Virus record (IMG/VR): IMGVR_UViG_2684622618_000023
From: a virus
Lineage: Duplodnaviria; Heunggongvirae; Uroviricota; Caudoviricetes
DNA: 7,316 nucleotides
Direction: 5' to 3' (one strand)
Part shown: piece by piece, positions 1 through 7,316 of the stretch
How the letters are laid out: each line of letters starts with the position of its first letter
How positions within the stretch are numbered: position 1 is the stretch's first letter
Notes under the pieces: generated by a model
The model's database searches: none
Seen by the model: the letters and a program-made list of their open reading frames with translations, nothing else
Told to the model about the DNA's origin: nothing
Made by a program: the position numbers and the translations under genes

Positions 1-59
1 TTTGAACCAGCGACCTGGCGATTATGAGTCGCTCGCTCTCACCACTGAGCTAAAGGGCC
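1..59 (-). tRNA. tRNA with CAU anticodon (tRNA-Ile2/ileX-like, or elongator Met), 3' part truncated by the left window edge
   Basis: Reverse complement of 1-59 reads GGCCCTT-TA-GCTC-AGTGGTGA-GAGC-G-AGCGA-CTCATAA-TCGCC-AGGTC-GCTGG-TTCAAA: acceptor 5' strand, D arm, anticodon arm with loop CU-CAU-AA, variable loop, T-stem 5' strand and start of the T-loop, then the window ends. The anticodon arm and T-stem closely resemble E. coli tRNA-Ile2 (ileX type) as I remember it; identity cannot be fixed without the missing 3' acceptor strand. Confidence 0.8.
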
Positions 60-105
60 GGGAGCAGAATAATAACGGTCCGTAATTAATTCCGCAATAA
101 AAAAC

Positions 106-130
106 CCGCTCAATGGCGGGTTCTGGTAAA
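106..130 (-). terminator. Rho-independent terminator between the Q-like gene and the tRNA (position consistent with a lambdoid tR')
   Basis: Minus strand reads CCCGC-CATTGA-GCGGG followed directly by TTTTTTATT (plus strand 115-130 cccgctcaatggcggg, preceded by aataaaaaa at 106-114): 5-bp GC stem, 6-nt loop, U-run. Confidence 0.6.
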
Positions 131-198
131 GTTCATGCGTTTGGTTCGCCTCGCGATACAGCTTTGCGAAGCTTACCGGAATTGAAGCAGTTTTTACG

Positions 199-645
199 TC
201 AAAAAGCAATAACTTTTTNNNNNNNNNNNNNNNNNNNNNNNNNNNNNNNNNNNNNNNNNNNNNNNNNNTAACGCTGACTCAGAACATTGAGCAGCCCGGG
301 ATAACCTGCCAGTACTTCACCAATAACCCTGTCGATTATTAACGCCTCTGAATCGGTACAATGCACCAGCCAGCTTTTTTGCTTGCCGTTGATCATATCC
401 CGCAAAAAAGCCTCAAGTTTAGGTTTGTCCAGACCTGCTTTTTTCATCCTCCGGAGCGCCTCGTTAATTGCCGTTTTTGTCAGCTTTTTAGAGGTCAGCA
501 ACTGGTTGAACATATTTCCCGTCTTACCGCCGCCAATATACGACCAGCGCCCCCACATACGTAGTTTCCCCTGAATCCAGACACTTTCCAGCGTGGTGAG
601 ACGAAGGTGCTCTCCGCTTTTTCCTGTGTTCGTTGGGTAAATCAT
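199..645 (-). CDS. Putative lambdoid late-gene antiterminator (Q-like) protein; 3' end uncertain because the frame runs through the N-run
   Basis: ATG at 645-643 overlaps the TGA stop of the upstream YbcO-like gene (ATGA), with AAAGGA about 10 nt upstream. About 125 codons of clean, protein-like sequence (MIYPTNTGKSGEHLRL...GYPGLLNVLSQR) before the N-run. The Q assignment is mainly positional (last gene before terminator and tRNA, after nin genes). The 40 codons upstream of this ATG in the supplied 199..765 ORF are Arg-rich, lie inside the neighbouring gene and are unlikely to be translated. The stop at 199-201 is only valid if the gap length is exact. Confidence 0.45.
   Translation of the reverse strand: MIYPTNTGKSGEHLRLTTLESVWIQGKLRMWGRWSYIGGGKTGNMFNQLLTSKKLTKTAINEALRRMKKAGLDKPKLEAFLRDMINGKQKSWLVHCTDSEALIIDRVIGEVLAGYPGLLNVLSQRXXXXXXXXXXXXXXXXXXKVIAF
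219..268. other. Run of 50 N (assembly gap or masked bases) inside the 3' part of the Q-like gene
   Basis: Literal n characters at 219-268. Confidence 0.97.
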
Positions 646-932
646 AAATAACCGTCCTTTCTCCAGATCTCTTGTGTGCGAAAAACACCTTCTGCATGCA
701 TCAGGCGCAATTCTTCTTTGGTGTAATCGCTGGTTTTTACTCTCCCGTCGATTAAATCGTGGCATGAGTTACAGGCAATCGCTGCCTGCATATCGTGTGG
801 CTTTATCGCTGTTCCGCACGTTCCCGCCAGCCTGTAATGCGCCAGCACAGAGGTTTCGGGATTGTGATTGCAGTAGCCAGGGATTCTGATCTGGCATATC
901 TGGCCTTTAGCCGCTTTACGTAAATTCACCAT
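642..932 (-). CDS. ybcO: YbcO-like (DUF1364-type) Cys-rich phage nin-region protein, putative nuclease
   Basis: 96-aa ORF MVNLRKAAKGQICQIRIPGYCNHNPETSVLAHYRLAGTCGT...ACNSCHD..., which matches in length and pattern my recollection of E. coli DLP12 YbcO (RKAARG..C.VRIPG.CN.NPETSVLAH.RL.G.CGT..KP.D..A.IAC..CHD). Start ATG 932-930 shares one base with the TAA of the upstream gene. Confidence 0.7.
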   Translation of the reverse strand: MVNLRKAAKGQICQIRIPGYCNHNPETSVLAHYRLAGTCGTAIKPHDMQAAIACNSCHDLIDGRVKTSDYTKEELRLMHAEGVFRTQEIWRKDGYL

Positions 933-1531
933 TACGCAAACTCCAGTAGTTGTGCGGCCACATTTTCAACTTCCTCCTGAGAGGAGAATTTACGGAACAG
1001 AATCCAGTTCCACAGCACATTCAGTACAGATTTATAAACCTGCTGAAACTCGACTTCGTCCATATTCGCAAAAGCGATGGATTTTGCCCGACGCCCACGG
1101 CTACCGTCCGGATAAATATGCTCGGTGTAAAATCCGGCCTGAATGGTTACCCACTCGCGGAAAGCCTCAAACGACTTTAGCAACGCCGTATCCCGGGTTC
1201 TACGAGTCGCAACGGTGTTAAGGTATTGCTCTGCGGCATCACTCAGGGCTGGCGTGTGTTCCCGACCAACTGATTCGCACAGGTAATCAACGAAACCAGA
1301 CAGCAGTTCTCGTTCGCGAGGCGTGATCGCCCCACCGACCGGAGTCCAGTAATCGAATCCCAGTTGCAGGAGTTTGAAAAAACGCTTGTGGAATGCGTAG
1401 TTACGCACACGCTTAAAATCTGCGTGTATCCACTCACCTATTTTGATTTGATGCAGAAAATCGCAACTCTCCGGCGTCGCCGGGAGAAGTAAACCAGAAG
1501 AAGTTTGTTTGACCAGTTGTATATGCGCCAT
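932..1531 (-). CDS. Lambdoid nin-region protein, resembles DUF1367-type phage proteins
   Basis: 199-aa ORF starting at ATG 1531-1529 with GAGAG about 9 nt upstream; stop TAA 934-932. Sequence (MAHIQLVKQTSSGLLLPATPES...EFQQVYKSVLNVLWNWILFRKFSSQEEVENVAAQLLEFA) matches what I recall of DUF1367 proteins found next to ybcO-like genes in lambdoid prophages; family name from memory, unverified. Confidence 0.65.
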   Translation of the reverse strand: MAHIQLVKQTSSGLLLPATPESCDFLHQIKIGEWIHADFKRVRNYAFHKRFFKLLQLGFDYWTPVGGAITPRERELLSGFVDYLCESVGREHTPALSDAAEQYLNTVATRRTRDTALLKSFEAFREWVTIQAGFYTEHIYPDGSRGRRAKSIAFANMDEVEFQQVYKSVLNVLWNWILFRKFSSQEEVENVAAQLLEFA

Positions 1532-1950
1532 TTCTCAATCTCTCGATGGCGCAGTGCAGCAGATGCCAGTTGTTCAAGCTAGCACGCAAATTGTAAACCA
1601 GAATGCCAGGAAAAAACAAAACCCGCCGAAGCTGGTTGTGTGCGGTTGCGTTGAAGTCTCCTAGCCAAAGAGTAGCGGTGACCACTCCCCGCCGATAATC
1701 TTAGTTGTTTAATTTCGTAAGCTAACTAGGCTAAAAGCTCTCTGTTGTCTGCCTGTTGTACAATTAACAAAATGAACAACGAACTAGATATACCAACGCC
1801 AGAATGGTGCAACAAATCCCAAACAACACAGCAATGCAACAATAACATATGTTATTTTCCTCTCACGGGATTCAGTCCTGAATTCTCATAAAGCTAATCT
1901 TTTTTTAAAAACATACTGTTAGATCACATGCACTTTCTTTCTTAACATCG

Positions 1951-1978
1951 TTGACTTCGCATGCGAAGCGTTTAAAAT
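1951..1978 (+). promoter_or_regulatory. Candidate sigma70 promoter for the GHKL operon
   Basis: TTGACT at 1951-1956, 16-nt spacer, TAAAAT at 1973-1978; predicted start near 1985, about 45 nt upstream of ATG 2031; AT-rich upstream region. Pattern match only. Confidence 0.4.
1955..1968. promoter_or_regulatory. Perfect 14-bp palindrome CTTCGCATGCGAAG overlapping the -35/spacer of the candidate GHKL promoter (possible operator)
   Basis: cttcgcatgcgaag at 1955-1968 is identical to its reverse complement. The palindrome itself is certain; a regulatory role is inferred from its position. Confidence 0.5.
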
Positions 1979-2030
1979 CAACAATTTGCACTTAAGGTAT
2001 TTATTTTCCCAAACACATAGAGAGTAAATT

Positions 2031-3422
2031 ATGACTGAGAACACGACTCCAACAGCAGACTTTAGTCCTAGTAAAAGATTTTTTGTAAGTATGCTAACTC
2101 GAGATATCGACTTAAACGATGCCATACTTGATCTGCTTGATAACTGCGTCGATGGGGCTTTACGTACAATAAAAGACACAAAAAAAACTTCAAAACCATA
2201 TGAAGGATTTTATGCGAAACTTACGATTAATAAAGATGTCTTTATTATAGAAGACAATTGCGGAGGTATCCCTAAAAGCTTCCGAGAATATGCTTTTAAA
2301 ATGGGACGACCCCATCAAAAAGAAGAAGAAAATGAAGGCACCGTTGGCGTCTATGGTATTGGTATGAAAAGAGCCATTTTTAAAATGGGTAGAGATTGCT
2401 CAATACAATCGAATAATCCCGATGGCGCATTCACTGTAGATATAACACCTGATTGGATCGATGGTGATGGTTGGAAAATACCGATGCACGAGAGTGACTA
2501 TGATAACAAAAATCCAACAGGCACAACTATAGAGATAAAAAAACTCCATTCTAATGTGGCACAAAAATTTAATGAGAGCACATATCTTACTGATCTCTTT
2601 TTACAGATAAAACACTCATTGTCATTTATTATTCAAAAAGGATTTAAAATAGAATTAAATGGAGTTGTTGTTGAACATAATCCGATTAACATCATAACTG
2701 ATCATTCTAAAATAGAACCATACATATATAAAGCTAAAATAGACGATGTTGATATCGATTTAGTTGTTGGCTTCTATAAAAATTTAGAAGATGACAATGA
2801 TGATGTTTTAGAAAAAAGGAGTTCTGATGATGCTGGATGGACTGTCATTTGCAATGACCGCGTTGTTCTATATTGTGATAAGACACATCTCACAGGTTGG
2901 GGCTTTGCTAATGTACCAAGGTTTCATACCCAATTTATAGCAATTTCTGGGGTTGTTCGCTTTACCAGTAAAAACCCAGAAAAATTACCAATAACAACAA
3001 CGAAACGAGGTGTCGATCTTAGTTCTACATTGTACAATGATGTACGAAATAAAATGATTGAAGGGATGATGCATTTTATTCGATTCACCAATCAGTGGAA
3101 AGGTGAGCATCTTGAAGAAGGGAAAAAATTACTTAAGTCAGCTCAGTCACATGAAGCTCAATCTTTATTTGAAATTACCCCACAATCAACTCCAGAAGAT
3201 AAAAAAAATAACTGGTCCAACCCTAATAGAAACAAAAATGAGTGGCGATATACACCTAAGCTGCCTACCCCAGTAAAAAAAAGCTCTACTGTACGAATAA
3301 TCTTCACCAGAGAGAAAGAAGATGTTAAAATTTTATCTAAATATTTCTTTGGACATGAAGATGCTAGCGCTTCTGATGTGGGGATGCAATGCTTTGATAC
3401 GGTGATTGAAGAGGTGAAGTGA
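2031..3422 (+). CDS. GHKL-superfamily (Bergerat-fold, MORC/MutL-like HATPase_c) ATPase, 463 aa
   Basis: ATG 2031 with AGAGAG upstream. N-terminal motifs in the canonical order: N-box DLLDNCVDGA (nt about 2130-2159), G1 box IEDNCGG (D at 2253), G2 box GVYGIGMKRA (MORC-like GxYGxGxK), motif IV PTGTTIEI. The remaining ~260 aa are of unassigned function (possibly an S5-like transducer); no HNH, PD-(D/E)xK or PLD motif was evident by eye. Confidence 0.85.
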   Translation: MTENTTPTADFSPSKRFFVSMLTRDIDLNDAILDLLDNCVDGALRTIKDTKKTSKPYEGFYAKLTINKDVFIIEDNCGGIPKSFREYAFKMGRPHQKEEENEGTVGVYGIGMKRAIFKMGRDCSIQSNNPDGAFTVDITPDWIDGDGWKIPMHESDYDNKNPTGTTIEIKKLHSNVAQKFNESTYLTDLFLQIKHSLSFIIQKGFKIELNGVVVEHNPINIITDHSKIEPYIYKAKIDDVDIDLVVGFYKNLEDDNDDVLEKRSSDDAGWTVICNDRVVLYCDKTHLTGWGFANVPRFHTQFIAISGVVRFTSKNPEKLPITTTKRGVDLSSTLYNDVRNKMIEGMMHFIRFTNQWKGEHLEEGKKLLKSAQSHEAQSLFEITPQSTPEDKKNNWSNPNRNKNEWRYTPKLPTPVKKSSTVRIIFTREKEDVKILSKYFFGHEDASASDVGMQCFDTVIEEVK

Positions 3423-4411
3423 TGTCTGGACAATACATTCCCTATCACTTAAGGCATAATAAGTCTATTGATAGAGAGATTTTTCTCGAAAGCCTAAACC
3501 TCTTAAGCAAAAGACTAAATATTCAAGAATATACATATATAGGTTTTGGTGGTCCGATGCTTGAAGATTTTAGAATCATGCATAATCGTATCGCTCTTTC
3601 TGATATGATTTCTCTCGAAGAACAAGAGTCTACTCACATCAGACAAAAATATAATTTGCCTTATAATTGTATTGATTGTAAGCTAATATCAGCTCATGAC
3701 TTTATTCTTGATTATAGTTTTTCTAAACCATCAATAACATGGTTAGACTATGCCTCCCCGAAAAAAATACAAACGGATCTAGATGATATACACTTACTAA
3801 GTACTAAAGTAAGCTCTTTTGATATTTTGAAGGTCACCTTCCCCATAAATCCTAGTTCTTATTACCAACGTAGAGTTGGAGAAAGTTTAGATATTTTTAA
3901 AGAAGCTTTTATTAATTCATTAAAATCATTGCTTGGGAAAAAGTATCTTGATTTTAATCTTCAGATATCAAATGCAGATCTTTCAGATCGTAAGATTAAA
4001 GCTCTTTTAATACGAATTATTACAAACGCTTTTAGATCAGCAATAGAACGTGGTCTTTCAGGACGTAAGGATAAGATTCAGTATTACCCATTATCCTTAA
4101 ATCAATATAATGATGGCAGTCATACCATGTTGACAATATCAGGTTTTTTCTCCTCAGAACAAGAATATATAGAGTTATCTAAGGCATGCGACCTTTCTAA
4201 CTGGCAATTTTATTCAACAAATTGGGAAGACGTGCAAGAAATAGCAATACCAACACTAACAATTAAAGAAAAGATAAATTTAGATAGTAAACTGCCTGAT
4301 AAAGAAGCATATCAGGCAGCCGCTGAAGAGTTCTCTTTAAACGAAAATGAACGGGATAACTATTATAAATACTATAGGTTATACCCTAACTTCCAAAGAA
4401 TTATGGTTTAA
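3422..4411 (+). CDS. Hypothetical protein (~329 aa), co-operonic partner of the GHKL ATPase; no recognisable family
   Basis: ATG 3422-3424 shares its A with the TGA stop (3420-3422) of the GHKL gene; GAGG at 3411-3414 gives 7-nt spacing. The supplied ORF begins 3 nt earlier at GTG 3419, which has poorer spacing. Ends TAA 4409-4411. Same AT-rich composition and codon usage as the GHKL gene. No catalytic motif could be assigned with confidence; weak D-x-K candidates such as IDCK are not persuasive. Confidence 0.8.
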   Translation: MSGQYIPYHLRHNKSIDREIFLESLNLLSKRLNIQEYTYIGFGGPMLEDFRIMHNRIALSDMISLEEQESTHIRQKYNLPYNCIDCKLISAHDFILDYSFSKPSITWLDYASPKKIQTDLDDIHLLSTKVSSFDILKVTFPINPSSYYQRRVGESLDIFKEAFINSLKSLLGKKYLDFNLQISNADLSDRKIKALLIRIITNAFRSAIERGLSGRKDKIQYYPLSLNQYNDGSHTMLTISGFFSSEQEYIELSKACDLSNWQFYSTNWEDVQEIAIPTLTIKEKINLDSKLPDKEAYQAAAEEFSLNENERDNYYKYYRLYPNFQRIMV

Positions 4412-5530
4412 ATATTCGGGCTGTACTCTTTTATTTAATAAATTGTACAGCCCCTTTAATATATATTCAGCAACTATTGGTGACACGCTATTTCCTATTT
4501 GTCTGAAACTATGCCATTTAGTTACATGAAAGCGAAACCAATCAGGGAAGCCTTGTAATCTAGCAGCTTCTCTTGGTGTAATCACTCTTGGATGATAAGG
4601 GTGGATCGGCCTGACGGCTTGAAAGCTTCCTTTATCTCTAGCGGTTCCCGCCCTTAAAGTCGGGCAAAAACCATTTGGATCTAATCTTGTAGATCTTGAA
4701 ATTTTATCAGTTTCCCCAAAAGATAAGGAAGCATAACGCTCTTGGACGATTTTGCTATGTAATGTTCCGGTACATCCAGATATGATATTATTTTTTAACT
4801 TAGCGATCGATTCTGTATCACCAACATTCCGAGGGATCTGCCCCCATAATTTTTCATAAAATCCCCCTTTTCGATCTTTTTTAATTGTTCGCCAACTCTC
4901 AGAGTCTGATTGCCAATTGGCATCGATAATATCTGGTAATCCATACAAAGCATCTTTTACAGTAACCGGATCAATCATTTTAGGCATAAATACTTCATCT
5001 GAAATATCAAGCTTCAATGATTTTTTTACACCGATAAAAAAATATCTAGTTCGAATAGTTGGAGCACCATAATCAGATGCTTTTACCTTGATGGGATCAA
5101 GAATATCATAATCACCGCTAACCAAATTAAATGCTTTATTTCTAATGCCAGAATATTTCTCTTGCATAATACCTGGAACATTTTCTGCCAAAAAGAATAA
5201 TGGCTGTAATTCTGATACTAAACGGTAGAAATGCATGTAAAGCTGATTCCTGCTATCATCAGGATTCCCCTTGCCTATTGAACTAAATCCTTGGCACGGA
5301 GGACCGCCAATAATACCATCTATGGGCATATCGTTTTTAAAAAAACCCTTAATTATTTCTGCATTTAGTAAAGAAACATCTTCTTGGACGTGCAAACTTC
5401 TTGGAAAATTAATTGCGTGAGTATTAATAGCATGTTGATCAATTTCAACTGCCATTTTAACATCAAATCCAGCACGTGCAGCACCAAGACTTAGACCTCC
5501 AACGCCAGAAAACAAATCTATTACATTCAT
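4379..5530 (-). CDS. DNA (cytosine-5)-methyltransferase, Dcm/M.HhaI-type, 383 aa
   Basis: Canonical C5-MTase motifs in order: motif I DLFSGVGG at the N-terminus (AdoMet binding), motif IV GGPPCQGFS (catalytic Cys codon at 5294-5296), motif VI ENVPG, an RTRYF region (motif VIII-like), and C-terminal GNSVSP (motif X). Start ATG 5530-5528; stop TAA 4381-4379. Confidence 0.9.
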   Translation of the reverse strand: MNVIDLFSGVGGLSLGAARAGFDVKMAVEIDQHAINTHAINFPRSLHVQEDVSLLNAEIIKGFFKNDMPIDGIIGGPPCQGFSSIGKGNPDDSRNQLYMHFYRLVSELQPLFFLAENVPGIMQEKYSGIRNKAFNLVSGDYDILDPIKVKASDYGAPTIRTRYFFIGVKKSLKLDISDEVFMPKMIDPVTVKDALYGLPDIIDANWQSDSESWRTIKKDRKGGFYEKLWGQIPRNVGDTESIAKLKNNIISGCTGTLHSKIVQERYASLSFGETDKISRSTRLDPNGFCPTLRAGTARDKGSFQAVRPIHPYHPRVITPREAARLQGFPDWFRFHVTKWHSFRQIGNSVSPIVAEYILKGLYNLLNKRVQPEYLNHNSLEVRV

Positions 5531-5562
5531 ATAGTTGCAACGTCTCTTATTAGTTTCTATGT

Positions 5563-5571
5563 ATTATAACA
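5563..5571 (-). promoter_or_regulatory. Candidate extended -10 promoter (TGtTATAAT) for the methyltransferase gene
   Basis: Minus strand reads TGTTATAAT (plus 5563-5571). It lies about 33 nt upstream of ATG 5530 with TAAGAGA between as a weak ribosome-binding site. No good -35, which is acceptable for an extended -10. Pattern match only. Confidence 0.4.
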
Positions 5572-5792
5572 CAACTGTTCTTGATGTTTTAACCCCATAA
5601 GATAACCTCATAAAGGCTATCCCTTGAAAATACCGGATCGCATAAATTTAATCTTTCAAAACTACTTGTCTATTAATCGAGCAATTTAAGGTTGTTTTAG
5701 TCATGTCGATACCGACATAGTTAACTAAACCCATTTCATCGTCCAACAAATGGGGGTAATACACTTTGATTTATAGTCGGGTGGGTTTTTCT

Positions 5793-5828
5793 CTATCTGC
5801 CTTTGGTGTTCATGCCCAAGGCAGATAG
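5793..5828. repeat. Inverted repeat, 11-bp arms (CTATCTGCCTT / AAGGCAGATAG) around a 14-nt spacer, in the non-coding region upstream of the MTase
   Basis: ctatctgcctt at 5793-5803 and aaggcagatag at 5818-5828 are exact reverse complements. No adjacent U-run on either strand, so not a classical intrinsic terminator. Confidence 0.6.
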
Positions 5829-5961
5829 CCTCAAGCACCCGCAGCAATTCTACTTAACTATCCTTTTCCCGCAAATCGTTTTTATCCCCAGCGGCAAATC
5901 GAATACACAACCAGCGCCACCGCCATCGCAATTCCTACCGTTGTGAATGCTTCAGGCCAGG

Positions 5962-6447
5962 TCATCGTGAAACATCCTCCACGCTTATAAGTCCGCTTCG
6001 CTCCAGGTAGTCCATCACTTTATCCGGCAATTTGCAGCCCGGTTTCGCTTTCTTCAGTTGACTAACCAATTGTTTAACCAGCATTGTCAATTCGCGAACT
6101 TGTTTCCCGGGCTCCCCTTTGCCCTGAAGCAGGGCAGCGCGGCAAGCGTTCCATCCCTCAGCATATGTTTCAGTTACACCATCGAGATGGCATGTAAGCA
6201 AATCCATTTCTTCCGGCACTACGGGCGCTGGAAAAACGGCATAGGGTGGCGTCCATTTTGGCGCTTTATCTCCAGCCGAACGCTGCTACCAGTCATCCGG
6301 TTTGTATTCATAAAAATCACCAACTGGCTCTGCTTCCAGCGATGCCAGCGCAATCCGTGCCAGTTCCATTTGTTCACCACGGGTAAGCCCGTTTTCAACC
6401 GGATTTTTAATGAACAATTCAATACGTTCTTTGGTAATAGTGGTCAT
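5962..6447 (-). pseudogene. Phage hypothetical gene with a single in-frame TAG (6288-6286); an intact reading would be about 161 aa. Alternatively two adjacent small ORFs
   Basis: Strong start: AAGGAG 6 nt upstream of ATG 6447-6445, giving MTTITKERIELFIKNPVENGLTRGEQMELARIALASLEAEPVGDFYEYKPDDW, then TAG. The same frame continues protein-like (QRSAGDKAPKW...EEMDLLTCHLDG...SGLISVEDVSR) to TGA at 5962. The downstream part has no convincing ribosome-binding site of its own (GTG 6219 or ATG 6207). Confidence 0.4.
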
Positions 6448-6457
6448 GTGTTACTCC

Positions 6458-6721
6458 TTAACCCGCAGTGCTTTCAACTGATGAGGGGAACAAAATCTTT
6501 TCATCAAACCCTGCATTCATATCATGAACAGCAACACACCAATCCATCGACGAACGATTATCAAGAGCCTCCATGATTTCATCCATGCGGCGTAGGTCAT
6601 ACAGGTAAATGCTTTTATCGCCAATGGTGTAAAAGCCAATTTTTTTCGGTGATGGACAGCGATCAAGAACTTCCTGTAATTCGTTCAACCATGCCCGTTC
6701 TTTTTTTGTCAAAGTTGCCAT
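6458..6721 (-). CDS. Hypothetical small phage protein, 87 aa
   Basis: ATG 6721-6719 preceded by AAGGA; 2 nt downstream of the previous gene's TGA. Its TAA stop (6460-6458) sits inside the ribosome-binding site of the next gene. Protein-like composition (MATLTKKERAWLNELQEVLDRCPSPKK...). Confidence 0.65.
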   Translation of the reverse strand: MATLTKKERAWLNELQEVLDRCPSPKKIGFYTIGDKSIYLYDLRRMDEIMEALDNRSSMDWCVAVHDMNAGFDEKILFPSSVESTAG

Positions 6722-6722
6722 A

Positions 6723-6941
6723 TCAGTTTTCCTTATACGGATTAATTTTATTGTGCAGTGCGCTGAATGATTCCCATGTCACATCGGTATATAGCTCAAT
6801 AACTGGTTCAAATGTCCTTCCAATTATCCAGACCAGTAATAGCGGGGATATCGGTATCATCAACACTATAAACAGAATGAAAAACAGAAACTCTGTTGTT
6901 CTGCTCTTTCGTGGGTAATTTTTTTCTAAATAATGTTTCAT
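6723..6941 (-). CDS. Small predicted single-pass membrane protein, 72 aa
   Basis: ATG 6941-6939; a hydrophobic stretch FLFFILFIVLMIPISPLLLVWIIG consistent with one transmembrane helix; tight packing with the downstream gene. Confidence 0.6.
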   Translation of the reverse strand: MKHYLEKNYPRKSRTTEFLFFILFIVLMIPISPLLLVWIIGRTFEPVIELYTDVTWESFSALHNKINPYKEN

Positions 6942-6947
6942 TTCTTA

Positions 6948-6963
6948 CCGCCCTTTCGGGCGG
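6948..6963 (-). promoter_or_regulatory. Stable GC hairpin with a GAAA tetraloop between an AGGAGG element and the start codon of the 72-aa gene
   Basis: Minus strand reads CAGGAGG-CCGCCC-GAAA-GGGCGG-TAAGAA-ATG: perfect 6-bp GC stem with a GNRA-type loop ending 6 nt before the ATG. Confidence 0.5.
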
Positions 6964-7068
6964 CCTCCTGATGTTCTGAGGGTGCAGGAATCCCTCCGGT
7001 TAAGGATTTAATAAAAATCGTTTCTGATTTAAATCTTCAGTATTTAGTTGTTAGTTGGTTTATCGCCT

Positions 7069-7316
7069 TTATGCTTCAGCCTTATTTCGCAACCAGACAC
7101 AAACCGGGCCATCTTCCGTATCATGAATGGAACCAATAAACCAGCCATCGCCCTCTGGTCGTTCCGGTTCCCATGCAGAAATATCAGCATCACACGCATC
7201 AAGGTCAGCACATCCTTCATCTCTGAAGCAGAGGACGTATTGAAGATTATTTTCCTCCATCCAGGCGTTAAACTCTTCCGTTGAAATATATTCCCGACCA
7301 TCACAGAATTTTTCAT
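7069..7316 (-). CDS. 3' part of a gene for a strongly acidic protein; 5' end lies beyond the right window edge
   Basis: The frame is open from the window edge to TAA at 7071-7069 (...EKFCDGREYISTEEFNAWMEENNLQYVLCFRDEGCADLDACDADISAWEPERPEGDGWFIGSIHDTEDGPVCVWLRNKAEA). About 25% Asp+Glu in the last 63 residues. The internal ATG at 7260 lacks a well-spaced ribosome-binding site, so the gene probably starts outside the window. Confidence 0.55.
   Translation of the reverse strand, partial: EKFCDGREYISTEEFNAWMEENNLQYVLCFRDEGCADLDACDADISAWEPERPEGDGWFIGSIHDTEDGPVCVWLRNKAEA

Follow-up and report, generated by a model that had tools for sequence, protein, structure and literature searches.

The stretch of DNA that was analysed (the window, 7,316 nucleotides) was found to belong to the lambda-like prophage Sp10 of E. 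coli O157:H7 Sakai with 100% identity. The minus strand was found to contain phage genes of the nin/Q region, namely those for DUF1367, YbcO and the antiterminator, and an island of three genes was present between these and further nin genes. The island, 4.4 kb in length, was found to be near-identical in approximately 172 complete E. coli genomes. A masked run of N nucleotides was present at approximately 220-268, inside the Q gene. On the minus strand at 96-122, the nucleotides AACCCGCCATTGAGCGGGTT were followed by the presence of TTTTTATT between the Q antiterminator and the phage tRNA genes. This element resembles an intrinsic terminator and could be the late terminator tR', and it was not among the results of the terminator scan. 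A decayed hok/gef type I toxin locus was found on the minus strand at 1640-1905, between the phage DUF1367 gene and the three-gene island. The remnant aligned at 71-78% with an intact hok of a prophage of E. coli E7-1N7 (L244, 1535-1687), and its frame in the window stopped after 21 codons (ORF 1829 to 1764); it is unannotated in the Sakai and PGAP genomes. The nucleotides GCCCTGAAGCAGGGC at 6121-6135 were found to form a perfect boxB-like hairpin with a 5-bp stem in a stretch that contains no annotated gene in the current Sakai record. The boxB of lambda is GCCCTGAAGAAGGGC.

The DNA homology to relatives in other phage and chromosomal contexts was found to span at most 1946-5592, which marks a mobile three-gene cassette of 3.65 kb. 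The left limit of the homology was found at 1946, 5 bp before the -35 hexamer of the GHKL-operon promoter, and the right limit at 5592, in the -35 of the methylase promoter, so that two inward-facing conserved promoters form the exact bounds of the cassette. The GHKL ATPase gene ECs1955 (463 aa, HATPase_c_3; more than 5,000 homologues) was found on the plus strand at 2031-3422, followed by the presence of the Methyltransf_35 gene ECs1954 (329 aa) on the same strand at 3422-4411, and the ATG of the latter overlaps the stop codon of the former (TGATG). The C5 cytosine DNA methyltransferase gene ECs1953 was found on the minus strand at 4379-5530, convergent with the GHKL operon. ECs1954 and ECs1953 thus share their last 33 nt (4379-4411), and the same offset was found in all close relatives; the overlap suggests a possible coupling of the two transcription units by antisense RNA or transcriptional interference. 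The promoter scan placed the promoter of the methylase gene on the minus strand at 5563-5592, with TTAAAA and TATAAT 18 bp apart and an extended -10 TG, and conserved TGnTAnAAT or TAAACT nucleotides were found upstream of dcm in the relatives. The cassette was fully occupied by the GHKL, Methyltransf_35 and Dcm genes, and the statement of the preliminary description that no regulator gene lies inside the module was thus borne out.

The cassette is a moron in the nin region of the lambdoid prophage Sp10. It was found to recur in the nin regions of several different lambdoid prophages, with its orientation relative to the phage early genes unchanged. The flanking phage genes were found on the strand opposite to the GHKL operon in the window as well as in L082, L083/L084, L085, L093 and L241 (L numbers denote the loci compared), and therefore the methylase gene runs in the direction of phage early transcription, and the GHKL operon runs against it.

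More than 200 loci were found to carry the GHKL, Methyltransf_35 and Dcm genes as a conserved triad; they come from many phyla, among them cyanobacteria, Chloroflexi and Firmicutes, and from one archaeal MAG. Among 239 loci, the GHKL and Methyltransf_35 genes were adjacent in 233 and a Dcm homologue was present in 225. The dcm gene was convergent and downstream, as in the window, in 112 of the 239 loci, and it was directly upstream of and co-directional with the GHKL gene in 92 loci from many other taxa. The loci of this second type apparently contain one operon with no separate GHKL promoter.

The methylase ECs1953 was found to match PDB 3g7u, deposited as 'Cytosine-specific methyltransferase' (E = 1.3e-254), and it alone matched known defence-system models; no PADLOC or NCBIfam family was found for the GHKL or the Methyltransf_35 protein, and the PDB sequence searches with these two proteins were empty. 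The AlphaFold model of ECs1954 (pLDDT 89.7) was found to show a confident class I SAM-methyltransferase fold, and a nuclease fold was absent. Its best Foldseek matches were methyltransferases, with TM-scores of only 0.28-0.44. No recognisable nuclease domain was found in the cassette. Since the cassette has no recognisable nuclease and its non-methylase proteins have no PADLOC model, the designation of its genes as restriction-like and toxic, from which the proposal of a tightly controlled promoter had started, is an assumption and not a finding; the premise is unproven, the second protein being, by its model, of the methyltransferase fold.

The promoter of the GHKL operon was found to contain the -35 hexamer TTGACT at 1951-1956 and the -10 hexamer TAAAAT at 1973-1978 on the plus strand, separated by a 16-bp spacer; both hexamers were seen on direct reading and in the consensus scan. 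The promoter lies 53 nt upstream of the GHKL ATG, and its geometry would place the transcription start at 1984-1986, 6-8 nt past the -10. In genome coordinates, this predicted start would lie close to 1,938,671 of Sakai NC_002695.2 (minus strand) and to 2,157,861 of EDL933 NZ_CP008957.1 (plus strand). The site scored 10 of 12 hexamer matches, which was among the best scores in the window, and the number of promoter-like sites in the whole window (21, against 18.5 expected from shuffles) was not in excess. The hexamers are close to TTGACA and TATAAT at a distance within 16-18 bp, and both the hexamers and the distance were retained in the orthologous upstream regions while the spacer drifted. 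The relatives were taken from a graded series of GHKL loci (87-58% identity) in enterobacterial prophages and chromosomes. Further close relatives were not found in the phage and plasmid collections, and the search of genome contigs yielded relatives at 42-47% identity only.

Nine independent lineages (the window, L240, L082/L106, L241/L242, L083/L084, L085, L086, L087/L088 and L161), the GHKL proteins of which were 70-100% identical, were found to contain the pattern TTGAC[AT]-16 bp-TAnnAT at the homologous position, 76-93 nt ahead of the ATG. The pattern occurred once per locus in each relative that was checked. The TTGAC nucleotides of the -35 were invariant across the nine lineages, followed by either T or A at position 6. 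A tenth lineage, L243, was found to contain TTGACA followed by a longer or ambiguous spacer and an uncertain -10. Since the hexamers and their spacing are shared by nine lineages and the homology starts 5 bp upstream of the -35, the identification of this promoter, already proposed in the preliminary description, is well supported, and 1951-1978 is taken as the predicted sigma-70 promoter of the two-gene operon ECs1955-ECs1954. Because the homology begins at 1946 and ends at 5592, the promoter is part of the cassette and forms its left boundary. The more distant loci L091, L093 and L163 (59-66% identity) were found to be without the TTGAC[AT]-16-TAnnAT pattern and to share ACTGTATAAAT(T/A)..CACAT upstream of the GHKL gene. 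These nucleotides may represent an extended -10, a different promoter, or a degenerate or weak LexA box (CTGT-N8-ACAx). No LexA box (CTGT-N8-ACAG) was found in the promoter of the window.

A perfect 14-bp palindrome, CTTCGCATGCGAAG, was found at 1955-1968. It consists of two 7-bp halves with no spacer between them, shares the nucleotides C1955 and T1956 with the -35 hexamer and covers 12 of the 16 bases of the promoter spacer, so that the sequence, the coordinates and the placement first described for it were exact on direct reading. The number of perfect 14-bp palindromes expected was 0.63 for the whole window, where two were observed and where at least one was present in 46% of dinucleotide shuffles. 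The number expected was 0.042 for the 499-bp intergenic region and 0.009 for the 60 bp around the promoter. With a broader definition, in which any perfect 7-bp inverted repeat with a gap of 0-8 bp in the 120 nt upstream of the ATG was counted, 9% of shuffles did as well (p = 0.09). The chance figure depends on the search space, and hence the palindrome is locally unusual and, as a by-eye pick from 7 kb, neither remarkable nor decisive.

The second palindrome of the window was the 14-bp ATAACATATGTTAT at 1842-1855, contained within the perfect 16-bp AATAACATATGTTATT at 1841-1856, inside the hok remnant. The 499-bp intergenic region was found to contain two perfect palindromes of at least 14 bp, as compared with 0.042 expected.

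The palindrome had been proposed as the binding site of a dimeric regulator encoded elsewhere. With up to three mismatches allowed, CTTCGCATGCGAAG had no other copy in the window and none in 49.9 kb of Sp10, for which 2.9 chance matches were expected. The operators of the Sp10 immunity region were compared with the palindrome and were found to be without resemblance to it. The operators of NagC and Mlc (TTCGC...GCGAA) are 23 bp long with an odd centre and A+T-rich arms, and they would be a poor fit to the palindrome. The Rfam scan of 1500-2100 gave one meaningless sub-threshold match only. No plausible regulator gene was found among the ORFs of at least 20 aa in 1532-2030, where the sole gene-like feature was the hok remnant.

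The -35 hexamers had a mean pairwise identity of 0.91 across the nine lineages and the -10 hexamers one of 0.76, as compared with 0.39 in the spacers. The six bases of the palindrome core were identical at 0.29 over the nine lineages and at 0.24 among the six closest, which is approximately the random level. The spacer was found to be TCGCATGCGAAGCGTT in the window, ATCAATCAGAAGTGCT in L240, TCCCTATCGAAGCGCT in L082, TCATCCTTCAAGTGCA in L241, TCACATTGCAAGTGCA in L083, TAGCTGGTGAAGCATT in L085, TACTTTTATCAATATC in L086, TGTATTTTGCAATCAT in L087 and GCAATATGATAAATCA in L161. The eight relatives retained 2, 4, 4, 4, 4, 1, 1 and 3 of the seven dyad pairs when strict Watson-Crick pairs were counted, and the closest relative L240, with 87% protein identity, retained two of the seven. 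The retained pairs were mostly those of the outer CTT...AAG, in which CT is part of the -35, and the inner four pairs were at the chance level in the relatives. The AAG nucleotides at spacer positions 10-12 were found to form a small conserved patch, together with the outer three pairs, in the six closest lineages. Over all lineages, including the window itself from which the tested structure was taken, 54% of the cells were paired as compared with 48% in shuffles, and 53 of 500 shuffles were equal or better.

Upstream of 60 independent family members of the convergent type, in which the GHKL gene has an upstream region of its own, strong dyads were found to be barely commoner than in shuffles (8% at p<0.05). 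A few lineages were found to contain dyads of their own near the promoter. That of L161 (ATATGAT-AA-ATCATAT) lies across the -10, and those of L085 (TGGATTAT-GG-ATAATCCA) and L087 lie just past it. These dyads would keep a small door open for lineage-specific control. From the alignment, the perfect palindrome of the window appears to be an old and weak outer symmetry that was completed by changes private to the O157 lineage. In E. coli, quasi-palindromes are known to be turned into perfect palindromes by template-switch 'correction', a well-established kind of mutation.

Both ECs1954 and ECs1955 were expressed in exponential-phase Sakai in minimal glucose medium, as recorded by microarray (PMC2241611, Table 2). 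Between 4.6 and 5 h, at the entry to stationary phase, ECs1954 changed by a log2 value of -2.61 and ECs1955 by -3.22 (PMC2241611, Table 2). The joint fall of the two genes indicates that they are co-transcribed or at least co-regulated, and since the operon is regulated with growth phase, some trans-acting control exists. Both genes were contained in a large growth-associated cluster of approximately 1,000 ORFs (PMC2241611, QT cluster 1), and as so many ORFs behave alike, the drop in expression points to no specific factor that binds the palindrome.

On this evidence, the region at 1951-1978 is probably an ordinary sigma-70 promoter, the spacer of which is palindromic by chance, and not a repressor site. 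RNA polymerase would recognise TTGACT and TAAAAT at their distance of 16 bp, and the palindrome would be the sequence that this lineage happens to carry between them. The outer CTT...AAG symmetry would have been completed by lineage-specific changes in a freely evolving core. A repressor that binds the palindrome would be unnecessary to explain the locus, and the order of the genes may already set the timing. The architecture of the cassette, rather than an operator, would then determine when the non-methylase genes are expressed with respect to the methylase, and we infer that no protein binds at the palindrome.

The alternative that the palindrome is a lineage-specific operator was considered quite unlikely. 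A dimeric repressor encoded outside the cassette, in the host or in a different O157 prophage, would occupy it and shut out RNA polymerase, for example as stationary phase begins. The perfect 7+7 dyad lies between the hexamers and overlaps the -35, where a repressor would compete with RNA polymerase, and it is a G+C-rich perfect 14-mer within 60 bp of an A+T-rich promoter, where approximately 0.009 were expected. Expression of the GHKL operon falls 6- to 9-fold as the cells enter stationary phase, L161 and L085 carry dyads of their own near the promoter, and the outer three pairs with the AAG nucleotides persist in the six closest lineages. The dyad is however neither conserved nor co-varying in the related promoters, even at 85-87% protein identity: the core is at random identity and 1-4 of the seven pairs are kept. 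No regulator gene was found in the cassette or the intergenic region, no further site was found in the window or in 50 kb of Sp10, and the cassette contains no C-protein-like gene. The family shows no significant enrichment of dyads, approximately 40% of its members have a GHKL gene without a promoter of its own, and the growth-phase drop on which the operator would draw is shared with the other ORFs of the large cluster.

Control by the methylase of the cassette was considered very improbable. The palindrome would then be the target of this enzyme (for example GCATGC or CATG), and methylation would switch the GHKL operon and couple its expression to the protection of the genome. Methylation-sensitive promoters are known in some restriction-modification systems; the palindrome contains GCATGC with four cytosines per strand, and the methylase is a real folded enzyme, as its match to PDB 3g7u indicates. 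Against this, GCATGC and CATG were absent from the spacers of relatives with 67-83% identical methylases, and the target specificity of the cassette methylase is only putative. The Pfam DNA_methylase match extends over residues 1-361 of the protein, which begins with MNVIDLFSGVGG. As it starts directly at catalytic motif I, it is without an N-terminal DNA-binding region, a feature that tells against the methylase as well as against the operator. A role of the palindrome in nucleic-acid structure, as a cruciform or as a hairpin in antisense RNA that reads through from the phage early promoter, was considered extremely improbable; such a structure would cause transcription to pause or terminate, or would mark a recombination junction. 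The minus-strand RNA of 1945-1985 was found to fold to -12.3 kcal/mol (z = -2.2) and the palindrome lies 9 bp inside the edge of the cassette, but the plus-strand fold was no better than shuffles (z = -0.9), a 7+7 palindrome without a loop could pair at most 5 bp, and the palindrome is unconserved in relatives with the same cassette edge. No intrinsic terminator, that is, a G+C-rich hairpin followed by a T-run, was found at 1940-1990 on either strand; no U-run was present on either strand, no T-run was found after the dyad, and the terminator scan was blank here. That the O157 cassette promoter newly acquired its dyad and that the GHKL operon answers through it to a host or prophage repressor encoded elsewhere or to the C5 methylase of the cassette is unlikely; if true, control would have arisen de novo in a methylase-linked GHKL module that is itself uncharacterised.

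An IHF-core-like motif, AATCAACAATTTG (consensus WATCAANNNNTTR), was found on the plus strand at 1976-1988, where it overlaps the end of the -10 and the predicted transcription start. The window contained two matches to the IHF core motif, as compared with 0.87 expected. The nucleotides ATCAA-N4-TTR were retained in six of the nine lineages with variable N4 nucleotides in the alignment. As a candidate site for protein binding, which is speculative, this motif is better conserved than the palindrome, and it would be compatible with the stationary-phase drop.

The reading of the palindrome as a chance feature of a sigma-70 promoter removes a tempting and unsupported regulatory story and leaves in its place a well-supported annotation of the ECs1955-ECs1954 promoter. 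The triad is an uncharacterised methylase-linked system, and it is the cassette, not the palindrome, that would repay experiments.

Among known systems, the C-boxes of type II restriction-modification systems, with which the preliminary description drew its analogy, resemble the locus in that, within a module linked to a methylase, a palindrome accompanies the promoter of the genes other than the methylase. They differ from it in that a C gene, which is a small helix-turn-helix gene upstream of or overlapping the restriction gene, is absent from the cassette. The operators of those systems are tandem or paired, whereas a single dyad was found here, inside the promoter spacer and not upstream of a C/R operon, and it is unconserved among homologous cassettes. 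The self-regulating C5 methylases of the SsoII/EcoRII type contain an N-terminal DNA-binding region, unlike the methylase of the cassette.

The GHKL ATPases of the MORC/paraMORC type that are linked to cytosine methylases were described in predicted restriction-modification operons (Iyer, Abhiman and Aravind 2008, PMC2292703). The cassette shares with these operons a GHKL ATPase linked to a DNA cytosine methylase, a sporadic distribution and mobility. The partner in the cassette is, in contrast, the Methyltransf_35 protein with its predicted methyltransferase fold and not a helicase or a recognisable nuclease. By analogy, the module can be grouped in general with the GHKL (MORC/paraMORC) ATPases linked to cytosine methylases, and its place in any named paraMORC family would be putative.

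The sigma-70 promoters of prophage morons differ from the promoter of the GHKL operon in that the spacer here is a perfect palindrome and the start site is a predicted one only. The locus shares with them a near-consensus -35 followed by a good -10 at 16 bp, as well as genes that are expressed in the lysogen. As in those morons, the promoter borders an accessory cassette inserted into the nin region and is directed against phage early transcription.

Follow-up and report, generated by a model that had tools for sequence, protein, structure and literature searches.

A MORC-Type ATPase, a Methyltransferase-Fold Partner, and a Dcm-Type Methyltransferase Form a Conserved Module in a Rac-Like Prophage of Escherichia coli

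A 7,316-nucleotide stretch of tailed-phage DNA (IMG/VR record IMGVR_UViG_2684622618_000023; here, the window) carries three tightly packed genes for an ATPase, a second protein, and a DNA cytosine methyltransferase (MTase). Do these genes belong together, and, if so, do they constitute a restriction-modification-like defense? The original prediction, made from the sequence alone, proposed such a system, with the ATPase and its partner as the restriction or effector arm and the MTase as self-protection.

The locus and its prophage setting

The ATPase gene (positions 2031 to 3422, plus strand; 463 amino acids [aa]; PF13589) is followed on the same strand by the partner gene (3422 to 4411; 329 aa; PF20553), and the MTase gene (4379 to 5530, minus strand; 383 aa; C5-cytosine, Dcm type; PF00145) converges on the latter. 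As predicted, the three open reading frames (ORFs; listed as 2031 to 3422, 3419 to 4411, and 4379 to 5530) are complete and abutting, and the partner and MTase genes, which end at 4411 and 4379, respectively, share their last 33 bp (4379 to 4411). The proposed translational coupling between ATPase and partner was also upheld, and the partner's length of 330 aa was revised. The ATPase gene stops with TGA at 3420 to 3422, and the partner could start at GTG 3419 (the 330-aa ORF call) or at ATG 3422. The ATG is the start used by RefSeq and by all partner homologues (329 aa, beginning with MSG), giving a TGATG junction with a one-base overlap.

Together with two noncoding leaders, the three genes make up an AT-rich insert (1532 to 5961, delimited by the GC profile and the flanking genes) between a DUF1367 prophage gene on the left (932 to 1531, minus strand) and a small phage ORF on the right (5962 to 6219, minus strand). 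The GC content is 0.30 to 0.39 between approximately 1600 and 5800 and 0.45 to 0.52 on either side, which bears out the claim that the trio differs in composition from the flanking prophage DNA. Those flanks encode DUF1367, YbcO, and DUF1133 proteins, and the trio is located in the nin region of a Rac-like prophage found in E. coli serotypes O157:H7 and O111:H8. Copies of the 3.5-kb module with ≥99% identity were detected in 173 of 5,426 complete E. coli genomes, every copy being chromosomal.

A promoter-like site (TTGACT-16-TAAAAT, 10 of 12 matches; 1951 to 1978, plus strand) is located approximately 50 nt 5' of the ATPase start. Another (TTAAAA-18-TATAAT with an upstream TG, 10 of 12 matches; 5563 to 5592, minus strand), a consensus match only, is directly 5' of the MTase start. 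Because such sites were no more numerous across the region than in shuffled sequence, the first is a promoter candidate by its position only.

Folds and motifs of the three proteins

The MTase contains all of the signature motifs expected of a Dcm-type enzyme (DLFSGVGG, GGPPCQGFS with Cys79, ENV, RLQGFPD, and GNSVSP), in agreement with the original prediction, and matched PF00145 over profile positions 1 to 322 of 324 (E = 2.6e-61). It also matched TIGR00675 and the PADLOC model MTase_II (2e-98), scored far better on the Type II MTase models of PADLOC than on DrmMII or DruM, and is essentially the sequence of PDB entry 3G7U (E = 1e-254 over residues 1 to 367). Judged by its sequence, the enzyme is intact.

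The ATPase matched HATPase_c_3 (PF13589; E = 2.9e-9), HATPase_c weakly, and no other Pfam family. Its four GHKL nucleotide-binding motifs, namely, the N-box DLLDNCVDG (D34-x2-D37-N38-x2-D41-G42), DNCGGI (75 to 80), GVYGIGMKRA (106 to 115), and G164-T165, occur in the canonical order claimed for them and are invariant or nearly so across 59 homologues. They are followed by an S5 motif, GWTVICNDRVV (269 to 279; G269 and R277 are invariant in the homologue alignment), which fits the MORC S5 pattern GhXhhpXXRhl (PMC2292703) in a match made by eye rather than with the authors' profile. The C-terminal S5-fold domain is present, its conserved basic residue being K325 in TTTKRG. The best structural matches were MORC3, MORC2, and SMCHD1, over 273 to 303 residues of the GHKL and S5 module. 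Fold and motifs, both intact, support the placement of the protein with the MORC-type GHKL ATPases, and the earlier label "MORC-like" stands. The position of the N-box catalytic base, judged by motif spacing, is occupied by an invariant Asp (D34) instead of the usual Glu; because of this replacement, ATP turnover may be slow. The tail (residues 419 to 463) has a strand-helix-helix pattern and, on that pattern only, may bind DNA or dimerize; scans of nine ATPase tails against Pfam at E ≤ 10 detected neither a ribbon-helix-helix nor another domain.

The partner, described at first as an unknown protein, proved to be a member of PF20553 (Methyltransf_35; E = 2e-89), the sole Pfam family found, which comprises approximately 2,200 clusters at 50% identity. 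Its fold is, with confidence, that of a seven-stranded class I Rossmann SAM-methyltransferase, with an additional C-terminal helical region. With residues counted from ATG 3422, the motifs IGFGG (40 to 44, motif I), SLEE (64 to 67, motif II), and WLDY (107 to 110, motif IV-like) are located at the expected strand ends but are noncanonical; across 74 family members, G43, E66, and D109 vary little or not at all. The invariant residues (R11, K14, R18, Y39, R74, W107, D109, T139, Y229, and E283) include several basic ones. The closest structural relatives were RNA and nucleic acid methyltransferases, and a structure search of BFVD returned generic methyltransferases only. When 13 homologues were scanned against Pfam and NCBIfam at lenient cutoffs, only PF20553 emerged and no tie to another family, and no support for the database name "O-methyltransferase" was found in sequence or structure comparisons. 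Sequence searches against PADLOC, NCBIfam, and PDB yielded nothing useful for the ATPase or for the partner.

Neither sequence families nor structure comparison revealed a recognizable nuclease domain in the ATPase or the partner. D231 with E283-K284 of the partner was considered as a PD-(D/E)xK nuclease motif and rejected; E283-K284 is located in a helix.

Conservation, neighboring genes, and mobile carriage

A genome scan with the ATPase alignment as the query, one genome per species, detected ATPase relatives in at least 569 species genomes, and gene order was recorded for 85 nonredundant loci. The ATPase gene was directly followed by the partner gene in 81 loci (with a 4-nt overlap in 58), and a Dcm gene adjoined in 71 (53 upstream and codirectional, 15 convergent as in the window, and 3 downstream). 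Overlap or near-abutment recurs among the convergent loci, 13 of 15 having a gap of −50 to +58 nt. ATPase and partner have coevolved (Spearman rho, 0.82; 0 of 500 permutations as high), and the linked Dcm is mostly a single orthologous lineage, with ≥50% identity to the enterobacterial Dcm in approximately 55 of the 71 loci. These loci occur in Proteobacteria, Spirochaetes, Firmicutes, Cyanobacteria, Chloroflexi, Acidobacteria, Planctomycetes, and other phyla, as well as in one Methanoregulaceae archaeon. Approximately nine cyanobacterial loci have the ATPase-partner pair and no Dcm within 7 kb, and four have the ATPase and Dcm with the partner absent.

The trio is thus conserved in unrelated genomes, and the census supports the conclusion that the three genes are one conserved unit and no chance neighborhood. 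The original prediction had retained an alternative in which an orphan phage methylase happens to sit next to an unrelated two-gene system. The placement of the MTase gene on the opposite strand with its own promoter-like site would suit that alternative, as would the existence of pair-only loci. Co-occurrence across phyla, in several gene orders and mostly with one Dcm lineage, contradicts it, as does the joint movement of the trio on unrelated mobile elements, and we reject it as very improbable.

Carriers of the trio include lambdoid prophages of E. coli and Yersinia and the Pseudomonas inovirus (filamentous phage) PfAC20, and some loci adjoin integrases. Such carriage, with tight linkage, would also be expected of a selfish addiction (postsegregational killing) cassette, in which the pair becomes toxic as Dcm methylation is diluted and stabilizes the prophage or island with no real antiphage role. 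The MTase gene had been lost from only 1 of the 173 module-bearing E. coli genomes, by a deletion that also took most of the partner gene, in keeping with such a cassette, and classical Type II systems behave addictively. However, addiction is compatible with defense, most addictive restriction-modification systems being restrictive as well, and the cyanobacterial pair-only loci speak against obligate toxicity. We consider this explanation quite unlikely.

No conserved nuclease gene was found near the trio. Clustering of 367 flanking ORFs yielded sporadic families only (HhH-GPD in six loci, HsdR-like in four, and HNH_2 in three); no gene besides the trio was conserved, and in many loci no extra gene adjoins it. 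With no nuclease in the ATPase, the partner, or conserved neighbors, the restriction arm proposed for the pair was not borne out in its classical form. Matches to defense models among 102 flanking neighbors (Type I REase, AriA, and mad3, four each; HEC-01A, three; Type IIG, two), counted with no background set, make a modest case for a defense-island context. On a Microvirga plasmid, the pair occurs with no Dcm in a DISARM-like operon (MmeI-like type IIL enzyme, ATPase, partner, DrmA, and DrmB, in that order). Between the MmeI-like enzyme and DrmA/DrmB, the pair occupies the restriction side of a system based on methylation.

The same operon bears on the possibility that the trio is a two-methylase epigenetic or antirestriction module. 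The partner would then be an active nucleic acid methyltransferase, loaded or regulated by the MORC ATPase, and would with Dcm modify phage and host DNA (or RNA) to evade restriction or to regulate genes, there being no restriction arm. The partner's fold, its invariant residues at SAM-pocket and motif IV positions, its kinship with RNA and nucleic acid methyltransferases, and the absence of a nuclease agree with this possibility, as does the trio's position in the nin region, a frequent site of methylase genes among lambdoid phages. Yet the Microvirga operon already has its own methylase, most members are chromosomal and outside phage contexts in many phyla, and MTase-first or convergent overlapping layouts are typical of restriction-modification. 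Known solitary methylases also do without an ATP-driven clamp. We regard a two-methylase module as unlikely.

Vsr adjoins in 35 of the 85 loci, in some cases overlapping the start of the ATPase gene and in others lying directly 3' of the partner, and an HhH-GPD glycosylase takes its position in approximately seven. Both would suit a module in which the MORC/MutL-like ATPase and the partner aid the repair of T:G mismatches arising from deaminated Dcm 5mC, as MutL stimulates Vsr in E. coli; a functional MutL-Vsr interaction is cited in PMC2292703. Against this, more than half of the loci, the window included, have neither Vsr nor the glycosylase, and Vsr follows Dcm and not the pair (35 of 71 Dcm loci versus 0 of approximately 9 pair-only loci). 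The pair also occurs with the MmeI-like enzyme and DrmAB where Dcm is absent, and a methyltransferase-fold partner would be left with no role. Many Dcm genes, moreover, have Vsr alongside and no GHKL protein. A damage-repair module therefore seems decidedly improbable.

Proposed function and comparison with known systems

We favor, with slightly more belief than doubt, the explanation that the prophage carries, as cargo, a restriction-modification-like module that is ATP dependent and complete in itself: Dcm would mark self DNA, and a complex of the MORC ATPase with its partner would act on unmarked DNA. The linkage, breadth, coevolution, predominantly single Dcm lineage, intact MORC fold and motifs, methyltransferase fold of the partner with its invariant residues, and mobile carriage support it, as do the Microvirga operon, the defense-model neighbors, and the joint MTase and partner deletion. 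Under this explanation, the Dcm-type MTase would methylate a fixed motif in the host genome and so mark self DNA. The ATPase and the translationally coupled partner would assemble into one complex, in which the methyltransferase-type pocket of the partner, probably SAM bound, would inspect or modify nucleic acid and the ATPase would dimerize on binding ATP and clamp DNA. We infer that this complex would target DNA that lacks the Dcm mark, providing phage defense through self/nonself discrimination, and may block it by entrapment or compaction, like eukaryotic MORCs. Alternatively, it might pass unmarked DNA to a nuclease or helicase, either the host's or one coencoded in some relatives (Vsr-type, HNH, HsdR-like, or DrmAB). 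Counting against the favored explanation are the lack of a nuclease fold or conserved nuclease gene, the modest case for a defense-island context, the four cyanobacterial loci with ATPase and Dcm but no partner, and the Asp at the N-box catalytic base. The approximately nine pair-only loci are awkward if the pair kills whenever DNA is unmethylated, unless protection comes from an MTase encoded elsewhere. A bolder, nuclease-free version, "restriction by MORC," is in our judgment rather unlikely: the partner would either read Dcm sites without 5mC or deposit on them a methyl group that is toxic or serves as a mark, and would thereby license entrapment and compaction of unmarked DNA by the MORC clamp, silencing replication and transcription of that DNA.

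As an immune module, the trio would be a widespread addition to known systems (at least 569 species genomes with the ATPase), one that is missed by current PADLOC models and carried in prophages of a major pathogen. An effector arm composed of a MORC-type clamp and a methyltransferase-shaped protein, with no recognizable nuclease, could reveal a new route from a DNA methylation mark to interference. The trio could also make it tractable to study in bacteria how MORC ATPases are coupled to DNA methylation, a connection that is poorly understood in eukaryotes, and, if active in O157:H7 and O111:H8, it would bear on which phages to choose for therapy and on how readily these strains can be transformed. 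Should the rather doubtful "restriction by MORC" hold, the module would be a prokaryotic counterpart of the connection that eukaryotes show among MORC ATPases, DNA methylation, and silencing of invading elements, and might even be its evolutionary origin.

The earlier impression that the trio falls outside named defense systems agrees with PADLOC 2.0, none of whose families, Mza and other named GHKL-containing systems included, matched the ATPase or partner at E ≤ 0.01. Pfam detected neither PF19191 nor PF19192, the domains of the HEF_HK/Response_reg_2 paraMORC system, in the window proteins, and the genes of DISARM class 2 and Druantia (DrmA, DrmB, DrmC, DrmE, and DruA to DruE) are absent from the window. 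A literature search with little coverage of subscription journals and none of REBASE found no paper on the trio, PF20553, or 3G7U. Phage resistance of strain EDL933 has been attributed mostly to OI-172 systems, with the trio locus unmentioned (PMC13463889), a further point against the favored explanation. WonAB and VcSduA (PMC12137116), considered as relatives, are unrelated, being an ABC ATPase with a nuclease and a GHKL-Shedu fusion, respectively.

Several known systems resemble the trio in part. BREX and DISARM combine methylase self-marking with ATPases, but their signature genes are absent from the window. BREX has no known nuclease, and its methylase-fold protein PglX is required for both marking and defense. 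Type II Dcm-type restriction-modification systems with Vsr share the intact C5-MTase, the convergent or MTase-first layout, the optional Vsr, and mobility. Unlike them, the trio has no recognizable endonuclease, no PADLOC restriction enzyme model matching the ATPase or partner; its putative effector is instead an ATP-requiring MORC clamp with a methyltransferase-like protein. That protein has no detectable sequence relationship to RsmD-, Trm1-, or RlmI-type methyltransferases, from which it differs in a WLDY motif without prolines and in having additional basic elements at the N terminus and helical ones at the C terminus. Eukaryotic MORCs and SMCHD1 are ATP-dependent dimerizing DNA clamps tied to silencing and DNA methylation. 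The ATPase matches MORC3, MORC2, and SMCHD1 structurally over the GHKL and S5 module but has no CW domain, coiled coil, or hinge, ends in a short tail, carries Asp at the catalytic base, and has as its companions a bacterial Dcm and a protein resembling methyltransferases.

The operon plan is shared by the HEF_HK/Response_reg_2 paraMORC system (Bellieny-Rabelo et al. 2021, PMC8011034), in which a C5-MTase, a HATPase_c_3 protein, and a small alpha/beta partner occur in succession, often followed by Vsr and with HNH_2 sometimes close by; both accessories also accompany some loci of the window type. That system differs in its CheY-like Response_reg_2 partner and in an ATPase with HEF_HK and a second HATPase_c. 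The MORC/paraMORC restriction-modification systems of Iyer, Abhiman, and Aravind (2008, PMC2292703), which are predictions from comparative genomics, share the GHKL and S5 ATPase with intact motifs, cytosine methylases with Vsr, and laterally mobile islands. The partners on which the main text dwells are SF-II helicases and restriction-fold, HNH, TIR, or fused nucleases, and a methyltransferase-fold partner was not found in the main text of that report, which describes a minority of MORC neighborhoods as having methylases without a helicase. The module is best read as a new variation on these 2008 predictions of MORC-linked systems.

Organization and prophage setting of the module

The three complete ORFs of the original prediction were recovered exactly where it had put them. 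The gene for the MORC-type ATPase (2031 to 3422, plus strand; 463 aa) is followed on the same strand by that of its partner (3422 to 4411), and the gene for the Dcm-type C5-cytosine DNA methyltransferase (MTase) lies opposite (4379 to 5530, minus strand; 383 aa). At the ATPase/partner junction (...GTG AAG TGA TGT...), the ATPase stop codon (3420 to 3422) overlaps both a GTG at 3419 and an ATG at 3422. The longer ORF from the GTG (3419 to 4411) encodes the 330 aa first assigned to the partner. Because RefSeq and every partner homologue use the ATG, which yields 329 aa with the N terminus MSG, we placed the gene at 3422 to 4411 with a one-base TGATG overlap; the predicted translational coupling thus stands and the predicted length does not. 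The partner and MTase genes are convergent and share 33 bp at their 3' ends, as had been claimed, and the AT-rich character of the module was also evident (GC of 0.30 to 0.39 over approximately 1600 to 5800 versus 0.45 to 0.52 outside). Two AT-rich noncoding leaders (1532 to 2030, ~500 nt; 5531 to 5961, ~430 nt) each contain a promoter-like site beside a gene start. Neither a controller (C-protein-like) gene nor an Rfam element was found for the module with its leaders.

In the Rac-like lambdoid prophage that carries it, the module occupies the nin region, with DUF1367, YbcO/DUF1364, a Q-like DUF1133 gene, and tRNAs on one side and ydaSTUV-type replication genes, recET, and intR on the other. 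Of 5426 complete E. coli genomes, 173 carry the 3.5-kb module at ≥99% identity, in each case on the chromosome; these strains are all O157:H7, O111:H8, or relatives. A nucleotide search of the phage collection with the module returned no match. A tRNA gene at 1 to 59 (minus strand; Rfam RF00005, 41.8 bits), annotated in complete genomes as the tRNA-Ile of the prophage tRNA cluster, has its 3' end cut off by the window start and was missed by ARAGORN because of this truncation. Part of the Q-like DUF1133 gene is hidden by a run of 50 N (219 to 268), which corresponds to ~157 bases in complete genomes, as judged from the coordinate offset to the homologous locus L001. In a search with the whole window, the best 15 E. 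coli genome matches all end at 6971, so positions 6972 to 7316 (345 bases) diverge from these prophage copies; ORFs matching phrog_1372 lie within this stretch. A 72-aa ORF at 6723 to 6941 (minus strand) matches phrog_1832 ("released from the phage upon host infection") and is a frameshifted DUF4014 pseudogene in RefSeq.

Features of the three proteins

The MTase is a complete C5 enzyme: no motif is missing, catalytic Cys79 is in place, and the protein corresponds to the solved structure 3G7U (E = 1e-254), in agreement with its initial description. The predicted GHKL motifs of the ATPase (DLLDNCVDG, DNCGGI, GVYGIGMKRA, and GT) were likewise confirmed and are invariant across the family, as is the S5 lysine K325 (TTTKRG). 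The S5 signature described as diagnostic of MORCs by Iyer, Abhiman, and Aravind (2008; PMC2292703), GhXhhpXXRhl, is matched by residues 269 to 279 (GWTVICNDRVV). In one notable departure, the catalytic-glutamate position is occupied by an invariant Asp, D34. In the last 45 residues, two helices follow a basic strand, a sequence pattern that suggests a dimerization or DNA-binding element; as Pfam supports no such role, we only infer it.

Although the original prediction called the partner unknown, it belongs to family PF20553 and has a SAM-methyltransferase fold. Sequence methods linked it to no other family and to no PDB chain. Among 74 diverse members (numbered from the ATG at 3422), invariant or near-invariant residues included G43 in a Gly-rich loop past strand 1 (IGFGG), E66 at the acidic end of strand 2 (SLEE), W107 and D109 in an Asp-aromatic pair past strand 4 (WLDY, where amino-methyltransferases have (D/N)PP(Y/F)), Y229, and the basic residues R11, K14, R18, and R74. 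Conservation of this kind points to a SAM-binding, nucleic-acid-handling protein, and the "O-" of the database label "O-methyltransferase" finds no specific support. The family comprises 2,215 clusters at 50% identity (E ≤ 0.001); the 150 top-ranked are almost without exception stand-alone proteins (320 to 345 aa), and no fusions were seen among them. With a putative second methyltransferase beside the Dcm, the trio could be a two-methylase epigenetic or antirestriction module, which we regard as unlikely. No nuclease domain was recognized in either the ATPase or the partner.

Conservation, accessory genes, and variant contexts

With one genome scanned per species, at least 569 ATPase relatives were identified, and 80 loci were fetched and searched with HMMs built for this analysis; the counts refer to 85 nonredundant loci. 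The ATPase gene directly preceded the partner gene in 81 of them (with a 4-nt overlap in 58), and a Dcm gene was adjacent in 71 (upstream and codirectional in 53, convergent as in the window in 15, and downstream in 3). Besides many bacterial phyla, these loci include one Methanoregulaceae archaeon. The trio is therefore a real conserved unit. In Leptospira, Yersinia, and Enterobacter, partner homologues share the window-like layout of ATPase and partner facing Dcm. ATPases with ~45% identity adjoin partner and Dcm genes in Methylomonas and a Gemmatimonadetes bacterium; that of Scytonema (~45%) has a partner gene with no Dcm nearby. Locus L015 carries two tandem ATPase paralogues and a partner.

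ATPase and partner identities were strongly correlated (Spearman, 0.82; none of 500 permutations was as high), and those of ATPase and Dcm were weakly correlated (0.28). The linked Dcm belongs mostly to one orthologous lineage. Its identity to the enterobacterial enzyme reaches 50% or more in ~55 of the 71 loci, so that it is more strongly conserved than the partner (median, 32%). That the three genes are chance neighbors is hardly credible. About nine cyanobacterial loci have the pair without a Dcm within 7 kb; in filamentous cyanobacteria (L008, L012, L017, L020, L023, L042, L052, and L066), such pairs lie amid housekeeping genes. In four further cyanobacterial loci (L041, L053, L078, and L080), the partner is absent and a longer Dcm-like gene (~430 aa) directly follows the ATPase gene, with a convergent UvrD-like helicase kept in three.

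Clustering of flanking ORFs yielded no further conserved gene, and many loci have no other adjacent gene. The conserved core thus consists of three genes, with a T:G-repair enzyme as an optional addition. Vsr, adjacent in 35 of the 85 loci, tracks Dcm (35 of 71 Dcm loci versus none of the cyanobacterial loci with the pair alone). The ATPase and partner might, in analogy to MutL and Vsr, be helpers of 5mC-deamination repair, a reading we consider improbable. Sporadic neighbors in the clustering comprised an HhH-GPD glycosylase (6 loci), HsdR-like proteins (4 loci), and HNH_2 (3 loci). The base-excision glycosylase lies beside Dcm where Vsr is absent (L029, L034, L056, L060, L077, L079, and L094), the Dcm there being of a second subfamily (~40% identity), and looks like an alternative T:G-repair accessory. 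An HsdR-like helicase-nuclease of ~1,010 aa (HSDR_N, ResIII, and SWI2_SNF2) adjoins the trio in L010, L026, L047, and L050, beginning 61 nt past the partner gene in L026. Several of 102 neighboring proteins gave raw matches, uncorrected for background, to defense models (Type I REase, AriA, mad3, HEC-01A, and Type IIG).

The trio is carried on lambdoid prophages and also adjoins integrases. In the Pseudomonas inovirus PfAC20 (L091; PP058144; 13.6 kb), the whole trio forms ORF1 to ORF3 (280 to 3711, codirectional; 335, 227, and 368 bits with our HMMs); ORF9 of this filamentous phage is a second, short cytosine methylase. Plasmid pR24_2 of Microvirga terrae (L092; NZ_CP102847, 1 to 10981) encodes a genuine ATPase-partner pair (480 and 212 bits with our HMMs) in a codirectional, abutting operon of an MmeI-like type IIL enzyme, ATPase, partner, DrmA, and DUF1998 (DrmB-like), and no Dcm was found in this region. 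The Microvirga pair occupies a restriction-side slot of a DISARM-like operon, and the pair seems to be a movable submodule of methylation-based defense systems. Among the 173 E. coli carriers, only O157:H7 strain F6294 (L095) lacks the MTase: a single deletion (L095, 6392 to 6895; window, ~3791 to 5830) eliminated the partner gene's C-terminal two-thirds together with the entire Dcm gene and left the ATPase intact. This joint loss, a single event, fits co-dependence. A purely addictive cassette is, in our estimation, also improbable.

Proposed function and relation to known systems

The most economical reading, which we modestly favor, is a restriction-modification-like module in which Dcm would mark self DNA. 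Translational coupling and coevolution lead us to infer that ATPase and partner form a MORC-partner complex, which would act on unmarked DNA through ATP-driven clamping and a methyltransferase-type pocket, possibly by compaction or entrapment, methyl deposition, or nuclease recruitment. The main objections are the missing nuclease, the Dcm-less cyanobacterial pairs, the four partner-less loci with ATPase and Dcm, and the Asp-for-Glu substitution in the ATPase. Of the original proposal, the conserved unit thus holds and the restriction-modification-like character is plausible; no nuclease domain was recognized, and the description of the partner is corrected.

In public records, the proteins are named only "ATP-binding protein," "O-methyltransferase" or "hypothetical," and "DNA cytosine methyltransferase." No PADLOC 2.0 model matches the combination of MORC-signature ATPase, PF20553 partner, and single Dcm lineage, which bears out the earlier view that the trio fits no named system, and searches short of REBASE, the current DefenseFinder, and most subscription journals found no paper on the combination. 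The general theme has precedents: the 2008 study predicted prokaryotic MORC/paraMORC ATPases in restriction-modification neighborhoods, often with cytosine methylases and Vsr (PMC2292703), and a parallel system described in 2021 (Bellieny-Rabelo et al.; PMC8011034) shares the operon logic but pairs a CheY-like partner with a histidine-kinase-like ATPase. Because of these precedents, yet with no matching model or paper found, we class the trio as a variant of an already predicted theme, not as a categorically new system.

Follow-up and report, generated by a model that had tools for sequence, protein, structure and literature searches.

What does a phage-borne MORC-like GHKL ATPase do when no nuclease is attached to it? 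This question was raised by an open reading frame at 2031..3422 of the window, by which we mean the whole 7,316-nucleotide stretch of viral DNA analyzed here. The original prediction, made from the letters alone, took the product for a sensor or clamp that is driven by ATP and acts together with a separate effector, rather than for a self-contained restriction enzyme. We examined the protein, its neighbours and its relatives in other genomes, and compared the resulting picture with known systems.

The cassette and its setting in a prophage

In the window, the ATPase gene belongs to a three-gene cassette, together with a gene for a methyltransferase-fold protein (hereafter the partner) and a gene for a C5 DNA methyltransferase (Dcm). 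The features of the locus are as follows.

1750..5750, no strand: low-GC insert (~30-37% GC by composition profile, within lambdoid prophage DNA of ~50% GC), holding all three cassette genes
1951..1978, plus strand: sigma-70-like promoter candidate TTGACT-16-TAAAAT, 53 nt 5' of the ATPase start (consensus scan, 10/12 matches)
2031..3422, plus strand: MORC-like GHKL ATPase, 463 aa, with ATG start and TGA stop (motifs, Pfam, structure model)
3422..4411, plus strand: partner with a class I SAM-methyltransferase fold, 329 aa (Pfam PF20553 Methyltransf_35, annotated 'O-methyltransferase')
4379..5530, minus strand: C5 DNA cytosine methyltransferase (Dcm), 383 aa (Pfam DNA_methylase, E = 2.6e-61; PADLOC Type II MTase)
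4418..4453, plus strand: hairpin, candidate terminator of the ATPase-partner operon (inverted repeat; RNA fold of -17.2 kcal/mol)
5563..5592, minus strand: sigma-70-like promoter candidate TTAAAA-18-TATAAT with extended -10 TG, 5' of dcm (consensus scan)

The insert is flanked by nin/Q-region phage genes (DUF1367, YbcO and DUF1133 in Pfam). Of 5426 complete E. coli genomes, 172 (~3%) have prophages with an identical (100%) segment, O157:H7 and O111 prophages included. When the flanks were searched for direct and inverted repeats, only short AT-rich chance matches were returned, and no insert boundaries were found.

The ATPase and partner genes meet at TGATG, where the ATPase stop and the partner ATG have one base in common; GAGGTG lies upstream, and a GTG at 3419 offers an alternative start for the partner. 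The two genes are translationally coupled. The dcm gene is convergent with the partner gene, their 3' ends overlapping by 33 bp. The hairpin starts 6 nt past the partner stop, within the 3' end of dcm, and is more stable than shuffled sequences (z = -3.6 in RNA folding), with a weak U-tract downstream. In the promoter scan, sites were not enriched relative to shuffles, so both promoters are listed as candidates only.

The ATPase and its methyltransferase-fold partner

The motifs that had been noticed in the ATPase read as stated: D-L-L-D-N-C-V-D-G-A (N-box, residues 34-43), DNCGG (75-79), GVYGIGMK (106-113) and TGTT (163-166). Among 42 homologues of 45-85% identity, D34, D37, N38, D41, G42 and D75-N-C-G-G79 are invariant, as are G106, Y108-G-I-G-M-K-R114 and G164, and for this reason the motifs are not a product of chance. 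The GT motif (motif IV, G164-T165) is conserved among the homologues, and the N-box D-L-[LI]-D-N occurs in 119 of the 120 best database homologues. The assignment to the GHKL ATPases is upheld by a Pfam match to HATPase_c_3 above the gathering cut-off (E = 2.9e-9) and by the structure model, in which a Bergerat ATP-binding domain (about residues 1-200) is followed by an S5 transducer (about 200-350) that contains K325 within LPxTTTKRG, and by a helical C-terminal tail (350-463). The model thus contains the S5-like transducer that the original prediction had suggested looking for behind the Bergerat fold. The protein falls into phrog_20521, a PHROG of 'unknown function'.

The original prediction also placed an Asp at the position of the usual catalytic Glu. 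In a profile search, N38 was matched to the Asn in the N-box of a histidine kinase, and N38 sits on helix 28-46 of the model; D34 therefore falls on the N-4 site of the usual catalytic Glu, an assignment that follows the i/i+4 pattern rather than a residue-level structural superposition. Compared with the GHKL N-box ExxxNxxD, the ATPase has Asp (D34) at N-4 and keeps N38 and D41. Asp for Glu is a conservative replacement. In the GyrB E42D mutant, Asp can reportedly still support reduced hydrolysis. Slower hydrolysis and a long-lived ATP-bound state would be expected. The G1 box (DxGxG) also deviates, its first Gly being an invariant Cys in this family; D75-N-C-G-G79 was aligned with DNGNG of MORC3 in a profile search. 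With E. coli MutL, hhalign of the family profile aligned the G1 box only, at a non-significant score (DNGCG; probability <1%, E = 0.063).

The G2 region G106-x-Y-G-I-G-M-K-R was aligned with VGLYGNGFK of MORC3/MORC4, as expected for the proposed MORC-like G2 box, and the structures nearest to the model are MORC3, SMCHD1 and MORC2. The modeled order of a GHKL domain and an S5-fold transducer with a conserved basic residue is a MORC-family feature. Against PDB chains, the family profile gave weak MORC3/4 matches only (E ~0.04) and the single sequence gave none. The nearly invariant segment 269-279 (G-W-T-V-I-C-N-D-R-V-V) fits the MORC signature GhXhhpXXRhl by pattern, the S5-only profile matching no PDB sequence, and Pfam returned no Morc6_S5 match in the ATPase at E <= 0.1.

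In agreement with the claim that no nuclease is attached, family, PDB and profile searches detected no nuclease family in the C-terminal 260 aa. We considered the S5 motifs CNDR and HxQF as a hidden nuclease site, and rejected this idea because both are common to sister GHKLs that carry a HEPN domain; these strongly conserved motifs are probably features of the clade, not a nuclease site. A GHKL domain, an S5 domain and a helical tail, with nothing else, support the proposed sensor or clamp and argue against a self-contained restriction enzyme.

The partner matches PF20553 over profile positions 1-308 of 309 (E = 2e-89), and its AF2 model has a pLDDT of 89. It keeps the hallmarks of SAM binding, with GFGGP after strand 1, an invariant E67 after strand 2 and an invariant D110 after strand 4; across 77 sequences, the invariant residues are G44, G45, E67, D110, Y230, D232 and E284. 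Its PHROG, phrog_19983, is of unknown function. Among solved structures, those closest to it are for the most part RNA base methyltransferases (RsmD-like, Trm1, RlmI/O and RlmJ), with COMT lower in the list, and neither the fold nor these structures support O-methylation specifically. Against PDB chains, the partner sequence gave no match and its profile gave chance-level matches only. Pfam, profile and structure searches detected no nuclease family or fold in the partner. All of the best 150 of 2,123 representatives of its family are standalone proteins of ~330 aa, and no fusions were found among them.

Beyond the original prediction, the putative effector has a SAM-methyltransferase fold and is not a nuclease, and the third member of the cassette is a C5 DNA methyltransferase. 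This window Dcm is 100% identical to PDB 3G7U. We also considered the partner as a sequence-specificity subunit matched to Dcm. This was dropped, the partial correlation of partner and Dcm given GHKL being r = 0.02, and no hypervariable target-recognition region co-varying with Dcm was found in the partner.

Gene linkage, co-evolution and related systems

Our main survey covered 83 genomic loci from >15 phyla, and a viral survey covered 73 loci. The partner lies directly downstream of the ATPase in 79 of the 83 genomic and 67 of the 73 viral loci, mostly with overlaps of 1 or 4 bases, and in IMG/VR it was never found without this GHKL. The mirror-tree correlation between GHKL and partner is r = 0.92, and the correlations of the two with Dcm are r = 0.42 and 0.40. 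By these trees, the ATPase and partner co-evolve tightly, and Dcm co-evolves only weakly with the pair. Such a coupled partner, together with sister GHKLs that are fused to HEPN domains, speaks for the separate effector that had been proposed.

A Dcm of the same clade adjoins the pair in 75 of the 83 genomic loci, and an adjacent Dcm is present in 66 of 67 viral loci; 50 of 64 Dcm proteins form a single clade whose target-recognition region can be aligned. In 8 loci of cyanobacteria, no Dcm adjoins the pair. No fourth gene is conserved: when all flanking ORFs were clustered, Vsr (in 31 of 83 loci) and an HhH-GPD glycosylase (in 8) were the only ones to emerge, in total up to 39 of 83 loci, with the overlap between the two not subtracted. 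Where present, Vsr or the glycosylase points to a predicted active 5mC methylase. The 125 immediate flanking proteins contain 179 Pfam families and no recurrent neighbour family; they are mostly products of housekeeping genes rather than of defence islands, and no helicase or nuclease recurs among the cassette neighbours.

The cassette is mobile and abundant. It is spread patchily over >15 phyla and one archaeon, it occurs in the inovirus PfAC20, and in Microvirga the pair lies within a DISARM operon of class 1, where it is flanked by drmMI and drmA and adjoins an N6-adenine methylase. Clustering gave >5,400 groups of the ATPase at 90% identity and ~2,100 groups of the partner at 50%. No family in PADLOC-DB v2.0.0 was matched by either of the two proteins; Dcm alone matched there, to the generic models for Type II MTase, DruM and DrmMII; in the same test of defence catalogues, NCBIfam MzaB gave E = 0.037, far below its cut-off. 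In the literature, we found no paper on PF20553, on 3G7U or on the cassette.

Sister GHKLs that have the Asp N-box, the DNC G1 box and the S5 motifs in common with the window ATPase form two-gene 'Dcm + GHKL' modules. The Asp-for-Glu exchange is a trait of a wider clade, beyond this single protein. These sister proteins end in a HEPN (Hypoth_Ymh, E = 7e-34 in locus L085) or HEPN-like domain, with forms of ~580 aa in L008 and L158-L163, and this domain stands where the partner would be. In L085 and L008, one Dcm is shared by a sister GHKL and an ATPase-partner pair. The window ATPase has no HEPN/Ymh match and ends in a short helical tail without a HEPN (Rx4-6H) domain. ParaMORC-HEPN fusions in R-M neighbourhoods have been proposed as PrrC/RloC analogues (Anantharaman et al. 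2013, PMC3710099). Like those fusions (PF09509, PMC3710099; L085, L008, L158-L163), the window ATPase has the LTRD strap, D-L-[LI]-D-N, DNC, GW.V.CN[DE]R and LP.T.K, and an adjacent Dcm that is at times common to both arrangements; unlike them, it uses a separate methyltransferase-fold protein instead of a fused predicted RNase.

That MORC/paraMORC ATPases occur in operons of the R-M type, alongside DCM and Vsr, was described as a general theme in 2008 (Iyer, Abhiman & Aravind, PMC2292703). The present cassette resembles these prokaryotic systems in its GHKL-S5 architecture, its cytosine methylase/Vsr neighbourhood, its sporadic lateral spread and its structural matches to eukaryotic MORCs, and its S5 segment fits the MORC signature by pattern. 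It differs from them in having no helicase, REase, HNH, TIR or HKD partner, in its N-box Asp for Glu and DNCGG for DNGxG, and in its sole conserved partner, a SAM-methyltransferase fold of which we found no mention in that paper (PMC2292703). We assigned the ATPase to none of the groups paraMORC1-5. With Type II R-M systems that have a C5 methyltransferase and Vsr, it has in common a compact, mobile, prophage-borne cassette of tightly linked genes; however, no recognisable endonuclease is found in the ATPase, the partner or a recurrent neighbour, and an ATPase and a second methyltransferase fold are present instead. BREX and DISARM likewise combine a methyltransferase with an ATPase and lack an evident nuclease, but their signature proteins are not part of the cassette. 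Eukaryotic MORC3, MORC2 and SMCHD1 differ from the window ATPase (15% identity), which lacks CW, coiled-coil and hinge regions, has Asp for Glu and is encoded in a bacterial operon. The V. cholerae WASA system, with a different GHKL (paraMORC3-Shedu), and the HEF_HK/Response_reg_2 neighbourhood, another GHKL + Dcm arrangement, were set aside as not being this cassette. Taken together, the cassette is a variation on the known paraMORC/R-M theme.

Possible modes of action

With about even confidence, we read the cassette as a self-contained, horizontally mobile immunity or addiction system keyed to DNA methylation, with the logic of R-M and no recognisable nuclease. In such a system, Dcm would mark resident DNA as self; the MORC-like GHKL ATPase would act as a sensor or switch, closing as a dimer clamp on DNA upon ATP binding; and the SAM-binding partner would be the effector under its control. 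Unmarked DNA or another infection cue may then cause the complex to block either the invader or its host cell, through methyl transfer or other SAM-dependent chemistry on nucleic acid, the likely targets being RNA of the translation apparatus or foreign DNA. The low-GC prophage insert, the carriage by an inovirus and a DISARM operon, and the patchy spread supply the mobility and defence context for this reading. Against it count the 8 cyanobacterial loci that lack an adjacent Dcm and the DISARM copy beside an N6-adenine methylase, so that 5mC may not be strictly required, as well as the weak co-evolution of Dcm with the pair, the mostly housekeeping neighbours and the lack of a PADLOC match for the ATPase and the partner. 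We put forward more tentatively, as a rather doubtful version, that the block is methyl transfer proper, with the ATPase reading the 5mC mark and unmarked DNA switching on a methyltransferase that disables translation (rRNA/tRNA) or poisons invading DNA. To our knowledge, a methyltransferase as immune effector has no precedent.

It is unlikely that the cassette is instead an unusual conventional restriction enzyme, in which the ATPase-partner pair is an ATP-dependent endonuclease with an unrecognised catalytic site that cuts DNA without the Dcm mark. Dcm, Vsr and two further genes do form the classical layout of 5mC Type II R-M, the cassette, like R-M systems, is inserted into the chromosome at random, and a nuclease is normally part of MORC/paraMORC operons (PMC2292703); in addition, two cyanobacterial loci without the partner have a 270-aa ORF after Dcm, with an EIDE...VQAKGG pattern that is PD-(D/E)xK-like in look. 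However, neither protein gave a nuclease family or fold in our searches, the conserved S5 motifs are common to sister GHKLs with a HEPN effector, and the SAM-binding motifs retained by the partner would be needless in a pure nuclease. Silencing without cutting, where the partner would be a base-flipping reader of methylation and the ATPase would clamp or compact unmethylated DNA and block replication or transcription, as eukaryotic MORCs do, seems distinctly unlikely to us. BREX and similar methylation-linked systems are not known to act by cleavage, and the absence of a detected nuclease in the cassette, the structural proximity to MORC3, SMCHD1 and MORC2, and the fit of residues 269-279 to the S5 signature of Iyer et al. 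2008 all favour silencing. But a fused HEPN effector is required in the sister GHKLs, which makes it improbable that the ATPase fills this role by itself; the partial correlation of 0.02, with no co-varying hypervariable target-recognition region, fits a reader poorly; and the invariant D110 at a catalytic position suggests chemistry over mere reading.

Two further roles depend on what the pair would serve. As a guard of the PrrC/RloC kind, it would monitor a DNA methyltransferase or a methylation-based defence such as Dcm or DISARM, and abort the infection upon phage inhibition or SAM depletion. This very role was suggested for the fusions of paraMORC and HEPN near R-M genes (Anantharaman et al. 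2013, PMC3710099), the pair does sit between drmMI and drmA of a DISARM operon, and a SAM-binding fold could sense SAM depletion; nevertheless, we consider such a guard very unlikely, since its companion is mostly a lone Dcm without a restriction enzyme, which leaves little to guard, and the pair can also stand alone. Highly improbable in our judgement is a non-immune accessory of 5mC metabolism, for example a helper in T:G repair of the Vsr type, similar to MutL, or an additional DNA modification step that benefits the mobile element. E. coli MutL, itself a GHKL protein, stimulates Vsr, and both the Vsr or glycosylase genes in up to 39 of the 83 loci and the mostly housekeeping neighbours would suit such a helper. 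Yet Vsr is missing from most loci, the window included, toxin-type HEPN domains occur in the sister systems, and patchy mobile distribution with phage carriage fits a selfish or defence cassette better.

The methylation-keyed immunity or addiction system that we prefer would matter beyond this prophage. The cassette is widespread, yet its products are annotated merely as 'ATP-binding protein' and 'O-methyltransferase'. It may offer a compact model for the coupling of GHKL/MORC ATPases to DNA methylation and for methylation-keyed action without a nuclease, and it is tractable, with a crystal structure of its Dcm (3G7U) and a genetically amenable host. If a nuclease is hidden in the pair, it would define a new family of ATP-dependent restriction enzymes. 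If the effector is truly a methyltransferase, it would represent a new effector chemistry in prokaryotic immunity, and if the tentative methyl-transfer reading is true, the cassette would provide a bacterial precedent for the eukaryotic partnership of MORC proteins and DNA methylation.

A three-gene insert in a lambdoid prophage

The window represents the nin/Q region of a lambdoid, Rac-like prophage carried by E. coli O157:H7 and O111. Among 5,426 complete E. coli genomes, 172 contain the stretch 1700-5800 at 100% identity, with all copies chromosomal and single; annotated genes were DUF1367, DUF1364/YbcO, DUF1133 (Q-like), lysis and terminase on one side of the insert, and on the opposite side genes of replication and of Rac type. 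In the composition profile, GC drops from ~50% to 30-37% between ~1750 and ~5750, and this low-GC insert contains exactly three genes, hereafter the cassette: an ATPase, a methyltransferase-fold partner and a cytosine methyltransferase (Dcm).

Features of the window
199-765, minus strand: DUF1133 (Q-like) gene, with a 50-N run inside (219-268)
642-1531, minus strand, and 5962-7316: ordinary nin-region genes of lambdoid type (DUF1367 and YbcO, a putative nuclease), with several small hypothetical phage ORFs on the minus strand
2031-3422, plus strand: MORC-like GHKL ATPase, 463 aa
3422-4411, plus strand: partner, 329 aa, Pfam PF20553 ('Methyltransf_35, putative O-methyltransferase', E = 2e-89)
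4379-5530, minus strand: C5 DNA methyltransferase (Dcm), Pfam E = 2.6e-61
4418-4453: stable hairpin (-17.2 kcal/mol, z = -3.6), 6 nt past the partner stop, within the 3' coding end of convergent dcm

The 50 N (masked or unknown bases) appear as X in ORF translations. The ATPase stop and the partner ATG share one base (TGATG), with GAGGTG upstream, and Dcm overlaps the partner 3' end by 33 bp; the overlapping part is the non-conserved C-terminal tail of Dcm (residues 361-383). Transcription of the ATPase and partner genes opposes that of the surrounding phage genes; dcm is co-directional with them. Candidate promoter-like sites lie upstream of both transcription units, with no enrichment over shuffles, and the hairpin is a possible terminator or convergent-transcription control site.

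Motifs and fold of the ATPase and its partner

ORF translation and alignment confirmed the motifs of the original prediction (the DLLDN N-box, DNCGG, GVYGIGMK and TGTT). The ATPase matched Pfam HATPase_c_3 above cut-off (E = 2.9e-9), and in a profile search against PDB sequences its G1-G2 region aligned with MORC3/4 and its N38 with the N-box Asn in a histidine kinase. Clustered at 90% identity, the family exceeds 5,430 clusters (each E <= 0.001), with full-length identity of ~45% across phyla. The N-box (D34-L-x-D37-N38-x-x-D41-G42), the G1 box (D75-N-C-G-G79), the G2 box (G106-x-Y-G-I-G-M-K-R114) and G164 were invariant in a 42-sequence alignment; where the usual DxGxG has its first Gly, this G1 box (residues 75-79, 2253-2267) has an invariant Cys.

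The Asp noticed in place of the usual N-box Glu proved general, as 119 of the 120 best homologues have Asp four residues before the N-box Asn. The ExxxN spacing, within a single helix, would place D34 at the position of the catalytic Glu, giving the ATPase Asp where classical GHKL proteins have Glu. The neighbouring sister GHKL families have an Asp N-box as well (FDLIDNSIDAA), indicating a clade trait, and share the DNC of the G1 box (DNCGG, DNCSG, DNCLG). Asp at the general-base position, as in the GyrB E42D mutant, can support hydrolysis at a reduced level; the invariant Asp may therefore tune the ATPase to a slow, long-lived ATP-bound clamp.

The C-terminal 260 residues, in which no nuclease motif had been recognised, consist of an S5 domain and a helical tail; family, sequence and fold searches detected no nuclease family or fold in them. 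The ATPase has the GHKL+S5 architecture of MORC proteins (Iyer et al. 2008), and its S5 stretch G269-W-T-V-I-C-N-D-R-V-V fits the MORC signature GhXhhpXXRhl as a sequence pattern alone.

Among 77 diverse members of the partner family, the invariant or nearly invariant positions include GFGGP, E67 and D110, which follow strands 1, 2 and 4 respectively, and Y9, R12, K15, R19, Y230, D232 and E284; from these positions, the partner appears to keep SAM binding and a catalytic-position acid. Dcm is identical to the structural-genomics entry PDB 3G7U ('cytosine-specific methyltransferase'; 100% over 367 residues). NCBI names the ATPase 'ATP-binding protein' and the partner 'O-methyltransferase', both PHROGs entries read 'unknown function', and PADLOC v2 models matched neither protein.

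Linkage and co-evolution of the cassette genes

We surveyed one genome per species using our own ORF calling, phmmer and clustering, and obtained 83 non-redundant loci, spread over more than 15 phyla of bacteria plus one archaeon. The partner lies directly downstream of the ATPase, typically with a 4-base overlap, in 79/83 loci, and a C5 methyltransferase is adjacent in 75/83. Pfam-confirmed Vsr occurs in 31/83 and a cluster represented by an HhH-GPD glycosylase in 8/83, the latter presumably a T:G mismatch glycosylase in Vsr's role. The glycosylase gene adjoins the cassette at 12327-13175 of locus L028 and in seven further loci (BLAST cluster). The most frequent arrangement has Dcm, ATPase and partner in that order on the same strand; Enterobacter, Stenotrophomonas, Azoarcus and Firmicutes also show the convergent layout of the window. 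No further gene recurred, the 125 immediate flanking proteins matching 179 Pfam families, each in at most four loci.

In IMG/VR, the ATPase-partner pair was present in 67 of 73 loci, 66 of these 67 with Dcm, and searching with the partner profile returned the same contigs as the ATPase search. Clustering at 50% identity divides the partner family into 2,123 clusters, of which the best 150 are all standalone proteins of ~330 aa. Across 64 complete trios, pairwise distances of ATPase and partner correlated at r = 0.92, those of either protein with Dcm at r ~0.4 each, and the partial correlation of partner and Dcm given the ATPase was 0.02. One clade accounts for 50/64 Dcm proteins, with a target-recognition region alignable without gaps. 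Taken together, the linkage counts, distance correlations and neighbour census indicate that ATPase and partner co-evolve as an obligate pair and probably form a complex, that Dcm usually accompanies them as a third component but can be exchanged, and that the cassette is self-contained.

Variant loci and the role of the partner

The LTRD strap, Asp N-box and DNC G1 box of the ATPase recur in the sister GHKLs, as do its S5 motifs GW.V.CN[DE]R, FH.[QE][FY] and LP.T.K. They form two-gene modules of Dcm and a ~580-aa GHKL (L158-L163, L008). The Sideroxyarcus member (546 aa) ends in a HEPN-type Hypoth_Ymh domain (Pfam, E = 7e-34); the ~580-aa proteins have an additional C-terminal region that aligns with this domain. 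In Sideroxyarcus and Serratia (L085 7039-12825 and L008 7995-13674), a single Dcm stands between the ATPase-partner pair and a sister GHKL that is HEPN/Ymh-fused or a ~600-aa form, and the Serratia locus has an HNH_2 gene ~670 bp upstream.

Four syntenic cyanobacterial loci have ATPase and Dcm without the partner. In two of the four, Dcm is followed by an ORF of 270 aa that bears an EIDE...VQAKGG pattern (L050 12908-13726, L077 6922-7728); it had no Pfam match, looks by eye like a PD-(D/E)xK nuclease, and may take the partner's place as a conventional restriction enzyme. In eight cyanobacterial loci, no Dcm adjoins the pair. On the Microvirga terrae plasmid NZ_CP102847.1 (L091, 6001-8415), the pair sits within a class 1 DISARM operon (drmD, MmeI-like drmMI, ATPase, O-methyltransferase, drmA, DUF1998), with no C5 methylase in view. 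The filamentous Pseudomonas inovirus PfAC20 (PP058144.1, L090) carries the trio at its left end (268-3711); beyond the trio is another, short ORF labelled 'DNA cytosine methyltransferase'.

These modules have three constants: a DNA methylase, the MORC-like GHKL+S5 ATPase and a third function, which varies. The third function sits at or just past the ATPase C-terminus, as a HEPN domain, possibly an REase, or, in the cassette, the methyltransferase-fold protein. This displacement, together with the GHKL+S5 fold and the obligate partner, supports the predicted sensor with a separate effector: by analogy, the partner would be the effector and the ATPase an ATP-driven sensor or switch. Beyond fold, motifs and linkage, we infer that Dcm would mark self DNA, and that Vsr or the glycosylase would repair 5mC deamination alongside it. 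If the partner methylates at all, the HEPN analogy and the RNA methyltransferases among its nearest structures weakly suggest an RNA target and abortive infection as the outcome; it might equally well methylate unmarked DNA and so damage it.

Type II restriction-modification requires an endonuclease, whereas the cassette has no recognised one; a rival explanation is that an unrecognised nuclease makes it a conventional restriction enzyme. Alternatively, the cassette might perform MORC-style silencing, with the partner as methylation reader, guard methylases in a PrrC-like manner, or serve as a repair or modification accessory. PrrC/RloC-like action has been proposed for paraMORC-Ymh fusions in restriction-modification neighbourhoods (Anantharaman et al. 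2013, PMC3710099).

Prokaryotic MORC/paraMORC GHKL+S5 ATPases are described in restriction-modification-type operons with DCM, Vsr, helicases and nucleases (Iyer, Abhiman & Aravind 2008, PMC2292703). This theme is already known; a methyltransferase-fold effector and a nuclease-free trio appear undescribed, and within the literature library searched no paper mentioned PF20553, the ATPase-partner pairing or 3G7U. The cassette is widespread, compact and tractable, and could bring to light either a restriction chemistry that is new or ATP-dependent restriction enzymes of a new family.

Follow-up and report, generated by a model that had tools for sequence, protein, structure and literature searches.

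A methyltransferase-fold protein translationally coupled to a prokaryotic MORC ATPase in a phage-borne cassette

Organization of the locus

The window, meaning the whole stretch of 7,316 nucleotides that was analysed, carries a cassette of three genes, in which the target open reading frame (ORF) lies between an ATPase gene on the same strand and a convergent DNA methyltransferase gene. The genes, their junctions and the promoter-like sites around them are as follows.

1951..1978, plus strand: promoter-like site TTGACT-16 nt-TAAAAT, with 52 nt between its end and the MORC ATG (weak evidence)
2031..3422, plus strand: MORC-type GHKL+S5 ATPase of 463 aa, the partner gene
3411..3424, plus strand: coupling junction, read directly, with a GAGG Shine-Dalgarno at 3411-3414 and a TGATG stop/start overlap at 3420-3424
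3422..4411, plus strand: target ORF of family PF20553, 329 aa plus stop, with a class I SAM-methyltransferase fold
4379..4411, no strand assigned: antisense overlap of 33 nt between the 3' end of the target ORF and the C5 methylase gene, from ORF coordinates
4379..5530, minus strand: C5 cytosine DNA methyltransferase, convergent with the target (PF00145, E 2.6e-61)
5563..5592, minus strand: promoter-like site TTAAAA-18 nt-TG-TATAAT, upstream of the methylase start (weak evidence)

In total, promoter-like sites were no more numerous in the region than in shuffled sequence.

The target lies in an open frame at 3419..4411 of the plus strand, with ATG at 3422-3424 and TAA at 4409-4411 when the sequence is read directly. 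From this ATG, which is also the choice of RefSeq, the product has 329 amino acids, and its homologues start with MSGG. An earlier reading made from the sequence alone (hereafter the sequence-only reading) had described a 330-aa ORF at 3422-4411. The ORF is real; a length of 330 aa would be reached from an in-frame GTG at 3419. Two further statements of that reading, the coupling to the GHKL gene and the antisense overlap with the methylase gene, were borne out. The stop codon of the GHKL gene, TGA at 3420-3422, shares letters with the target ATG, and the overlap at the 3' end has the same length of 33 nt in K. aerogenes and E. asburiae. The target gene is under strong purifying selection, with a dN/dS of 0.046 against the Klebsiella aerogenes orthologue (89% amino acid identity, dS 1.46).

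The gene upstream of the target encodes a prokaryotic MORC ATPase. This protein has GHKL motifs I-IV, an S5 domain with the conserved lysine and the MORC signature GhXhhpXXRhl, and in structure comparison it comes closest to MORC3, SMCHD1 and MORC2. The convergent C5 methylase is essentially the sequence of PDB 3G7U (3g7u_A, E 1.3e-254), for which our literature search found no paper; it also matches the DrmMII models of PADLOC. By Pfam and fold comparison, no restriction nuclease was recognisable among the three genes of the window, which weighs against classical restriction.

Family, fold and conserved residues of the target protein

The target protein belongs over its full length to the Pfam family PF20553 (Methyltransf_35, "putative O-methyltransferase"), with an E-value of 2e-89 and a score of 300.4 bits against a cut-off of 27. 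The match spans residues 2-329 of 330 and profile positions 1-308 of 309, and the family was present in all of 57 homologues. A second match is phrog_19983 (E 1.7e-154), and the RefSeq entry for the protein, WP_000016656.1, carries the name 'O-methyltransferase'. The earlier statement that it has no recognisable family was therefore overstated, the protein being already known to Pfam and RefSeq. Our literature search found no paper describing the PF20553 family or the MORC-PF20553 pair, and the pair is not described in the WASA Vibrio, HEF_HK, NLP-defence, Pf-phage, Pectobacteriaceae Tn-seq and jumbo-phage papers. Neither the target nor the MORC ATPase had a match in NCBIfam, and PADLOC-DB v2.0.0 returned 0 families for either of them, whether the proteins of E. 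coli, Myxococcota or Microvirga were used. When PDB sequences were searched by profile, the matches were at chance level only.

The AlphaFold (AF2) model of the target (pLDDT 88.4) has strands b1-b5 in order followed by a b6/b7 hairpin. It shows the features of the class I fold: a sheet of seven strands with helices, in which b6 and b7 form an antiparallel hairpin, a glycine-rich motif I after strand 1 and an acidic residue where strand 2 ends. A fold search with the model returned class I SAM-methyltransferases as the only neighbours, the best of them being the rRNA/tRNA methyltransferases Rv2966c/RsmD-like, Trm1, RlmI/RlmO and TlyA. We concluded that the target encodes a conserved class I SAM-methyltransferase-fold protein of PF20553.

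No nuclease family in Pfam, NCBIfam or PADLOC matched the target. For PD-(D/E)xK, HNH, PLD/HKD and GIY-YIG in particular, there was neither a family match nor a nuclease among the fold neighbours, in agreement with the sequence-only reading, which had seen no HNH, PLD or GIY-YIG signature. The same reading had named the ORF, if the module restricts DNA, as the likeliest seat of a nuclease or other effector activity, which in its strong form would mean a novel nuclease cutting unmethylated DNA. The ORF does take the slot of nucleases in other MORC/paraMORC operons, as described in passages of PMC2292703, and several residues with acidic, basic or His side chains are invariant (H9, R11, K14, D49, D109, D231 and E283). 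A nuclease of this kind seems to us highly improbable.

Residue conservation was counted in an alignment of 83 sequences from many phyla. The following elements were located on the plus strand of the window.

3443..3475: N-terminal motif Y8-H9-L10-R11-x-N13-K14-x-x-x-R18 (family conservation)
3536..3571: strand 1 and motif I, Y39-I-G41-F-G43-G44-P-x-L-E48-D49-F50, the glycine-rich SAM loop
3617..3619: E66, the acidic residue closing strand 2 (residues 61-66)
3740..3751: W107-L-D109-Y110 at the end of strand 4, the motif IV position (sequence conservation)
3851..4075: helical insert of 75 residues (144-218) that separates strand 5 from strand 6 and is the family's hypervariable part
4106..4114: Y229-x-D231 in the strand 6/7 hairpin, a putative substrate-pocket element (conservation)

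In the N-terminal motif, Y8, H9, L10, R11, K14 and R18 are kept in 83 of 83 sequences. Residues 1-10 of the model have a pLDDT below 50, and Y8-L10 fall inside this low-confidence segment. The motif might serve as a cofactor lid or as a contact to nucleic acid or to MORC. Motif I directly follows the model strand 38-42 and varies little (position 41 has G in 76 sequences and S in 7, position 43 has G in 80 and A in 3, position 44 has G in 73 and S in 9, and D49 is kept in 82 of 83). Position 66 is E in 82 sequences and D in one. In class I methyltransferases the acidic motif II position binds the SAM ribose, and E66 would make this contact by analogy with the established motif. The protein is thus predicted to bind SAM. 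In the hairpin, Y229 is kept in 82 of 83 sequences and D231 in all 83.

At the motif IV position W107 and D109 are invariant (83/83) and are followed by Y (67 sequences) or F (16) as residue 110, giving a family motif W107-[LF]-D109-[YF]-[TAV] that is neither (D/N/S)PP(Y/F) nor Pro-Cys. Several enzyme classes were considered and rejected. For an exocyclic-amino methyltransferase (N6-A, N4-C or N2-G), motif IV lacks (D/N/S)-P-P-(Y/F/W), with no Pro-Pro at all, and Pfam gave no N6_N4_Mtase or MethyltransfD12 match for the target. For a C5-cytosine methyltransferase, the target has neither a PF00145 match nor a Cys conserved at strand 4, C83 being kept in only 46 of 83 sequences. For a ribose 2'-O-methyltransferase of the RrmJ/FtsJ type, position 137 is K in 62 sequences and R in 21, and the fourth residue would be Asp. 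In comparisons of the family profile by hhalign, the probability of a relation to E. coli RlmE was 0.5%, and no relation to E. coli RsmD was found.

These last results bear on the possibility that the protein is an abortive-infection toxin, an rRNA/tRNA methyltransferase (for example of ribose 2'-O or of a base) that a MORC sensor unleashes on infection, shutting down translation. The Pfam and RefSeq label 'O-methyltransferase' and the rRNA/tRNA methyltransferases among the structural neighbours point this way, and K14...D109...K/R137...D231 loosely recalls a K-D-K-E tetrad. However, a strict tetrad is disfavoured because position 137 varies from K to R, and the RsmD-like and K-D-K-E ideas draw on fold and motif position only, because hhalign shows no relation. 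Moreover, the genes conserved around it code for DNA enzymes (C5 methylase, Vsr, HNH, DISARM), and MORC ATPases likewise work on DNA. We therefore consider an RNA-directed toxin improbable.

The helical insert is the most variable part of the protein, with a median pairwise identity of 18% against 37% in the core. It may be a specificity element; a comparison of its variation with that of the methylase is confounded by shared descent. Homologue lengths of only 211-381 aa throughout the best 150 representatives imply that there are no fusions to large extra domains among them.

Linkage and genomic setting

We surveyed 86 non-redundant loci from many phyla. In 84 of them, the gene immediately before the PF20553 gene, in the same orientation, encodes a GHKL/MORC protein. 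Among these 84 pairs, stop/start overlaps were found in 69 (60 ATGA, 6 of 1 nt and 3 of 8 nt), and the gap was at most 11 nt in 83. A C5 methylase was within 3.5 kb in 72 of the 86 loci, in varying orientation (33 upstream on the same strand, 30 convergent). As in a restriction-modification (R-M) system, a DNA methyltransferase is thus linked to a non-methylase component, in the window as the convergent neighbour. These counts support the earlier view that the ORF is part of the unit. We also looked for the two outcomes named in advance as speaking against that view, a metabolic family and a lack of conservation beside the ATPase; neither overturns it. Being the constant partner of the ATPase, the PF20553 protein is therefore the best candidate for its catalytic or reader subunit.

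The C-terminal identity of the PF20553 protein tracks MORC identity (rho 0.88, close pairs), and within several clades the three genes, MORC, PF20553 and C5 methylase, diverge in step. No fourth conserved gene was found: the flanks are heterogeneous, with 161 Pfam families among 145 neighbours. Vsr was present in 29 of the 86 loci, an HNH endonuclease in about 10%, and a second, longer MORC beside the methylase also in about 10%.

With Vsr in about one third of the loci, the pair might be an accessory of the methylase and no immune effector, helping to establish or police 5mC or, in a MutL-like manner, acting with Vsr to repair damage by the C5 methylase. In eukaryotes, MORCs take part in DNA-methylation pathways. 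The C5 methylases of the module form an unusually coherent family, with 57-60% identity across phyla. E. coli MutL, a GHKL ATPase, stimulates Vsr, as cited in a passage of PMC2292703. On the other side, the SAM-methyltransferase fold has no obvious repair role, and the pair is also found without a methylase nearby. Most C5 methylases, E. coli Dcm included, function without such partners. An accessory role is, in our judgement, very unlikely.

The settings are often mobile. In the window the cassette is a low-GC island in a lambdoid nin region. It lies in a lambdoid prophage in Yersinia, in a P2-like prophage between the portal and gpA genes in Cronobacter and in an integrase-flanked island in Pseudomonas, and in Ralstonia it adjoins a ScoMcrA-like gene. 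Prophages of E. coli O157:H7 and other STEC carry it, as does the Pf inovirus PfAC20, which was the only match in a protein search of GenBank phages; a DNA search of these phages gave no match. The MORC lineage with a PF20553 partner comprises thousands of sequence clusters in many phyla.

In a Microvirga plasmid and a Myxococcota MAG, the MORC-PF20553 pair lies between DrmMI and DrmA of class 1 DISARM operons. DISARM genes were within 7 kb of the pair in only 1 of the 86 genome loci, and DISARM core genes were present around the pair only in locus L063 and the Microvirga plasmid. In cyanobacteria of the Nostoc/Scytonema type, the pair lies between ndh genes with no methylase nearby.

Proposed role of the pair and comparison with known systems

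The reading that we favour, and to which we give an even chance, is that the PF20553 protein is the SAM-dependent, non-nuclease subunit of a MORC-driven arm in a methylation-based, R-M-like defence or addiction cassette. Stop/start coupling would provide the protein in stoichiometric amounts with the MORC ATPase, as its obligate partner, and the pair with the adjacent C5 methylase would form a mobile R-M-like cassette. The methylase would mark host DNA, and the pair would be an ATP- and SAM-dependent arm acting on DNA without the mark. The MORC dimer may be an ATP-driven clamp or switch, and the PF20553 protein its nucleic-acid-facing reader or catalytic subunit, with a putative pocket of D109, Y/F110, T139, Y229 and D231 beside the SAM site. 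The protein itself would not be a nuclease; any strand cleavage would be the work of host enzymes or of an optional neighbour (Vsr, HNH or DISARM DrmC). We infer that MORC and the PF20553 protein form a complex, that DNA is the substrate and that the cassette serves defence or addiction; its mobile and defence contexts indicate that it is probably defensive.

Several observations weigh against this reading. In the MORC family of the cassette, the catalytic Glu of GHKL motif I is replaced by Asp, and because of this the ATPase may be slow or switch-like. Among solved structures, the nearest in fold are methyltransferases of RNA and of small molecules (RsmD-like, Trm1) and not those of DNA. The cyanobacterial loci imply that the pair can exist without a linked methylase. 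In the loci that have them, HNH or the second MORC could be the true restriction component and the pair an accessory.

The PF20553 protein might instead be a second modification enzyme without restriction, an ATP-assisted methyltransferase of DNA or DNA ends loaded by MORC, the two marks shielding the element or host against other restriction systems or regulating prophage genes. The protein keeps its SAM-site motifs and an invariant putative catalytic pocket, Pfam and the fold search recognised no nuclease, and the cyanobacterial pair has no linked C5 methylase. Temperate phages, which carry the cassette, often carry orphan methylases. Nevertheless, motif IV fits no known DNA methyltransferase class, we know of no need of a MORC clamp for a protective methylase, and the linkage to a separate C5 methylase and Vsr and the embedding in DISARM fit self/non-self discrimination better. 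We regard a pure modification role as unlikely.

A bolder form of the defence reading is that the pair is a nuclease-free, methylation-guided immune effector, in which a MORC clamp delivers a SAM enzyme that marks, damages or silences DNA lacking 5mC. This is speculative and rather unlikely. If it is true, the pair would be a bacterial counterpart, possibly an ancestor, of the eukaryotic link between MORC and DNA-methylation silencing, and DNA modification chemistry not yet described might be involved. Restriction or silencing of unmethylated DNA by the pair without a nuclease of its own would be a new effector logic in methylation-based immunity and would offer a tractable bacterial model for MORC ATPases reading DNA methylation.

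Among methyltransferases of similar fold, the RsmD-like and Trm1 structures (PDB 3p9n, 2ift and 3axt) have 8-14% identity to the target with TM-scores below 0.5. Unlike them, the PF20553 protein has no DPPF/DPFG motif; it combines a variable insert of 75 residues with a helical domain at the C-terminus and the invariant N-terminal YHLRxNKxxxR.

BREX and Type I/III R-M systems (PglX, HsdM, Mod) also team a methyltransferase-fold protein with an ATPase, a likeness that we use as a working analogy only; to our knowledge, BREX has no nuclease. There the methyltransferase-fold subunit itself modifies DNA, with a DPPY-type motif, and reads it in an ATP-dependent complex, whereas in the cassette a separate C5 methylase modifies, motif IV is W-L-D-Y/F and there is no sequence relation.

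Class 1 DISARM (DrmD, DrmMI, DrmA, DrmB, DrmC) is likewise a methylation-based multi-gene system on mobile DNA, and two unrelated operons of this class carry the pair between DrmMI and DrmA. However, the window has no DrmA, DrmB, DrmC or DrmD, and the pair is not among the DISARM components of PADLOC.

In Shedu type I-D/paraMORC3 (VcSduA, PMC12137116), a GHKL ATPase also controls the effector in a phage-defence protein. The effector there is a fused PD-(D/E)xK nuclease (DUF4263), in contrast to the separate methyltransferase-fold protein of the cassette.

The closest precedent is the set of bacterial MORC/paraMORC R-M operons predicted by Iyer, Abhiman and Aravind in 2008 (PMC2292703). Judged from passages of that paper, the cassette shares with them the GHKL motifs, S5 domain and MORC signature of the ATPase, the C5 methylase and Vsr, and sometimes HNH or a second GHKL paralogue, and it resembles the helicase-less minority of their MORC neighbourhoods. 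In these passages the constant partners are helicases and nucleases, with no methyltransferase-fold partner, whereas in the cassette PF20553 is the constant partner and there is usually no helicase or nuclease. One large MORC lineage thus has, as its constant and translationally coupled partner, a SAM-methyltransferase-fold protein rather than a nuclease or helicase.

The coupled gene pair and its prophage island

Three genes make up the module in the window:

2031–3422 (+): ATPase gene, 463 aa
3422–4411 (+): partner gene (ATG at 3422, TAA at 4409–4411), encoding the PF20553 protein
4379–5530 (−): C5 DNA methylase gene

The partner gene is a real ORF. It encodes 329 amino acids from its ATG, and the 330 of the sequence-only reading are reached only with an in-frame GTG at 3419. 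The coupling which that reading proposed was confirmed: the TGA of the ATPase gene (3420–3422) overlaps the ATG as TGATG, with GAGG a little upstream (3411–3414). The antisense overlap of the 3′ end with the convergent methylase gene was likewise seen, over 33 nt. In comparison with Klebsiella aerogenes orthologues, dN/dS was 0.046 for the partner gene, 0.041 for the ATPase gene and 0.063 for the methylase gene.

A Rac-like lambdoid prophage carries, in its nin region, a low-GC island (0.30–0.37 at about 1750–5750 versus 0.49–0.51 in the flanks), with DUF1367, DUF1364 and DUF1133 genes on one side and small prophage ORFs on the other. The island's 4.1-kb core was found in 176 of 5,426 complete E. 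coli genomes, O157:H7 and O111 strains among them, and was chromosomal in all; 173 of the 176 were at least 99% identical. Elsewhere in the window, 50 N (219–268; masked or unknown bases) break a (−) ORF at 199–765 in the DUF1133/Q-like region, leaving an X stretch in its translation.

A methyltransferase fold with a conserved cofactor site

The partner protein had been described as having no recognisable family. In a Pfam profile search it matched PF20553 (Methyltransf_35, "Putative O-methyltransferase") over its whole length (E 2e-89; 300 bits, cut-off 27). Pfam already covers it and RefSeq has a name for it (O-methyltransferase, WP_000016656.1), so it is not without a family. It also matched phrog_19983, to which no function is assigned there; NCBIfam and PADLOC, a defence-model database, gave no match, and at sequence level the family profile picked up no relative of solved structure. 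When 1.84 billion representatives were searched with the profile, relatives came in 2,122 clusters at E≤1e-3 (1,091 at E≤1e-30). Lengths of the best 150 all fell within 211–381 aa, mostly about 320–345 aa, so that a large fused domain is absent from them.

The AlphaFold2 model, built with 32 homologues as input, was confident (pLDDT 88.4, pTM 0.87). Conservation was scored over 83 PF20553 sequences from many phyla.

Elements of the AlphaFold2 model and positions at least 90% conserved (n = 83)
Strands 1–5, with alternating helices: residues 38–42, 61–66, 84–88, 104–109, 135–141
Helical insert: residues 144–212
β6/β7 hairpin: residues 220–244
Helical C-terminal region: residues 246–320
Conserved, N-terminal motif: Y8-H9-L10-R11-x-N13-K14-x-x-x-R18
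Conserved, glycine loop and surroundings: Y39, G41, G43, D49
Conserved, end of strand 2: E66
Conserved, further positions: R74, Q75, F77
Conserved, end of strand 4: W107, D109
Conserved, strand 5: T139
Conserved, hairpin: Y229, D231, M236
Conserved, further positions: I274, P277, E283, P292, P322

The protein has a SAM-methyltransferase fold with its cofactor site under selection. The glycine loop and E66 make up the classical SAM site, on which selection clearly acts. Residues 144–218 are hypervariable (median identity 18%).

Amino-methyltransferases carry (D/N/S)PP(Y/F) at motif IV and C5 enzymes carry Pro-Cys. Motif IV of the PF20553 proteins is W-L-D-Y/F, which matches neither type. With this motif IV, a second, protective DNA modification enzyme is an unlikely identity for the protein. 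A K-D-K-E-like reading (K14, D109, K137, D231) was weakened by Arg at position 137 in 21 of the 83 sequences, and profile comparison with E. coli RlmE and RsmD showed no relation; that the protein is an abortive-infection toxin directed at RNA is quite unlikely. The sequence-only reading had named this protein as the likeliest seat of a nuclease or other effector activity, should the module restrict DNA. No part of the protein resembles a nuclease, and we regard a nuclease hidden in it as highly improbable.

An obligate MORC partner and a frequent C5 methylase

Iyer et al. 2008 (PMC2292703) define a MORC-specific S5 motif, GhXhhpXXRhl. The window's ATPase has it as GWTVICNDRVV and 79 of 85 members of its family carry it; by this signature the partner ATPase is a MORC protein. 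Across the family, Asp replaces Glu as the general base of motif I, and this may make ATP turnover slow and switch-like. In the window this invariant Asp, at the position of the catalytic Glu in GHKL ATPases, lies in D34-L-L-D37-N38 (2130–2144).

We compared 86 non-redundant loci: the window, loci from exact-protein look-ups, and 80 species genomes (Cyanobacteria, Alpha-, Beta-, Gamma- and Deltaproteobacteria, Bacillota, Verrucomicrobiota, Acidobacteriota, Latescibacterota, Poribacteria, Chloroflexota, Myxococcota, Planctomycetota, Bacteroidota and others). In 84 the MORC gene immediately precedes PF20553 on its strand, bearing out that the two genes form a unit; the gap was at most 11 nt in 83 of these 84, the junctions including 60 ATGA, six one-base and three eight-base overlaps. 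The genetic partnership of PF20553 and MORC is obligate. The only two exceptions are L026 (4900–6353), with a fragmented MORC gene beside apparently intact PF20553, methylase and Vsr genes, and L088 (687–1751), with no MORC gene upstream.

A C5 methylase lay within 3.5 kb of the pair in 72 of the 86 loci (33 upstream on the same strand, 30 downstream convergent, eight downstream on the same strand, one divergent), and Vsr was present in 29. Six of the other 14 were cut by contig ends or on very short contigs. The genuine exceptions are L046, L063 and Nostoc/Scytonema-type cyanobacteria, where the pair lies between ndh genes. These cyanobacterial loci (L012, L014–L018) had no DNA methylase in fetched flanks of up to 7 kb; in L012, L014, L017 and L018 the pair stands alone beside ndhF/ndhD-like NADH dehydrogenase genes. 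The methylase and Vsr neighbours might suggest that the pair assists methylation, or repair of the Vsr type; with the cyanobacterial pairs in view, such an accessory role is very unlikely.

As a subfamily the methylases are unusually coherent (median identity 47% among loci; 57–60% to Acinetobacter, Thiobacillus and Planctomycete proteins). Within several clades divergence runs in parallel across the three genes; in a few the methylase has been swapped. The window's methylase is near-identical to PDB 3G7U (E 1.3e-254, residues 1–367), so a crystal structure of the module's methylase already exists; no paper was found in the literature citing that entry. The next-best solved relative, M.HaeIII, matched over the catalytic half only.

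No fourth gene is conserved: 145 flanking proteins matched 161 Pfam families, the commonest being integrases (four proteins) and two HNH endonuclease clusters (four and five loci). HNH_2 genes flank the module in L032, L056, L065 and L075, and HNH_5-like genes in L020, L024, L036, L061 and L074; these could supply the system with an optional nuclease or else be the methylase's classical type II partners. In L020 (5616–12709), two complete pairs converge on one C5 methylase with an HNH_5-like gene between. In about 10% of loci the methylase adjoins a second MORC paralogue, longer than the first and likewise with DxxDN in motif I; the C-terminal part of this paralogue had no Pfam match. It is about 540–610 aa in L022, L023, L024, L027, L028, L032, L034, L040 and L044, mostly directly beside the methylase. 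The MORC signature was present in nine of ten ORFs of at least 540 aa, two of the ten being the ordinary partner gene with an over-extended ORF call.

Mobile and defence contexts and known systems

On mobile elements and in defence loci the pair is linked to a C5 DNA methylase, which may or may not be accompanied by Vsr.

Contexts of the pair with its methylase
Yersinia lambdoid prophage: nin position, as in the window
P2-like Cronobacter prophage: between portal and gpA genes
K. aerogenes and Enterobacter asburiae elements
Pseudomonas island: integrase-flanked
Ralstonia locus: ScoMcrA-like gene adjoining
Filamentous Pseudomonas phage PfAC20 (PP058144.1, L092): 280–3711, ORF1–3
Microvirga terrae plasmid (NZ_CP102847.1, 88744–106737, L100): pair embedded in DISARM

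PfAC20 also has a further DNA cytosine methyltransferase gene, a short one (ORF9, 5438–6082).

In two unrelated class 1 operons of DISARM, a known methylation-based defence system, DrmMI and DrmA bracket the inserted pair: in M. terrae (HTH, C5 methylase, Vsr, DrmD, DrmMI, MORC, PF20553, DrmA, DrmB, DrmC) and in a Myxococcota MAG (L063, 239–12323; DrmMI, DrmD, MORC, PF20553, DrmA, DrmB, DrmC). Such embedding is rare (1 of 86 genome loci) but gives the pair a link to methylation-based defence.

We infer, with about an even chance of being right, that the pair provides a restriction-modification-like cassette with its ATP- and SAM-dependent arm. The PF20553 protein would face nucleic acid as a reader or catalytic subunit, and MORC would act as a clamp or switch. 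Counting against this are the lack of a recognisable nuclease, the lone cyanobacterial pairs, and the presence of HNH or a second MORC in a smaller share of the loci. Should the pair turn out to be an effector that is guided by methylation and needs no nuclease, its interest would be high.

PADLOC (2023) has no model for MORC or its PF20553 partner, and a full-text literature search found no paper on the PF20553 family. MORC/paraMORC restriction-modification neighbourhoods were predicted in 2008 (PMC2292703), and the MORC-PF20553 system belongs among them. In the passages of that paper on these neighbourhoods, however, the constant partners are helicases and nucleases, whereas here the partner is a methyltransferase-fold protein.

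What the first reader, a model, noticed from the sequence alone, without database searches (positions are those of the whole stretch)
4379..5530. Complete Dcm-type C5-cytosine methyltransferase carried as prophage cargo
All the hallmark C5-MTase motifs are present (DLFSGVGG, GGPPCQGFS, ENV, GNSV) in a 383-aa single-domain enzyme. It is co-directional with the phage early/nin genes and has its own candidate extended -10 promoter. Either way it would alter the host methylome and could sensitise the lysogen to methylcytosine-dependent Type IV restriction of its own DNA if moved to another host. Target specificity is not readable from the sequence.
Basis: partly seen in the sequence, partly recalled or inferred. 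Interest (0 to 1): 0.5.

Follow-up and report, generated by a model that had tools for sequence, protein, structure and literature searches.

The report
Prophage cytosine methylase with two partners
The gene is a real, intact DNA cytosine-5 methyltransferase whose crystal structure is already in the PDB, but it is not a lone cargo gene: it is the methylase of a widespread, untested three-gene cassette (MORC-like ATPase, second methyltransferase-fold protein, methylase) that sits in phage defence hotspots and probably works like a restriction-modification system.

Summary

It is one gene of a low-GC cassette (about 1946-5592). The other two genes are a MORC-like GHKL+S5 ATPase (2031-3422, +) and a translationally coupled class I methyltransferase-fold protein, Pfam PF20553 (3422-4411, +), whose 3' end overlaps the MTase gene.

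The trio is never split in 172 complete E. coli genomes. It recurs from Leptospira to prophages of unrelated bacteria, often with a Vsr gene. It occupies the P2 gpA-gpQ defence hotspot in about 50 other E. coli genomes. On a Microvirga plasmid all four genes are interleaved with a complete DISARM operon.

Neither partner matches PADLOC or any nuclease fold, and no experimental paper was found.

Best reading (about 0.55): a restriction-modification-like defence in which 5mC marks self DNA and the ATPase/PF20553 pair acts on unmarked DNA by an unknown mechanism that may not involve a nuclease. The target sequence remains unknown.

The parts
1946..5592 (.). Mobile three-gene cassette, low GC (0.30-0.39 against about 0.50 in the flanks)
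   Evidence: blastn against the homologous cassette in a different phage background (L028) matches only window 1946-5592. The composition profile shows the GC drop. Window 1900-5700, which contains the cassette, is at least 99% identical in 173 of 5426 complete E. coli genomes, always chromosomal.
1951..1978 (+). Promoter-like site upstream of the ATPase gene (TTGACT-16-TAAAAT, 10 of 12)
   Evidence: Consensus scan. The -35 (TTGACA in L028) and the -10 (TAAAAT) are conserved in L028 although the surrounding DNA diverges. Function is not shown.
2031..3422 (+). [not shown]
3422..4411 (+). [not shown]
4418..4453 (+). Stable hairpin 7 nt after the PF20553 stop codon, inside the 3' coding tail of the MTase; a candidate terminator for the + strand operon
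   Evidence: Inverted repeat I15. RNA fold -17.2 kcal/mol, z = -3.6. Function is inferred.
4379..5530 (-). [not shown]
   Evidence: Its 3' end overlaps the PF20553 gene by 33 nt (4379-4411).
5563..5592 (-). Promoter-like site with extended -10 upstream of the MTase (TTAAAA-18-TG-n-TATAAT)
   Evidence: L028 has TTCAAA / TG-n-TAGAAT at the same place. Function is not shown.

Best explanation
The ORF is an intact, very probably active C5 DNA cytosine methyltransferase. It serves as the modification (self-marking) component of a three-gene, restriction-modification-like cassette carried as a moron by a lambdoid prophage.

Shown: the MTase has every catalytic motif and a solved structure. It is physically and evolutionarily locked to two partner genes, a MORC-like GHKL+S5 ATPase and a translationally coupled class I methyltransferase-fold protein (PF20553). 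The module moves between phage defence hotspots and is found fused into a DISARM operon.

Inferred: the MTase methylates a fixed short target in host and prophage DNA. The ATPase/PF20553 pair uses ATP, and probably SAM, to recognise the same sites when they are unmethylated on incoming DNA, and blocks that DNA. Neither partner has a recognisable nuclease. The block would therefore need a Vsr-family nuclease (encoded next to the ATPase in many non-enterobacterial versions), a host nuclease, or a mechanism without a nuclease, as proposed for BREX.

The gene layout also fits this reading. The MTase runs with the phage early genes and the other two genes run against them. Prophage induction would then raise methylation without raising the interference genes.
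For: MTase integrity and identity.

Linkage in E. coli: the MTase and the partner pair are each found at >=99% identity and >=80% coverage in the same number of complete E. coli genomes, 172. The single natural deletion (F6294) removed the MTase together with two-thirds of the PF20553 gene.

Conservation across phyla: ATPase->PF20553 are always adjacent and overlapping, and a C5-MTase of the same subfamily is adjacent in 14 of 16 distinct loci in the first profile-annotated set. Later loci are consistent with this: L032, L035, L037 and L041 carry all three genes, L036 is decayed, and L039 and L040 are too short to tell. Divergence of the three proteins is correlated (rho 0.38-0.73).

A real 5mC producer: Vsr (the T:G repair nuclease) lies next to the module in at least 9 loci. 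The MTase TRD aligns across the whole subfamily.

Defence context: a divergent copy sits in the P2 gpA-gpQ hotspot and is listed about 10-11 times in the P2 hotspot table of PMC9122126. Other copies sit beside a P4-like integrase with Abi_2 and an HNH/ScoMcrA gene, beside Type I HsdR, beside HipAB and an SF1-helicase/PLD gene, and between repressor and integrase of another prophage. All four genes are interleaved with DrmD, DrmMI, DrmA, DrmB and DrmC on a Microvirga plasmid.

Fold evidence: MORC-like ATPase and Rossmann MTase fold.

General precedent: GHKL 'paraMORC' ATPases linked to Dcm and Vsr genes in predicted R-M operons (PMC2292703).

The cassette carries its own conserved promoter candidates on both strands.
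Confidence: 0.55

Rival explanations
1. A solitary (orphan) phage methyltransferase. The MTase alone is the functional unit, protecting phage DNA from host restriction or reprogramming the host methylome, and the two + strand genes are unrelated neighbours.
For: Many phages carry orphan C5-MTases (phrog_116 match). The gene has its own promoter candidate and runs with the phage early genes.
Against: The same two neighbours accompany the same MTase subfamily in distant phyla and in unrelated genomic slots. No E. coli genome has the MTase without them. The 3' ends of the genes overlap.
Confidence: 0.06
2. A self-contained 'methylate and repair' epigenetic module rather than a defence system. The MTase makes 5mC. 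The MutL/MORC-like ATPase, together with Vsr where present (or the host Vsr in E. coli), repairs the T:G mismatches caused by 5mC deamination, as MutL stimulates Vsr in E. coli. The PF20553 protein is an accessory factor.
Against: This does not explain why the module is mobile, why it sits in the P2 defence hotspot and other defence or toxin-antitoxin neighbourhoods, or why it is built into a DISARM operon. It gives no role to a conserved SAM-fold enzyme. The enterobacterial versions dispense with Vsr altogether.
Confidence: 0.15
3. An abortive-infection or toxin-type system. The PF20553 protein is an RNA (or protein) methyltransferase effector that arrests the cell when the ATPase senses infection. 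DNA methylation by the C5-MTase only sets the sensor's self/non-self reference, or acts as the antidote.
For: The closest folds to PF20553 are rRNA and tRNA methyltransferases (RsmD-like, Trm1, RlmI). SAM-site-like residues are conserved. There is no nuclease. PF20553 is the fastest-evolving of the three proteins. Toxin-antitoxin genes neighbour several loci.
Against: The fold matches have only 8-14% identity and are generic for class I MTases, so the substrate class cannot be inferred. No methyltransferase toxin precedent was found with these tools.
Confidence: 0.12
4. Two-step DNA hypermodification. The C5-MTase makes 5mC and the PF20553 enzyme adds a second methyl group to the same or a neighbouring base, with the ATPase as a loader, giving phage DNA a compound mark that evades host restriction.
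For: Two SAM-fold enzymes sit in one cassette. The cassette is carried by phages.
Against: The module is just as common in non-phage chromosomal sites and in a DISARM operon. Vsr linkage points to plain 5mC. A hypermodification pathway would be expected to run with the phage replication genes, but the PF20553 and ATPase genes run against them.
Confidence: 0.05

Closest known systems
Type II C5 DNA methyltransferases such as M.HaeIII and M.HhaI (Pfam PF00145)
   Same: Same fold and all conserved motifs. M.HaeIII is the best solved relative apart from 3G7U itself (E 1.5e-34, residues 1-200). The best PADLOC match is a Type II MTase model (E 2e-98).
   Different: The target recognition domain (about residues 176-310) aligns only within its own subfamily, so the target is unknown. 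Motif VIII reads T-x-R-x-R rather than Q-x-R-x-R. No recognisable restriction endonuclease is encoded nearby.
E. coli Dcm / Vsr (EcoKDcm, CCWGG)
   Same: Same chemistry (5mC). Non-enterobacterial versions of the module carry a Vsr gene, as dcm does.
   Different: Not an ortholog: NF007772 scores 35.7 bits against a cut-off of 710. It is prophage-borne, present in only about 3% of complete E. coli genomes, and the E. coli cassette has no Vsr.
MORC / paraMORC GHKL ATPases of predicted R-M operons (Iyer, Abhiman & Aravind 2008, PMC2292703)
   Same: GHKL plus S5 module that structurally resembles MORC3, MORC2 and SMCHD1 more than MutL. Linked to a Dcm-type methylase and often to a Vsr-family gene, as that paper describes.
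   Different: The neighbourhood has no superfamily II helicase and no RE-fold, HNH or TIR nuclease. The obligate partner is instead a class I methyltransferase-fold protein (PF20553), which the sections of that paper I read or searched do not mention. I could not assign the ATPase to one of paraMORC1-5. None of these systems, this one included, has been tested experimentally as far as I could find.
DISARM (DrmA/DrmB/DrmC with DrmMI or DrmMII)
   Same: Methylation-based self/non-self defence. On Microvirga plasmid pR24_2 the ATPase-PF20553 pair and a Dcm-Vsr pair are interleaved with DrmD, DrmMI, DrmA, DrmB and DrmC in a single operon.
   Different: The window cassette has no DrmA, DrmB or DrmC. 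The MTase matches DrmMII models much less well than Type II models (4e-47 against 2e-98).
BREX (analogy only; from my own knowledge)
   Same: A methyltransferase-centred defence that blocks unmethylated phage DNA without an identified nuclease and involves an ATPase.
   Different: No homology to BREX components was detected. Here the self-marking MTase and the second MTase-fold protein are separate proteins.

Membership tests
C5 DNA cytosine methyltransferase (PF00145 / TIGR00675) | Profile score above the curated cut-offs | tested here: met
   PF00145 208.3 bits against 22; TIGR00675 156.9 against 100.65.
C5 DNA cytosine methyltransferase (PF00145 / TIGR00675) | Catalytic motifs: I (FxGxG), IV (PCQ with the nucleophilic Cys), VI (ENV), VIII (RxR), IX, X (GNS) | tested here: met
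   DLFSGVGG 5-12, GGPPCQGFS 75-83 (Cys79), ENV 116-118, TIRTR 158-162, RLQGFPD 324, GNSV 346. All are invariant across 14 subfamily members. Identical to the crystallised protein 3G7U.
C5 DNA cytosine methyltransferase (PF00145 / TIGR00675) | Demonstrated 5mC formation at a defined target sequence | not testable with these tools
   Needs a methylome or enzyme assay. Indirect support comes from adjacent Vsr genes in relatives.
E. coli Dcm ortholog (NF007772) | Subfamily profile score above the cut-off | tested here: not met
   35.7 bits against 710, and only the C-terminal 56 residues match.
Solitary (orphan) phage methyltransferase | No conserved, functionally linked neighbouring genes | tested here: not met
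   The ATPase and PF20553 partners are conserved next to this MTase subfamily in at least 17 distinct loci across phyla and are never separated from it in E. coli.
Classical Type II restriction-modification system | A recognisable restriction endonuclease gene next to the MTase | tested here: not met
   No nuclease family or fold in either partner.
Classical Type II restriction-modification system | MTase and partner genes inherited as an inseparable unit; loss of M accompanied by loss of R | tested here: met
   The MTase and the partner pair are each found in 172 genomes. The one deletion that removes M also truncates the PF20553 gene (n = 1).
MORC / paraMORC GHKL ATPase of R-M-like operons | N-terminal GHKL domain with ATP-binding motifs I-IV followed by an S5-fold transducer domain | tested here: met
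   [not shown]
MORC / paraMORC GHKL ATPase of R-M-like operons | Gene-neighbourhood link to DNA methylase, with or without Vsr | tested here: met
MORC / paraMORC GHKL ATPase of R-M-like operons | Linked superfamily II helicase and/or RE-fold, HNH or TIR nuclease (the usual context in PMC2292703) | tested here: not met
   Absent from the window and from most loci. The exceptions are the DISARM-embedded copy and neighbouring but unconserved genes.
Class I SAM-dependent methyltransferase (for the PF20553 partner) | Rossmann-type seven-strand fold with a Gly-rich loop after beta1, an acidic residue at the end of beta2 and a conserved residue at the end of beta4 | tested here: met
   [not shown]
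Class I SAM-dependent methyltransferase (for the PF20553 partner) | SAM binding, methyl transfer and substrate identity (the label 'O-methyltransferase') | not testable with these tools
   The database name is a prediction. Nothing here shows O-methylation. The nearest folds are N- and C-methylating RNA enzymes at 8-14% identity.
DISARM | Presence of DrmA, DrmB (DUF1998) and DrmC | tested here: not met
   None is in the window. They are present only in the Microvirga relative.
Any system in PADLOC-DB v2.0.0 | Profile match of the partner proteins | tested here: not met
   Zero families for either partner at E <= 0.01.

The most novel reading that the evidence does not exclude
The MORC-like ATPase and the PF20553 methyltransferase-fold protein form a new kind of interference module that has no nuclease of its own and reads C5-methylation status. 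It would be a bacterial counterpart, and possibly a forerunner, of the eukaryotic link between MORC ATPases and DNA methylation. It can work with a lone C5-MTase, as in the O157:H7 Sp10 prophage, or plug into DISARM. If so, Sp10/CP-933R carries an uncharacterised anti-phage or anti-plasmid system present in more than 1,000 protein clusters across bacteria.
Probability: 0.35. Interest if true: 0.72.

Novelty: new variant of a known kind. Interest (0 to 1): 0.45.

Why it matters
The methyltransferase itself adds little: it is annotated, crystallised and typical. What matters is its context. A three-gene module that is widespread (2,215 PF20553 clusters at 50% identity) sits in the best-validated phage defence hotspots of E. 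coli. It is absent from the PADLOC defence catalogue, and the only mention found in searchable papers is an unnamed entry in a supplementary table.

It is carried by a prophage specific to lineage I O157:H7 and by O111 and other STEC strains, so it could shape which phages (including Stx phages) and plasmids these pathogens accept.

Mechanistically it pairs a MORC-type ATPase with DNA methylation but has no nuclease. This makes an old prediction (Iyer et al. 2008) directly testable in E. coli, and it bears on how MORC proteins came to be tied to DNA methylation in eukaryotes.

Tried and rejected
1. Target specificity. I searched with the TRD alone (residues 171-316) against 5.8 billion proteins. 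Only unnamed subfamily members and fragments came back, with no characterised enzyme. PDB relatives align only to the catalytic core. The target stays unknown.

2. Literature. No functional study of the trio turned up. The 'Kinase-methylase' and HEF_HK systems (PMC8011034 and PMC9122126 file 7) belong to a different GHKL family.

4. Sequenced phages. There is no match in 50,697 phage records.

5. Insertion scars and RNAs. No convincing flanking direct repeats. No Rfam family in the cassette.

6. L004 appeared to lack the MTase, but the ORF is present and intact; it was only missing from the gene index. L015 shows all three genes split, but it is a long-read MAG, so the frameshifts may be sequencing errors, and I do not count it.

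7. The genome-contig scan with the PF20553 alignment returned only 5 loci because of its pattern step. AFDB50 Foldseek was unavailable. BFVD gave only generic MTase folds.

8. I considered a hidden nuclease in the ATPase C-terminal domain or in PF20553. No PD-(D/E)xK, HNH, GIY-YIG or PLD signal appeared in any profile or fold search, so I do not claim one.
Full report
OBSERVATION

The window has an ATG-to-stop ORF of 383 aa at 4379..5530 on the minus strand. It matches the C5 cytosine methylase family over its whole length: PF00145 at E 2.6e-61 and 208 bits against a cut-off of 22, and TIGR00675 at 156.9 bits against 100.65. These are DLFSGVGG at residue 5, GGPPCQGFS at 75 (nucleophile Cys79), ENV at 116 and GNSV at 346. 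Motif II (AVEID, 27), the RxR of motif VIII (TIRTR, 158-162) and motif IX (RLQGFPD, 324) are also there.

THE GENE IS ALREADY KNOWN

- Residues 1-366 are identical to chain A of PDB 3G7U, deposited as a cytosine-specific methyltransferase.
- The same DNA (window 1900-5700) is at least 99% identical in 173 of 5426 complete E. coli genomes. It is always chromosomal and always single-copy, and RefSeq annotates it as 'DNA cytosine methyltransferase'.
- It is not an ortholog of the host Dcm: NF007772 scores 35.7 bits against a cut-off of 710.

CONTEXT IN THE WINDOW

The flanking genes are nin-region genes of a Rac-like lambdoid prophage, all on the minus strand. DUF1367 (932-1531), YbcO (642-932) and a DUF1133/Q-like gene (199-765) lie downstream. 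Small phage ORFs lie upstream.

- 2031-3422 encodes a 463-aa protein with an N-terminal HATPase_c_3 domain.
- 3422-4411 encodes a 329-aa protein of Pfam family PF20553 (Methyltransf_35, 'putative O-methyltransferase'; E 2e-89).
- The stop codon of the first gene and the ATG of the second overlap (TGATG).
- The 3' ends of the second gene and the MTase gene overlap by 33 nt.

The three genes form a block of 30-39% GC in flanks of about 50% GC. A homologous cassette in an unrelated phage background (L028, 79% DNA identity) matches the window only from 1946 to 5592. That span begins and ends at the -35 elements of two promoter-like sites, one on each strand (1951-1978 on +, 5592-5563 on -). The hexamers of both sites are largely conserved in L028. 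Its activity is untested, and such matches are not enriched over shuffled sequence. A stable hairpin (4418-4453; -17.2 kcal/mol, z = -3.6) follows the PF20553 stop codon.

WHAT THE PARTNERS ARE

The ATPase:
- The GHKL motifs are invariant in 31 homologs. An invariant Asp34 sits where the catalytic Glu of the ExxxNxxD motif normally is (the motif assignment rests on general knowledge of the GHKL family).
- The last ~130 residues are helical and match nothing.

The PF20553 protein:
- An exhaustive profile search finds 2,215 clusters at 50% identity, 1,194 of them at E <= 1e-30. Nearly all are stand-alone proteins of 320-345 aa.
- Over 146 representatives (median 32% identity), the residues conserved in 94-100% sit where a class I MTase binds SAM and its substrate. 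These are G44 and D50 after beta1, E67 at the end of beta2, and W108-L-D110-Y111 at the end of beta4. There is also a basic cluster (R12, K15, R19, R75).
- I therefore think it binds SAM. The database label 'O-methyltransferase' is only a prediction.

Neither partner matches any PADLOC model, any NCBIfam model of note or any PDB sequence. Neither shows a nuclease fold.

THE THREE GENES ARE ONE UNIT

- In complete E. coli genomes, the MTase and the partner pair are each present at >=99% identity and >=80% coverage in 172 genomes.
- In the one exception, O157:H7 F6294, a deletion removed the whole MTase gene together with the C-terminal two-thirds of the PF20553 gene.
- Neighbourhoods of distant homologs tell the same story. 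I looked at Leptospira, Yersinia prophages (same nin slot), Methylomonas, Azoarcus, Smithella and Spirochaetales MAGs, a Gemmatimonadetes MAG, marine metagenomes, a further uncharacterised genome assembly (GCA_014646895.1, L041) and viral contigs. ATPase->PF20553 are always adjacent, on the same strand and usually overlapping. A C5-MTase of the same subfamily (E 1e-88 to 1e-175 against the window protein) is adjacent in 14 of the 16 distinct loci of the first annotated set. It is either convergent, as here, or co-directional upstream. Loci fetched later agree.
- Divergence of the three proteins is correlated across 13 loci (Spearman 0.38-0.73). The locus pairs are not independent, so this is only supportive. 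The MTase evolves slowest and PF20553 fastest.
- The MTase TRD (176-310) aligns throughout the subfamily at about the same identity as the N-terminal catalytic core. That is unusual for C5-MTases with different targets and suggests a shared or similar target.
- A Vsr gene is adjacent in at least nine loci. Where it is, it usually sits in the ATPase operon rather than with the MTase.
- Exceptions: a Scytonema locus has no MTase within the fetched flanks, and a Sinorhizobium pSymA locus is broken by an insertion.

EVIDENCE FOR A DEFENCE ROLE

- About 50 further E. coli genomes carry a divergent copy of the trio (66-70% DNA identity) in P2-type prophages, between the portal gene and replication gene A. 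Rousset et al. showed this cos-proximal gpA-gpQ region to be a hotspot of anti-phage systems (PMC9122126). [quoted passage not shown] They did not name or test them.
- Other copies lie in several other settings:
  - next to a P4-type integrase with Abi_2 and an HNH/ScoMcrA gene;
  - next to Type I HsdR;
  - next to HipAB or an SF1-helicase/PLD protein;
  - next to a FitA/PIN pair;
  - between the repressor and integrase of another prophage.
- The most telling case is Microvirga terrae plasmid pR24_2. One operon reads C5-MTase, Vsr, DrmD, MmeI-like MTase (DrmMI), ATPase, PF20553, DrmA, DUF1998 (DrmB), DrmC. That is a complete class 1 DISARM system with all four module genes interleaved. The ATPase (E 1.8e-146) and PF20553 (E 7.9e-58) members belong to the same families as the window proteins.

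HOW IT MOST LIKELY WORKS

Shown:
- an intact C5-MTase with a solved structure;
- obligate linkage to a MORC-like ATPase and a SAM-fold protein;
- mobility between defence hotspots;
- Vsr linkage, which implies that real 5mC is made.

Inferred:
- the MTase marks a fixed target on resident DNA;
- the ATPase/PF20553 pair recognises the same sites when unmethylated and blocks the incoming DNA, using ATP and probably SAM;
- since neither protein is a recognisable nuclease, the damaging step must come from Vsr (where encoded), from a host nuclease, or from a nuclease-free mechanism as in BREX.

This fits the general prediction of Iyer, Abhiman and Aravind (PMC2292703) that MORC and paraMORC ATPases act in R-M systems with Dcm and Vsr genes. 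It differs in lacking the helicase and nuclease partners they describe and in having PF20553 instead.

I give this reading about 0.55. The rivals are:
- a methylate-and-repair module in which the ATPase helps Vsr as MutL does (0.15);
- an abortive-infection system in which PF20553 methylates RNA (0.12);
- an orphan MTase with unrelated neighbours (0.06);
- two-step hypermodification (0.05).

WEAK POINTS

- Nothing has been tested experimentally.
- The target sequence could not be inferred.
- I could not check REBASE or the newest defence catalogues.

VERDICT

As written, the finding (an intact C5-MTase in a prophage) is correct, ordinary and already known. The useful result of the second look is that the MTase is the modification component of a widespread, catalogued but uncharacterised three-gene module involving a MORC-like ATPase. 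I rate it a new variant of a known kind, with moderate interest (0.45). The most novel reading not excluded is a methylation-reading MORC-type interference module that has no nuclease of its own and also plugs into DISARM (probability about 0.35, interest 0.72 if true).

Noticed in passing
L035 (Microvirga terrae plasmid pR24_2, NZ_CP102847.1 82000-106000), locus 6745-24001, minus strand: A single operon encodes C5-MTase, Vsr, DrmD, MmeI-like MTase, GHKL ATPase, PF20553 protein, DrmA, DUF1998 (DrmB) and DrmC. This is a complete class 1 DISARM system with the four module genes interleaved. An Abi family gene lies a few kb away.
   Followed up: partly
L032 (E. coli WCHEC96200, NZ_CP022229.3) 4531-8046: A divergent copy of the same trio (45%, 38% and 63% protein identity) occupies the P2 prophage gpA-gpQ hotspot. 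About 50 complete E. coli genomes carry it. The adjacent replication gene A is annotated as truncated.
   Followed up: partly
L033 (E. coli O157:H7 F6294) 6523-7026: A natural deletion removed the whole MTase gene and the C-terminal two-thirds of the PF20553 gene and left the ATPase gene intact. It is the only one of 173 genomes in which the cassette is incomplete.
   Followed up: yes
window 2130-2153 (ATPase residues 34-41): An invariant Asp (D34) sits where GHKL ATPases normally have the catalytic Glu of motif I (ExxxNxxD). It is conserved in all 31 aligned homologs, which may mean slow, switch-like ATP turnover.
   Followed up: partly
window 1-59, minus strand: A partial tRNA at the window edge (Rfam RF00005, 41.8 bits, cut at its 3' end). 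It corresponds to the prophage tRNA-Ile/tRNA-Arg pair annotated downstream of the Q-like gene in O157:H7 PA20.
   Followed up: partly
window 219-268: A run of 50 N (masked bases) inside the DUF1133/Q-like antiterminator gene, so that gene's translation contains X residues.
   Followed up: no
window 5962-6219 and 6286-6447, minus strand: Two short ORFs match the C-terminal (130-192) and N-terminal (3-60) parts of one PHROG family (phrog_660, 193 positions). They look like the two halves of a phage gene that has been split or has lost its middle.
   Followed up: no
window 5793-5828: A 14-nt inverted repeat (93% complementary, 8-nt spacer) in the roughly 370-bp non-coding stretch between the right edge of the cassette (5592) and the next phage ORF. 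It overlaps a terminator-like call on the + strand.
   Followed up: no
window 6723-6941, minus strand: The DUF4014 ORF is intact here (72 aa, full-length Pfam match), whereas RefSeq flags the corresponding gene in O157:H7 PA20 as frameshifted.
   Followed up: no
[not shown]
   Followed up: partly
L036 (Sinorhizobium meliloti pSymA, NZ_CP021824.1) 4599-15011: All four module genes are present, but about 2.9 kb containing a 563-aa ORF separates the ATPase gene from an N-terminally truncated PF20553 gene. It appears to be a decayed copy.
   Followed up: no
L016 (Nevskia MAG) 5639-7180: A single 513-aa ORF matches the ATPase profile and, at its C-terminus, the last ~55 residues of PF20553. It is either a deletion-fusion remnant or a true fusion. 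The contig ends about 1 kb downstream and no MTase was seen.
   Followed up: no

Follow-up and report, generated by a model that had tools for sequence, protein, structure and literature searches.

The 33-bp overlap between the converging 3' ends of a partner gene and a DNA methyltransferase (MTase) gene in a prophage-borne cassette is probably a by-product of gene compaction and not a regulatory device. The tail of the MTase gene also encodes a terminator-like RNA hairpin, designated T(+), that probably ends or stabilises the mRNA of the opposing GHKL ATPase-partner unit, and the cassette as a whole is probably an RM-like defence or addiction module. Overlap by itself is ordinary compaction among convergent genes. 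T(+) offers a clean natural example of an RNA hairpin that belongs to one transcript and is maintained by compensatory substitutions within the coding tail of the opposing gene. An earlier reading made from the sequence alone (the sequence-only reading) had argued that the overlap leaves no room for a terminator. That argument does not hold, since T(+), which covaries and is specific to the + strand, sits 6 nt past the partner stop codon inside codons of the MTase tail. The absence of intergenic space is not the absence of a terminator.

The cassette and its prophage setting

The window, by which is meant the whole 7,316-nt stretch of DNA analysed, has its match in the lambda-like prophage Sp10 of E. 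coli O157:H7 Sakai, and the RefSeq gene coordinates of Sakai and EDL933 agree with its open reading frames. A 3.8-kb query around the overlap was recovered at 100% identity from 173 of 5426 complete E. coli genomes, in every case from the chromosome. A sequencing or assembly error that alters the stop positions, which the sequence-only reading had named among the things that would refute it, is thereby excluded. A megablast search of a phage collection with the cassette found no match among deposited phage genomes; the cassette is known only as an insert in prophages or islands. Apart from a partial tRNA at the window edge, an Rfam scan of the window returned nothing. The cassette is flanked by cro, replication genes, DUF1367 and DUF1364 of the nin region, and a Q-like antiterminator gene. 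All of these flanking phage genes lie on the - strand of the window, so the MTase gene is read in the direction of the phage early operon, and GHKL and partner are read against it. The features of the cassette are collected in Table 1.

Table 1. Positions of the cassette, its genes and its predicted signals in the window
Feature	Position	Strand	Basis or remark
Mobile three-gene cassette	1944..5592	.	blastn homology to L065 and L086; composition profile
Promoter-like site for the GHKL-partner operon	1951..1978	+	TTGACT, 16-nt spacer, TAAAAT
MORC-like GHKL ATPase gene, ECs_1955	2031..3422	+	463 aa; RefSeq 'ATP-binding protein'
GHKL stop/partner start overlap, putative translational coupling signal	3420..3424	+	TGATG
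Partner gene, ECs_1954	3422..4411	+	329 aa; PF20553 Methyltransf_35; RefSeq 'O-methyltransferase'
T(-), weaker hairpin candidate for the MTase transcript	4291..4320	-	within partner codons KLPDKEAYQAA
Tail-to-tail 33-bp overlap of the partner and MTase coding regions	4379..4411	.	ORF list, raw sequence, RefSeq
Non-conserved C-terminal extension of the MTase, carrying T(+) and the overlap	4379..4465	-	
Dcm-type C5 MTase gene, ECs_1953	4379..5530	-	383 aa; RefSeq 'DNA cytosine methyltransferase'
T(+), terminator-like RNA hairpin of the GHKL-partner transcript	4418..4453	+	within MTase codons G360-P371
Promoter-like site for the MTase gene	5563..5592	-	TTAAAA, 18-nt spacer, TGtTATAAT (extended -10)

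Homology by blastn to a Klebsiella aerogenes locus (L065) and to a locus on a viral contig (L086) spans exactly the 1944-5592 interval of the cassette, which is AT-rich (GC 0.28-0.40, compared with 0.47-0.55 in the flanks). A promoter-like site lies at each end and faces inward. The site at the left end is one of three + strand sites tied at 10/12; that at the right end, which scores 10/12 with TG, is the best in the window. The TTGACT and TAAAAT of the former are invariant in L065 and L086, with homology beginning at the -35, and the extended -10 of the latter is conserved in both, with homology stopping at the -35. The promoter hexamers are kept in these loci where the remaining upstream sequence is not. 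The window contains 21 promoter-like sites against 18.5 expected, which is the chance level, so both promoter calls are purely positional. Their placement suggests that the two end sites serve as functional promoters. In a microarray time course of strain Sakai, ECs1954 (log2 -2.61) and ECs1955 (log2 -3.22) fell at the transition to stationary phase, and ECs1953 is absent from the table of that study (PMC2241611). Such a pattern would fit an operon of GHKL and partner genes that is active in the lysogen and controlled apart from the MTase gene.

The three proteins

The GHKL protein matches HATPase_c_3 (E 2.9e-9), and the residues of its DxxDNxxDG and GxxGxGxK motifs are invariant in the alignment. 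An S5-fold (S5-like) transducer domain is encoded 3' of the GHKL domain. By fold comparison the closest structural matches are the ATPase modules of MORC3, MORC2 and SMCHD1. The partner matches PF20553 (Methyltransf_35) above the curated cut-off over residues 2-329 of 330 and has the Rossmann-like fold of class I SAM-methyltransferases, with a conserved G-loop-like FGGPxLEDF and an acidic residue, E66. In fold it comes nearest to nucleic-acid base N- and C-methyltransferases, which leaves the 'O-' of its RefSeq label unsupported. A profile search against solved structures gave marginal sequence matches (partner to HMG-CoA synthase, E 0.04; GHKL protein to MORC3, E 0.04), and fold comparison was therefore relied on instead. 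The MTase matches Pfam DNA_methylase (PF00145; E 2.6e-61, residues 1-361), NCBIfam dcm and PADLOC MTase_II (E 2e-98). It is full-length, matches the whole Pfam profile and is 65-83% identical across the clade that carries the 33-bp overlap.

Neither the GHKL protein nor the partner had a match in PADLOC (PADLOC-DB v2.0.0), and NCBIfam returned nothing useful for either. No restriction endonuclease or other nuclease gene was recognisable in the cassette. A full-text literature search on PF20553 or Methyltransf_35 gave no result. Searches on GHKL or MORC proteins together with defence and methyltransferases yielded related themes, not this system, and no experimental work on the GHKL-partner-MTase trio was found in the literature.

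Gene arrangement among relatives

Two sets of loci (numbered with the prefix L) were compared: 62 distant ones, taken from species-representative genomes, and 30 closer ones, drawn from assemblies, viral contigs and metagenomes. Apart from a few that are cut or frameshifted, all of them have the GHKL gene immediately 5' of the partner gene. Of 76 unique loci, 69 have a GHKL stop/partner start overlap: in 47 the two genes share the 4-nt ATGA, in 20 a single base and in 2 a stretch of 8 nt. In the window, the TGA at 3420-3422 and the ATG at 3422-3424 have one base in common, and the TGATG described in the sequence-only reading was recovered in both the ORF list and the sequence. A possible alternative start for the partner is the in-frame GTG at 3419. 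The stop/start junction, a predicted signal for translational coupling of GHKL protein and partner, appears to be better conserved than any other feature of the system.

A C5 MTase gene is present within the fetched flanks of most loci, and its position is variable. It lies downstream and convergent in loci arranged like the window, upstream and co-directional, as an MTase-GHKL-partner operon, in ~25 loci of other phyla, downstream and co-directional in ~7, and divergent in one. Two loci (L071 and L097) pair the MTase with a second GHKL protein of 608 aa, and cyanobacterial, Parabeggiatoa and Myxococcota loci have the GHKL-partner pair without an adjacent C5 MTase gene. The trio recurs in lambdoid nin regions, downstream of Q, in the portal-replication interval of a P2-like prophage and in chromosomal islands. 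Where it is inserted in a nin region or after Q, the MTase gene always runs along phage transcription and the GHKL-partner pair is antisense to it. The proposal that the three genes form one unit is borne out, as the trio travels together across contexts with common homology over the whole of the cassette. It is a recurrent unit, and its convergent layout is lineage-specific and not required. Antisense coupling is accordingly not a defining property of the system, given that the MTase gene is co-directional or absent in other loci.

The overlap and its conservation

The partner gene ends at TAA 4409-4411 on the + strand, and the MTase gene ends at TAA 4381 to 4379 on the - strand. These stops, and with them the 33-bp convergent overlap originally described, are confirmed by the ORF list, the raw sequence and RefSeq. 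The overlap comprises 10 sense codons and the stop codon of each gene, and the two frames are in register, with codon position 1 opposite position 3. In this register, an antisense stop in the MTase frame can arise only from the partner codons TTA, CTA and TCA, which make up 9.1% of partner codons. Ten open codons are then expected with P ~0.38, so the length of the overlap is statistically unremarkable, and the idea that the length is improbable was rejected. The conservation of the overlap, unlike its length, is not a matter of chance.

The 33-bp overlap was found in the same phase in 12 sequence-distinct relatives, every one examined at partner identities of 58-100%; the diverged carriers have partner identities of 89, 85, 71, 68, 67, 63, 61 and 58%. 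Hosts include Klebsiella aerogenes and Enterobacter asburiae, and other copies are on metagenomic and viral contigs. The insertion contexts are equally diverse: lambdoid nin regions (L001 and L093), sites adjoining phage O/P and DinI genes (L065 and L094), the stretch that separates Q from the lysis genes (L096), the chromosome next to purB and umuDC (L067), and other islands (L069 and L095). In more distant convergent loci the stop-to-stop distances are -50, -50, -50, -47, -40, -40, -6, +1, +1, +9, +11, +28, +33, +58 and +86. The convergent junction is tight throughout, and the length of the overlap varies between clades.

Within the 33-bp clade, the partner C-terminal peptide LYPNFQR[IV][MI]V is invariant or conservatively substituted, and nearly all nucleotide changes in the overlap fall at partner-synonymous positions. 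The MTase residues encoded opposite the partner end change radically (R/G, E/K, S/P/A, N/D/Y, H/N and N/H/Y/D). These substitution patterns show purifying selection on the partner frame in the overlap and none on the MTase frame. In every clade member examined, the MTase stop lies on the strand opposite a partner Leu codon, either TTA or CTA. The constant position of this stop could mean that the end-point of the overlap is itself selected.

The MTase has 28 residues after SPIVAE, compared with 10-16 in non-overlapping homologues (L007, L008, L009, L029, L031, L032, L072 and L073), and the Pfam DNA_methylase domain ends at residue 361 of 383. Together these values indicate an unconstrained 3' extension of the MTase gene by ~16-18 codons. 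Convergent overlaps commonly arise by 3'-end extension (Pallejà et al. 2008, PMC2478687), and the partner/MTase pair is an ordinary overlap of this kind: both genes are real, homology extends into their 3' regions, and the MTase is longer than its non-overlapping orthologues. A second clade has overlaps of 40-50 bp. There the MTase codons of GNSVSP and EAMLLP may pair into a different hairpin, which has one compensatory pair among only five sequences.

A conserved hairpin past the partner stop codon

T(+) is an inverted repeat with arms at 4418-4431 and 4440-4453, which form a 14-bp helix starting 6 nt past the partner stop (dG -17.2 kcal/mol; z -5.0 relative to shuffled sequences). The same helix was predicted independently by RNAalifold. 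The repeat was first noticed by eye in the alignment and then tested on a covariation set of 11 sequences, representing about 9 lineages of one clade only. Pairing is retained in 90% of cells, compared with 24-52% in slid controls, and compensatory double changes occur in 11 of the 14 pairs; none of 500 shuffles reached the observed covariation. The outer stem, GCTG...CAGC, is nearly invariant. The inner stem varies by lineage yet stays complementary.

The strand on which the helix acts can be read from its wobble pairs. There are 18 G·U cells against one A·C cell, and the fold of the + strand is the more stable in 10 of the 11 sequences. The great excess of G·U over A·C indicates that T(+) is selected in + strand RNA, that is in the GHKL-partner transcript, and not in the MTase mRNA or in duplex DNA.

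A run of 3-5 U follows T(+) within ~6-8 nt in 10 of the 11 sequences and is missing from L067. This U-run is short and is partly set by the MTase codons for AEYIL. Termination at T(+) may be weak, or T(+) may merely protect the 3' end. A consensus terminator scan between the genes, which permits only loops of 3-8 nt, made no call, and T(+) was missed because of this loop limit. Relatives with spacers between the two genes carry comparable structures. L073 (spacer of +28 nt) has AAAAGCTCTC-aact-GAGAGCTTTT, in which an A-tract, a stem and a T-tract are arranged as in a textbook terminator, and L072 (spacer of +58 nt) has a 13-bp stem in the spacer. An A-run precedes the hairpin in some relatives (L093 and L073). 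In the 90 nt past the partner stop, convergent loci have a median z of -3.8, with 21 of 28 below -2, whereas loci of other arrangements have a median z of 0.0, with 1 of 36 below -2. Such stability past the partner stop is a specific trait of convergent loci. The position of the stem-loop just past the partner stop, together with its covariation, marks T(+) as a terminator-like element, as judged from sequence.

A weaker candidate, T(-), lies on the other strand. It consists of a perfect 10-bp repeat (4292-4301 and 4310-4319), extended to 13 pairs over 4291-4320, and begins 58 nt past the MTase stop. The helix was also found by RNAalifold. Pairing is retained in 89% of cells, compared with 28-57% in slid controls, and 4 pairs are compensatory. 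The - strand has 20 G·U cells, and the cells that would pair exclusively in a + strand fold number 4. Protein coding limits the variation of both arms, and T(-) has a poor U-tract. T(-) is tentatively regarded as a terminator candidate for the MTase transcript.

Origin and function of the arrangement

The arrangement is probably the outcome of compaction around two facing transcription units. The two end promoters would face inward, one driving GHKL-partner and the other the MTase gene, so that the units meet tail to tail. An intergenic terminator between them would have been swallowed as the MTase reading frame was extended. The frame would now pass ~16-18 codons beyond the stops of its homologues, through the hairpin and into the last 10 partner codons. 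Selection acts on the partner C-terminal peptide and on the RNA hairpin, leaving the MTase tail peptide free to vary, and the embedded hairpin may thus explain why the C-terminal tail of the MTase is long and variable. Together with its short U-rich run, T(+) most likely ends or stabilises the GHKL-partner mRNA within a few dozen bases of its entry into the MTase gene; the structure and placement of T(+) suggest that it terminates transcription. The two mRNAs would then overlap at their 3' ends only, certainly over ~75 nt and over ~180 nt if T(-) is also used. Translation of the MTase tail presumably keeps the hairpin sequence from terminating the MTase transcript. Some antisense interaction between the mRNAs is possible, as they are complementary over their 3' ends.

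The cassette is most likely an RM-like defence or addiction module of the MORC/paraMORC-plus-Dcm kind. This view is based on the linkage to a Dcm-type MTase, the MORC-like ATPase and the variable accessory-gene positions that the cassette occupies in prophages of E. coli O157:H7 and other enterobacteria. What emerges is a bounded cassette, compact, widespread and experimentally uncharacterised, that combines a MORC-like GHKL ATPase, a PF20553 partner and a Dcm-type MTase. It is a reasonable candidate for defence screening and a bacterial entry to the pairing of a MORC-type ATPase with cytosine methylation.

The sequence-only reading had instead proposed that the overlap allows mutual antisense or collision-based regulation, as in some convergent restriction-modification pairs. 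According to this explanation, the overlap forces each transcript into the opposing gene, and the resulting mutual repression sets the ratio of MTase to effector. The promoter-like sites do face each other across the cassette, the convergent stop-to-stop distance is always tight (-50 to +86), the 3' ends are necessarily complementary over at least 75 nt, and the fixed orientation of nin-region and post-Q insertions, with GHKL-partner antisense to phage transcription, fits as well. However, a conserved + strand hairpin stands immediately past the partner stop, the MTase codons in the overlap are unconstrained, and the overlap length is within chance. Moreover, ~30 loci have a co-directional MTase gene, one is divergent and some lack the gene, indicating that the system works without convergence. 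Mutual repression is therefore unlikely to be the reason for the overlap. The parallel with restriction-modification pairs is likewise not established, considering the ~30 co-directional loci, the lack of a nuclease gene, and the known examples, EcoRI and Eco29kI, in which regulation acts at the 5' part of the gene. One speculative variant concerns lambdoid contexts, where an N-antiterminated early transcript would ignore a - strand terminator and, as the phage grows lytically, proceed through partner and GHKL in the antisense direction. Such lytic read-through is a form of the idea in the sequence-only reading.

A more elaborate proposal treats the cassette as an immunity or epigenetic module, in which the MORC-like ATPase and a catalytically active second methyltransferase act on Dcm-marked or unmarked DNA and the layout with coding-embedded terminators is a lysogeny/lysis switch. 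In the lysogen, both units would be insulated from each other. Upon induction, antiterminated early or late transcription would pass through the MTase gene, so that progeny DNA is methylated, and the same read-through, antisense to partner and GHKL, would shut off the effector. This combination is doubtful, with small odds of being correct in full.

It is very unlikely that the repeat at 4418-4453 acts as DNA, either as an operator or as an MTase target, or acts on the MTase mRNA and not in the GHKL-partner mRNA. The near invariance of the outer stem and the location of the repeat within the MTase ORF could be taken to favour such a role. A DNA palindrome or an MTase-mRNA element was nevertheless rejected on the asymmetry of G·U and A·C, as the 18 G·U cells would be mismatched on the - strand or in duplex DNA. 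The inner stem conserves complementarity and not sequence, which argues against a site for a sequence-specific protein, and a regulator gene that might bind an operator is absent from the cassette. An annotation or assembly artefact, or a decaying MTase gene with a drifted stop, is scarcely credible: many long convergent overlaps in databases stem from 3'-end extensions (PMC2478687) and the MTase tail is not conserved, but the stop codons are independent of gene callers, the 173 complete genomes are identical, the MTase is full-length with its Pfam profile intact and 65-83% identity in the clade, and the stop position was kept through a TTA-to-CTA change.

Comparison with known systems

Conserved convergent overlapping pairs formed by 3'-end extension are attributed to Rogozin et al. 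2002, as cited in PMC2478687. As in those pairs, a gene here has grown beyond its ancestral stop and into its neighbour, purifying selection acts on one frame and leaves the other free, and the arrangement is conserved across species. Unlike them, the extension crosses a structured RNA of the opposite transcript, within a mobile three-gene cassette.

T(+) also resembles the terminators common to convergent genes, having a stable hairpin at the meeting point followed by a short U-run. Bidirectional terminators are said to be pervasive, as reportedly described by Ju et al. in 2019. Unlike the terminators common to convergent genes, the hairpin here lies in a coding region, its G·U selection is confined to one strand, and it is known from sequence alone. 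The tail-to-tail meeting of the two units can also be compared with overlapping 3' transcription as framed in the excludon concept (PMC7154746).

Antisense regulation is documented for the EcoRI and Eco29kI systems, where reverse promoters affect the restriction gene in its 5' part, not at a 3' overlap (PMC12707154). The cassette resembles these systems in being a mobile module that contains a methyltransferase and in which opposing transcription could tune expression. EcoRI and Eco29kI are, however, co-directional R-then-M operons with reverse promoters in the R gene that affect its 5' end and Shine-Dalgarno sequence. The cassette has no nuclease gene that could be recognised; entire genes make up its opposing units, and these overlap at their 3' ends. 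It does not belong with the EcoRI/Eco29kI type, as it has no restriction endonuclease, its opposing transcription comes from the MTase unit, and its internal promoter hits are at chance level. Nor is it a classical Type II restriction-modification system, in that an MTase is present and a separate restriction endonuclease is not recognisable.

The cassette matches the general class of MORC/paraMORC ATPases that were predicted to occur alongside cytosine methylases in restriction-modification neighbourhoods (Iyer, Abhiman and Aravind 2008, PMC2292703). As in those neighbourhoods, a GHKL domain with an S5-like transducer is linked to a Dcm-type methylase, and the distribution is patchy and on mobile elements. 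The cassette differs in its obligatory partner, which is a PF20553 protein of methyltransferase fold and not a helicase, Vsr, HNH or restriction-endonuclease-fold nuclease.

Results and Discussion

The genes ECs1954 (partner) and ECs1955 (GHKL ATPase) are strongly down-regulated together as cells enter stationary phase (microarray, Table 2; PMC2241611). These microarray data therefore imply that both genes are expressed in lysogens during exponential growth.

The position of the C5 MTase gene differs among the relative loci (L-numbers) that carry the GHKL-partner pair. In L071 and L097, where partner identity is 55-56%, the MTase gene does not adjoin the partner gene and is preceded on the same strand by a longer HATPase_c_3 protein (608 aa), such that one MTase is flanked by two different GHKL ATPases. 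Weak matches to a second GHKL ATPase next to the MTase were also seen in L008, L011, L014, L015, L019, L028 and L058. The fetched flanks of six pairs contain no C5 MTase. Three of these pairs, all cyanobacterial, have NADH dehydrogenase subunit genes on both sides, and the Myxococcota pair has SNF2-type helicase genes on either side.

In the convergent clade with a 40-50-bp overlap of partner and MTase (L012, L017, L074, L020 and L021), a strong hairpin (GGTAATAGC...GCTATTACC), different from that of the window, lies ~25-75 nt past the partner stop. This hairpin arises from the MTase codons that encode motifs GNSVSP and EAMLLP; a single compensatory pair, in L020, was found in this set of only five loci. 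The long open MTase frame of L026, a beta-proteobacterial metagenome-assembled genome, may reflect stop-codon loss or an assembly error. In L072, a Yersinia enterocolitica prophage locus, no gene is recorded for the MTase-homologous DNA, which may represent a pseudogene or a gene left uncalled; this phage also has a Mom-family gene.

Coordinates of features in the window and in relative loci (locus coordinates are each locus's own)
Feature	Sequence	Coordinates	Strand	Remarks
Partial tRNA	Window	1-59	-	Rfam RF00005, 41.8 bits; truncated at window edge
Masked bases (50 N)	Window	219-268		Within 3' part of Q-like antiterminator ORF
ECs1955 and ECs1954	Window	2031-4411	+
MTase preceded by second GHKL ATPase	L071	6208-9195
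MTase preceded by second GHKL ATPase	L097	4274-6990
MTase frame open antisense into partner gene	L026	7646-7999		354 nt; tblastn extension
MTase-homologous DNA	L072	5990-7295		67% identity to window 4429-5532
Cassette	L096	1592-5070
Cassette	L074	3589-7095		Cronobacter, P2-like prophage
Pair, no C5 MTase in fetched flanks	L003, L005, L006			Cyanobacteria
Pair, no C5 MTase in fetched flanks	L030, L053			Parabeggiatoa
Pair, no C5 MTase in fetched flanks	L035			Myxococcota

The partial tRNA at the window edge corresponds to the tRNA-Ile/tRNA-Arg pair of the Sp10 annotation, downstream of Q. The masked bases appear as X in ORF translations.

The cassette of L096 has the Q antiterminator on one side and the holin/lysozyme genes on the other, and phage transcription and the MTase again have the same orientation. 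In L074, the cassette fills the stretch of a P2-like prophage that is bounded by the portal gene and replication gene A, a region reported as a defence-system hotspot.
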